Of a stretch of 35,836 nucleotides of DNA, positions 1-35,836 are shown piece by piece. The position numbers and the translations under genes are program-made. The notes under the pieces were generated by a model. It had not been told where the DNA came from. It saw only the letters and a list, made by a program, of their open reading frames with translations, and searched no databases. The DNA is taken from positions 72,923 through 108,758 of IMG/VR virus record IMGVR_UViG_3300021400_001778; one strand, written 5' to 3'. This stretch comes from a virus. Lineage: Duplodnaviria; Heunggongvirae; Uroviricota; Caudoviricetes. Position 1 is the stretch's first letter. Each line of letters starts with the position of its first letter.

Positions 1-63
1 AACCCTGTCTTCTATAGAATATTTATCATACAAAGCCTCTATTATTTCATATGTATAACTCAA
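1..63 (-). CDS. 5' part of hypothetical gene running off window (MSYTYEIIEALYDKYSIEDRV...)
   Basis: Open frame from TTG at 63 to window edge; AAGGAG 11 nt upstream; promoter at 109-137. Confidence 0.35.
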   Translation of the reverse strand, partial: MSYTYEIIEALYDKYSIEDRV

Positions 64-98
64 AATTACAACATCTCCTTGTTACTTACATTCTCCTT

Positions 99-347
99 TC
101 AGTTTAACATTATACCACATTTTGAATCATATTTCAACCCCGAAAACATACTTTCTATCTCTTCTTTCGCGGTATAACTGAATTTAAAATTCGAACTATT
201 AATTATATCAGCCACTTCTTTTGGACTTTCGGCAACTGATATAAAAGTTGCCGATTGTCCACATACATCACATACTAAATCATTAGCGTCCAATTCATAC
301 TCCGTAATAACTGGGTCGCCAATGCAAGATTTATAGATATAATACAA
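99..347 (-). CDS. Small hypothetical protein with CxxC motif
   Basis: 82 aa, GAGGT RBS, CDVC motif, co-oriented with replication genes. Confidence 0.7.
   Translation of the reverse strand: MYYIYKSCIGDPVITEYELDANDLVCDVCGQSATFISVAESPKEVADIINSSNFKFSYTAKEEIESMFSGLKYDSKCGIMLN
109..137 (-). promoter_or_regulatory. SigA promoter TTGAAA-17-TATAAT with extended -10 TG
   Basis: Minus strand ttgaaa tatgattcaaaatgtgg tataat. Confidence 0.7.
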
Positions 348-356
348 TATATTACC

Positions 357-899
357 TCACTTCATTAAATGCGACCTTAAAGCACTGAAACATATTTCAT
401 AAATAATTTTGCCAGTAGTTTCTTTTTTCATAAACAGCGGTGTAATACCATTCTTAACTTGCAAAGATAAGATTGTTCTTAATACAGCGGTCGAGTTCAT
501 ACTACTTCTATAATTTCCTCGCAGTATATCTTCTATGGATGTATCCTCTATAATGAGATAGTTTCTAACCCCGCCATACATCCTTCTAAACTCACGGAAA
601 ACACGACCCTCATCTTTTGAAGCATTAGCAAAATTACCAACGAGTTCGCTAAGATTCGCTTTTCTTTCTATACATAATTCATCGGTCAAATACCAATCTC
701 TTGTAATCCCTAACTCTTCACACTTAGTAATCAGTAATGAATAATCGCCAGTCTCAAGGGCTTTGTTTTTCCATAGTATTTTATGTTCATCAAAGTAGTC
801 TGTTATATGTGAATTAACTTTCTCTTGCGTATCAACAAGTATTACAAAATGTTCCGACATTAATTTATCTTGTTCTTTTTGTGTAAATCTTAATTGCAT
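357..899 (-). CDS. ERCC4 (XPF/Mus81-type) domain nuclease, possible branch/Holliday junction resolvase
   Basis: LVDTQEK, LETGDY and IERK motifs of the ERCC4 fold; start overlaps the polymerase stop. Confidence 0.85.
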   Translation of the reverse strand: MQLRFTQKEQDKLMSEHFVILVDTQEKVNSHITDYFDEHKILWKNKALETGDYSLLITKCEELGITRDWYLTDELCIERKANLSELVGNFANASKDEGRVFREFRRMYGGVRNYLIIEDTSIEDILRGNYRSSMNSTAVLRTILSLQVKNGITPLFMKKETTGKIIYEICFSALRSHLMK

Positions 900-3800
900 T
901 AATACAAATTATTTCCTTCTATTATTTTATACTTATTTATCCATAACTCCCTTTCTTTATAGTCCTTAATCCATTTACCATTTTCGCCCATCTTAAATTT
1001 TGGCGAATATTTATATGCTTCTATGATAACTAAATCGCCAGTCTTTATCTTCTGACCATTAAACAACTCTTTCTGGACTTTAACATCTAATATACTTCCG
1101 TTCGCCAGACAATAAACTTGCAAACGCGGCGAAAATGTAGTAACGCACGACATAACGTAAACTAAATTCGCAAATCTATGTTTGTCGATAATATCTATAT
1201 ATCCTAAATACTCGCTTTGGTCAGCAATTCTCGCTTTAAGCCCACGGCGCGGACAGTTCTCTTTGTAGTTTCGTTCGTAATGCCGCAGAATCGCGAACAT
1301 ATCAACGCGCATAAACGTCTTTTCTGTTCTTCTCTCGCAGTAATCCTCAAGTAATATTGCGGGAATACACAGCTTTTTCGCAGAAGTCTCTTTTACATTT
1401 TTAAACTGCTTCACATCGCCAGACTTATAAATTGTGTAAAACATATTAGCTAAATTGAGCAAAGCGTTTATCTCTCCAAACTTGCTGAAAAAATTTAGCT
1501 TTATTAATATTTTTATATGTTCTGACGTTACATCACCCTTGCATGTATTCTTAATCGCAACAAGTAAATCTGTAAAGGTATCAAAACTTTCGCCGTATAA
1601 TTGCGACAGGCTATCACCAGTATTCTTTCCGATGCTCTTTACCGACCGTAAACCTTTAACTACTGCATTTTCTTCTTTGATGAATGAGTATCCGTTTCGC
1701 GACTCTCCAAATTGGATAGGCTTTATCTTGATACCATGTTTCTTTGCGTATGTAGTTATATTTTTAGTCTTCTCGATATCACCGTCAAAAGTTTCAAGTG
1801 CCGCCGCGACCCACTCAAGCGGATAATAGTGTCTATACCACGCGGAAATATAAGCTATTGCGTGATAAGACATACTGTGAATCTTTGAAAAAGAATAATC
1901 AGAAGCATCAAGAATTGTCTGCAAAAACGGCTCAATCGTTATTTCCGCATCTTCTCTCGCGACTCCATATTCTTTTACCATTGTACTGATAAAGCGTTTT
2001 TTAATCTCTGGCAGTAACGACTCAGTTCCTTTCTTTTTCGCGATTGCTCTACGGACTACATCTGCTTCACCTTCTGAATATCCCGCGAACTTCTGTAACC
2101 ATTCGCTTATCTCTTCTTGAAAAAGTAATCTTCCAAATGTCGGGTCTAAGAAGTCTTGTAGAGGCTTTAAATCATAATCGACATATTCGCCTTCCGCGAC
2201 AGAATCTCTATAAGAAGTTCCAGACGGTCTAAGCGCGGCATTGCAAATCGCGCCAAGCATAAATAAATCTATGTCACCACGCCTTTTTATAACCTTCGCT
2301 AATGTTTCATCGGAGAAGAATCTACGGATAAACGCAAATGCCATTGGAGATTCATACTGGAAAATCATTGTTGTATCTTTACGCATATCTTTGATAACTT
2401 CAAAATCTTCCATGTTATCAAATCTCTCGCTGTCTGGTGTTGGCTTTTCGTGTCCGCAATATTTAGCAACAAGATTTATTAACTTGAGATTGTTTAAACC
2501 AAGTAAATCAAACTTTACCCAATTGTAAGCATCAAGTGATTTCATCTGTACTTGCGTTGATACATAATTTGAATTTCCAGATTTAGCAAGTCCAAGTTCG
2601 CGTTCAATATCTCTATCAGAAATAAGAATGCCGCTTGCATGAATACCAGTATTTACAACTACGCCGATTACAAGGTTAACTATTCTACAAAGTTCTGGAT
2701 ATTCATCCCACATTTCCTTCGTAATTTCATCTTTATCGCCAAGCATAGATTTGATGCCGTCTATATCTTTTAATGAATAATCCAATCCCTTTCCAACGTA
2801 TTCAATAGCTTTCCGTGCTTTCATTGTACCAAATGTAATAATTTGCGCGGCTTTCATGTTTGGCAAACCTAAATGGTCTTCAATCATAAACTTCGTGACT
2901 TTTGCTTTTGATTCATCATCATAGTCTGTGTCGATATCTGCGAGATTGACACGTTCTCTTGACATAAATCGAGAGAAAGGAAGGTCATATTTAATTGAAT
3001 CCATTTCTGTGATTCTGTTTACATATGCCAATTCTGAACCACCAACAGAACCGCGCCCGAAACCATAATTAATACCATTGGCATTCTCGTATTCTCGAAT
3101 ATGCATTTGTAAAAGCATAAAGTCTTGTGCATTGTTATCACACATAACTTCGTACTCTTCACGTAAGCGCGGCTCTATCTCTTCCCAAGTATATCTTTTA
3201 CTTGCATATGGGTGTTTTTTGTACGCTTCTACTGTTTTATCCCAAAGAACTTTTTTACCGTCTTCGTAAATCTTAGGATACTTATAGTCGCGATTTAATG
3301 TAAATTCCTCTACCATATCAGCCATACGGTTAGTATTTTCAATGGCTTCGAGATATGCAGACTCAGGTAATACACCTTGCTTCTTATATTCTCCTATCAG
3401 TTCATCAAAACTCAACATGCAAAGATTGAATTCATCTTCATCTGGATAGGATTTGCCCGCGCCTTTTTCAACAATCAACCTTGCGGCGGCATAATCGCTA
3501 TTATAGGAATGAGTATCAGTTCCCGCGATAAGCGGAATATCCAAAGACTTATGCAGAGTATAGATGTATTTATTATATTCTTTTTGCACTTCACAAATAT
3601 GATGCTGAACTTCTAAAAAACATCTTTCTTTGTTCTGGCGAAGGAAGTTTATAAATCTTTCTCTAACATCTTCGTTAGACTTTGTACCCAATAACCCACC
3701 TATGCAAGCAGTTGTAACGAGAATATTGTCACTTGTTCCGAACAATTCATCCATAGTTATGCGGGGTTGATAATACATATGCTCTTTATCAAACGATTTA

Positions 3801-4126
3801 GAACTCAACTCGTTCAATTCAAGAACGCCTTCGTAGTTTCGCGCGATTAGCACAACATGATAGTTATCTCTTATTTTTTCCTCGCCAATGGAGTTAGCAG
3901 TAACATAAGCCTCCATCTCATGTATATATTTCATTCCCGCGCTTTCTATCATTTCTTTTTTGGCTATCCAGTCAAAGAGATTACCGTGCTCGGAAAACCC
4001 AAGCGATTTCATTCCCCATTTTTTAGCTTGTTGTACGTATAACTCAATAGGTGTAAGACAATCCATACCCGCTATTGGATTACTATAAGGACTATGTAGG
4101 TGGTATATCGTGTAGTTATTATTCAT
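899..4126 (-). CDS. dnaE: DNA polymerase III alpha subunit (DnaE-type) with apparently intact PHP domain
   Basis: HLH, SEHG, HEMEAY, TDTH PHP motifs; GRGS, DIDTD, KFDLLGL catalytic motifs; start moved to MNNNY after GAGGAAG RBS. Confidence 0.95.
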   Translation of the reverse strand: MNNNYTIYHLHSPYSNPIAGMDCLTPIELYVQQAKKWGMKSLGFSEHGNLFDWIAKKEMIESAGMKYIHEMEAYVTANSIGEEKIRDNYHVVLIARNYEGVLELNELSSKSFDKEHMYYQPRITMDELFGTSDNILVTTACIGGLLGTKSNEDVRERFINFLRQNKERCFLEVQHHICEVQKEYNKYIYTLHKSLDIPLIAGTDTHSYNSDYAAARLIVEKGAGKSYPDEDEFNLCMLSFDELIGEYKKQGVLPESAYLEAIENTNRMADMVEEFTLNRDYKYPKIYEDGKKVLWDKTVEAYKKHPYASKRYTWEEIEPRLREEYEVMCDNNAQDFMLLQMHIREYENANGINYGFGRGSVGGSELAYVNRITEMDSIKYDLPFSRFMSRERVNLADIDTDYDDESKAKVTKFMIEDHLGLPNMKAAQIITFGTMKARKAIEYVGKGLDYSLKDIDGIKSMLGDKDEITKEMWDEYPELCRIVNLVIGVVVNTGIHASGILISDRDIERELGLAKSGNSNYVSTQVQMKSLDAYNWVKFDLLGLNNLKLINLVAKYCGHEKPTPDSERFDNMEDFEVIKDMRKDTTMIFQYESPMAFAFIRRFFSDETLAKVIKRRGDIDLFMLGAICNAALRPSGTSYRDSVAEGEYVDYDLKPLQDFLDPTFGRLLFQEEISEWLQKFAGYSEGEADVVRRAIAKKKGTESLLPEIKKRFISTMVKEYGVAREDAEITIEPFLQTILDASDYSFSKIHSMSYHAIAYISAWYRHYYPLEWVAAALETFDGDIEKTKNITTYAKKHGIKIKPIQFGESRNGYSFIKEENAVVKGLRSVKSIGKNTGDSLSQLYGESFDTFTDLLVAIKNTCKGDVTSEHIKILIKLNFFSKFGEINALLNLANMFYTIYKSGDVKQFKNVKETSAKKLCIPAILLEDYCERRTEKTFMRVDMFAILRHYERNYKENCPRRGLKARIADQSEYLGYIDIIDKHRFANLVYVMSCVTTFSPRLQVYCLANGSILDVKVQKELFNGQKIKTGDLVIIEAYKYSPKFKMGENGKWIKDYKERELWINKYKIIEGNNLY

Positions 4127-4889
4127 TATCTTCCTCTTTATACTCACAACTTAATCTAAAATCACATAACTGGTTACACATTAAATAACTTTTCTTCGGG
4201 AGAAATTCTTCGTCATTTTCTATATTGTGTATTGTATTAATCGCCCATTGTTGCACCGCTTTACAATCTTCTTCGTCAAAATCAATACTTACAACTTTTT
4301 TGTCGCGGAAAAGTAACCACTTCAAAGTTTTAGGATACGTCTTATATTGCTGATAAATTCCGCAAGCATAAAGTAACGCTTGTTTCTTGTATCCGTCCCA
4401 AGTATCTGAAAATTGCTTTTTTGGTTCGCCGTTCTTTTTTAATGTATCGCTTGCAGACTTATAATCTACAATAATATGATTACCTTTATTATCTTTTAGA
4501 TGTAAGTCTATAAATCCATGAAAATCATAATCGCCAACAGAAAAATTTATCTCTTCTTCCGCGTCTACTATCTGATAATTTGTGAACAATAAAAAATCAT
4601 ACTCCGCGAAAAAATCTAAACACTGATTCTCCGTCTTATCTCGCGTTGATTCCCTGACATACTCACTATTATATTGAGTTAAATCAAGATAATATTCTCC
4701 TGCATCTGCAATATCAATTATTCCTTTCGCGACCTTCTCAAGAGTTTCATGTACCGCACTACCGTTTTCAGCGTACCAATTAGAGCATCCCTCGCGATTT
4801 TCTATATAATTTAGATACCATTGATACGGACAACTCTCATATGATGATAGGCGGCTATAACTCCATGTAAAGTCTTTATACTTCTGCAA
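4119..4889 (-). CDS. PD-(D/E)XK exonuclease, RecB/Cas4-like, with four-Cys Fe-S staple
   Basis: WSYSRL..Y..CP, GSAVH, GFIDL, IVDYKS, C-terminal CNQLCDFRLSC. Confidence 0.9.
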   Translation of the reverse strand: MQKYKDFTWSYSRLSSYESCPYQWYLNYIENREGCSNWYAENGSAVHETLEKVAKGIIDIADAGEYYLDLTQYNSEYVRESTRDKTENQCLDFFAEYDFLLFTNYQIVDAEEEINFSVGDYDFHGFIDLHLKDNKGNHIIVDYKSASDTLKKNGEPKKQFSDTWDGYKKQALLYACGIYQQYKTYPKTLKWLLFRDKKVVSIDFDEEDCKAVQQWAINTIHNIENDEEFLPKKSYLMCNQLCDFRLSCEYKEEDNE

Positions 4890-5924
4890 TTATCCCATCC
4901 ACCTCCTCTTATTCTGATATAGTAATTCCCATGTTTCTTTACCTTTATCGGCGGGACTATCCTTTTCGTATAAAGCATTGATATCATCACAAATATAAAA
5001 TACATTTACGAATTTACTTAACTTTGAAATTTGCCTCCGCATTTCTTTTTCTTTTGCGGATAAAAATCCAACATCTTTATCAAACGCCAAAACAACATTA
5101 CTGCATCCAAGCTGTAATATTGTTTTAATCTGTCCGTCTGTAAGAGAATGAGTCTCTGCGGAAACTGTATTTTTAATTCCCCAATCCCAACATTTCATAA
5201 CGCTTTTTATACTTTCAAAAATTATTATTTCGTCAGCATCTAAAATGTATTGTTTTGTTTTATAAAGACATTGCAAATAATCAAGATATTCGACTGGAAA
5301 GTAATTCTTATATTTAGCAATTCTCATCGCCTTATAATCATCATATCGCGTCCTTCCCTTGATATTTATTAAATGTCCGTAAATATCACGGACAGGGTAA
5401 ACGATTCTATTACTGTTGTTATCTACTCTGATATCAAATTCTCTTAATGTATCAGCCGATATACCTTCACTTTCCCACTCTGGAATTTGTTCGATACTAT
5501 ATTTGGCGTACATAGAATCATTTAATACTACATGTTGTATTTCTGCTTTAGACGCAACCTTTTTTAACTCTCTGTTTTGTTTTCTTATATAATTAACAGT
5601 TGGCGATTGGCAAGACATAGATATATCCATATTTGCAAGTTTCGATGCTTTTTCTACGGCTTGCATAAATTTTAGATGTTCTATTTTTGTCAACCACTTT
5701 ATAATTCCTCCGCCAGTTTTACATGAATGACAAAAGAAACTTCTGTGCATCCCATCTTCATCCTCTGTTATTGACAAACTCGGAGTATTATCAGTGTGAA
5801 GCGGACAGTTCGTAAAGTATTCTTTTCCTTGCCGCCTAAATTCGAATCCTTGACTTTCCGCATATTCTAACAGGTCGATATTGTCCCTTATTTCATCGAG
5901 AAAATTCTGGTCTACTTCAATCAT
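4890..5924 (-). CDS. dnaG: DNA primase (CHC2 zinc finger + TOPRIM)
   Basis: CPLHTDNTPS...CHSC zinc finger; IIFES and LAFDKD TOPRIM motifs. Confidence 0.9.
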   Translation of the reverse strand: MIEVDQNFLDEIRDNIDLLEYAESQGFEFRRQGKEYFTNCPLHTDNTPSLSITEDEDGMHRSFFCHSCKTGGGIIKWLTKIEHLKFMQAVEKASKLANMDISMSCQSPTVNYIRKQNRELKKVASKAEIQHVVLNDSMYAKYSIEQIPEWESEGISADTLREFDIRVDNNSNRIVYPVRDIYGHLINIKGRTRYDDYKAMRIAKYKNYFPVEYLDYLQCLYKTKQYILDADEIIIFESIKSVMKCWDWGIKNTVSAETHSLTDGQIKTILQLGCSNVVLAFDKDVGFLSAKEKEMRRQISKLSKFVNVFYICDDINALYEKDSPADKGKETWELLYQNKRRWMG

Positions 5925-7264
5925 GTAAACGCCCCGTCTTCTTGACTATGTTGTTGTGCCTGTTCTATCCGCATTTTATTTCCGTAAAAACAAAAATCAA
6001 AATAGTCTGAATCATCTGTCATGTCATGTTGTTCGCCAAGTCGATTAGCCGATATTTTCATAAATGCATTACCGCATTCTATTCCATCGTTCTCAACCAT
6101 GTCGCGGCTCTTGACTTGCCACTTAGCGGAAAATGATACATACCGTTCTATCTTATCGGAATCAGCAACTTCATTCTGACGATTAAGTTGAACGGCGGAA
6201 ATGACAACCATATTCAACGTCCCCGCAATAGTATTCTTTAGAAAATCCGCCATCGCGCCCAATTTGTTATAATTGAGTTCTGATGTATCCGAGTTATTTT
6301 TTATGTAATCATATACTAAAACTTCGAGTCCAAATCTATCCCTTAATATTCTACACGTATTGTATAGTTTAAGTTCATCATATTCTGGTCTATAAATATG
6401 CCAGAACTTTTTAGATTTTAACCACGATAAAGCCTTTTTGATGCGTTCTGATTCTTCATCGGAATAAGTACCATCCTTAATCCTTTTAACGTCTATGTTT
6501 GTTAAATTCGCAAGCATACGGCGAATAAACAACTTATCCGACATTTCCGAATCTATATAAAGAACAGGGATATCATTTCTTAAAAGAAACATAGCTTGCT
6601 CCATAAGCAAAACGCTCTTTCCAGCTTTTCTTCTCCCACCAAATATATACATCTCTGTCGGTTCAAGTGGTGCGTAATCATTTAGAATATCCCATTTCCA
6701 CCTAATCTTACTGGAATTGTCGCGCTGTCTATCTTTCTCTATATCACTCCATAAACCATCAATCTTCGAACTAAATTCATCTAAATCGTCTTCTACCACA
6801 AACTTCTTAGAAAGGTCTTCGATGGTCGAATACATTTCGGCGTTTATTTTATCTACTGGAAGTTTAACATCCTGACATTTTTTAATAATTGCATCCAATT
6901 TATGACTAAGTTGACGCTTATATGCATTTGATTGTACTATTCGCGCGAGATTTATATAATCTTCTACATTCTCACGCGCGATTATCTCAGACATATCTTT
7001 AAATTCCTGTAGATTAGGCATATTCGCATTTTCGTACATATTATTGATATGCGGATTATTCTTAATCTCTGTACTTATCGAAAAAATATCTATCTGATTA
7101 CCACGCGCAAAAAGTGTTTTAATTGCATGATAAATACATCCCATTGCTACATCGTAAAAATGCGATGGTTGCAGAAAATCAGATTCTAATATAAATTCTG
7201 GCTTGTAGAGGAGCGTTGCAATAACGCCCCCCTCAGCCGAAGAATCATAAATTGGTTCACTCAA
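5921..7264 (-). CDS. dnaB: DnaB-like replicative helicase
   Basis: N-terminal AEGGVIATL domain, Walker A GRRKAGKS, YIDSEM, YDYIK, AVQLNR. Confidence 0.92.
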   Translation of the reverse strand: MSEPIYDSSAEGGVIATLLYKPEFILESDFLQPSHFYDVAMGCIYHAIKTLFARGNQIDIFSISTEIKNNPHINNMYENANMPNLQEFKDMSEIIARENVEDYINLARIVQSNAYKRQLSHKLDAIIKKCQDVKLPVDKINAEMYSTIEDLSKKFVVEDDLDEFSSKIDGLWSDIEKDRQRDNSSKIRWKWDILNDYAPLEPTEMYIFGGRRKAGKSVLLMEQAMFLLRNDIPVLYIDSEMSDKLFIRRMLANLTNIDVKRIKDGTYSDEESERIKKALSWLKSKKFWHIYRPEYDELKLYNTCRILRDRFGLEVLVYDYIKNNSDTSELNYNKLGAMADFLKNTIAGTLNMVVISAVQLNRQNEVADSDKIERYVSFSAKWQVKSRDMVENDGIECGNAFMKISANRLGEQHDMTDDSDYFDFCFYGNKMRIEQAQQHSQEDGAFT

Positions 7265-7275
7265 TTATTTTCTCC

Positions 7276-7764
7276 TTAATTGAACGGAAGGCAATCATCA
7301 ATGTCAGACAAAGAATCTGGAATATTTACAAAACTACTATCTCTTCCAGACGTTGCTGTTGTCTTATTGCCACCGTCATTATTCTCTTCATCGTGGAACT
7401 TGAATTCAAACACGTTAAGGAACTTAAAATCATTTGTAGCTACTACGTCTTCGCCGTTACGTCCCTTAAATGTGATGGTGTTCCCGTCTTTATCTTTTCT
7501 CGGAATCTTAGCGATACTAAAATCCCCGCGCAGAATATCAAGTCTGTCGCGGATATCTTTCACTCCTTGCGGATACTTCTTTTTTACCTTTTCGAGTGCA
7601 TCGCCAATAAAATATACGTTGAAGCCAAAGTTTTCATACGTTCCATCCGCCTTTTTACTTGAAGCAGAACCTTGCGCATGAATTCTCTTTCCCTTCTGTT
7701 CATCGACCTCCCAAATTGTTACCGTTGGGTCATACGTCACATTTCTTCCAATTGCTAATCCCAT
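7276..7764 (-). CDS. ssb: Single-stranded DNA-binding protein
   Basis: OB-fold-sized body with acidic tail ending DIDDCLPFN; position between helicase and annealase. Confidence 0.8.
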   Translation of the reverse strand: MGLAIGRNVTYDPTVTIWEVDEQKGKRIHAQGSASSKKADGTYENFGFNVYFIGDALEKVKKKYPQGVKDIRDRLDILRGDFSIAKIPRKDKDGNTITFKGRNGEDVVATNDFKFLNVFEFKFHDEENNDGGNKTTATSGRDSSFVNIPDSLSDIDDCLPFN

Positions 7765-8486
7765 TACTTACTTTCTCCTTTCGTAATTCTAACAGTTTTT
7801 AACTTTTTGATAAGTGTATTAAGTAATTCCTCATCCTCGCAAAGACGCGGGTCTCCATTGCACTCTGACGGTAAACTTGTCAATAAGATTTCATCAATCT
7901 TCTCGCTTGACTTAGTATCGCCATTTTCCTTTGCGGCTTTCTTCTTCTGAGAAATAATTCCCATTGCTTCTGCGGCGGCTTTCTGAACGCTTACAATAGC
8001 ATCGGGGATATCTTCGCCAGTCCAAAGATTAATCGCCAGACCGAACATAGCAATATTCTTCGCCAGACATCTCATAGTTGACTTGTTTATATCGTTCATT
8101 GTTGCGGCGGCTACCTTGTTCTTGCCGACCTGTCTCTCTTCAAGAGACATACTTGTGTTGCGGAAGTCCATAACTGGTAACTGCATATATCTTGTATGAC
8201 CTTCTACCGTTACGCTTGTTGCCACCATTAATCCCGCCTTTGTGACGAGATAAGGGTCATCCATGCCGCCCATAATCTTATCTCCGTTGCTATCAACTCC
8301 GACAACAGTTGCGCTATTGTCGAACGTCATAAATTCATATGACGCATTGTAATGACTACAAATCTCGTCCCATGCTGTAGCCCACGGGAGATAATCGAGT
8401 CCGTTTTTACTTTTTGTTCTGTCAGACACGGTAATCTTTCTCAGATTACTATAAATTTCATTAAAAGAAATACTTTCTTTTTCCAA
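7764..8486 (-). CDS. sak: Sak/Rad52-like single-strand annealing protein (DUF1071)
   Basis: YLPWATAW, QLPVMDFRN, NKSTMRCLAKNIAMFGL...GEDIP motifs. Confidence 0.88.
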   Translation of the reverse strand: MEKESISFNEIYSNLRKITVSDRTKSKNGLDYLPWATAWDEICSHYNASYEFMTFDNSATVVGVDSNGDKIMGGMDDPYLVTKAGLMVATSVTVEGHTRYMQLPVMDFRNTSMSLEERQVGKNKVAAATMNDINKSTMRCLAKNIAMFGLAINLWTGEDIPDAIVSVQKAAAEAMGIISQKKKAAKENGDTKSSEKIDEILLTSLPSECNGDPRLCEDEELLNTLIKKLKTVRITKGESK

Positions 8487-8539
8487 TTCAAACTCCTATT
8501 CTTTTTCTACTTACATTCTTATTAGTTACTATATATAAA

Positions 8540-8558
8540 AGCAGAATTTAATTCTGCT
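8540..8558 (-). terminator. Inverted repeat, possible terminator/attenuator or operator
   Basis: AGCAGAATT-T-AATTCTGCT, followed by TTTT on the minus strand. Confidence 0.5.
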
Positions 8559-8570
8559 ATTATAAAGAGA

Positions 8571-8870
8571 TTAACGGTATAAAGGGCATATCGACAGCGA
8601 GACATTATTACTTTTTACAACAAACATATCAATTTTCTTTGAGTAGAGAACTTCCGCTCCATTTAAGTTAATGCTGATTTCTGGCGGCTCACAAACATAC
8701 TCTCTTATGTAAATAATATTTTCATTTCCGCTGATTTCCAAATCACAAACTTTACATGTTGAATGGACAATTAAATTGTCGGCGTTCAATCCATATCTTA
8801 TGGACTCTTTACGCCAACACACATCTTTCAGCCAATCTATTAAAAAATCCGCTATAACACTTTCAAACAT
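8571..8870 (-). CDS. Hypothetical protein, first gene of the LexA-boxed operon
   Basis: 99 aa, AAGGAGG RBS. Confidence 0.75.
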   Translation of the reverse strand: MFESVIADFLIDWLKDVCWRKESIRYGLNADNLIVHSTCKVCDLEISGNENIIYIREYVCEPPEISINLNGAEVLYSKKIDMFVVKSNNVSLSICPLYR

Positions 8871-8896
8871 TATTGCCCTCCTTGCCGTGTATGGTT

Positions 8897-8925
8897 ATTA
8901 TACCACACTTTAGGAGAAAATGCAA
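8897..8925 (-). promoter_or_regulatory. SigA promoter TTGCAT-17-TATAAT (extended -10) for the replication module
   Basis: Minus strand ttgcat tttctcctaaagtgtgg tataat. Confidence 0.8.
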
Positions 8926-8948
8926 ACATTTATTCGGAACATTTGTTC
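8923..8948. promoter_or_regulatory. Two adjacent LexA (SOS/Cheo) boxes at the -35
   Basis: GAAC-ATTT-GTTC at 8937-8948; degenerate CGAATAAATGTTTG (minus strand) at 8923-8936 overlapping the -35. Confidence 0.75.
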
Positions 8949-8953
8949 TGTTT

Positions 8954-9952
8954 TTACAAATTAAGTTCACGTTTCATCCTTACCGCATGATATCTGTATA
9001 TTGTTTTAAACTTATCTATGGCGAGTTCATTATCAAACTCCCATCCGTAAGTATTGCAAAGCATATCATTTAATTCTTTATGCTCCGCTTTATCTGTTGT
9101 CGGGTTAAGCATGATTTTAATAAATCTTTCCGCGCCGAGTGTATCGACAACGCGATTTATTAATCCGCTTTCCCACAACTTTTGTTGCGAAAAATCAGTT
9201 CCGTTTTTATCGTTAAATCGTCCTAACAGCTTATACATACTTTTCTGTATACGATGCCGCCCTTCTGCGTCTGTTGTGAAGTGTTCGACATCGCTCTTTT
9301 TAACCATTATATAAGGCACTACGCGGTCATCGACCGCTACCAAAATGCCCTTTTTATAAGTATAAATAAATTCATTTTCCTTTTGCAGTTTATATATGCT
9401 ATTTAATAATCTATCGGATGGTATCCTATCGCCAGAATTTGTGTGGATAACTCCATCCTTAATATCCGAATATCTAAAATCGGATAAAGATTTATAAGAC
9501 GCAAATATACCCTCATAAATTGAAAGCATAATTACATCATAATAATTTCTGTTATCAACATTTAAATCAATTGCGTTGCATATATATTCGCGAGTATAAG
9601 GCTTCAAGGATTCGTCCCACGAAATATAATTTGTAAATGCTTCTAAAGATAGCGCGACGCCATAACAAGGATTGTTACTCACAATCTCTTTTTCAAGTAA
9701 AAAATTAAAAAGTTTTGTGTAAACGCCACGCCCAACGTGAAACAAAGAAACAGACGTTACCTTAATTTTTTCATACATCAACTCTGCTATATCAATATCA
9801 TTAAATTCAGCGAAAGAATTATATCCACGCTTATCAGATATATTATCAATAGCTTCATTGTGCAAAAATTTTAACTCGGTTTTCGTCAATTCTGTATTAG
9901 CAATAAAATCTTTTAAATAATTATTGTACTCTTGCTTAGTTAGCTTTTTCAT
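8954..9952 (-). CDS. Integrase-fold repressor resembling SPbeta MrpR/YopR (SroF)
   Basis: Core-binding-like N-domain (FNFLL..EI...NP), IMLSIYEGI...SDI and LWESGLIN segments; no R-H-R-H-Y catalytic set recognisable. Confidence 0.6.
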   Translation of the reverse strand: MKKLTKQEYNNYLKDFIANTELTKTELKFLHNEAIDNISDKRGYNSFAEFNDIDIAELMYEKIKVTSVSLFHVGRGVYTKLFNFLLEKEIVSNNPCYGVALSLEAFTNYISWDESLKPYTREYICNAIDLNVDNRNYYDVIMLSIYEGIFASYKSLSDFRYSDIKDGVIHTNSGDRIPSDRLLNSIYKLQKENEFIYTYKKGILVAVDDRVVPYIMVKKSDVEHFTTDAEGRHRIQKSMYKLLGRFNDKNGTDFSQQKLWESGLINRVVDTLGAERFIKIMLNPTTDKAEHKELNDMLCNTYGWEFDNELAIDKFKTIYRYHAVRMKRELNL

Positions 9953-10016
9953 ATTATTCACCACCTTTCATAGTAATAATATAATATTTCCAAACAAAAG
10001 TACAACAAATATTTTA

Positions 10017-10760
10017 TTATTTATTTATTAAATCTGTATAATAATTACTTACATCGTTATACAATTTTTTGTTATTGTCTTCGTCAAGACCACAATACGC
10101 AAGTGTAATGCGTTCTGACGAATGCCCGAAGAGACGCATAAGTGTCGCGAGAAACATTGCATCATCCTGATGCGTTTTCATAGATGTGTAACCGAAAGTC
10201 TTACGCAAGCCATGATTGCTTACGTTGAGTTCTATTCCCGCATATTCCGCACCTTCATTTACCCATTTCCACGCGCCTTGACGGGTAATATGTCCTGTAG
10301 CACTTTTAGAAGACGGGAAAAGATACCATTCCGAATTGAATTCACCGTAGTATTTCTTTAATGCCGCCTTATACTCGTTAAGCACAGACTGTAAAAGTGG
10401 ATTAATACCAAATTCGCCATATTTTGATGTTTTCTTCTGGCGAACCCTAATGAATTCACGATATCCATCACCGTCTATTACATCATCCCATGTGCGCGGG
10501 ATAATATCGGAAATGCGGAGACCTACGCACAGTTCAAACATAACCAATGCATATTTTTCCATATCAATAATGGAAAAGTTTTTCTTCTTATTATAATAGG
10601 AGATATATAGTTTTAGCTTATTCTCGTCTTTTATAGCATATGTTTTATTTGATACACCAACCGATGCGCTCTTTGCATTATTGCCGCCTTTATTCGGAAA
10701 CTGGAACATAATACATTTCTGCTCTTCTACTGGTGTTACGGGCATTGTTATAGCTGACAT
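10017..10760 (-). CDS. Tyrosine recombinase (catalytic domain only)
   Basis: GLRISD, QKKT, HGLRKTF, LFGHSS, TLAY; start moved to MSAIT after GGAGGT. Confidence 0.92.
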   Translation of the reverse strand: MSAITMPVTPVEEQKCIMFQFPNKGGNNAKSASVGVSNKTYAIKDENKLKLYISYYNKKKNFSIIDMEKYALVMFELCVGLRISDIIPRTWDDVIDGDGYREFIRVRQKKTSKYGEFGINPLLQSVLNEYKAALKKYYGEFNSEWYLFPSSKSATGHITRQGAWKWVNEGAEYAGIELNVSNHGLRKTFGYTSMKTHQDDAMFLATLMRLFGHSSERITLAYCGLDEDNNKKLYNDVSNYYTDLINK

Positions 10761-10805
10761 AAGTACACCTCCCATTACTTATATTCTCTTTGATTGTGTA
10801 ATTTT

Positions 10806-10835
10806 AAACCTTGACTTAATACATTGTCAAGGTTT
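10806..10835. promoter_or_regulatory. 10-bp inverted repeat overlapping a TTGACA-18-TAAAAT promoter upstream of the recombinase
   Basis: AAACCTTGAC-N10-GTCAAGGTTT. Confidence 0.6.
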
Positions 10836-11074
10836 TAATCATCATTAACGCTATCTTCCCAAATATCATAATATTCATCAAGTATTTCGTTTACTTTATG
10901 TAATCCGTGTAACCCAACGGCATTTACAACCTCACCCCTAAATCCTTTAACTTCGACATTGTTAATGTCTCTTTCGCCCATCTGCCATACTACACGAGCA
11001 AAAAGAGAGCATGTTGTTTCCCAATCCATAGGTTTTTCCGTTTTAGAAACTACGTTGTTTGTTAATTCTGCCAT
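10835..11074 (-). CDS. Hypothetical protein
   Basis: 79 aa, AAGGAG RBS. Confidence 0.8.
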   Translation of the reverse strand: MAELTNNVVSKTEKPMDWETTCSLFARVVWQMGERDINNVEVKGFRGEVVNAVGLHGLHKVNEILDEYYDIWEDSVNDD

Positions 11075-11135
11075 GTCTTACTCCTTTTCTGAATATTAAT
11101 CAAATTGTAACACAATTAATGCCAAATGTCAAGCA

Positions 11136-11642
11136 TCAATACTGCTCTTTCATCGGTAGTGTCGGCGCGATATCTTCTCCAATTAAATTCTCTAAATTAC
11201 TCAATGCATCATTATTCGATTGGTGTATATTTTTGTTTAATTTATTAAGGATATCTTCGTTTAAACCCAGAGGATAATCCTCTGAATACCACTCAGCGTT
11301 ACATCTCCTACACCTGTATTTTTTATGGACAAAATAATACCTCTTTTTAAATAATCCTTTTTCTATAGGCTTTCTTTTACTATAGCAACTAAAACTACTC
11401 GGACTTTCAAAACTATACACATATTCTTCTTCCGAAATAAACTTTCTATAAAATTCCCCATCAATTTTCACATCTATTTGTTTGCATACATTTTCTCTTG
11501 CAAACTCATCAGCATACTTCTCGTCATTGGTTTTATTAATTGCTTCTTCATAGCAGAAAGGGCATTTTTGATATACCTTATCTATTCTTTCGGATACAAT
11601 TCTATCTATATCAAATCTATCTGGTATTTTGGCTATTTTCAT
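11136..11642 (-). CDS. Hypothetical zinc-ribbon protein
   Basis: CPFC and CRRC pairs; start moved to MKIAK after GGAGGTG. Confidence 0.75.
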   Translation of the reverse strand: MKIAKIPDRFDIDRIVSERIDKVYQKCPFCYEEAINKTNDEKYADEFARENVCKQIDVKIDGEFYRKFISEEEYVYSFESPSSFSCYSKRKPIEKGLFKKRYYFVHKKYRCRRCNAEWYSEDYPLGLNEDILNKLNKNIHQSNNDALSNLENLIGEDIAPTLPMKEQY

Positions 11643-11665
11643 ACTTTCACCTCCATAAGTTAACT

Positions 11666-12421
11666 TCATAAATCCTCTGCATTGATTGTCTTCCATTTTT
11701 TGTTCTTACAATATTTCCATTGCAACTCGCCAAAAGAAATCCTTGTTTCGATATCTGCAACTTTTTTATTTGACGCAAAGAATTTAATAATTTTCTCTGC
11801 TTCTGTATCTGTCATGCCATATAAACTCTGATATCGAGAAATGGTTCTCGATATTTCCTCCATACTCCACTCTTCATCCGTAAGGGTAGCTTGCCGTTCA
11901 ATTTCAGCGTTTAATTTATTTACTTCTTCCAACGCCAAACCGTAGCTATCGTATAGCTTATGATACGGTACTGTCGCGCTTTTTGGTTCTTGCCGCCGCC
12001 ACATCGGATAATTTTTAATTATCCTATACCCTTCTTTCGTTATTTCAGCTTCGATAATACCATCAAAAATTTCCCTCATTGGAACGAGATAACCCATCGC
12101 CAAAAGCGTTTCGATGTTACTAACTTTTCTTAAATCATTTAACTCTTCTGGAACTTCTATTTCTTCATATGTCATTTCAAAAAGTTCCGTATTCCAACTC
12201 CAACCCTTCGGTAATTTTTTAAACTTTGTTTCCGATTTAAATTCATTAATCGGCACGCCATTTACGAATCTATGCTCACGAACGCTTAATAAATCTATTA
12301 TCGCGCCGCAGTCAGAAAGAAAATCAATAACTCCGAATTTTACGCGCCATTTTGAAGTCGCATTTTTAGCCGCCCAAAAAACTATATCTCCTTTTTCAAA
12401 ATCTTCAATAGTGTTGTACAT
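11666..12421 (-). CDS. Hypothetical phage protein
   Basis: 251 aa, AAGGAG RBS. Confidence 0.85.
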   Translation of the reverse strand: MYNTIEDFEKGDIVFWAAKNATSKWRVKFGVIDFLSDCGAIIDLLSVREHRFVNGVPINEFKSETKFKKLPKGWSWNTELFEMTYEEIEVPEELNDLRKVSNIETLLAMGYLVPMREIFDGIIEAEITKEGYRIIKNYPMWRRQEPKSATVPYHKLYDSYGLALEEVNKLNAEIERQATLTDEEWSMEEISRTISRYQSLYGMTDTEAEKIIKFFASNKKVADIETRISFGELQWKYCKNKKWKTINAEDL

Positions 12422-12436
12422 ATATACTCCTTTGAT

Positions 12437-13192
12437 TTAATAATTTACCGCGGCAACCCTATCAATAAATATATGGATTCCAGAAGAACATGTTTTAAAT
12501 CTATCGTTTTCAAACTCGCGTTCTGGTTTTACCCATTCGCCAACTGTATATTTAAAATAAGTGTCATAACACGAATGAGCAGAATTATAGTGTTTTTTAC
12601 CATTTTTGCTTTGAATATCAAGAACTAATGCTTTATCCACTCTGCATTTTATTCCACATCCAGATAAACGTTTAGCGTCTTTTGGTATAAACAACTTGAC
12701 TATAACAGGTGTATTTTCTTCATATAAATACGCTCTCTTCCAAGCAATGAATTCTCCATCACTCGGACAGTACAAAGGTATGTTTGTAATATCTTTACAC
12801 TCACTAATATTTGATTCTTCAAACGAAGTATATATTAAAACTGCCGACTTAAAGTTTGTTTTTTTATCAAAATCACAATTTTCAAATTTTGCGAAATAAC
12901 AATTAGAATTTTCAAAATTACAATTTTTAAATGTGCATCTAAGGAAAAATGTTCTATTTAAGTTTGCGTATTTAAAATCTACGTTTTTAAATTTACAATC
13001 TTCAAACCACGCAAGACTTAAATTCTCGGAAATAAATCTCTGTTCTGTTATTACTTTATTTACTATAATTATTCTTTTACTTTTATAAACATCATATAAT
13101 AAATCGTCATCATCGTTATAATAACTTTTTACAAACTCGTAATGATTTCTGAGCATTTCCTCTGTTATATTGAAACTATTATTAAAAAACAT
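12437..13192 (-). CDS. Pentapeptide-repeat + DUF5758-like protein
   Basis: A(N/D)L/F pentapeptide repeats, then CPSDGEFIAWK...KCR...CSSGIHIF..R..AV.Y; start MFFNN after AAAGGAG. Confidence 0.8.
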   Translation of the reverse strand: MFFNNSFNITEEMLRNHYEFVKSYYNDDDDLLYDVYKSKRIIIVNKVITEQRFISENLSLAWFEDCKFKNVDFKYANLNRTFFLRCTFKNCNFENSNCYFAKFENCDFDKKTNFKSAVLIYTSFEESNISECKDITNIPLYCPSDGEFIAWKRAYLYEENTPVIVKLFIPKDAKRLSGCGIKCRVDKALVLDIQSKNGKKHYNSAHSCYDTYFKYTVGEWVKPEREFENDRFKTCSSGIHIFIDRVAAVNY

Positions 13193-13202
13193 AAAATCTC
13201 CT

Positions 13203-13565
13203 TTAATTTTTCTTTTCTGGTAAAAGTAATATTTTATCAATATCTTCTGTTTGCCATATTTCAATGCAAGTTCCGTAATATATACTATCTTTATTTGGCG
13301 TTAAACTACTCCAATCTATAGGGCAAAAATGACATACAGGTTTCCATTCAACAGATTTTAAATACTGTTCGTTGGCATATTCGCAAAGAAAACAATTATC
13401 TAATATATCAGGCATGCCCCATTCATTAACATAACCATGCTTCTTAACCCAATCATCCTTAAATGAAAACCTTTTAGGTTCACTCGGATTATCCCCTAAC
13501 TCTTTTTGCATATCGCGCCACATTTCACGATGTAACTTCAACGCTTCTTCTTTTGTTAAATCCAT
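13203..13565 (-). CDS. Cys-rich hypothetical protein, paralog A
   Basis: LTKEEALKLHR.MW.DMQKELGDNPS, NCFLCEY, C..CP.DW. Confidence 0.85.
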   Translation of the reverse strand: MDLTKEEALKLHREMWRDMQKELGDNPSEPKRFSFKDDWVKKHGYVNEWGMPDILDNCFLCEYANEQYLKSVEWKPVCHFCPIDWSSLTPNKDSIYYGTCIEIWQTEDIDKILLLPEKKN

Positions 13566-13909
13566 TATTCGACCCTTTCTGGTAAAGCTAAAATCTCACT
13601 TATTGGCGATGTTCTATAACTACCATAATGACCAATACAAAAATCCTCACCCGTAAGTCCTATCCAATCCAACGGACAATTACAAACACGATTGTCGAGT
13701 GGATTGACTGGATTAACTGGATGTTGTCTATCATATTCACACAAAAAACAATTTGCATTAATATTTTCAAAATTATTTCTTGCACACCAATTTTCCTTAA
13801 AATCAATTCGTTTATAATAAGATGGATTGTCCCCCAACTCTTTTTGCATATCACTCCACATCTGCCTGTGGAGTTTGAGTGCTTCTTCTTTCGTTAATTT
13901 TTGATTCAT
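13565..13909 (-). CDS. Cys-rich hypothetical protein, paralog B
   Basis: Same motifs as 13203-13565. Confidence 0.85.
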   Translation of the reverse strand: MNQKLTKEEALKLHRQMWSDMQKELGDNPSYYKRIDFKENWCARNNFENINANCFLCEYDRQHPVNPVNPLDNRVCNCPLDWIGLTGEDFCIGHYGSYRTSPISEILALPERVE

Positions 13910-14323
13910 TTATTCTCCTTCATCTATGAATACCCACGTTTCTGTTCCATACCACTCATTTTCAGCGGTTATTACTGCGTTTCTAACCCACAGTTCATGC
14001 TTTTTTATAACTTCTTTAAACCACTCAATAATCTCTTTCGGATTGTCATGGTCGCGCAAGTCGCCAAATATACTTACTGTATATGCATCAACATTATGTA
14101 TGTTTGGATTTACCCAAACACTTTTCGTTAAAGTTCCCTCAGAGCCGCTCGGCATATAAATTTCTGGATTATCGTAATAATCCTTCCAAACCGATTCATC
14201 AGAATCGAAATGGCATTCTTTGCCGAAAATTTCATCCCAATTTAATTGTTTGTTCTCTGTAGAAAATGCCCTTTCTATATCATCAATTCTTATAATTCCT
14301 GCAACATGTGTCCAATTTGACAT
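13910..14323 (-). CDS. Hypothetical phage protein
   Basis: 137 aa, GGAG RBS. Confidence 0.85.
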   Translation of the reverse strand: MSNWTHVAGIIRIDDIERAFSTENKQLNWDEIFGKECHFDSDESVWKDYYDNPEIYMPSGSEGTLTKSVWVNPNIHNVDAYTVSIFGDLRDHDNPKEIIEWFKEVIKKHELWVRNAVITAENEWYGTETWVFIDEGE

Positions 14324-14352
14324 ACTATTTCTCCTTCATTTTTGTTTTACTA

Positions 14353-14517
14353 TTAATTTTTATTTATGATAAACGTCTGCTTATATTCTTCTCTGTATCT
14401 CTTCTCAGCCTCTCTTTTGCTGTATCCGTAATATTGCTTTACTCCCGCCAATCCGTATACTACCCATGCACCATGAACATTTCTCTCCGAAAAATAAATT
14501 ACACCAGTATTATACAT
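14353..14517 (-). CDS. Small hypothetical protein (MYNTGVIYFSERN...)
   Basis: 54 aa from ATG after AAAGGAG. Confidence 0.75.
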   Translation of the reverse strand: MYNTGVIYFSERNVHGAWVVYGLAGVKQYYGYSKREAEKRYREEYKQTFIINKN

Positions 14518-14533
14518 CTTACAATCTCCTTTC

Positions 14534-15202
14534 TTAATGTGGCAATTTTGTATTCGGGTTAAACTTCTTTCCATCTTTGAATCCCTCGCCGTAAACGCCG
14601 TAATCCATTTCTTTTCCTTTCAATCTTCTCTTCTTTGTAATAAAATCAGACTTCATTACATCTTCCACTTCCGACGGCATCTGCATTACAAGTCCCCATC
14701 CCGCTTCTTTTCCGTCTTTCTGTTCTTTAAAAGCGTCACGAATACCATTCACGAATCCAGTTGCGTAGGAATTTTTAACGGTATTCTCAACCTTCCGCGA
14801 GTTACAACGGTATTTATATATATGGTCAAGGTAATACTGGCTACAACTGTTCGCTGAATCAACGGCATACTTAAAAATGTTTGTGCAAACATCAACGTCT
14901 CCATCAAGTCCGATGAACATAACTTCCAAAGTTTGACTACCACTGACAGCGCAACCACAACAATAATTTTCAGCTATCGTACAAGCGAGAGTGCCGACCC
15001 AACGGCTACCACGATTTGTATATGTAATTCCAGTCATAACTCTGCGTACTTCCTTGTTTTTAATTTCCACAAGGTCAATCTCTGAGATTTTATGAGCCGC
15101 CATAAGTTCTTTCGCTTTAAGCAATGCGGCTTTTGCTTCATGTTCGTTGTTGCTTTCAGCGAGAGCGAGAAGTTTCTTTATTTTTTCTTTATAGTCTTTC
15201 AT
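14534..15202 (-). CDS. DUF2786 domain protein
   Basis: KIKKLLALAES-N-EHEAKAALLKAKELMAAH N-terminus, Y..GF..G C-terminal motif. Confidence 0.85.
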   Translation of the reverse strand: MKDYKEKIKKLLALAESNNEHEAKAALLKAKELMAAHKISEIDLVEIKNKEVRRVMTGITYTNRGSRWVGTLACTIAENYCCGCAVSGSQTLEVMFIGLDGDVDVCTNIFKYAVDSANSCSQYYLDHIYKYRCNSRKVENTVKNSYATGFVNGIRDAFKEQKDGKEAGWGLVMQMPSEVEDVMKSDFITKKRRLKGKEMDYGVYGEGFKDGKKFNPNTKLPH

Positions 15203-15366
15203 ATTTATTCTTCCTTTCATAATATCTTTATCCGCTCATTAAAACCACATTTTATGAATCCAATACACTAAAAATAAAAATAAAGCGGCAAACAATATTG
15301 ACATAATTGCCTAAATCAACATAAAAATAGTTATTACATATTTATTCATCATGTTTATTCCAAACC

Positions 15367-15564
15367 TTAAAATAATAAATAAATTAAATAATCATTGAAA
15401 ATAATATATAAAATGTAAACTCCTAATAATACAAATATAAATAAACATATAATAAGGAACACAGAAAATATATATTGTTTACTTTCAAATGTGTATGAAA
15501 TTATTTTACATACAAATACAATTCCCAAAATTGTAATACATATAGCTATTATTAATAACAACAA
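15367..15564 (-). CDS. Small two-TM membrane protein
   Basis: Two hydrophobic stretches, GGAG RBS, very AT-rich. Confidence 0.55.
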   Translation of the reverse strand: MLLLIIAICITILGIVFVCKIISYTFESKQYIFSVFLIICLFIFVLLGVYILYIIFNDYLIYLLF

Positions 15565-15857
15565 ATTTCTTCTCCATCAATATAAAAATGAGAATCCATC
15601 TCATTAACATAATAAGAAACTTCCTTATCTTTTCTTCTCTGCTTTATTAAATCAGCGGTAACAGTGAAGTAAGCATCTATGATTGAATTGGTTATATTAC
15701 TCCAATCTCCACATTCTTCTAACTGTTCCAAAGCCATATCATTCATTTCTTCAATTTCTTTTTCCGTAAATCCTTCCTGCTTCATGGCTAACTCTGATAT
15801 ATCAACAGCATTATTAATTTCTTCCTCGTAAATTCCCAAAAATCTTATATTAGACAT
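15552..15857 (-). CDS. Acidic hypothetical protein
   Basis: 101 aa, GGGGG RBS, overlaps neighbours. Confidence 0.8.
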   Translation of the reverse strand: MSNIRFLGIYEEEINNAVDISELAMKQEGFTEKEIEEMNDMALEQLEECGDWSNITNSIIDAYFTVTADLIKQRRKDKEVSYYVNEMDSHFYIDGEEICCY

Positions 15858-16065
15858 TATTCCCCCCTTTTTTTATGAAATTATTAAAGCTACAAAGGAC
15901 TTTAAGAAGTTCGTATATATCATCTGCTACGAACCCGATTGAGTCCTCCATATTGTCGTCGGATAACATGATAACATTAATACTTTCATTGAGTTCCCTA
16001 AATTTACTATCAATATTTTCTCTGTATTGCTTTATTATATTTTCTCTTTCCGTCATATTATTCAT
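15850..16065 (-). CDS. Hypothetical protein
   Basis: 71 aa, ATGA-coupled to upstream gene. Confidence 0.7.
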   Translation of the reverse strand: MNNMTERENIIKQYRENIDSKFRELNESINVIMLSDDNMEDSIGFVADDIYELLKVLCSFNNFIKKGGNNV

Positions 16066-16304
16066 CCTTCTAACTCTTTAATCTTTTGATTCCATTTGCG
16101 TTTTGCGTCTTCTTTATTTTCCCCGCAAACTTCCAGTCCGCATCTCATACATTTGTATATAATAGACCTTTCTTTTGTATTTCCAAACCACATTTCTCTG
16201 CGGTTACAGCCGCATATGCATGGAAGGAATTTTTCGTATTGTTTTATTTTGACGATATTATATCCCATGTCTCTCGCGGCATTTCTTAACTCTTCAACCG
16301 TCAT
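16062..16304 (-). CDS. Lar-like (restriction alleviation) zinc-ribbon protein
   Basis: LPCICG...CMRCG...AKRKWN pattern; start MTVEEL after AAGGAGG. Confidence 0.55.
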   Translation of the reverse strand: MTVEELRNAARDMGYNIVKIKQYEKFLPCICGCNRREMWFGNTKERSIIYKCMRCGLEVCGENKEDAKRKWNQKIKELEG

Positions 16305-16314
16305 ATTTCCCTCC

Positions 16315-16521
16315 TTATTTAATCCCGTTTTTATCCATATATTCAATAGCCTTTTTTGCGTTTTTGAGAGTTTCGATTAACTTTTCTCCGCGTTCAATCA
16401 TATGTTCCACATCTTCTTTATCTCCGTACTCTGTGAAGCACCAAAATCCACTATCAATACTTTTAAGCCTTTTCTGAATTTGATTACGCCATTCTACAAT
16501 GGTTTGCTCTCTCCGTGTCAT
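16315..16521 (-). CDS. Hypothetical protein
   Basis: Start MTRREQ after AAGGAG. Confidence 0.7.
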   Translation of the reverse strand: MTRREQTIVEWRNQIQKRLKSIDSGFWCFTEYGDKEDVEHMIERGEKLIETLKNAKKAIEYMDKNGIK

Positions 16522-16522
16522 A

Positions 16523-16717
16523 TTATCTCTCCTTAGTTGCGCTATAGATGTAAGAACCTCTGCTACCAACAACAACAATATCTCCGCAACCACTTTCGGT
16601 TTGTCTTTTTATGTCTTTATATCCTAACTTTTTCAATGCTTCAATCGGTGAACTTGCCTCAATAACAGGCGGCTTGTCGAAAATAGGTAATCTCAAATCG
16701 TTTATTTTATATTTCAT
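16523..16717 (-). CDS. Hypothetical protein
   Basis: 64 aa, GAGGG RBS. Confidence 0.75.
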   Translation of the reverse strand: MKYKINDLRLPIFDKPPVIEASSPIEALKKLGYKDIKRQTESGCGDIVVVGSRGSYIYSATKER

Positions 16718-16738
16718 ATATTTCCCTCTTTATTTACA

Positions 16739-16757
16739 AGGCGGCGTAAAGCCGCCT
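16739..16757. other. GC-rich intergenic hairpin without U-tract
   Basis: AGGCGGC-GTAAA-GCCGCCT just after the 426-aa gene. Confidence 0.55.
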
Positions 16758-16761
16758 GTCA

Positions 16762-18042
16762 TCATGCCATCAGATTTTTAAACTTCGGGATTGCCCGTGT
16801 GATTTCCGTCTGCGGCGTTCCATTGTACTCTGTATGCTTCTTGACGGTAAATGTAATTGTATCAATAGTATACATTTCCAGTTTTATCTTTTCCCAATCA
16901 TATTCTTTTATCTGGTCGCTAATCATCTCAATCTGAGATTTTGCGGTTTTCCATATAAGGATTTCGCCAGATTTAAGGATTATTCTGTATGCGTACCCGC
17001 CGCCAAACTGATTATCAAAGCTGTACAAATAATCAAATGTGATAGCTTCGATATCTTTATATCTTTTCTTTTCCTCGCCAAAGTGTTTTGACGCGGCATT
17101 AGCTTTCTTTTGTACAGCCCTTGCCTTTTCGTCCGCAATGTGTTTATTATATCCCTGCGGCAAGTAGCAAAGATAACCGATATTTCCGTAGGTAACATAA
17201 CCGTCTTTGAGGATAACCCCCATATTATTAATAAATTCGTTATCCCTCTTTGTTTCATACAGATTGAGATAATAATCAATAATTTTCTCAACCTTTTCCG
17301 CCGTCTCCTCCTTATTAAAATCGCTTTTTAAAACTCTTTCGTCATAGCGATTTGCTTTAAGGTCGTTGTTTATTCTTGTTATTCTATCTTCAATGGTCGT
17401 TTTGCTGTTTCTGACAATTAACTCTCTAACATATTTCTTAGTGGAAGGTAAGGAATAATCCTCCCACGATTTCATGTATCCGAGTTTGTCGATGAGTTCA
17501 CTTGCGTATGCAAGCACATCTTCAACTTCATAGTAGATTTCTCCGCCAGAAGGGAAGAACCCGTCAAACTCTTCTAATTCTAAAATTCCGTCATACCAAC
17601 TGGTTACATATTCTGCATTAAGACCGCCAGTGTAAAGAATTAAGCACTGTTTCCCAACCTGTTTCCATTCGTCTGTCTCAACGTTGTGGACGATGTATAA
17701 CAGTTTTCTGTCGCGTCGTGTTCCACAATGCTCGCAAACATTATCTGTAGTCCAAAATCTCTGCGGAACTTCGACATCAGCAACTCTTTTTATGATGTTT
17801 CCATCAGTATGATTCTCAAGAGTTGCTACAAACTCCCAGTTGTCTATCTTTGCCGTTCCTTCCACTTTAACAAGAAGGAATTTGTATGCCACCTTATTTC
17901 CATCTTCGTCCTTTCCTTCTTTAATCGTATCTCCAACCACTTCAAAGGCGAACGGGTTACCAAACTTAGCGCATTTCTTTGCAATGCGATTAAGTTTTTT
18001 CTCCACTTTTTCAAACAACCCTTCGTAGATTTCATATACCAT
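16762..18042 (-). CDS. Phage protein with a Cys cluster and a putative C-terminal OB fold
   Basis: CEHCG..R.RK...QVGKQCL; C-terminal FTVKKHTEYNGTPQTEITR. Confidence 0.7.
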   Translation of the reverse strand: MVYEIYEGLFEKVEKKLNRIAKKCAKFGNPFAFEVVGDTIKEGKDEDGNKVAYKFLLVKVEGTAKIDNWEFVATLENHTDGNIIKRVADVEVPQRFWTTDNVCEHCGTRRDRKLLYIVHNVETDEWKQVGKQCLILYTGGLNAEYVTSWYDGILELEEFDGFFPSGGEIYYEVEDVLAYASELIDKLGYMKSWEDYSLPSTKKYVRELIVRNSKTTIEDRITRINNDLKANRYDERVLKSDFNKEETAEKVEKIIDYYLNLYETKRDNEFINNMGVILKDGYVTYGNIGYLCYLPQGYNKHIADEKARAVQKKANAASKHFGEEKKRYKDIEAITFDYLYSFDNQFGGGYAYRIILKSGEILIWKTAKSQIEMISDQIKEYDWEKIKLEMYTIDTITFTVKKHTEYNGTPQTEITRAIPKFKNLMA

Positions 18043-18080
18043 TTTTCTTCCTCCGTTTTCTTCCTTTGGCTACATGAATC

Positions 18081-18109
18081 ATTATACTACTTACTTTCTC
18101 TTATTGCAA
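18081..18109 (-). promoter_or_regulatory. SigA promoter TTGCAA-17-TATAAT
   Basis: Minus strand ttgcaa taagagaaagtaagtag tataat. Confidence 0.8.
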
Positions 18110-18114
18110 GAGAA

Positions 18115-18486
18115 TTATCTGAATCTCAACTTACTTTCGACTATTGCTTCCTTTGCTCTTTCCGTAAGGGTAACATCGAATCTTCTATTCCACCTCCTCT
18201 GTTCTCCCCTATAAACATCTGTAACACACCAACCAGACGTTGTACGCTCCACGACTATATGTGTAGATTTCGGCGGCGTGCAATGCTGATTGTCCGCCGC
18301 GTACCAATCAATGTCCGCGACAATTCCAATCATATCCTTCTTCTTTATACCAAGTCTTGACTCAAGATTCCAAAGCGCATCATCAAGTAATGATACATTC
18401 ATTTTCCTTACACGCGCCCTTTTCTGATTATCCTCGATTACCTTTTCAATTTTCGCGCGGTTTTCATTTCTAAATAAAATCTTCAT
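18115..18486 (-). CDS. Basic hypothetical protein
   Basis: 123 aa, AGGAGG RBS. Confidence 0.85.
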   Translation of the reverse strand: MKILFRNENRAKIEKVIEDNQKRARVRKMNVSLLDDALWNLESRLGIKKKDMIGIVADIDWYAADNQHCTPPKSTHIVVERTTSGWCVTDVYRGEQRRWNRRFDVTLTERAKEAIVESKLRFR

Positions 18487-18499
18487 TTTCTTTCCTCCT

Positions 18500-18805
18500 T
18501 TAAATCATTCCATATTTCTTGAGTAAATCAGTGCAATCTGTACCATGACTATTAACATACATTTTTCTTCCTGTCCTACTATCTCTATATATACCACCTT
18601 CAAATTCTCCAATCTTAACATGTCGCGGCATAACCTTTATAAGTTCGCCGCCATCCTGTTCCTGTTTCCAGTGATGGTAATTTCCACTTGTATCTATAAA
18701 CTCAACATCGTAACCATATCTATTCCAAAATTCACAATACAGAACCTTTTCCACTTCGTATTCGCGACCATTAACCTTGACTATATCATTAACTTCAACC
18801 TTCAT
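18500..18805 (-). CDS. Hypothetical protein
   Basis: 101 aa, AAAGGAG RBS. Confidence 0.85.
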   Translation of the reverse strand: MKVEVNDIVKVNGREYEVEKVLYCEFWNRYGYDVEFIDTSGNYHHWKQEQDGGELIKVMPRHVKIGEFEGGIYRDSRTGRKMYVNSHGTDCTDLLKKYGMI

Positions 18806-18853
18806 ATTTTTCTCCTTTCAAAAACAGCACGGTGGTCTTAAAAACTTCGTATC

Positions 18854-19072
18854 CTATTTTCTCTCTTTGAGTTCGTATCCGTTTGCCCACCACGTTGCTT
18901 CTTTCGGCATCCCATCAATGTGGATGCAATGGACATCGTATATATTACCAGATTCGATGACCGTACATTTCTTACCGTAGTATTCATGTTCCGTCCAAGG
19001 TTTCCCTTGGAGAATCGGAAGAAAGATGCGCTTGTCACCTTTCTTCGCTGTTATGATGTATTTTTCGTTCAT
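18854..19072 (-). CDS. Hypothetical protein
   Basis: Start MNEKY after AAGGAG. Confidence 0.75.
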   Translation of the reverse strand: MNEKYIITAKKGDKRIFLPILQGKPWTEHEYYGKKCTVIESGNIYDVHCIHIDGMPKEATWWANGYELKERK

Positions 19073-19088
19073 GGTTATTCTCCTTTCT

Positions 19089-19349
19089 TTATTTGTTTCT
19101 GATTGCGTATGTCTTTCCATGATATTCGAAATAGAGATGTAAGCCACTTTCTGTCTTGTGAATCTTTGGTTCGCATTTACTTCCGAGATTCAATGTGTAA
19201 ATCATTTTCCGCATTGCTTCAAACGGCGTTGCGGCGATGAACCCATACTCTTTCCTGTCTTCCATGCAAACCACATAGAACATTTTACCAACAATATGAT
19301 TCTTCCCGTCAAACATCTCAATTTCTTTTCCTTGCGGCAATCTTCCCAT
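19089..19349 (-). CDS. Hypothetical protein
   Basis: 86 aa, AAGGAG RBS. Confidence 0.75.
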   Translation of the reverse strand: MGRLPQGKEIEMFDGKNHIVGKMFYVVCMEDRKEYGFIAATPFEAMRKMIYTLNLGSKCEPKIHKTESGLHLYFEYHGKTYAIRNK

Positions 19350-19435
19350 TATCTTTTCTCCTTTTATTTTAATTACTTTATCCGCGAAACTTTTATATTA
19401 TTCTATGAATCGTCAAAGTACATCTTATATTCTCC

Positions 19436-19699
19436 TTACCATCTGCCATTCTTTTCTACATATTCCTCATACGTAATATCGAACGGCTGACCTTTCATAT
19501 CTTTATCATAAATGTATCCGTACTTTTTATGCATTTTCTCGCGCTTAGGTGTATTGCAAACATCATAGCCCGCACGCTTTGACTGTAGATATCTTATTCT
19601 CTGCCAGTCGGGGTCTTTCCACTCTTTCTCTTCCTCATATCTACTTATGGTCTCTCCGATTCCGAATGTAAATAAATACGCAAACAATGTAGCAAACAA
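19436..19699 (-). CDS. Hypothetical protein with hydrophobic N-terminus
   Basis: TTG start 8 nt after AAGGAG. Confidence 0.7.
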   Translation of the reverse strand: MFATLFAYLFTFGIGETISRYEEEKEWKDPDWQRIRYLQSKRAGYDVCNTPKREKMHKKYGYIYDKDMKGQPFDITYEEYVEKNGRW

Positions 19700-19717
19700 A
19701 TTATTTTCTCCTTTCAA

Positions 19718-20092
19718 TTAATTCTTTTTCAAATATATAGGTAAAAGTATTTTGATTTTTTCCGCGATACTTAAACCATTACTTTTCTTCGTAAATTCAA
19801 CAAATTCTGCGGTAGAAATTTCTTCTAACATTTTCCTATAAACTCTTGACGGATTTGCTTTTATATCCGCCTTGAGTTTTTCTATAAAACTCTTCTTATT
19901 ATTTTCCGCGACTTCTTTAATACGTTCCATATCTTCGCGCGGTATATAACTTTCTTTTACGTAGAGTTTTATATTCCCAGCGTTTGAGATATGTGCGACA
20001 GTCTTGTAATCGCCGTTTACTTCCACGGCTTTATTGCAAACTGTTAAGCCATTTCCGAAACAACCAAGCCATAATTCGAATTTTTCCGCCAT
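19718..20092 (-). CDS. Hypothetical protein
   Basis: Start MAEKF after AAAGGAG. Confidence 0.8.
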   Translation of the reverse strand: MAEKFELWLGCFGNGLTVCNKAVEVNGDYKTVAHISNAGNIKLYVKESYIPREDMERIKEVAENNKKSFIEKLKADIKANPSRVYRKMLEEISTAEFVEFTKKSNGLSIAEKIKILLPIYLKKN

Positions 20093-20096
20093 CTTA

Positions 20097-20645
20097 TTAC
20101 TCCTTTCTATCGTGAAGTGCGATTGGATACTGGTTAATATTACGGCTAAATCTTCCGTCCGATGAATACACGAACGTACCACCCATCATTACCCAATTAC
20201 CTTCTACGACATCTTTGTACGGTTTACAGTACCGATATTCGCGGAATGTTTCATTCCTATCAAATAAAACAAGGTTCTCTGGTGGATCTTCCAAATCTAC
20301 TTCATTGTTTCCATCTAAGCACGGTATCAACACATTATCGTACTTTGACGATATTCCGCCATTTGAGCAATCGCCAGTCAAAGATGCTTTGTATATTTCC
20401 GCGCGAACGGTGTTGATTGTTCCATGCGGCACATATCCTTTCTTTATATATTCAGTGATTAACAACTCCCAATCTTCCGCGTCACATTCATCGTATTCAT
20501 ATTCAAAAGTTCTATCGTTCTGTTTGATTTCCCCCTTAATGTGTATCTTGCTATGTGCGCAAGTTCCTTCAATTGTAATTTCAATATTCTCCACGGCGTT
20601 CTTTACTTCATCAATATTTGTTTTTGTAAACTTAATATTGTTCAT
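20097..20645 (-). CDS. Hypothetical phage protein
   Basis: Start MNNIK after GGGAG; DCSNGGISS and MGGTFVYSSDGRF...ALHDR segments. Confidence 0.8.
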   Translation of the reverse strand: MNNIKFTKTNIDEVKNAVENIEITIEGTCAHSKIHIKGEIKQNDRTFEYEYDECDAEDWELLITEYIKKGYVPHGTINTVRAEIYKASLTGDCSNGGISSKYDNVLIPCLDGNNEVDLEDPPENLVLFDRNETFREYRYCKPYKDVVEGNWVMMGGTFVYSSDGRFSRNINQYPIALHDRKE

Positions 20646-20666
20646 ATTTTTTCTCCCTTCCATACC

Positions 20667-20696
20667 ATTATACACTACTTACATTCCATTAATCAA
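20667..20696 (-). promoter_or_regulatory. SigA promoter TTGATT-18-TATAAT
   Basis: Minus strand ttgatt aatggaatgtaagtagtg tataat. Confidence 0.65.
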
Positions 20697-21030
20697 TGTC
20701 TAAATCATACGCAATTTGACCAAGTTCGCTATCACAGTCCGAAACAAGGTCGTATAACTTATTATGCAATTTTCCCATAATGTCACCGAACTTTCCCCCT
20801 TTCTTTGAATATTTTTCCAGTATCTTACAGAAATTATATAACTTATCATGGACTTCTGAAAGTCTATCAAACGAATCTTTAATTGATTCGTTAAGATTTT
20901 CCATCTGGTTTTCTACTATATAGTTTTTCAAATCCGCGCCGCACCTCTCTTCGACTACTCGCAACGCTTCGTCATAAGAGAAAACCATATCACTTTTCCC
21001 GTCTGGATAATAGAAATGTAAACTACTCAT
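20689..21030 (-). CDS. Hypothetical coiled-coil protein
   Basis: Start MSSLH after AAAGGAG. Confidence 0.8.
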   Translation of the reverse strand: MSSLHFYYPDGKSDMVFSYDEALRVVEERCGADLKNYIVENQMENLNESIKDSFDRLSEVHDKLYNFCKILEKYSKKGGKFGDIMGKLHNKLYDLVSDCDSELGQIAYDLDID

Positions 21031-21045
21031 AATTTCTCCTTTCAA

Positions 21046-21321
21046 TTATTTACTTACTATTCCGCCACAATATAATCCACCAGATTCATTTGCGCGTTTC
21101 ATTCTTCTGAGGAAGCATCCCATCAAGTCAGCAAAAGAATCATCATCAATATATATTTCCACGTTGTCATCAACAGGGTCAAAATCTCCGTAGTAAATAT
21201 CTCCGTCCGCCACTCCACCGTATAACCAAGGTTCGAATACCGATTCGTCATTAATCTGACGGCAAATGTATTCCATTGCTTTAACCATGCGTGTTCTCTC
21301 TTGTTTAATATTTGCGTTCAT
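21046..21321 (-). CDS. Hypothetical protein
   Basis: 91 aa, AGGAGG RBS. Confidence 0.8.
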   Translation of the reverse strand: MNANIKQERTRMVKAMEYICRQINDESVFEPWLYGGVADGDIYYGDFDPVDDNVEIYIDDDSFADLMGCFLRRMKRANESGGLYCGGIVSK

Positions 21322-21710
21322 TATTTTTCCTCCTTTACATATTTAACAGTGTCAACTTTACATTCTCTCGCGCCAATCTCCCATATATCAGAGAGATACG
21401 CGCCGAATTCTAAGTATCCGAAAGACACTCTCGCAACACCAGATATATAAACGTCCATTAATTGTGAGCCTTCGAAATATCTGTCATAATATAATAGATA
21501 ATTATTTTTACAAACTTCCGCTTTCGCTTCCAGAATTTCTTCCAGATAGCATAAATCGTCGTTCTTCAATGCTTCTCTGACCGCGTATTCCGCCATATCT
21601 TTTGCGGTTGAAGCATCATCCTCTCTTTCCGTTTTTATAATCTCTCTCGCGATTTCATACTCTTCCACTGTAAAATATTTCTTATAGTTCTTCGGCAATA
21701 AAACTTTCAT
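21321..21710 (-). CDS. Hypothetical protein
   Basis: 129 aa, AAGGAGG RBS. Confidence 0.85.
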   Translation of the reverse strand: MKVLLPKNYKKYFTVEEYEIAREIIKTEREDDASTAKDMAEYAVREALKNDDLCYLEEILEAKAEVCKNNYLLYYDRYFEGSQLMDVYISGVARVSFGYLEFGAYLSDIWEIGARECKVDTVKYVKEEK

Positions 21711-21723
21711 TTAGTTTCCCTCC

Positions 21724-22014
21724 TTACCAATTAACTTCAAGAGCGATGACTTTGTTTTCTTTGTCGTAAATATTAACGACACTTCTGTTTATGATTTCCG
21801 CAAGAAAATCCATGTTAATTTCCTCGGCGGCACTCATTTCCAAGAAGTCATCGAATATATAATCCCCGTAATTCCGAAATGTTTCATACGCAAGTTTAAT
21901 AGCTTGCGATTCGTTTGTTGCTAACACAACAAACTGTAAATCTCTACGCGGTATAAAACTAACGCAATAGAGATGTGATTTTTCCTTGATTTTATTATCC
22001 CAGTTGATTACCAT
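21724..22014 (-). CDS. Hypothetical protein
   Basis: 96 aa, AAAGGA RBS. Confidence 0.8.
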   Translation of the reverse strand: MVINWDNKIKEKSHLYCVSFIPRRDLQFVVLATNESQAIKLAYETFRNYGDYIFDDFLEMSAAEEINMDFLAEIINRSVVNIYDKENKVIALEVNW

Positions 22015-22079
22015 ATTATTTTCCTTTCTTGTAATTTGAAAATACAGAGTGATTTTAAATTCTATCCGCCCCTCATATT

Positions 22080-22108
22080 ACTTTAATTCTCCTTTCTTGA
22101 TTTGTCAA
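22080..22108 (-). promoter_or_regulatory. SigA promoter TTGACA-17-TAAAGT
   Basis: Minus strand ttgaca aatcaagaaaggagaat taaagt. Confidence 0.6.
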
Positions 22109-22111
22109 ATC

Positions 22112-22861
22112 TTAAAATGTCGCAGTTTTATAATATTCATCACGGGCGGCGCGATACGCCTTCCGCTGAACCTCCGTGAACTTTGCATCATCAAAGCATT
22201 GTTCCAAAGTGTTGTTGTTGTATCCAATGCTTGCAAAGCATGAGATAACATTGTAATCATTATCCCATGCAATGCCGTATTCATGGTTAAACATTTCGTA
22301 GAGGAAAGCATTTTTCCAATAATCGAAATTGCCATTTGCCGCGGCTTCTTTCGCGGCTTTTAATTTTTCGAGAAGTTCCTTCTGTCTTTCGCAGAAACCT
22401 TTATATTTCTGGTCTACATAGCAGAAGGAGATGGGATTATAATATTTATCCTTTACCTTTTCCGCGAATTCCTTTTCTTCTCTTTCGTTATGGTATATAT
22501 GGAATGCCGTTTCATACGGAATCCGCTGAATATAATAATTCCGCAGAAAATAATCTTTATTTTCATAATCCGTATAATTCTTTACTACCGCCAAGTCCTC
22601 GTCCGTAAAGACTTTATTTGGTAATGTTTCCATATACCATTCTTTCAATTCTTCCTTGCTTCTTCCCTTATGGTGCAATTCGTAATCGTTGGCGTAGTAG
22701 ATATGCGCGCCGTCCTTAAAGACGAGCGCAGAATATCCGAAATATCCGCCAAAATCCACAAAATATACGTCGTGTCCGTTAATCTCCACATCATCTTCAT
22801 TCATTATTATTACTTCCGCGAGTGTAAGCGCCTCAATTTCACTAATAGTCCAGTCCTTCAT
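22112..22861 (-). CDS. Hypothetical protein
   Basis: 249 aa, AAAGGAG RBS. Confidence 0.85.
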   Translation of the reverse strand: MKDWTISEIEALTLAEVIIMNEDDVEINGHDVYFVDFGGYFGYSALVFKDGAHIYYANDYELHHKGRSKEELKEWYMETLPNKVFTDEDLAVVKNYTDYENKDYFLRNYYIQRIPYETAFHIYHNEREEKEFAEKVKDKYYNPISFCYVDQKYKGFCERQKELLEKLKAAKEAAANGNFDYWKNAFLYEMFNHEYGIAWDNDYNVISCFASIGYNNNTLEQCFDDAKFTEVQRKAYRAARDEYYKTATF

Positions 22862-22904
22862 CTTTATTCTCCTTTCTAATTAAAAGTCTCTCACGAAATA
22901 CTTA

Positions 22905-23276
22905 TCACCCTTCGAAAATCTCAATTAACTTTCCGATAGCGTAAGTTGCGGAAAGTCTATCAATCGGATTATCTATTCCATGCCGTAACTGGTCATCGTT
23001 ATACATCGAATAACCACAACCTCTTGTGAGTATTCCGCCGAATCTCCAATTTGGAATTGTGAAACAGTAGCTATTGTTCCCGTCCTTATCTGTATAGTAT
23101 TTAGTAAGAACGATATCAAATCTCGTACACTCCGCGCTTGCGGTAGCGACTATACAATTTTCTGTTATTGATTCAATCTTGATTTTCCCTTCCCATGATT
23201 TTTTGTATTTGAAATATTTTGCATATTCGTTGTTGTAAAGCGGCTCAGTTACAGTGAATTCAAATTCTTTTTTCAT
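22905..23276 (-). CDS. Hypothetical protein
   Basis: 123 aa, AGGAGG RBS. Confidence 0.85.
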   Translation of the reverse strand: MKKEFEFTVTEPLYNNEYAKYFKYKKSWEGKIKIESITENCIVATASAECTRFDIVLTKYYTDKDGNNSYCFTIPNWRFGGILTRGCGYSMYNDDQLRHGIDNPIDRLSATYAIGKLIEIFEG

Positions 23277-23305
23277 ATCATTTTTCCTCCTTGTGTTTAT
23301 TTATA

Positions 23306-23725
23306 TTAAATAAAATCTCTTATTGACATCCCAGGCGCGTTCCAAGGGTTAGATGGGCTATAATCTCCCGCCGTTGATGATGGACAATAATCATAGTCGC
23401 CATGTAACTCATCATAAAGTTCTTGCGCTTCTATTTCCGCAATTTCCTCACAGGATATGCGGCTTTCTTCCTCCAACTCTTCGGGAGTTTTCTTTAAATC
23501 CTCGCGAAGAGAATCAAGCCAATTATCAAACTCTTCTTCGCCAAGGTATTCGTAATCAAATCTAACAGATTCAATATCTTCTTCCTTTGTTATTACTCTA
23601 CACCCCCACATAGCCAAGAACGATTCCCAATTTTCGCCATACATCATCATAGTAGCCTTTGCGGTGTATTTTCTCCAAGCTCTCAATAATAATACACCTT
23701 TTAAAATCTTTAAATTCTTATTCAT
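23306..23725 (-). CDS. Acidic hypothetical protein ending PSSTAGDYSPSNPWNAPGMSIRDFI
   Basis: Start MNKNL after GGAG. Confidence 0.8.
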   Translation of the reverse strand: MNKNLKILKGVLLLRAWRKYTAKATMMMYGENWESFLAMWGCRVITKEEDIESVRFDYEYLGEEEFDNWLDSLREDLKKTPEELEEESRISCEEIAEIEAQELYDELHGDYDYCPSSTAGDYSPSNPWNAPGMSIRDFI

Positions 23726-23735
23726 ATTTTCACTC

Positions 23736-24578
23736 CTATCTAATTTTGGTGTAATATTTCCGCATCTCTTCAAGTATCTCAAATACTTTTTGAGAGCATT
23801 TACAAATCCGCTTGTCATAGCAGACACTTATCATTCCGTTAGGTTCACAGCGGAAGTAGATAAATTTCTGTGTGTCAAGCATCCACCCTTTTGTTCTAAG
23901 GGGAATGTTTATTCCAGCGGCTTCAACCATATTAACAATGATGTTTTCGCCGTACACATATTCATTATCAATTCTTCCGTTGTTTTTTATCTTGTCGATA
24001 ATCTCGGCTTTCTTTTTCTCGAAAACCTTTTCTTTTTCACAGCGGCGTTCTTCTTCTTTTCTCGCGCACTCCGCTTTTCTTTCCGCCTCTTCCTTTTCGC
24101 GCCGCTTAATTACTCTTGCTCTTTGTTCGGCGCATTCCCTTAAAAGTTCCCGTTCACCTGCCGCCGCCAAAGGTATAAGCTCGGATTTTGGAATCCACAG
24201 CTTATCTTGTTTCAATTTTTCTCTTATGTATTCCTTATATCCTTCGAAAGTTCCCGTCCCCTTTTCCTTTTCAGCGATTATAAACATCTTGATTTTTTCG
24301 AGTTCCGCATACTCTCCGATATATGCGCCAGTATCAAGCCAAAGGTTAGTAATAGTTCCAACGTCATAATACAACTTATATACCGCTGAACTATAACTTT
24401 TTTTCGGCGGCTTCACATGAAGCGCGAATCCTTCTCCGATGTCATCAGCAAGTATATCTTCCATTGGGTACATCCACTTACCTTTAACTTCGGGAGTATT
24501 CATATCAGATTTATATCCAATCACACCCTTATAAAGTGTTCTTTTGTAGTCAGCAAAATTAATATCTTTAATCGTCAT
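23736..24578 (-). CDS. Hypothetical protein with central charged coiled coil
   Basis: 280 aa, GGAGGG RBS. Confidence 0.85.
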   Translation of the reverse strand: MTIKDINFADYKRTLYKGVIGYKSDMNTPEVKGKWMYPMEDILADDIGEGFALHVKPPKKSYSSAVYKLYYDVGTITNLWLDTGAYIGEYAELEKIKMFIIAEKEKGTGTFEGYKEYIREKLKQDKLWIPKSELIPLAAAGERELLRECAEQRARVIKRREKEEAERKAECARKEEERRCEKEKVFEKKKAEIIDKIKNNGRIDNEYVYGENIIVNMVEAAGINIPLRTKGWMLDTQKFIYFRCEPNGMISVCYDKRICKCSQKVFEILEEMRKYYTKIR

Positions 24579-24603
24579 TTTCTTTCCCTCCTTTCTAAAA
24601 GTT

Positions 24604-24630
24604 GTGGGGTTGGTTTAGTTCCAACCCCAC
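24604..24630 (-). terminator. Intergenic hairpin, possible terminator
   Basis: GTGGGGTTGG-N7-CCAACCCCAC, followed by AACTTTT on the minus strand. Confidence 0.55.
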
Positions 24631-24651
24631 TATGTTTAACGTTCCATTGTA

Positions 24652-26220
24652 TTATGCAAGAGCCTTATTCAGTTCAGCTTCCAGTTCAGCGAATTCTTCA
24701 TCGCTGACTAACTCTTCTTCTTCGGGCGCATTCATCGCTCCGTCAAGTTCCGCCTCAAGTTCCGCATTCTCCTGCTTTTCCGCTTCCGCTTTAGCTTTAG
24801 CCGCCTCCTTTTCGGCTTTCTTAGCTTCGCGTTCTGCTTTCTTTGCTTCGCGTTCTGCTTTCTTTTTTGCCGCCTCCTTCTCGGCTTTTGCCTTAGCCTT
24901 TTCCTTATCGGCTTTAGCCTTTGCCTTTGCTTTTTCCTCAGCCTCCTTCGCGGCTTTCGCTTCGGCTTCGGCTTTGGCTTTCGCCTCAGCCTCCGCCTTG
25001 ATGATTACATCAACTTCTTCCTGCTTGCGGAACTCACCCTTGCAAGCGTTGTATACTTTTTCCAAAATTTCCCAACGCTTCAAAACCTGTGCGTGGTGAT
25101 TGCTTCCAGAAGAAGCATTTCCCCTGTAAATACTGTAGTCATCAGTATTCGTTTCGAAGAACTCCGCGCAGAACTTATCCGCGAAGTCTTCCGCGGCGTA
25201 CCCGTTCTGAATTGCATCGTACATGAACGGCACAAGGGAGATAAAGTGTGTTCTCACAGTAACCTTTTTCCCGATGCGCTTCATTCTTTTGGCGTTATCG
25301 CCAGTCGCAGAGTTAAGGTGTTTTGCAACTCTCAGACCAAAGGTGAAGATTGCGTTGAGTTCATCAATATTTTCCTGTTCAAAGTGTACTGTTTCGTAGT
25401 ACGGTCTTACAACCTTATTATCAAGGCAGATATCCGCTTTCGGAACGTTCAGCATCATCATTGTTTTAATAATGATATCCTCGTTTGTGTATTTCCGAAG
25501 AGCGTTCTCCGTAAGAACATCATGAAAGAACTGGTGCTTGCCAATCTCAATGATTGTTTCCAGTTCCTTGCTTGCTACTCTTGTCTTCTCAATAGCGGAG
25601 AGCGGAGTTCCATTGTTGAGCCGCTTGAAAATTTCCGCGATGGTATCGTCATCCGCGCCATCAATTCGAATAAAATTGAACGTGCGGCTATCGAACTTGT
25701 CGCGAATCACTTCGGGAAGTTCATCGAACGTCATTCCAGAGATATCATATGCCATATCATCAATGACAATCGGCTGAATGTTTCCAAGCCGATGCTCATT
25801 ATTACGGAACATGCGGAGTGTAGTTGTCCGCTGTTTTCCATCAATGAGGTCATCAACCATAACCATCTTGTCATTTTTCCCAACTACCTCAGACCTGATG
25901 GAGATAATCTGAGGGATGGGGAAGCCAGTGAGGATTGAATGTACAAACAAATCTCTCTGTTCAGCTTTCCAAACATCCGTTCTCTGAACAGTGTTTCCGC
26001 TTTCCATCTTGCCAGACTTGAAAGCCTGAACGATCCCCTTCGCCGTCATGCTCGTTGTTGTCGTGCTGATTTCGGGGAATGCTTTCTCAAGAAGTTCAGC
26101 CTGCATCTCTGCCATCTTTGCTTCGTACTGTTCCATAGCGTTCATAGTAACCTCCTCTACTGTGTTGTTGTTGTTCTCAGCGTTAACAGTTGCGTTGTTC
26201 ATCATTGTGTTGTTCATCAT
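24652..26220 (-). CDS. DUF262 (GmrSD N-terminal, ParB-like fold) protein with long K/A/E helical tail
   Basis: VQR..VW, SIL.GFPIP, IDGKQR, IF.RLNNG.PL motifs; ~115-aa low-complexity C-terminus. Confidence 0.85.
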   Translation of the reverse strand: MMNNTMMNNATVNAENNNNTVEEVTMNAMEQYEAKMAEMQAELLEKAFPEISTTTTSMTAKGIVQAFKSGKMESGNTVQRTDVWKAEQRDLFVHSILTGFPIPQIISIRSEVVGKNDKMVMVDDLIDGKQRTTTLRMFRNNEHRLGNIQPIVIDDMAYDISGMTFDELPEVIRDKFDSRTFNFIRIDGADDDTIAEIFKRLNNGTPLSAIEKTRVASKELETIIEIGKHQFFHDVLTENALRKYTNEDIIIKTMMMLNVPKADICLDNKVVRPYYETVHFEQENIDELNAIFTFGLRVAKHLNSATGDNAKRMKRIGKKVTVRTHFISLVPFMYDAIQNGYAAEDFADKFCAEFFETNTDDYSIYRGNASSGSNHHAQVLKRWEILEKVYNACKGEFRKQEEVDVIIKAEAEAKAKAEAEAKAAKEAEEKAKAKAKADKEKAKAKAEKEAAKKKAEREAKKAEREAKKAEKEAAKAKAEAEKQENAELEAELDGAMNAPEEEELVSDEEFAELEAELNKALA

Positions 26221-26368
26221 AATTTTTTCCTCCGTGGATTTAAGTATTTATTATTTTTCCATATTCACTTTATTTCCCGATATTCAATTTTTACCAATAT
26301 TCAATTGTGTGTGGTGGGCGGATATTTTTCCGCCCTAACTTGAATCCCACATCTTATATTCTCCTTCC

Positions 26369-27298
26369 TTACTGTTTCATCATACTGTCAACATCTGTAA
26401 TATATTTTTTGTATGTTTCAAGCACATCTGAGACCATAGCCGCCAACTGCTTGTCTTTAGTTGCGGCATCCTTAAATTCCAACTTTCCAAAATGGTCTTT
26501 CAGATGTCTTTTCCGCGTGTCTTCAATCGGTACTCCATAATGTGTATTGACAAGGATACTGAATATATCCGCCTCTACTTCCATCTGGTCAACGCTTTTC
26601 CCTCTTGCCTTATGCATAAGAGCGTGACCAATCTCATGTCCGCCAACCGAAAGTTTCTGTGTGTCTTTCATCGTTGGCGAGATGTGAATCTCCTGTTTTC
26701 CATCAGCACTTGTTTGACAATATCCGAATAATCCCGACCCGTGGATTTTCTTTTCATCCGCGCCGTCATATACTGGAATTCCGTACTTTTCAGTTACACA
26801 CTTTTTAAGTGCGTTCCACGCATCAGCATGTTTTACAGATTTTTCTCCGCGAGAGAGAAACTTATTATATTCTTCTACGGGTACATTTGTCTGTGCTATG
26901 TCGTATGTAAATCCTAAACCGAAAATAGTTTTCTTACGCGACTTGAATTCTCCACTTTTATACTTCTTCTTTTCATCCTTAGTGAGAAGTTTCAATTCCT
27001 TCTCATATTTCCCATCGCCGTCAACATCTACCATTGTCTTTGTTTTTGGTACAAAGACAACCATTCCATGTTCGCGGAACTCGTCTTCGCGAACCCTATA
27101 GCCCGCTTTTTTCCATGCGTTCACCTGCTGACAGCAGATAGCACCCATGTTCTGACATCTAATCAGAATTGAATTTCTAAGCGAATACCGATAGCTATTA
27201 CGGTCAAGCCAGACAGCAAACGCTTCTAAGTCTTCCGCGCTATCCATGAAATTATTCAGCGTGTCGTTTATAATCTTGCTTGCTTCATCTTTCTTCAT
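26369..27298 (-). CDS. ardC: ArdC-like ssDNA-binding anti-restriction protein with HExxH metallopeptidase domain
   Basis: YSLRNSILI..Q, WKKAGYRV, HEIGH, EVEAD. Confidence 0.8.
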   Translation of the reverse strand: MKKDEASKIINDTLNNFMDSAEDLEAFAVWLDRNSYRYSLRNSILIRCQNMGAICCQQVNAWKKAGYRVREDEFREHGMVVFVPKTKTMVDVDGDGKYEKELKLLTKDEKKKYKSGEFKSRKKTIFGLGFTYDIAQTNVPVEEYNKFLSRGEKSVKHADAWNALKKCVTEKYGIPVYDGADEKKIHGSGLFGYCQTSADGKQEIHISPTMKDTQKLSVGGHEIGHALMHKARGKSVDQMEVEADIFSILVNTHYGVPIEDTRKRHLKDHFGKLEFKDAATKDKQLAAMVSDVLETYKKYITDVDSMMKQ

Positions 27299-27319
27299 AT
27301 CTTTTCCCTCCGTTCATAA

Positions 27320-27364
27320 ACTTTACTACTTATGTTCTCTTTCGTCAATCCAGAACTTATGTTC
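27320..27364 (-). promoter_or_regulatory. SigA promoter TTGACG-17-TAAAGT with LexA box just upstream of the -35
   Basis: -10 at 27320-27325, -35 at 27343-27348, GAAC-TTAT-GTTC at 27353-27364. Confidence 0.7.
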
Positions 27365-27368
27365 TGTC

Positions 27369-27527
27369 CTAATCGTTCCAGAATGACTTCTGCGCGTTCT
27401 GTCTGTATCCTTCAAGGATTGTTTCCAGAATCATGCCGCCATTTTCTTTGGCTTCTTTAATGTATTTACACGCTTCCGACTTGTTCATTCCGAACATCCA
27501 ACGGACAGCATCAAGATATTTATTCAT
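27369..27527 (-). CDS. 52-aa protein missed by the ORF track (MNKYLDAVRWMFG...NAQKSFWND)
   Basis: GGAGGG RBS, ATG, TAG; translated by hand. Confidence 0.75.
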   Translation of the reverse strand: MNKYLDAVRWMFGMNKSEACKYIKEAKENGGMILETILEGYRQNAQKSFWND

Positions 27528-27540
27528 CTGTTTCCCTCCT

Positions 27541-27777
27541 TTACATGATATGATTAAGGTATTCCTTAATCTCTTTTCTCGCTTCGGTTATCTTTGCCTC
27601 AGCTTTTTCGCGTATCTCGGTGTACTCTGCAACAAACTCAAGCATCACTTCTTTTTTTATTGCATCTTCCGCAGTTTCAGCTTTGGCTTTATATTCCGCT
27701 TCGTACTCTTTCGCAAAGATGTAATCATTGACAGCCGCTCTCTCGGCTTCAAGGATTGTCAACAAACTTTTTTCCAT
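27541..27777 (-). CDS. Helical hypothetical protein
   Basis: 78 aa, GGAGGTG RBS. Confidence 0.8.
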   Translation of the reverse strand: MEKSLLTILEAERAAVNDYIFAKEYEAEYKAKAETAEDAIKKEVMLEFVAEYTEIREKAEAKITEARKEIKEYLNHIM

Positions 27778-27953
27778 TAAATCACCTCCCTTCTTCCGAA
27801 TCTCACCGCCTCGGCAAAATCCGTTGTATCATTGATGTAGCAGATATCCGCGTCTGCCGTTACGTTGTTGCGGCGTTCAAATATTTTCCGCGCTCTCTTT
27901 GCTTTCATTTCCGCGCGGCGTTCCCTGTTATCGTATTCCGTGTATTTTCTCAT
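27777..27953 (-). CDS. 58-aa protein missed by the ORF track (MRKYTEYDNRERRAEM...)
   Basis: GGAGGT RBS; overlaps both neighbours. Confidence 0.7.
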   Translation of the reverse strand: MRKYTEYDNRERRAEMKAKRARKIFERRNNVTADADICYINDTTDFAEAVRFGRREVI

Positions 27954-28150
27954 TCTTCCACCTCCTCGATTATATTTGTAGCTTCGGTTAAAAGTTCCAT
28001 AGCGTCCCTTATTAATTCCAGAGCCGCCTCTGCCTTCTCCCGTTCCGTTTCGCTCACGCAGTAGTCATCAATCCATTCTTCCAGAGATACCTCCGCAACT
28101 TCTGCCTGATTCAAAACTTCGTAAATTCTGTTATCAATATTCTGTAACAT
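27950..28150 (-). CDS. Small highly acidic protein
   Basis: 66 aa, E/D-rich, AGGAGG RBS. Confidence 0.8.
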   Translation of the reverse strand: MLQNIDNRIYEVLNQAEVAEVSLEEWIDDYCVSETEREKAEAALELIRDAMELLTEATNIIEEVEE

Positions 28151-28165
28151 TTCTGTTTTCCTCCT

Positions 28166-28354
28166 TTACAATAATCCGATATATTCCAGACGCTTCACAA
28201 TTTTCGCGTCCTGTTCCTCCGTTACGGAATACTCCAAACAGTAGTATTCGTAACACTGAAAACCCTGTATAATTTCACCTCCTTCCTCGATGATTATACG
28301 TTTCGCGATATCCTTGTGTGTCGGGTTTTTAAATTCCACTGTGTATGTTTTCAT
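28166..28354 (-). CDS. Hypothetical protein
   Basis: 62 aa, GGAGGG RBS. Confidence 0.8.
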   Translation of the reverse strand: MKTYTVEFKNPTHKDIAKRIIIEEGGEIIQGFQCYEYYCLEYSVTEEQDAKIVKRLEYIGLL

Positions 28355-28372
28355 TTGTTTTCCCTCCTTTAA

Positions 28373-28663
28373 TTATTTTTCAAAGTACATCTTTTCAAAT
28401 CTATCAACGGCGGCTTTTTCTTCCGCAGTTCCGCTTTCCTTGAGTTGTATTAAAACTCCAAGAGATATCGTATGTTTCTCATCAAACTTCACAACTTCCG
28501 CGCCGCATTCCTCCACATAATCTGTGATGCGGAGTTTTGCGTCCTTAGTTGCTTCCACGCGAGTTGCGAAATCTTCTGTTGTGAAAATTTCCATTTCTGC
28601 AATAAACTTCATGCAGTAAGCATCTGTCCCGTCATAAGCTATAACATTAATCATTCCAAACAT
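28373..28663 (-). CDS. Hypothetical protein
   Basis: 96 aa, AGGAGG RBS. Confidence 0.8.
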   Translation of the reverse strand: MFGMINVIAYDGTDAYCMKFIAEMEIFTTEDFATRVEATKDAKLRITDYVEECGAEVVKFDEKHTISLGVLIQLKESGTAEEKAAVDRFEKMYFEK

Positions 28664-28678
28664 TTTGTTTTCTCCTCC

Positions 28679-28840
28679 TTATTTTTCCCAAACAGTTGCT
28701 ACCGTAAATCCGCCAACCATGAAAGCCATTCCATTGATAACTTCACCCTCGGCGGTACATCCGTAAAGCCGCCGCCAGATGACAACGGCTTTATATTTTT
28801 CCTCAAGTTCCAAATAGGTTTTTCTTTCCAGTGATGACAT
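28679..28840 (-). CDS. 53-aa protein missed by the ORF track (MSSLERKTYLELEEKY...)
   Basis: GGAGGTG RBS; translated by hand. Confidence 0.7.
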   Translation of the reverse strand: MSSLERKTYLELEEKYKAVVIWRRLYGCTAEGEVINGMAFMVGGFTVATVWEK

Positions 28841-29329
28841 TTAATCACCTCCTTTTTTCCATCCAGACGGGATACTGAATGGAATAAAATCTCCGTCTAT
28901 ATCCAAATATAAACCACAAACTATGTAATCAATACTACTATTTAAGACTGATAATGCCCGAATGTTTTCCAATTTGTATTTCGGTACATCTTTTCCATGA
29001 ATCAAATCAACAGCTATATTGTGTAGTTTCGTGTTTAACTCGGAGTCTACAAATCTGCTAAATGACCTCATAATTGAGAAATCCATTTCATGTATTCCAT
29101 ATTCATCCCTTGCAAATTCTTCCATATTGTTATCAATTAACATCAGCCAGTGCGAAATTCCTTTGCGCACATCCTTCTGTACTACGTAGTTTGTTACTGT
29201 TTCTCCGTCTTCTTCATACTGCATATCAACAGGATACGTTGTAGCGGAAAGTTTTAATATCTCCCCAATAATTTCCGCAATTGCGTTCCATCTTCCAGAA
29301 TCAACTATAACCTCTCTGATTGTCATCAT
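28841..29329 (-). CDS. Hypothetical protein
   Basis: 162 aa, GGAGGT RBS. Confidence 0.85.
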   Translation of the reverse strand: MMTIREVIVDSGRWNAIAEIIGEILKLSATTYPVDMQYEEDGETVTNYVVQKDVRKGISHWLMLIDNNMEEFARDEYGIHEMDFSIMRSFSRFVDSELNTKLHNIAVDLIHGKDVPKYKLENIRALSVLNSSIDYIVCGLYLDIDGDFIPFSIPSGWKKGGD

Positions 29330-29330
29330 T

Positions 29331-29501
29331 TTATACCTCCTTTACTATTACATGTACGTTACGCGCACACATGATTTCCGCGACACATTCCGCGTACTTC
29401 TTTATAAGTTCGGACTCATCGCCGTCGGGCATAAGCGTTCGGCGCAAAACCTGTGCCTTTTTTCCGCTCGGCGGAATACCAAATGCTACCATAACCTTCA
29501 T
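29331..29501 (-). CDS. Small hypothetical protein
   Basis: Start MKVMV, ATGA-coupled, GGAGGG RBS. Confidence 0.7.
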   Translation of the reverse strand: MKVMVAFGIPPSGKKAQVLRRTLMPDGDESELIKKYAECVAEIMCARNVHVIVKEV

Positions 29502-29776
29502 TTCGTTTCCCTCCATTCCTTTTCCTGTTCTTCCATATCTGCAAACTTGCGGCGGTCACTTGCGCTGTAGTTTTTTCCGTAGTACGGGTCATTGCTTTTA
29601 CATCTGCAATATGGACAACTGCAATGAATTTTTCCCTTGCGGTATCTTCCAAAATCGGAATACCATTCAAGTTTTCCACCTGAGACCATATCTGTGTAAA
29701 AGTGGCAAATACGCTGTTTACGTTCCGCCTTATTATCATCCTGCCAACGCCTGTTGCATCTGTTTTTGTGAATCAT
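29498..29776 (-). CDS. Basic hypothetical protein with HCSCPYC motif
   Basis: 92 aa, AAGGAGGT RBS. Confidence 0.8.
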   Translation of the reverse strand: MIHKNRCNRRWQDDNKAERKQRICHFYTDMVSGGKLEWYSDFGRYRKGKIHCSCPYCRCKSNDPYYGKNYSASDRRKFADMEEQEKEWRETK

Positions 29777-29860
29777 ATTTTACCTCCTTAATTTTGTGCT
29801 GTTTTAACCAACAATCCCGTCCGCGATTTTCCAATCGTGGACAGGTTGAAGATTAAAGCA

Positions 29861-30091
29861 TCATCTCTTATACTTCGGGTAATATGAGTGAAACATCGAC
29901 CAGACGTTGCATTCATCGTCCCCGAAATTTCCATCAGGATAGACGTTATTCTCAGCCATGTCGCGGAGCGCGGCAATCATAGCCGTTGTATATACTCCAA
30001 CATTCTGATTGATATAATCCAGTTTTCCGCTATCGTATGCTTCATCCCTTGCATCGATATACTTTTCCTTGAAATACTTTTCCTTTGTCAT
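29861..30091 (-). CDS. Hypothetical protein
   Basis: 76 aa, GGAGGT RBS. Confidence 0.8.
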   Translation of the reverse strand: MTKEKYFKEKYIDARDEAYDSGKLDYINQNVGVYTTAMIAALRDMAENNVYPDGNFGDDECNVWSMFHSYYPKYKR

Positions 30092-30261
30092 ATAATACCT
30101 CCCAATCTTTCCGCCACAAAAATTCCAAACAGTGCGGCAGTTGCTTTAACAATGTTTGCATAAATTTCCGCGTTTGTTAGCGCGGTTTCAATTCCGACCA
30201 TCGCGTTCCACACGATAGCCAGAAAGAAGGTTATTAATAGTCCAAAAACTATTCCCTTCAC
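30088..30261 (-). CDS. 57-aa two-TM membrane protein missed by the ORF track (MKGIVFGLLITFFLAIVWN...)
   Basis: GTG start after AAAGGGGG; TGA overlaps next ATG. Confidence 0.7.
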   Translation of the reverse strand: MKGIVFGLLITFFLAIVWNAMVGIETALTNAEIYANIVKATAALFGIFVAERLGGII

Positions 30262-30282
30262 TACTTATATCCCCCTTTCTGT

Positions 30283-30507
30283 TTAAATTCCAATCCACAC
30301 AATCGCGCGTTCCAGTGCTTCCAAAGCACTCCCCATGAGAAATACTTTATTATGATTTGTCGGGTTAATGATGTACGGGCGGCGGCTATGCGCGGCGTGA
30401 ATCGGTTCAAATTTTCCGTTGAACCGAATTACGTACATCCCCGCGAGGTCGATTCGATAGTCAAATCCGACCTCAGCATTTTCAAATATCACTTTTCTGT
30501 AATCCAT
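30283..30507 (-). CDS. Hypothetical protein
   Basis: Start MDYRK after AGGAGG. Confidence 0.75.
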   Translation of the reverse strand: MDYRKVIFENAEVGFDYRIDLAGMYVIRFNGKFEPIHAAHSRRPYIINPTNHNKVFLMGSALEALERAIVWIGI

Positions 30508-30584
30508 GCTACTTATTTCCTCCTTTATGGTTAATTGTTCCAAAGAATAGCACACTTTTCCGCGTGTGCTAAACTTTCGAACGA

Positions 30585-30959
30585 TTAATCATATTCTCTT
30601 TCGTAAAGTGTGATGTAATCCCGTTTTCCGCTTTTCCCATAATATATATCCATCCATTCTGTATAGCTATATATGCTATTTACAGAGCAGATGTCACGCA
30701 CTATGTAACCGTTTGCGTCAAGTTTTTTCTCCAAACGGTTTTCCCACGCCTCCATACAGTCTCTTGTTGCGTGCATCATAAATTGTCCGTTGACAAATAT
30801 GCCAGTCCAAAGGACAATCTGTAACGCCGTGTGCAGTTTAGCGTTTTTCCTCTTCGGGAAACGTTCTTCGAGAAGATTGTACAGTTCGCGGTCTTCAATA
30901 GATACACCTTCTTCCGCGATGATATTTTTTGCCTCGCGGATTGCTTTATACTTACTCAT
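30585..30959 (-). CDS. Hypothetical protein
   Basis: 124 aa, GGAGG RBS. Confidence 0.8.
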   Translation of the reverse strand: MSKYKAIREAKNIIAEEGVSIEDRELYNLLEERFPKRKNAKLHTALQIVLWTGIFVNGQFMMHATRDCMEAWENRLEKKLDANGYIVRDICSVNSIYSYTEWMDIYYGKSGKRDYITLYEREYD

Positions 30960-31366
30960 TTTTTATCCTCCTTATATTTTATATAATTTTTCCACGGTTC
31001 ATAAGTGTCTTCGCGCACCGCGCGTTCGAGAAGATACGCGATGTGTCGAGTCGGTTTGCTATTTCCGTTAAGCCACCTGTAAACCGTATTAACTGGTATC
31101 AAATACTTCTCAGCGAATGCTATTTTTTTCAGTCCGCTGATTTCGTATATTCGTTTCATTCCCACGCCTAAGACATTTGGCGGTTTCGGGAAATTTTCCG
31201 CTGTGTCTTCATCCACAAACCTTTCCAGTAGGTTTGTGACGTATTTTGGCGGTTCATTTTCGTTTGATTCCCATGCGGATAGGGTATTTAAGCGGATTCC
31301 GTATGTTTTTGCGAATTCCGCTTGTGTTTTACCCGTTTTTTGCCTTATTTCTTTGATTTTTTCCAT
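30956..31366 (-). CDS. Tandem XRE-family helix-turn-helix regulator
   Basis: Two repeats: TQAEFAKTYGI...TLSAWE...PP.Y and KKIAFAEKYLIP..TVYRWL...P. Confidence 0.85.
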   Translation of the reverse strand: MEKIKEIRQKTGKTQAEFAKTYGIRLNTLSAWESNENEPPKYVTNLLERFVDEDTAENFPKPPNVLGVGMKRIYEISGLKKIAFAEKYLIPVNTVYRWLNGNSKPTRHIAYLLERAVREDTYEPWKNYIKYKEDKK

Positions 31367-31409
31367 GATATAACCCTCCGCGTAGGATTATAGCACGTTT
31401 TTCCGCCGT

Positions 31410-31751
31410 CTAATAGTAGCCATCATAAAACTCTTGCCACACAGCATCTTCTTTTGCGCGTTCTTCTTCCGAACGGTTTCTATAGGTTTCCCAGTAATAA
31501 TCAATATTTGGTGTTGGTTCACCTTCTTCCACCGCGTTAATTTCGCGAAGAAACTCATTCGCTTTTCCCCACGTTTTAAACACGTACCATTCGGTTTCCT
31601 GCGCAAGACTTCCAACGAAATTGAATGCACTTGGATACCATAACTCAACGGCAACCCTCTTTCCATCGCGAGTTCTTCCTGCTACAAATCCAGTTTCGCC
31701 GCCCGTAATCCAATCTAACACACCGAATTTATGTCTATCTTTTAGTAACAT
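31410..31751 (-). CDS. Hypothetical protein
   Basis: 113 aa, AAGGAGGT RBS. Confidence 0.8.
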   Translation of the reverse strand: MLLKDRHKFGVLDWITGGETGFVAGRTRDGKRVAVELWYPSAFNFVGSLAQETEWYVFKTWGKANEFLREINAVEEGEPTPNIDYYWETYRNRSEEERAKEDAVWQEFYDGYY

Positions 31752-31763
31752 GATACCACCTCC

Positions 31764-32072
31764 TTAATTCTTAGCCCATTCGGGCACATCATGCACATAC
31801 TGTGCATATTTCTCGGACTCTTCGCGCATTTCGCGCTCAACGAGATATAACGACTCGTCTACTTTCGCGAGATAGTCAAGTTTCCGTAACTCCTTGACTT
31901 CTGCGTCTGTAAGATACCGCTTTTCAGCGATTTTTTCCAACTGCTCTCTGCGGCGGATTCTGCGGTTGATTTCTGCGATTTTGTCAGCGAAAAGTACGTT
32001 CACATCGCAAGCGTAACTACTTTTCCACCTACGTTCATTCTTACATTTCCACTTCTTACTCGGATACTTCAT
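31764..32072 (-). CDS. Basic hypothetical protein
   Basis: 102 aa, GGAGGT RBS. Confidence 0.8.
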   Translation of the reverse strand: MKYPSKKWKCKNERRWKSSYACDVNVLFADKIAEINRRIRRREQLEKIAEKRYLTDAEVKELRKLDYLAKVDESLYLVEREMREESEKYAQYVHDVPEWAKN

Positions 32073-32084
32073 ATTAACCTCCTC

Positions 32085-32414
32085 TCAAAATACGTGTAAC
32101 TTACGAGATTTCGCATATACACAGTATACCTTATCAAATTCCTCATCATCAGACGGCTTGTTAAATATAACGCGATACGTTTCGCGTGTTCTAAACACGT
32201 AACTATGCCGCCAACCTAAAACAGCGGGAACAAAACCATCAGATTCAAGGTCGCGTATTACTTTAAGCACATCATTAGCGCTTCCAATCGCGACATAATA
32301 TTCATTCCCACCGCGAACAAAAGTCTCTAACTTGAACCGTTTGGATACCCTAAAGGGGTATCCAGAGATATCCGACCTAAAACCGAAGCAATAACGCATG
32401 TTATATTTTTTCAT
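32085..32414 (-). CDS. Hypothetical protein
   Basis: 109 aa, AGGAGG RBS. Confidence 0.8.
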   Translation of the reverse strand: MKKYNMRYCFGFRSDISGYPFRVSKRFKLETFVRGGNEYYVAIGSANDVLKVIRDLESDGFVPAVLGWRHSYVFRTRETYRVIFNKPSDDEEFDKVYCVYAKSRKLHVF

Positions 32415-32443
32415 ATTCTTCCTCCTTCCACGGCGAAGAGTGC

Positions 32444-33043
32444 TTACGCACTCTTCTTAGCCGCCTTCTTTGCCTCACGCGCCGCCTTGCGCTCAGCCTT
32501 ACGAGCCTCAACTGCCTTTGACTGCTTTGCAGTCATTTCTCCTCCTGCGAGAACTTTGGACGGGTCGAAGCAGAACGTCCACGCCCCACGCCAGTAGCCT
32601 GCGTCGAACTCAGCCCCGAAGTAGCGGCTCAGGTCAGCCCAATCGGACTTAGCCACTCTCTCTGCGAGAGAGACACGCCAGACCTTTACGGACGGGTCAT
32701 CTGTGCGAGTTGCCTGCTCGATGTTGAACTTGCAGTTCAACATGAGTCCCTTACCGTTTTCAGCGTTCGGCTTCGCCGTTGCGGTGGTTGCTTTGCTCTC
32801 AGCCTTCGGCTGTGTCTTGCGTACCCGTGTAATGCCGCCGACCTTTTCGACCTCAGCCTTCGGCTGCGCCGCCTTTGTTGCCTTGCTTTCAGCCTTCGGC
32901 TGTGCCTTCTTGGTTGCCTTTTCAGCCTTCGGCTGTTCGTCACCAACGAGTGCTTTGTACATCACGGCAGCTTCTTCGAAGCTGAATCCTGCGTTTACGA
33001 GTGCCTTAAGTGCCTGTGCCTGTTTTGCGTTGATTGTTGTCAT
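32444..33043 (-). CDS. First early gene: 199-aa Lys/Ala-rich protein with QPKAE repeats and a Trp-rich globular domain
   Basis: True start MTTINAK after AAGGAGG (the track's 299-aa version extends into non-coding RNA); stop lies in a 9-bp hairpin with GTAA loop. Confidence 0.85.
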   Translation of the reverse strand: MTTINAKQAQALKALVNAGFSFEEAAVMYKALVGDEQPKAEKATKKAQPKAESKATKAAQPKAEVEKVGGITRVRKTQPKAESKATTATAKPNAENGKGLMLNCKFNIEQATRTDDPSVKVWRVSLAERVAKSDWADLSRYFGAEFDAGYWRGAWTFCFDPSKVLAGGEMTAKQSKAVEARKAERKAAREAKKAAKKSA

Positions 33044-33089
33044 AATGTCCTCCTTCTTGCGCATACTATGCGCCTTTGATATAATATTT

Positions 33090-33728
33090 TTTGTGACCCC
33101 CTTTGTTGGGAAGCCCGTCTTGACGGATTCGAACCGCCTGTCAAGGCTTTCGCCTTGACGCCCTACCCAATGGGCAGACGGGTAGCTCTGAACGTTGGAA
33201 CGGTGTAGTTTCTTGGAAAAGGGTAACTTTAATAGACCTACCCTTGTTAGTAGTTGCAATGATGGCTTGGGTATACTTCGCCAGTTGTGCTTGCTTTTCG
33301 CCCTTTTGCCGCCCTCCTTTTGCGGCTGGCAAGTATAGCCCAAAATATGACATCATGCACTCCGCCACGCGTACTAATCCGACACTTGACCTTCCACGAA
33401 CTTGACAGAGGTAGCGTATACGCGCAAGTGTAGCCCTGCTGCGCCGACATAATAAGCCCATCATGCCTCGCTTGCTCTTACGTTTCTACGATTGCGTAGG
33501 GATAAAGCGTTCCCGTACTCCCTCGAACGTGCATATATGTATTTTTCAGATTTTACCCGTACAGACAAGCGAACTTGTACAGTCAAGTACGGAACATCCC
33601 AATTTACGTTGGGTATGGGATGGGTACAATTTACGACACCCAAAACAACTTTATACAATCATAACAACCACCTCCTTATGTACGGGAAAGAAACTACAAC
33701 CGTTCAACCGCCCGTTCGATTGAACTTG
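33090..33728 (-). ncRNA. Large (~640 nt) structured non-coding RNA or 5' leader
   Basis: Long-range stems 33198-33214/33688-33705 and 33510-33518/33680-33688, 33269-33284/33326-33341, many local hairpins, promoter upstream. Confidence 0.75.
33114..33182 (-). ncRNA. tRNA-like cloverleaf with GAAA tetraloop in place of an anticodon loop
   Basis: CCCGTCT/AGACGGG closing stem, GCCC-ATTGGGTA-GGGC, GTCAAGGC-GAAA-GCCTTGAC, GGCGG-TTCGAAT-CCGTC. Confidence 0.7.
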
Positions 33729-33733
33729 ACTAC

Positions 33734-33761
33734 ATCTTACCACGGTTTCGGTGATTGTAAA
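33734..33761 (-). promoter_or_regulatory. Promoter TTTACA-16-TAAGAT with extended -10 TG, upstream of the structured RNA
   Basis: Minus strand tttaca atcaccgaaaccgtgg taagat. Confidence 0.6.
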
Positions 33762-33938
33762 GAACAAATACATGTTTTTTAAATTCATATTGTGCGACTA
33801 TTAAATGCTTTTTTGCGTTATTGTGTACACAATTAACATATGCCAGGCATGTCGTGTGATTTTTTGGCGCGTTAGTAGTGCCTAACAGAGCTGGAACTAA
33901 ATTATCAAAAGATTTAAACTTTAATTTTTATTTTTGGT

Positions 33939-33953
33939 TATTGTCTGAATATT
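33939..33953. promoter_or_regulatory. CodY-like box
   Basis: TATTGTCTGAATATT, 3 mismatches to AATTTTCWGAAAATT; a weaker one at 34098-34112 (4 mismatches). Confidence 0.4.
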
Positions 33954-34121
33954 TAATGCTATTTCACGCCACCGTCGCGCAATATCCTAAAATAAACGCC
34001 AAAAACTTAATCATAAAATTTTTTAATTTGCTATTGACAAAACAAAATTGTAGTGCTACTGGTACATACAATTCGCACAATTTAAAACATTTTTGCTATT
34101 TGTCAGACAATATTTTGACAA

Positions 34122-34135
34122 TGTAAACGCTTACA
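34122..34135. promoter_or_regulatory. cre site (CcpA / LacI-family operator)
   Basis: TGTAAACGCTTACA matches TGWAARCGYTWNCA. Confidence 0.75.
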
Positions 34136-34157
34136 TTTTGATGTTTAAACAAGTCAA

Positions 34158-34204
34158 CCACTATATCTTGTGGTTTTAAAATATTTTTTGCCTAAATATT
34201 GTGT
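34158..34204. promoter_or_regulatory. Tandem NrdR boxes, pair 1
   Basis: CCACTATATCTTGTGG (34158) and TGCCTAAATATTGTGT (34189), 31 bp apart. Confidence 0.75.
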
Positions 34205-34364
34205 TTTGGACATAGAAAAGTAACATGTGTTACTTATTTTGAAATTGTATAGAATTGTTTGGTTTACGTCATGCATACCGTATTCAAATTGTATATGTTT
34301 GTACACAATTCAATTTTTGCGCTAAACTACGCGGATTTTCAGCGTTCAAATATGATTTTTTAAA

Positions 34365-34382
34365 AATGCATATTTATGCAAT
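34365..34382. promoter_or_regulatory. ARG box (ArgR/AhrC)
   Basis: AATGCATATTTATGCAAT matches AWTGCATRWWYATGCAWT. Confidence 0.7.
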
Positions 34383-34525
34383 TATTCATGTTAGTTAACG
34401 CAAACCTAACCGCTTCGAGTCGCGATTTTGCCCGTATTTATGCCTACTTTAGCGCATAAGGTATCTTTTGGTTTACGTTTTGGTTATGTGAATATTATGT
34501 TTTCAGATTGTTTGCCTAATTGTCA

Positions 34526-34539
34526 TGTAAGTGCTTACA
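34526..34539. promoter_or_regulatory. Second cre/LacI-like operator
   Basis: TGTAAGTGCTTACA, one change from the palindrome TGTAAGCGCTTACA. Confidence 0.55.
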
Positions 34540-34570
34540 AACAACAAACAATTTAAATACAATTAACACA

Positions 34571-34617
34571 ATTCAATATATGGTGGTTTAATAGCTGCTT
34601 ACTACTATATCTTGTGC
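34571..34617. promoter_or_regulatory. Tandem NrdR boxes, pair 2
   Basis: ATTCAATATATGGTGG (34571) and CTACTATATCTTGTGC (34602), 31 bp apart. Confidence 0.75.
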
Positions 34618-34638
34618 TTATACGCATAAGGTAGCCCC

Positions 34639-34687
34639 CGCGCGTGTGCGTGCGCGTATGCTGTGCGCGTTGCGCGTGTGTGCGCGC
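34639..34687. repeat. Alternating purine-pyrimidine (CG/TG) tract
   Basis: Runs of 23, 9 and 17 alternating bases. Confidence 0.8.
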
Positions 34688-34856
34688 CCCTCGCCCGTAA
34701 GCATAAGAAGGAAAACATATCATTTTTTATTGTGTGAAAGTCGATTTTTGCGCGTATTTATGCATACTTTAGCGCGTAAGTAAAAAATAAGCGTGCAAAT
34801 TGGGAGTGATGGAAAAATGTAAAATATATTTGACATTATGGATATTATACACAACC

Positions 34857-34907
34857 ATAAATGGAAATATACACGGAATAAATGGAATTATAACGGTATA
34901 AATGGAA
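34857..34907. repeat. Three ATAAATGGAA direct repeats at 21/20-bp spacing, next to a DnaA-box match TTATACACA (34845-34853)
   Basis: Copies at 34857, 34878, 34898. Confidence 0.75.
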
Positions 34908-34942
34908 CTCGTGTAAAACGTCATTGTGCCGTAGATGAAAAA

Positions 34943-34958
34943 TGTTTCACGTGAAACA
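34943..34958. promoter_or_regulatory. parS: parS centromere site (ParB/Spo0J)
   Basis: TGTTTCACGTGAAACA, inside a perfect 20-bp palindrome at 34941-34960. Confidence 0.92.
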
Positions 34959-34981
34959 TTGGAAAACTAACACGCCAGACT

Positions 34982-35038
34982 TTAGCACTCACATTAAGAG
35001 AGTGCTAATAATCAGCACTCGCATAGATTGAGTGCTAA
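34982..35038. promoter_or_regulatory. Two tandem CIRCE elements (HrcA operators)
   Basis: TTAGCACTC-N9-GAGTGCTAA exact at 34982-35008; TCAGCACTC-N9-GAGTGCTAA at 35012-35038. Confidence 0.95.
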
Positions 35039-35112
35039 CAATTCTTGTCTAATTTTGTTTAAACAAGTTGTTGACGTTTTGACGGACTGTCAACAGGGGG
35101 ACGTTCGGGATT

Positions 35113-35126
35113 CGAACACATGTTCG
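35113..35126. promoter_or_regulatory. Perfect Gram-positive LexA box
   Basis: CGAACACATGTTCG matches CGAACRNRYGTTCG. Confidence 0.88.
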
Positions 35127-35163
35127 GATACGGCATGGGGCGGAATGCCCCCCATTCATTCAC

Positions 35164-35555
35164 CGCGAAAATATCACTAAAACATCACGAACCCCACGAA
35201 AACCACCACGGAAAATCCCACAAAGCACCTTGCACCAACGCATAATCCCCCGAAAATTTCGCGACGGGAAAACACACAATTCCTACGCTAAAATTTACTT
35301 TAGTAAGTTTAATTTTACTAAACTTTTTGTTTACCATTCCCGCGAAAACGCAAAATCCCGCGAAAATTCAAAATTTGCCAAAAATTGCTAAAATTTCTTC
35401 ATTTTTTGTTGTTTTTGCGCGAAAAATCAATGTTTTTTGTTATTTTTGGGCGGTTTTTGTTCATTCCGAGAAATCGCCAAGAGAGGAAATGGCGCGAAAA
35501 AACAGTAATTAAGACATGCGTATTATATGCGGATTTGCGTATTTTGGCGCGAAAA
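35164..35555. repeat. Six CGCGAAAA motifs plus helically phased A/T tracts
   Basis: CGCGAAAA at 35164, 35341, 35359, 35418, 35493, 35548; tracts about every 10-11 bp from 35370 to 35458. Confidence 0.8.
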
Positions 35556-35688
35556 ATTGCGCGGCTGAGTTTTGCGGCTGAGTTCTATTTCTGGAATTCA
35601 TCGCCAAGACAGAAATTTTAACATTGCCGCCGCGGGCGGCTTATAGTTCTCTCCCGCCGAAGAAAATTAAATGCTTATACCACTTATA

Positions 35689-35836
35689 TATTATTTATAA
35701 GACAGATTATGCATATTATGAATAATATTATATTTAATGATTTATATATTATTATTTATTATATATAGATTTATATATATTATTTATGAGACCAATTATG
35801 TATATTATGATTATTATTTATAAGACCAATTATGTA
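35689..35836. repeat. Extremely AT-rich zone with three ~33-bp imperfect repeats
   Basis: TATTATTTATRAGAC.ATTATGYATATTATGA at 35689, 35778 and 35812 (last one truncated by the window end). Confidence 0.8.

Follow-up and report, generated by a model that had tools for sequence, protein, structure and literature searches.

What does a phage keep in a stretch of ~640 nt that lies directly behind an early promoter, holds no credible long open reading frame (ORF), and runs up to the first early gene? The window, i.e., the whole 35.8-kb (35,836-nt) stretch of DNA analyzed here, forms the terminal part of an IMG/VR virus record of 108.8 kb with a completeness rating of 65%; all genes of the window are encoded on the minus strand. 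A preliminary description had taken the gene-free stretch for a large ornate noncoding RNA (ncRNA), either a divergent GOLLD/ROOL member or a new class, possibly processed from the early mRNA.

Locus and host setting

The gene content of the window includes a DnaE-type polymerase, a DnaB-like helicase, a primase, and an integrase-like gene. The polymerase is 37 to 39% identical to polymerases of large Bacillus siphophages and of a Clostridioides phage-plasmid. A host among the Lachnospiraceae is suggested by strong Shine-Dalgarno (SD) sites, by promoters of the sigma-A type, and by where related DNA was found, i.e., in Lachnospiraceae genomes and in animal gut and bovine samples. The RNA belongs to a clade of large phages, or phage-plasmids, of gut and rumen Lachnospiraceae with a DnaE-type polymerase. 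On the minus strand, ~640 nt lacking a credible ORF separate the promoter (33761-33734) from a strong ribosome-binding site and the first gene, the ATG of which is at 33043:

33734..33761, minus strand: early promoter with -35 box TTTACA (TTGACA in most homologues), a 16- to 17-nt spacer, and extended -10 box TGnTAAGAT; kept in 12/12 full-length homologues
33183..33727, minus strand: large RNA body of ~545 nt, with conserved 5' and 3' parts and an exchangeable ~430-nt core (33243-33668)
32444..33043, minus strand: first early gene, 199 amino acids (aa) with QPKAE repeats; downstream of the RNA in all homologous loci, with gene order kept

The promoter of the window reads TTTACA-16-TAAGAT with a TG upstream, at the position given in the preliminary description, and transcription would start near 33727. 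The elevated GC content noted there was also recovered (0.44 in the 1-kb bin of the RNA versus 0.33 upstream), as was the lack of a credible long ORF. No ORF was conserved on either strand, the longest ORFs in 12 full-length homologues (21 to 107 aa) lay at nonhomologous positions, and indels did not occur in multiples of three, which argues against a protein-coding function. Likewise as described, the minus strand showed no terminator in the interval from the RNA to the first gene (33700-33043), which argues against a riboswitch or attenuator.

The first early protein matched no Pfam or PHROG family. Its structure model had a pLDDT of 70, with a C-terminal domain near 90; the fold found no PDB match, only weak AFDB rows and a weak likeness to a domain associated with large polyvalent proteins.

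Homologous loci

The first early gene has 46 homologues (43 to 99% identity), and the homologue set used here comprises the loci upstream of them: 20 were retrieved, 13 of which were distinct, giving 14 loci with the window. Full-length RNA comparisons were based on 12 sequences, and the 3' module was compared in 14 loci. Every retrieved locus displayed identical gene order and a gene-free stretch upstream of the first gene, and BLAST and MAFFT revealed a graded similarity of this stretch to the window across the loci. The promoter, the terminal helix P1, and the core helices were kept in the 12 full-length homologues, and the 3' module was kept in the 14 loci.

Conserved across the homologous loci were the promoter TTGACA-17-TGnTAAGAT, the first ~20 transcribed bases, and an SD-like GGAGGUG. 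The loci also had in common the block GUAAAAUCUGAAAAAUACAUA..UGCACGU, GUCAAGUGUCGG, GGAGUGC, and the 22-mer GGUCUAUUAAAGUUACCCUUUU; in the 3' region, they shared a tRNA-like cloverleaf, a CCCC-N4-GGGG hairpin, AUUAUAUCA, a GCGCA..UGCGC hairpin, and the ribosome-binding site.

No match was obtained by DNA similarity search of GenBank phages and PLSDB plasmids, by exact search of IMG/VR with the T-arm/acceptor pattern, or with the first-gene protein in IMG/VR (single sequence and profile) and GenBank phages. A metagenome scan with the first-gene profile returned three short loci only. When 27 records of related-polymerase phages were searched with the RNA by BLAST, chance-level matches only were obtained; the two close relatives are fragments in which this end is missing.

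The ~430-nt core (33243-33668) is exchangeable: L040 and L042, the closest relatives by protein, retain the 5' and 3' parts around an unrelated core. One metagenome contig (run X23) joins 33242 to 33669.

The RNA body folds into a covarying structure closed by a long terminal helix

The 639-nt stretch had a minimum free energy (MFE) of -221.6 kcal/mol and folded better than dinucleotide shuffles (z = -4.42), one of the checks named in the preliminary description; folding z scores of six homologues ranged from -1.9 to -4.9. The ends of the RNA are joined by P1, a helix of ~25 bp in three segments that brings the RNA 5' end to the bases just before the cloverleaf:

33690..33727, minus strand: P1 5' strand, pairs with 33184-33212
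33184..33212, minus strand: P1 3' strand, ends 1 to 2 nt ahead of the tRNA-like element

P1 overlaps the long-range inverted repeat 33194-33214/33688-33708, i.e., the 17-bp stem with one bulge that had been noted between segments ~470 nt apart (473 nt by our count). The sequences of both P1 strands are lineage specific, and the strands coevolve: duplexes with the own strand had energies of -28 to -38 kcal/mol (z of -4.0 to -7.4 against shuffled partners), and in a cross-pairing matrix the own strand was the best or near-best partner, ranking first within each subgroup.

For the core, RNAalifold predicted 64 consensus pairs from 12 sequences, 26 of them changed on both sides; since the 14 sequences form ~5 lineages, many of the compensatory changes are inherited and not independent. 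At the 47 pairs outside the cloverleaf, 89.3% of cells were paired versus 78.9 ± 0.9% in shuffles, and 24 pairs were doubly changed versus 15.4 ± 2.4 in shuffles; none of 500 shuffles reached either observed value. With partner columns slid, pairing of the core fell to 29 to 48%. Column pair 243/434, in the most conserved core block (33526-33556), displayed four pair types. The best-supported core helices were 33533-33524/33364-33356, a subdomain at 33490-33415 with hairpin 33467-33446, and 33344-33327/33282-33266. The first of these is the 9-bp stem said to close a ~170-nt domain, and the last is the 15-bp internal stem, both as previously described. The 15-bp helix was paired in 99 of 105 cells, and 5 of its pairs showed compensatory changes. 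Also present were the loops and repeats reported earlier, namely, a UUCG loop, a GNRA-type GAAA cap in the cloverleaf, and a repeated GUCAAG.

33526..33556, minus strand: most conserved core block, GUAAAAUCUGAAAAAUACAUA..UGCACGUU; its 3' end forms a 9- to 10-bp helix with 33356-33364
33266..33344, minus strand: 15-bp helix (33344-33327/33282-33266) with an apical CCGC/GCGG hairpin (33308-33326), the loop of which displays AAAAGGAGG
33651..33677, minus strand: SD-like AAGGAGGUG, 8 nt, mini-ORF AUG-AUU-GUA-UAA; SD-like block in 12/12 sequences

The mini-ORF of 2 to 3 codons (MIV, MIE, MGV, or MT) was found in 10 of 12 sequences. Since it is missing from two (L044 and L052), the SD-like block may be structural; its GGUG is predicted to pair with 33261-33264. 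The abundance of GGA motifs was about at chance level, and a CsrA sponge was rejected as a candidate.

A tRNA-like cloverleaf marks the 3' boundary

Immediately downstream of P1, two further elements were recognized:

33114..33182, minus strand: tRNA-like cloverleaf of 69 nt, with a 7-bp acceptor stem, a D-arm with a GG loop, a 5-bp T-arm with loop UUCGAAU, and no encoded CCA
33098..33110, minus strand: CCCC-N4-GGGG hairpin, conserved, directly after the cloverleaf

In place of an anticodon loop, the cloverleaf has a 7- to 8-bp arm capped by 3 to 4 nt, a cap size kept in 14/14 loci. Pairing of all four arms is preserved by compensatory changes: acceptor stems read CCCGUCU/AGACGGG or GCCACCG/CGGUGGC, with additional G-U variants; position 2 of the T-stem was G-U, A-U, or G-C; and the capped arm occurred as GUCAAGGC, AUCAAGGC, and CACGGGGC, each with a matching 3' strand. 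The T-loop read UUCGA[A/G/C]U across loci. In the alignment of the cloverleaf and the 3' hairpin (A3), 93.3% of cells were paired compared to 84.9% in shuffles (0/500) and 34 to 57% when slid, and nine pairs were changed on both sides. Covariation had been proposed earlier as a check on the RNA, and pairing of both core and cloverleaf far exceeded the shuffled and slid controls.

The cloverleaf is not a tRNA by the usual measures: ARAGORN called none, Rfam found none at an E value of ≤10, and there is no 7-nt anticodon loop. A tmRNA was not detected by ARAGORN or Rfam either, and both acceptor strands are local. Retention of acceptor, D, and T arms without a decoding loop is the pattern of mascRNA-type elements.

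A covariance model of the cloverleaf module (R1) scored 95 bits on the window. Its matches in 24 related phage records beside the window's own were considered as homologues and rejected, as they were genuine tRNAs only (20 to 28 bits). In L204, from a phage whose polymerase is related, R1 found a tRNA-like element with a truncated anticodon arm (1501-1572, plus strand) that ARAGORN does not call; within the tRNA array of this phage, it lies between tRNA-Thr and tRNA-Pro.

The minus strand is the structured strand

In the consensus helices, 91 G-U cells were counted versus 21 A-C cells, and MFE was lower for the sense than for the antisense strand in 12/12 sequences (alifold energies of -37.6 and -27.0, respectively), which identifies the minus strand as the structured one. 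In addition, G-U pairs of the T and acceptor stems would read C-A on the opposite strand. On the plus strand, we noted one further conserved element:

33057..33085, plus strand: invariant block TTGCGC-17-TGATATAAT, candidate antisense extended -10 promoter; conserved in 14/14 loci

As judged from its sequence, this block could drive an antisense transcript across the RNA gene. It overlaps a palindrome, GCGCATAGTATGCGC (33059-33073), and when read on the minus strand, it corresponds to an AU-rich linker and a 5' hairpin ahead of the ribosome-binding site. The same TTGCGC-17-TGATATAAT arrangement was seen on another viral contig, L075, upstream of a RepA_N leader (~9890-9935).

The RNA core accumulates without the downstream gene

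Parts of the stretch were present in 20 sequencing runs. In four metatranscriptome runs from three studies, contigs on 32000-34500 were restricted to 33241-33671, a span from which strand and RNA ends are not readable; one contig of 429 nt from an RNA run lay wholly within the RNA. The first genes and the upstream spacer had no contig coverage in these four runs. For one of the RNA runs, the sample had also been sequenced as DNA, and in that DNA run a single 6-kb contig spanned 32431-34500. Since DNA of this sample covers the flanks evenly, DNA carry-over does not explain the core-only RNA contigs. We conclude that the RNA core is expressed and accumulates without the downstream gene. The contig ends coincide with the start of the module described below and with the borders of the exchangeable core; 33241 and 33671 are therefore probably assembly-graph breaks and not RNA ends. 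Part of the RNA-library signal could stem from an antisense transcript, as the invariant plus-strand block resembles a strong promoter in that direction.

A short module is shared with IS110-family insertion sequences

The conserved 3' part of the RNA body contains a hairpin with a module that recurs beyond the phage loci:

33209..33245, minus strand: hairpin with invariant module GGUCUAUUAAAGUUACCCUUUU(CCAAGAAA); invariant in all 14 phage loci

The phage record has one copy of the module GGTCTATTAAAGTTACCCTTTT(CCAAGAAA) (33209-33241, minus strand). In Lachnospiraceae, the module is also found at the right ends of insertion sequences from several IS110-family subfamilies (L060-L197), with 32 to 33 of 33 bases identical between the phage and insertion-sequence copies. 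The match between phage RNA and insertion sequences is confined to 25 to 33 nt. A 22-mer pattern search recovered 18 IMG/VR stretches and >120 genome contigs, almost all from Lachnospiraceae, with many matches at contig ends; complete genomes held 1 to 6 copies. In genomes, the module is situated 30 to 45 nt past the stop codon of a transposase with PF01548 and PF02371 domains (IS110 family) and ~65 nt before the element end, which bears an outward-facing TTGACA, ~45 to 60 nt downstream of the module. In every insertion-sequence subfamily as well as in the phage, a variable hairpin lies ahead of the module, with the 3' strand of the hairpin reaching into the first bases of the module.

One such element, in L090 (2394-4306), is 1.9 kb long and has a ~500-nt upstream noncoding region with a variable segment, and its flanks differ among copies. 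Its left end bears TATAAT and its right end TTGACA, consistent with a junction promoter; this layout is usual for IS110 elements. In L075 (10057-11139, plus strand), the leader of a RepA_N/DUF6017 replication gene consists of an intrinsic terminator, a long hairpin, and the shared module 5 nt before the SD sequence.

The guide RNA of IS110-type elements is placed in a long noncoding region (PMC11187229). Since this region lies upstream of the transposase and the module resides in the right end, the data do not place the module within a guide RNA. No IS110 transposase was detected in the 108-kb, 65%-complete phage record, so the RNA does not lie beside a DEDD (PF01548/PF02371) recombinase within it. 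Several other assignments of the module were rejected. Some copies could encode the peptide KGNFNRP in antisense, but an in-frame stop is present in another insertion-sequence subfamily; no consistent -35/-10 promoter boxes and no stem plus U-run typical of a terminator were seen; and no known ribozyme was matched in Rfam with four insertion-sequence loci.

Comparison with known RNA families

To our knowledge, only a handful of large complex bacterial or phage RNAs of this size have been described, none with an established function. Well-known precedents for tRNA-like punctuation and for RNase P-processed phage RNAs are MALAT1/mascRNA and the C4 RNA of P1/P7, respectively. As in MALAT1/mascRNA, a cloverleaf without a decoding loop is found at the 3' boundary of a long ncRNA, placed to recruit RNase P and RNase Z. 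In contrast to that system, the setting is a bacterial phage, a terminal helix formed by the 5' and 3' ends takes the place of the triple helix next to the site, and cleavage is predicted.

Rfam 15 gave no match at gathering scores in the window and two chance-level rows at an E value of ≤10 in the 1-kb region 32900-33900. In eight homologous loci, no family was found, tRNA and tmRNA included. The models of GOLLD and ROOL matched neither at gathering score nor at an E value of ≤10 on 32900-33900 or ≤1 on eight homologous loci. Thus, the Rfam search suggested in the preliminary description turned up no known family in the window or its homologues, and of the two alternatives offered there, the new class fits and membership in GOLLD/ROOL is not supported. 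We found no published description of this RNA.

ROOL and GOLLD are large ornate RNAs that often reside in prophages beside tRNAs and whose function is unknown (PMC5737381). The RNA studied here shares with them a size class of ~550 to 650 nt, many junctions, the phage context, a gut/rumen source, an adjoining tRNA-type element, and a variable part beside conserved parts. In contrast, it has no covariance-model match at permissive thresholds, its neighbor is an anticodon-less mimic and not a tRNA, and it is fixed behind an early promoter and carries an SD-like block with a mini-ORF. The likeness is one of size class, setting, and tRNA-type neighbor, not of homology.

Bacterial Y RNAs (YrlA) bear tRNA-like domains (PMC4201824) and resemble the phage RNA as ncRNAs with a long terminal stem and a tRNA mimic; however, the phage RNA has no Rfam match, its mimic is outside the terminal helix, and it is about five times larger. 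With IS110/IS1111 ends (PMC11187229), it has in common the invariant 22- to 33-nt module after a variable hairpin, in mobile-element RNA or DNA of the same hosts. Yet the module occupies the short right end of the insertion sequences rather than their long upstream region, and no recombinase gene is near the phage RNA.

A free processed RNA versus a leader and other readings

We favor, with a probability of roughly 0.6, an undescribed class of large structured phage ncRNA that is cut from the early transcript at the tRNA-like element and acts in trans. It is filed as a new class among the large ornate phage-associated RNAs, set apart by built-in tRNA-like punctuation, by a core resembling a cassette, and by the module that insertion sequences also carry. 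Signals for a host-type RNA polymerase (TTGACA-17-TGnTAAGAT) lie immediately upstream, and the first bases of the RNA pair with those before the cloverleaf, so that the ~545-nt body is closed by a long terminal helix. The cloverleaf would be cut by RNase P on its 5' side and possibly by RNase Z on its 3' side. These cuts would free a stable, end-paired RNA from the early mRNA, and the mRNA of the first gene would then begin at, or just after, a protective structure. The freed RNA would act in trans; its most likely mode of action, at low confidence, is that of a scaffold or decoy whose displayed invariant loops, one of them being the IS110-shared module, would engage a factor of the host or of a mobile element.

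Processing from the early mRNA, raised as a possibility in the preliminary description, is plausible because a covarying tRNA-like element is located exactly at the 3' boundary of the RNA; the cleavage itself we infer. The same holds for the step from an RNA that accumulates to one that acts in trans. In the L050 group, the bases at the predicted RNase P site are U (-1) and G (+1); window-type cloverleaves have A at -1 and C at +1, which is not ideal for RNase P. RNase Z substrates lack CCA, as does the cloverleaf.

The main competing reading is that the RNA acts in cis, as a leader of the early operon, which we regard as possible but unlikely. Through its fold, such a leader would govern read-through, the stability of the mRNA, or translation of the first genes; examples of how are processive antitermination, loading of ribosomes at the SD-like block and mini-ORF, and a 5' protective structure. 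Such a leader would fit the position between early promoter and first gene with no terminator, the SD-like block (12/12) and mini-ORF (10/12), the conserved hairpin right before the ribosome-binding site, and the recurrence of the shared module in the RepA_N gene leader of L075. However, the downstream gene is missing from the RNA libraries, which contain the core; alternative terminator/antiterminator pairing was not observed; the ends are fixed, whereas the core can be exchanged; and 545 nt with a terminal helix and tRNA-like punctuation far exceed the needs of known leaders. The RNA might instead be a partner, guide, or decoy for IS110-family (bridge/seek-RNA) recombinases or for a factor binding the right-end module, given that 22 to 33 nt are invariant in all phage copies and near-identical in >120 contigs and that a variable hairpin precedes the module in phage and insertion sequences alike. 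This is improbable, as no such recombinase was found in the 108-kb, 65%-complete record, the long noncoding region for the guide RNA is upstream of the transposase and the module downstream, the rest of the RNA has no resemblance to insertion sequences, and a host factor with no link to these recombinases could bind the module. As a function, a partner or decoy by which the phage steers or blocks host mobile elements (through an IS110 recombinase or a module-binding host factor) or, alternatively, a ROOL-like RNA-only cage is similarly a long shot.

Could the functional product be the opposite strand? A plus-strand transcript from TTGCGC-17-TGATATAAT, acting as a convergent-transcription switch with the minus-strand fold being secondary, would agree with the invariance of the block in 14/14 loci, its recurrence in L075, and the lack of strand assignment of the contigs. 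We consider this very improbable: the G-U versus A-C asymmetry, the orientation of the T-loop, and the lower sense energies all favor the minus strand, an antisense role leaves the covariation unexplained, and the block also has minus-strand readings. Even less credence is due to the cloverleaf as a degenerate tRNA gene or an attP-type tRNA fragment with the remainder as spacer. It has a canonical T-arm and acceptor stem, and R1 also finds true phage tRNAs at 20 to 28 bits, but both acceptor strands covary, the capped arm stays at 3 to 4 loop bases in 14/14 loci, and the upstream 545 nt covaries and is expressed.

As a free processed RNA, it would be a bacterial-virus example of tRNA-like punctuation of a long ncRNA. 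Few such large RNAs are known, and this one is tractable owing to its defined promoter, a 3' boundary marked by a tRNA mimic, and an exchangeable core between fixed ends; further handles are its accumulation in gut and rumen metatranscriptomes and the IS110-shared module, which lends itself to pull-downs.

Between the early promoter and the contig end, a gene-free AT-rich stretch (33800-35836) contains direct repeats of 13 to 45 nt and several palindromes. A comparable gene-free stretch was present upstream of the RNA in all homologous loci.

Follow-up and report, generated by a model that had tools for sequence, protein, structure and literature searches.

Large ornate RNAs of bacteria and phages are rare, and to our knowledge none has a known function. 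The genes for two of them, GOLLD and ROOL, are said in the original descriptions to adjoin tRNA genes often. In eukaryotes, a tRNA-like element defines the 3' end of long non-coding RNAs (MALAT1/mascRNA and MEN-beta). The tRNA elbow, formed by the D and T loops, is recognised by RNase P and RNase Z. A cryo-EM study describes the assembly of GOLLD and ROOL into homo-oligomeric RNA-only cages (bioRxiv 10.1101/2024.12.08.627333).

Here we describe an RNA that is the leader of the early operon in a group of gut phages of ~110-130 kb, whose hosts are probably Lachnospiraceae. The DNA analysed, referred to as the window, is a stretch of 35,836 nt (positions 72,923 to 108,758 of IMG/VR record IMGVR_UViG_3300021400_001778). 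Like ROOL (RF03087) and GOLLD (RF01998), the RNA is non-coding, falls within 500-800 nt, contains many helices, lies near tRNA-type sequence and comes from phages or prophages of Bacillota and their neighbours. Unlike these RNAs, it lies inside an mRNA leader, is closed by a duplex between its 5' and 3' parts, contains a mini-ORF and carries its own tRNA-like end without an anticodon.

The covariance models of Rfam 15 gave no match at the gathering score anywhere in the window, none at E<=10 in positions 32900-34000, and none at E<=1 in four other family members. The first-pass annotation had proposed either a divergent member of GOLLD/ROOL or a new class. The former is contradicted by the lack of a match to RF01998, RF03087 or any other Rfam 15 model, and the latter agrees with the finding that no Rfam 15 family was matched in five members. 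Judged against the Rfam 15 models, this RNA is best regarded as the first example of a family of large structured RNAs that has not been described before.

A consensus scan recovered the minus-strand promoter that had been placed at 33734-33761 and showed it to be of the extended -10 type, with a spacer of 16 (TTTACA-16-TAAGAT, TG before the -10); transcription would start at about 33727. Between the promoter and the first gene (ATG at 33043, minus strand) are ~640-685 nt without a conserved ORF. As previously noted, there is no terminator ahead of this gene: a terminator scan found no canonical one between it and the promoter. More than 30 kb of co-directional genes follow the leader RNA. The first gene product yielded no lead from Pfam, PHROG or Atlas. 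From 5' to 3', the leader consists of a hairpin, a closing duplex, a Shine-Dalgarno (SD) sequence with a mini-ORF, a core that varies in part but has conserved long-range helices, the invariant motif of 24 nt, a tRNA-like cloverleaf that lacks an anticodon loop, a small hairpin and the ribosome-binding site (RBS) of the first gene (Table 1).

Table 1. Features of the early leader, in window coordinates and in order of transcription.
Feature	Position	Strand	Details
Early promoter	33734..33761	(-)	Consensus scan; -35 TTTACA 33761-33756; TG-extended -10 TAAGAT 33739-33734
5' hairpin H1	33702..33725	(-)	GUUCAAUC / GGUUGAAC
Closing duplex P1, 5' strand	33688..33705	(-)	GAACGGUUGUAGUUUCUU, inverted repeat; outer segments to ~33727
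SD + mini-ORF	33651..33677	(-)	AAGGAGG 33677-33671; AUG AUU GUA UAA 33662-33651
Conserved block X1	33527..33555	(-)	UAAAAUCUGAAAAAUACAUAUAUGCACGU; 3' part pairs with X3; anchored alignment + RNAalifold
Hairpin X2	33446..33467	(-)	Conserved loop GGGCUU(A); anchored alignment + RNAalifold
Conserved block X3	33341..33363	(-)	GGAGUGCAUGAUGUCAUAUUUUG; partner of X1, closes ~170-nt domain
Helix P6	33269..33341	(-)	33341-33326 with 33284-33269; encloses sub-domain
24-nt motif block	33217..33241	(-)	GUAGGUCUAUUAAAGUUACCCUUUU; most conserved block of the family
P1, 3' strands	33183..33214	(-)	AAGAAACUACACCGUUC 33214-33198; CGUUC 33194-33190; AGCUA up to 33183
tRNA-like cloverleaf, 70 nt	33113..33182	(-)	Acceptor 33182-33176 with 33120-33114; D arm 33175-33160; T arm 33138-33122; discriminator 33113
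Anticodon-arm substitute	33159-33140	(-)	8-bp hairpin, GAAA loop
Short G-C hairpin	33097..33110	(-)	CCC-N6-GGG(GG), begins 3 nt after discriminator
3' edge of leader	33041..33087	(-)	Invariant AUAUUAUAUCAAAGG 33087-33073; hairpin GCGCAUAGUAUGCGC 33073-33059; RBS AAGAAGGAGG 33058-33049; ATG 33043-33041

Sixteen distinct homologues in three clades were identified in gut metagenome contigs, upstream of homologues of the first gene. Forty-six clusters are related to the first gene product, and all of the contigs that were fetched bear the RNA upstream of the first-gene homologue. A scan of metagenomes and genomes with the 24-nt motif returned mostly IS110 elements and, as the sole true homologue, one further full-length copy (L058). 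Counted from the inferred start site, members reach the first ATG after 556-723 nt. The spacing of the parts is conserved, as is the promoter (TTGACA/TTTACA-16/17-TGnTAAGAT is kept in clades A and B, at equal distance to the first hairpin), and the protein next to the RNA has diverged to 45-60% identity across clades. The centre of the RNA is replaced in sub-clade A2 (L016, L018) and L027 lacks the mini-ORF; thus, those parts are dispensable.

The RNA was not found in several other collections. A blastn search of the INPHARED phage GenBank records with the leader region gave no match, and a search of IMG/VR with the first two gene products found no related locus. The nearest IMG/VR relative (L010; core genes 80-85% identical at the nucleotide level) has neither the RNA nor the first four genes; its own leader (~1 kb) is unalignable and its first genes are different. 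BLAST of 401 Lachnospiraceae genomes with the 3' 162 nt, and a search of 151 Lachnospiraceae genomes with a covariance model of the tRNA-like element, returned chance matches or genuine tRNAs. The pattern GCGAAAGC-N10-GGTTCGAATCC, used to scan for the tRNA-like element, matched only type II tRNAs and unrelated elements, and ATTATATCA-N13-TGCGCAAGAA matched only unrelated coding regions in IMG/VR.

When folded, the leader region is more stable than its dinucleotide shuffles (MFE -221.6 kcal/mol vs -193.6 +/- 7.1; z = -3.96), and z ranges from -2.3 to -5.3 across six family members. The sense strand is more stable than the antisense strand in 6/6 members, and the G-U pairs in the stems are consistent with the minus strand as the RNA. 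Compensatory changes are found among the homologues in several helices, in agreement with the proposal of a large, conserved, multi-helix non-coding RNA that opens the early transcript. The UUCG and GNRA-type loops of the first-pass annotation are also present (~33573-33570, and GAAA at 33151-33148). Its statement that there is no credible long ORF holds as well. ORFs of 65-107 aa occur in the leader region of the window; the 107-aa ORF (33141-33464) has no relatives among 5.8 billion proteins, is restricted to clade A and has poor SD spacing. L027 and L035 contain no ORF of at least 30 aa, and there are no sense-strand gene calls in the equivalent stretch on any homologous contig.

The previously described long-range stem, with arms at 33688-33708 and 33194-33214 (473 nt apart) and a core of 17 bp with one bulge, was recovered as part of the closing duplex P1. 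P1 totals ~30 bp, with interruptions, and encloses the remainder of the non-coding RNA core. RNAduplex energies of P1 are -30 to -37.5 kcal/mol in all clades (z -4.5 to -6.8 vs shuffles), as compared with -15 to -28 kcal/mol for strands mixed across clades. The structure of P1 is conserved while its sequence changes, as is evident from the duplexes of individual sequences and the matrix of cognate vs non-cognate energies. An alignment by MAFFT with RNAalifold did not recover this main closing helix, and the covariation count failed there because the 5' third was misaligned between clades; RNAalifold on such full-length alignments recovers fragments only. Clades B (GUUCAAAACG/CGUUUUGAAC) and C (UUCAAGUGA/UCACUUGGA) retain the stem of the 5' hairpin H1 with other sequences. 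In all clades, part of the 5' strand of P1 also belongs to the 3' arm of H1, so the two pairings compete.

Within the core, X1-X3, X2 and P6 covary. One X1-X3 pair is U-A in 7 rows, A-U in 1 and G-C in 2, and three pairs of the X2 stem are compensatory (C-G/U-A/G-C, A-U/C-G/U-A and U-A/G-C). P6 (15-16 bp) corresponds to the 15-bp internal stem of the earlier description and is kept across clades: its sequences are GGG(C)UAUAC/GUAUACCC in clades A and B, CCCUAUUCA/UUGGGUAGGG in clade C and CCGCAUCUA/UUAGGUGCGG in L035. Nearly all elements of the first-pass annotation lie where it had put them. The 9-bp stem UUCCCGUAC/GUACGGGAA (33688-33680 with 33514-33506, ~170 nt apart) can form in the window but lacks family-wide support. 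The GUCAAG repeat is real (29 copies of GTCAAG in the whole window vs ~10 by chance, 7 of the 29 within 33119-33730) but clade-specific; as clade C homologues are without it, it does not define the RNA.

The tRNA-like element adopts a cloverleaf by MFE in all variants, with a stem of 7-8 bp and a loop of 3-4 nt at the position of the anticodon arm. In the cloverleaf, 95.6% of cells are paired and 9/23 pairs are compensatory, a count matched by 0/500 shuffles and compared with at most 1 in slid controls, although independent compensatory events are few because the family is small (three clades; Infernal effective sequence number 1.76 for the tRNA-like model). The covariance model (R1) scores family members at 76-94 bits and true tRNAs at 16-34 bits. 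The D loop retains GG, the T loop is UUCGAAU, and host tRNA-Thr and tRNA-Arg can be aligned with the D and T arms. With its acceptor stem, GG-containing D arm, UUCRANY T loop and compensatory changes, the element is an elbow-bearing tRNA mimic; the GG D loop and UUCGAAU T loop would form the elbow. One or two U follow the discriminator and CCA is not encoded, which is the type of RNase Z substrate found in Bacillus subtilis. The four-way junction is atypical (0-1 nt for U8/N9, 1-2 nt for the variable loop and one additional A separating the T stem from the acceptor stem), so RNase P or RNase Z may not accept the element. Clade B has a C-A mismatch at the first acceptor pair. The G-C hairpin that follows is present in all members, with varying loops.

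The possibility that the element is a true tRNA was rejected, as it lacks a 7-nt anticodon loop and tRNA models are silent in the window: ARAGORN found 0 tRNA genes and no tmRNA, and RF00005 had no match at E<=10 in 32900-34000. Clade C gives a sub-threshold match to tRNA-Sec (24.7 bits vs a gathering score of 47). Also rejected was identification of the whole RNA as a tmRNA, given that neither ARAGORN nor Rfam found a match in the window and that the topology differs. Like tmRNA, the phage RNA combines a tRNA-like part and a short ORF in one structured RNA. However, the tRNA-like part of tmRNA is made of the two ends of the RNA, whereas the phage cloverleaf is contiguous; the phage mini-ORF has its own SD, AUG and 2-3 codons, whereas the tmRNA tag frame has no start codon; and no pseudoknot ring as in tmRNA was identified in the phage RNA. 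A further tRNA mimic is the bacterial Y RNA YrlA, which is reportedly bound by Rsr/Ro60. YrlA is an RNA of ~100-200 nt in which a long Ro-binding helix replaces the anticodon arm. The phage element likewise retains tRNA-like D and T arms and no decoding function, but has a short capped hairpin in place of the anticodon arm and belongs to a much larger RNA.

An SD sequence and an ORF of 2-3 codons (MIV, MIE or MT) occur in 14/15 members with the 5' end present, L027 being the exception. Third-codon changes in the mini-ORF are synonymous (GUA/GUG, GAA/GAG). A strong SD followed by an ORF of 2-3 codons (AUG AUU ...) in a phage early leader resembles the lambda bar minigenes and the 5' stabilisers (STAB-SD) of Bacillus mRNAs, a likeness that does not extend to the one family member without the mini-ORF. 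RNAduplex pairs the CCUUUU run of the 24-nt motif with the initiation region of the mini-ORF in clades A and C. The first-pass annotation included neither the mini-ORF nor the tRNA-like domain nor the motif shared with IS110.

This motif, UAGGUNURUUARRGUUACCCUUUU, occurs as a single copy in the phage record and otherwise marks the right ends of IS110-family elements in Lachnospiraceae. The comparison is with the right (RE) non-coding end of the IS110 group (Durrant et al. 2024, PMC11208160). In the insertion sequences, the motif follows the stop codon of the transposase gene and precedes the outward -35 box of the junction promoter by 30-55 nt. It is invariant among the phage RNAs and among 35 IS110 right ends that are otherwise unrelated; the two groups tolerate variation at the same four positions, which points to recognition by sequence. 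RNAalifold on the 35 right ends detected no structure around the motif, and single-sequence folds of the IS motif shared no common hairpin. Similarity between the phage and the IS110 ends extends to 33-45 nt at most, and a profile search found no further IS homology. The phage record has no match to the IS110 transposase (PF01548). The IS110 bridge RNA sits beside the DEDD/Tnp recombinase gene in the long, left non-coding end of the IS, whereas the motif shared with the phage RNA sits in the short right end. Identification of the phage RNA as a bridge RNA was rejected, as there is no IS110 recombinase gene in the phage record and nothing but the motif in common. Also rejected was the idea that the motif is a full terminator, because the closing duplex requires sequence 3' of it. 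The motif region also looks somewhat like the 3' terminus of 16S rRNA (GGUAAC-GUAGG, pyrimidine tail), but we judged this likeness to be no greater than chance would give. The motif strings were not found in a literature search. Since IS110 ends carry the motif too, the non-coding RNA, if released, may bind a host factor or a transposon-associated one by sequence.

We lean towards a model in which the leader family is transcribed as part of the early operon and then cut at its tRNA-like element, releasing a non-coding RNA, a tRNA-like RNA and the mRNA. Host RNA polymerase would transcribe the leader RNA and the early genes as one transcript, and the lack of a terminator between them counts toward this. 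Host RNase P would cut on the 5' side of the tRNA-like element (33183|33182) and RNase Z 3' of the discriminator (33113|33112). The products would be a non-coding RNA of ~545 nt with both ends protected by the closing duplex, a tRNA-like RNA of 70 nt, and an early mRNA whose new 5' end would be capped and protected by the G-C hairpin. RNase III may act as well, on the closing duplex. The first-pass annotation had raised processing from the early mRNA as a possibility, and the tRNA-like element at the 3' edge of the RNA makes it plausible. The layout resembles that of rRNA operons and T7 early RNA (promoter, leader hairpin, flanking duplex, tRNA or tRNA-like spacer, further genes), in which the flanking duplex is an RNase III substrate; unlike rRNA operons, the phage leader has no rRNA homology (Rfam 15). 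As with MALAT1/mascRNA, a long structured non-coding RNA is followed immediately by a tRNA-like cloverleaf whose anticodon arm is shortened, and cuts by RNase P and RNase Z would separate the products. However, the MALAT1/mascRNA system is eukaryotic and has no downstream mRNA, and the junction linkers of the phage element differ from those of tRNA.

A purely cis-acting role fits the same anatomy, and we regard it as possible, if improbable, that the leader releases no stable RNA and governs the early genes by attenuation, processive antitermination or RBS masking. Competing pairings, the translated mini-ORF, the weak hairpin with U4-6 at the motif and the CCCUUUU run, which is anti-SD-like, would then set read-through or translation. 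The overlap of H1 with P1 in all clades and the near-universal mini-ORF favour this, as does the pairing of the CCUUUU run both with the mini-ORF initiation region (clades A and C) and, by RNAalifold in 14/14 sequences, with the first-gene RBS AAGAAAGG. Antitermination would also be useful ahead of >30 kb of co-directional genes. However, a leader of 556-723 nt with a tRNA-like module far exceeds the needs of known attenuators or put/EAR-type elements, and the proposed SD pairings lie in invariant columns and so have no covariation support. Moreover, the motif hairpin was not scored as a terminator. The closing duplex requires sequence past the motif, so transcription normally passes it. It is unlikely that the RNA is a decoy whose tRNA-like module and/or IS110-type motif titrates a host protein early in infection (e.g., a tRNA-directed defence nuclease, a tRNA-processing enzyme or a factor recognising IS110 right ends). 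Such a sponge would account for the invariance of the motif with the same four variable positions in phage RNAs and 35 IS110 ends, for retention of the tRNA elbow despite the lack of an anticodon, and for a promoter position that would make this RNA the first produced in infection. It has no known partner and leaves the closing duplex, mini-ORF and conserved core unexplained, and the phage record encodes no IS110 transposase.

Decay could produce some of the same features. Both the RNA and the first four genes are missing from L010, the D and T arms are like those of real host tRNAs and 33-45 nt match IS110 ends, as might be expected of a functionless relic (a decayed tRNA gene and an IS110 right-end remnant in a hypervariable early region). 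We consider this very unlikely because of the covariation: compensatory changes keep the acceptor, anticodon-arm substitute, P1, X1-X3 and P6 paired despite 45-60% protein identity. In addition, the motif is the best conserved block, and the profile search found no IS homology past it. Still less probable is a highly divergent GOLLD or ROOL. Size class, Bacillota phage context and a link to tRNA-like sequence point that way circumstantially, against which no Rfam 15 model matches even at E<=10 (window) or E<=1 (four members) and the conserved blocks fall under no Rfam model. The least credible reading is that the region encodes one or more small proteins, namely the 107-aa and 65-aa ORFs, or a tripeptide as the sole product. 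Such ORFs exist in the window and the mini-ORF combines a strong SD with synonymous third-codon changes, but the long ORFs are unconserved (none in L027 and L035), the 107-aa ORF lacks both protein relatives and good SD spacing, and a tripeptide cannot account for ~600 nt of covarying structure.

The new family is an independent case among large ornate RNAs and one with experimental handles, including its fixed position at the head of an early operon. The 16 homologues in three clades suffice for a covariance model, making mining of metagenomes and metatranscriptomes possible. With its tRNA-like 3' module, it suggests that processing of the MALAT1/mascRNA type has a counterpart in bacteria. 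Hundreds of IS110 right ends in gut Lachnospiraceae are marked by the 24-nt motif, and its presence in the leader points to use of a common sequence-specific factor by the phage and a transposon family. A more elaborate version, which we consider unlikely, is that the leader is a self-contained processing unit whose released, end-paired core would capture the same host or transposon factor as IS110 elements via the motif, either borrowed from these host transposons or shared with them, possibly as a higher-order ROOL/GOLLD-like particle. If true, this would be a phage RNA plugged into transposon biology.

The leader RNA is a real feature and represents a new family, distinct from GOLLD and ROOL, of large, structured RNAs in phages. 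It lies between the first early gene and a 2.1-kb AT-rich, ORF-free, repeat-rich contig end, in the window that forms the final 35.8 kb of the 108,758 bp virus record. All credible window genes are on the minus strand; they include a DnaB helicase and a DnaE-type polymerase whose closest relatives are from large Bacillota phages and one phage-like plasmid record (37–39% identity). The ORF-free stretch (table) is possibly an origin or a genome terminus, and homologous contigs often stop 1–3 kb upstream of the leader RNA.

A search of the whole window against Rfam 15 at gathering scores gave no match, and at E ≤ 10 the region 32900–34000 gave only two chance matches (a snoRNA and a microRNA precursor, each with E of 6 or more). 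ARAGORN found neither a tRNA nor a tmRNA in the window. Thus, the membership in GOLLD or ROOL proposed in the first-pass annotation does not hold, and four other family members searched were also without a match. Its alternative, a new class, is borne out by the lack of an Rfam match and by 16 distinct homologous sequences. Every feature it described was recovered, including the promoter, the long-range and internal stems (table) and the UUCG and GAAA loops. In agreement with the annotation, a scan found no canonical terminator before the first gene. The annotation saw no credible long ORF, and no ORF is conserved in the family: two members lack any ORF of ≥30 aa, and a protein search found no relative anywhere of a 107-aa ORF in the window. 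The minimum free energy of the leader is −221.6 kcal/mol, whereas dinucleotide shuffles of it give −193.6 ± 7.1 (z = −3.96). The reported GUCAAG repeats are locally enriched (7 of the 29 window copies of GTCAAG fall in ~610 nt), but they are clade-specific only.

DNA and protein searches of phage and IMG/VR collections yielded no relatives of the leader RNA; in the closest phage (L010), both the leader and the first genes are different. The first gene product, for which there is no Pfam, PHROG or Atlas lead, has 46 clusters of relatives in metagenome assemblies (43–99% identity). Contigs were fetched for twelve of these clusters; each has 0.5–3 kb upstream that lacks sense-strand gene calls, and each carries an RNA homologue. 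The family set of 16 includes one copy from a motif scan (L058) and one 5′-truncated sequence. Positions 1–20 of L036 (TGTGTATAAGAGACAG) are a Nextera adaptor, an assembly artefact that was trimmed before analysis. The distance from inferred start site to ATG is 556–723 nt. The first gene was linked to the leader RNA in every case seen, and its product is a candidate partner of the RNA.

The L010 leader is ORF-free, ~1 kb long (1780–2820) and precedes a different first gene; nhmmer found no similarity to the family (no match at E ≤ 10). This leader is possibly an analogous RNA. At ~2170–2225 it has a 7-bp hairpin and, after it, a T-arm-like GGCGG-UUCGUGUC-CCGUC. Upstream of the leader, densely packed palindromic repeats of the TATCGATA type (960–1160) look like iterons or operators.

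Features of the leader RNA locus and its family (window coordinates)
Feature	Position	Strand	Description
Promoter	33761-33734	minus	TTTACA-16-TAAGAT, TG upstream (consensus scan)
Long-range stem	33688-33708 and 33194-33214	minus	arms spaced 473 nt
Internal stem	33341-33326 with 33284-33269	minus	15-16 bp
First-gene start ATG	33043	minus	preceded by ribosome-binding site AAGAAGGAGG
First early gene	32444-33043	minus	199-aa protein; N- and C-terminal parts conserved, with QPKAE-type low-complexity repeats in between
ORF-free contig end	33800-35836		~2 kb, AT-rich (26-40% GC)
Direct repeats (several short families)	35358-35559; 35682-35836		GCGCGAAAAATCA x4; 32-nt unit x3
Clade A			window, L058, L026, L023; mini-ORF AUG AUU GUA/GUG stop
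Sub-clade A2			L016, L018; centre replaced
Clade B			L020, L027, L028, L294; mini-ORF AUG AUU GAA/GAG stop
Clade C			L021, L029, L030, L033, L035, L036; mini-ORF AUG ACA UAG
Main helix, 5′ strand			window GAACGGUUGUAGUUU; L020 GAACUGGCAUGGUUU
Main helix, 3′ partner			window AAACUACACCGUUC; L020 AAACCAUGCCAGUUC

Several parts are common to the family. They include the promoter, a hairpin at the 5′ end and, in all members but L027, a 2–3-codon ORF behind a strong Shine-Dalgarno. Sequence blocks X1, X2 and X3 are also shared, as are the invariant blocks GUAGGUCUAUUAAAGUUACCCUUUU and AUAUUAUAUCAAAGG and a tRNA-like element whose T loop (GGUUCGA) is invariant and which keeps a near-constant distance of ~90–100 nt to the ATG. 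The remaining common parts are a short CCCC/GGGG hairpin and a GCGC hairpin, the latter followed by the ribosome-binding site.

Covariation among the homologues upholds the fold, with compensatory changes in the closing duplex, the tRNA-like element, the X1–X3 helix and X2. In every clade, the first ~50 nt pair with ~35 nt located between the 24-nt motif shared with IS110 elements and the tRNA-like element. This interrupted duplex has an energy of −30 to −37.5 kcal/mol (z = −4.5 to −6.8 against dinucleotide shuffles of the 3′ strand). Strands mixed across clades pair much more weakly (−15 to −28); therefore, both strands changed together. In the main helix, the window (clade A) and L020 (clade B) differ at four or more positions, L028 departs from L020 at two more, and A2 from A at one; every change is compensated. 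An anchored alignment recovered the X1–X3 long-range helix and the X2 hairpin, each with compensatory pairs, and internal helix P6 persists although its sequence takes three different forms. Folding of six members gave z of −2.3 to −5.3, with the sense strand stabler than the antisense in all six. The leader element is conserved, multi-helix and non-coding, and use of the conserved promoter would have it transcribed in the early-gene sense.

All variants of the tRNA-like element form a cloverleaf by energy alone. In the clean alignment (A5), pairing holds in 95.6% of cells, and compensatory changes occur in 9 of 23 pairs, a level reached by none of 500 shuffles; slid controls gave at most one pair. 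Between clades A and C, four of seven acceptor-stem pairs are compensated (CCCGUCU/AGACGGG vs GCCACCG/CGGUGGC), and the hairpin in place of the anticodon arm is largely rewritten. The D arm (GCCC-AUUGGGUA-GGGC) and T arm (GGCGG-UUCGAAU-CCGUC) resemble those of genuine host tRNAs. The element lacks an anticodon loop, has almost no linkers and carries an additional A ahead of the 3′ acceptor strand. Its covariance model scores family members at 76–94 bits and genuine tRNAs at 16–34 bits, the best matches in 151 Lachnospiraceae genomes being tRNA-Thr(GGU) and tRNA-Arg(CCG). The missing anticodon loop, the model scores and the tRNA-like arms argue that the element is a tRNA derivative kept for shape, not decoding.

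Outside the window, the record has a cluster of four tRNA genes (61280–63236, minus strand): Ile-UAU, Gln-UUG, Leu-UAA and an unusual 67-nt tRNA (62397–62463; Rfam tRNA, 46 bits) that ARAGORN merges into a doubtful ‘tmRNA’ call. Three unrelated viral contigs (L005 1998–2026, L006 7288–7316, L008 296–324) have a conserved element ending GGUUCGAAUCCCCC, with a GCGAAAGC-capped hairpin, directly upstream of a tRNA gene; this is a further structured element next to tRNA genes.

Because no terminator intervenes, the leader RNA would be co-transcribed with the early operon. RNase P may cut at the 5′ side of the tRNA-like element (between 33183 and 33182) and RNase Z between 33113 and 33112; the discriminator is followed by U, and CCA is not encoded. 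Such cuts would release an end-paired ncRNA of ~545 nt, a 70-nt tRNA-like RNA and an mRNA beginning 3 nt ahead of the G-C hairpin. RNase III could plausibly act on the long closing duplex. The layout is similar to that of MALAT1/mascRNA, and to the processing stem and spacer tRNA of rRNA operons. The main alternative is that the leader acts purely in cis: the 5′ hairpin would compete with the closing duplex, and this competition, the mini-ORF and a CCCUUUU run would tune read-through or translation. The pairings that would support this alternative fall in invariant columns, where covariation is uninformative.

A scan with the motif (TAGGTNTNTTANNGTTACCCTTTT) found at least 120 loci in metagenomes and at least 120 in reference genomes. 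Among the matches listed, nearly all genome loci are from Lachnospiraceae and related gut Clostridia; many genomes have several copies, and loci are often at contig ends. The matches are right ends of IS110-family insertion sequences, with upstream ORFs carrying DEDD_Tnp_IS110 and Transposase_20 domains; a same-strand transposase gene is present at 132 of the 137 listed loci with sufficient upstream sequence. In many IS copies (for example L200 3128–3141, L041, L053 and L277), CGAAC-N4-GTTC, which matches the Firmicutes LexA (Cheo) box consensus, occurs between the transposase stop and the motif, and hints at SOS control of these elements. The motif itself lies 3′ of the transposase stop codon, 30–55 nt ahead of an outward TTGACA, the −35 half of the IS110 junction promoter (PMC11208160). 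It is invariant across 35 otherwise unrelated right ends, with no conserved structure found around it, and the phage RNA profile matches IS110 loci at the motif only. The phage record has one motif copy, and no IS110 transposase was found in it. Outside the window, the record encodes a HEARO RNA (RF02033, 131.7 bits; 48268–48481, minus strand; L013 8268–8481). HEARO is the omega RNA of IscB-type nucleases, so the phage probably carries an IscB/OMEGA element.

Searches of 401 and 151 Lachnospiraceae genomes did not find the leader RNA. From its sequence conservation, we read the motif as a putative sequence-specific recognition site that the insertion sequences share with the phage RNA (or its DNA), and its distribution among IS110 elements points to Lachnospiraceae as the host group of the phage.
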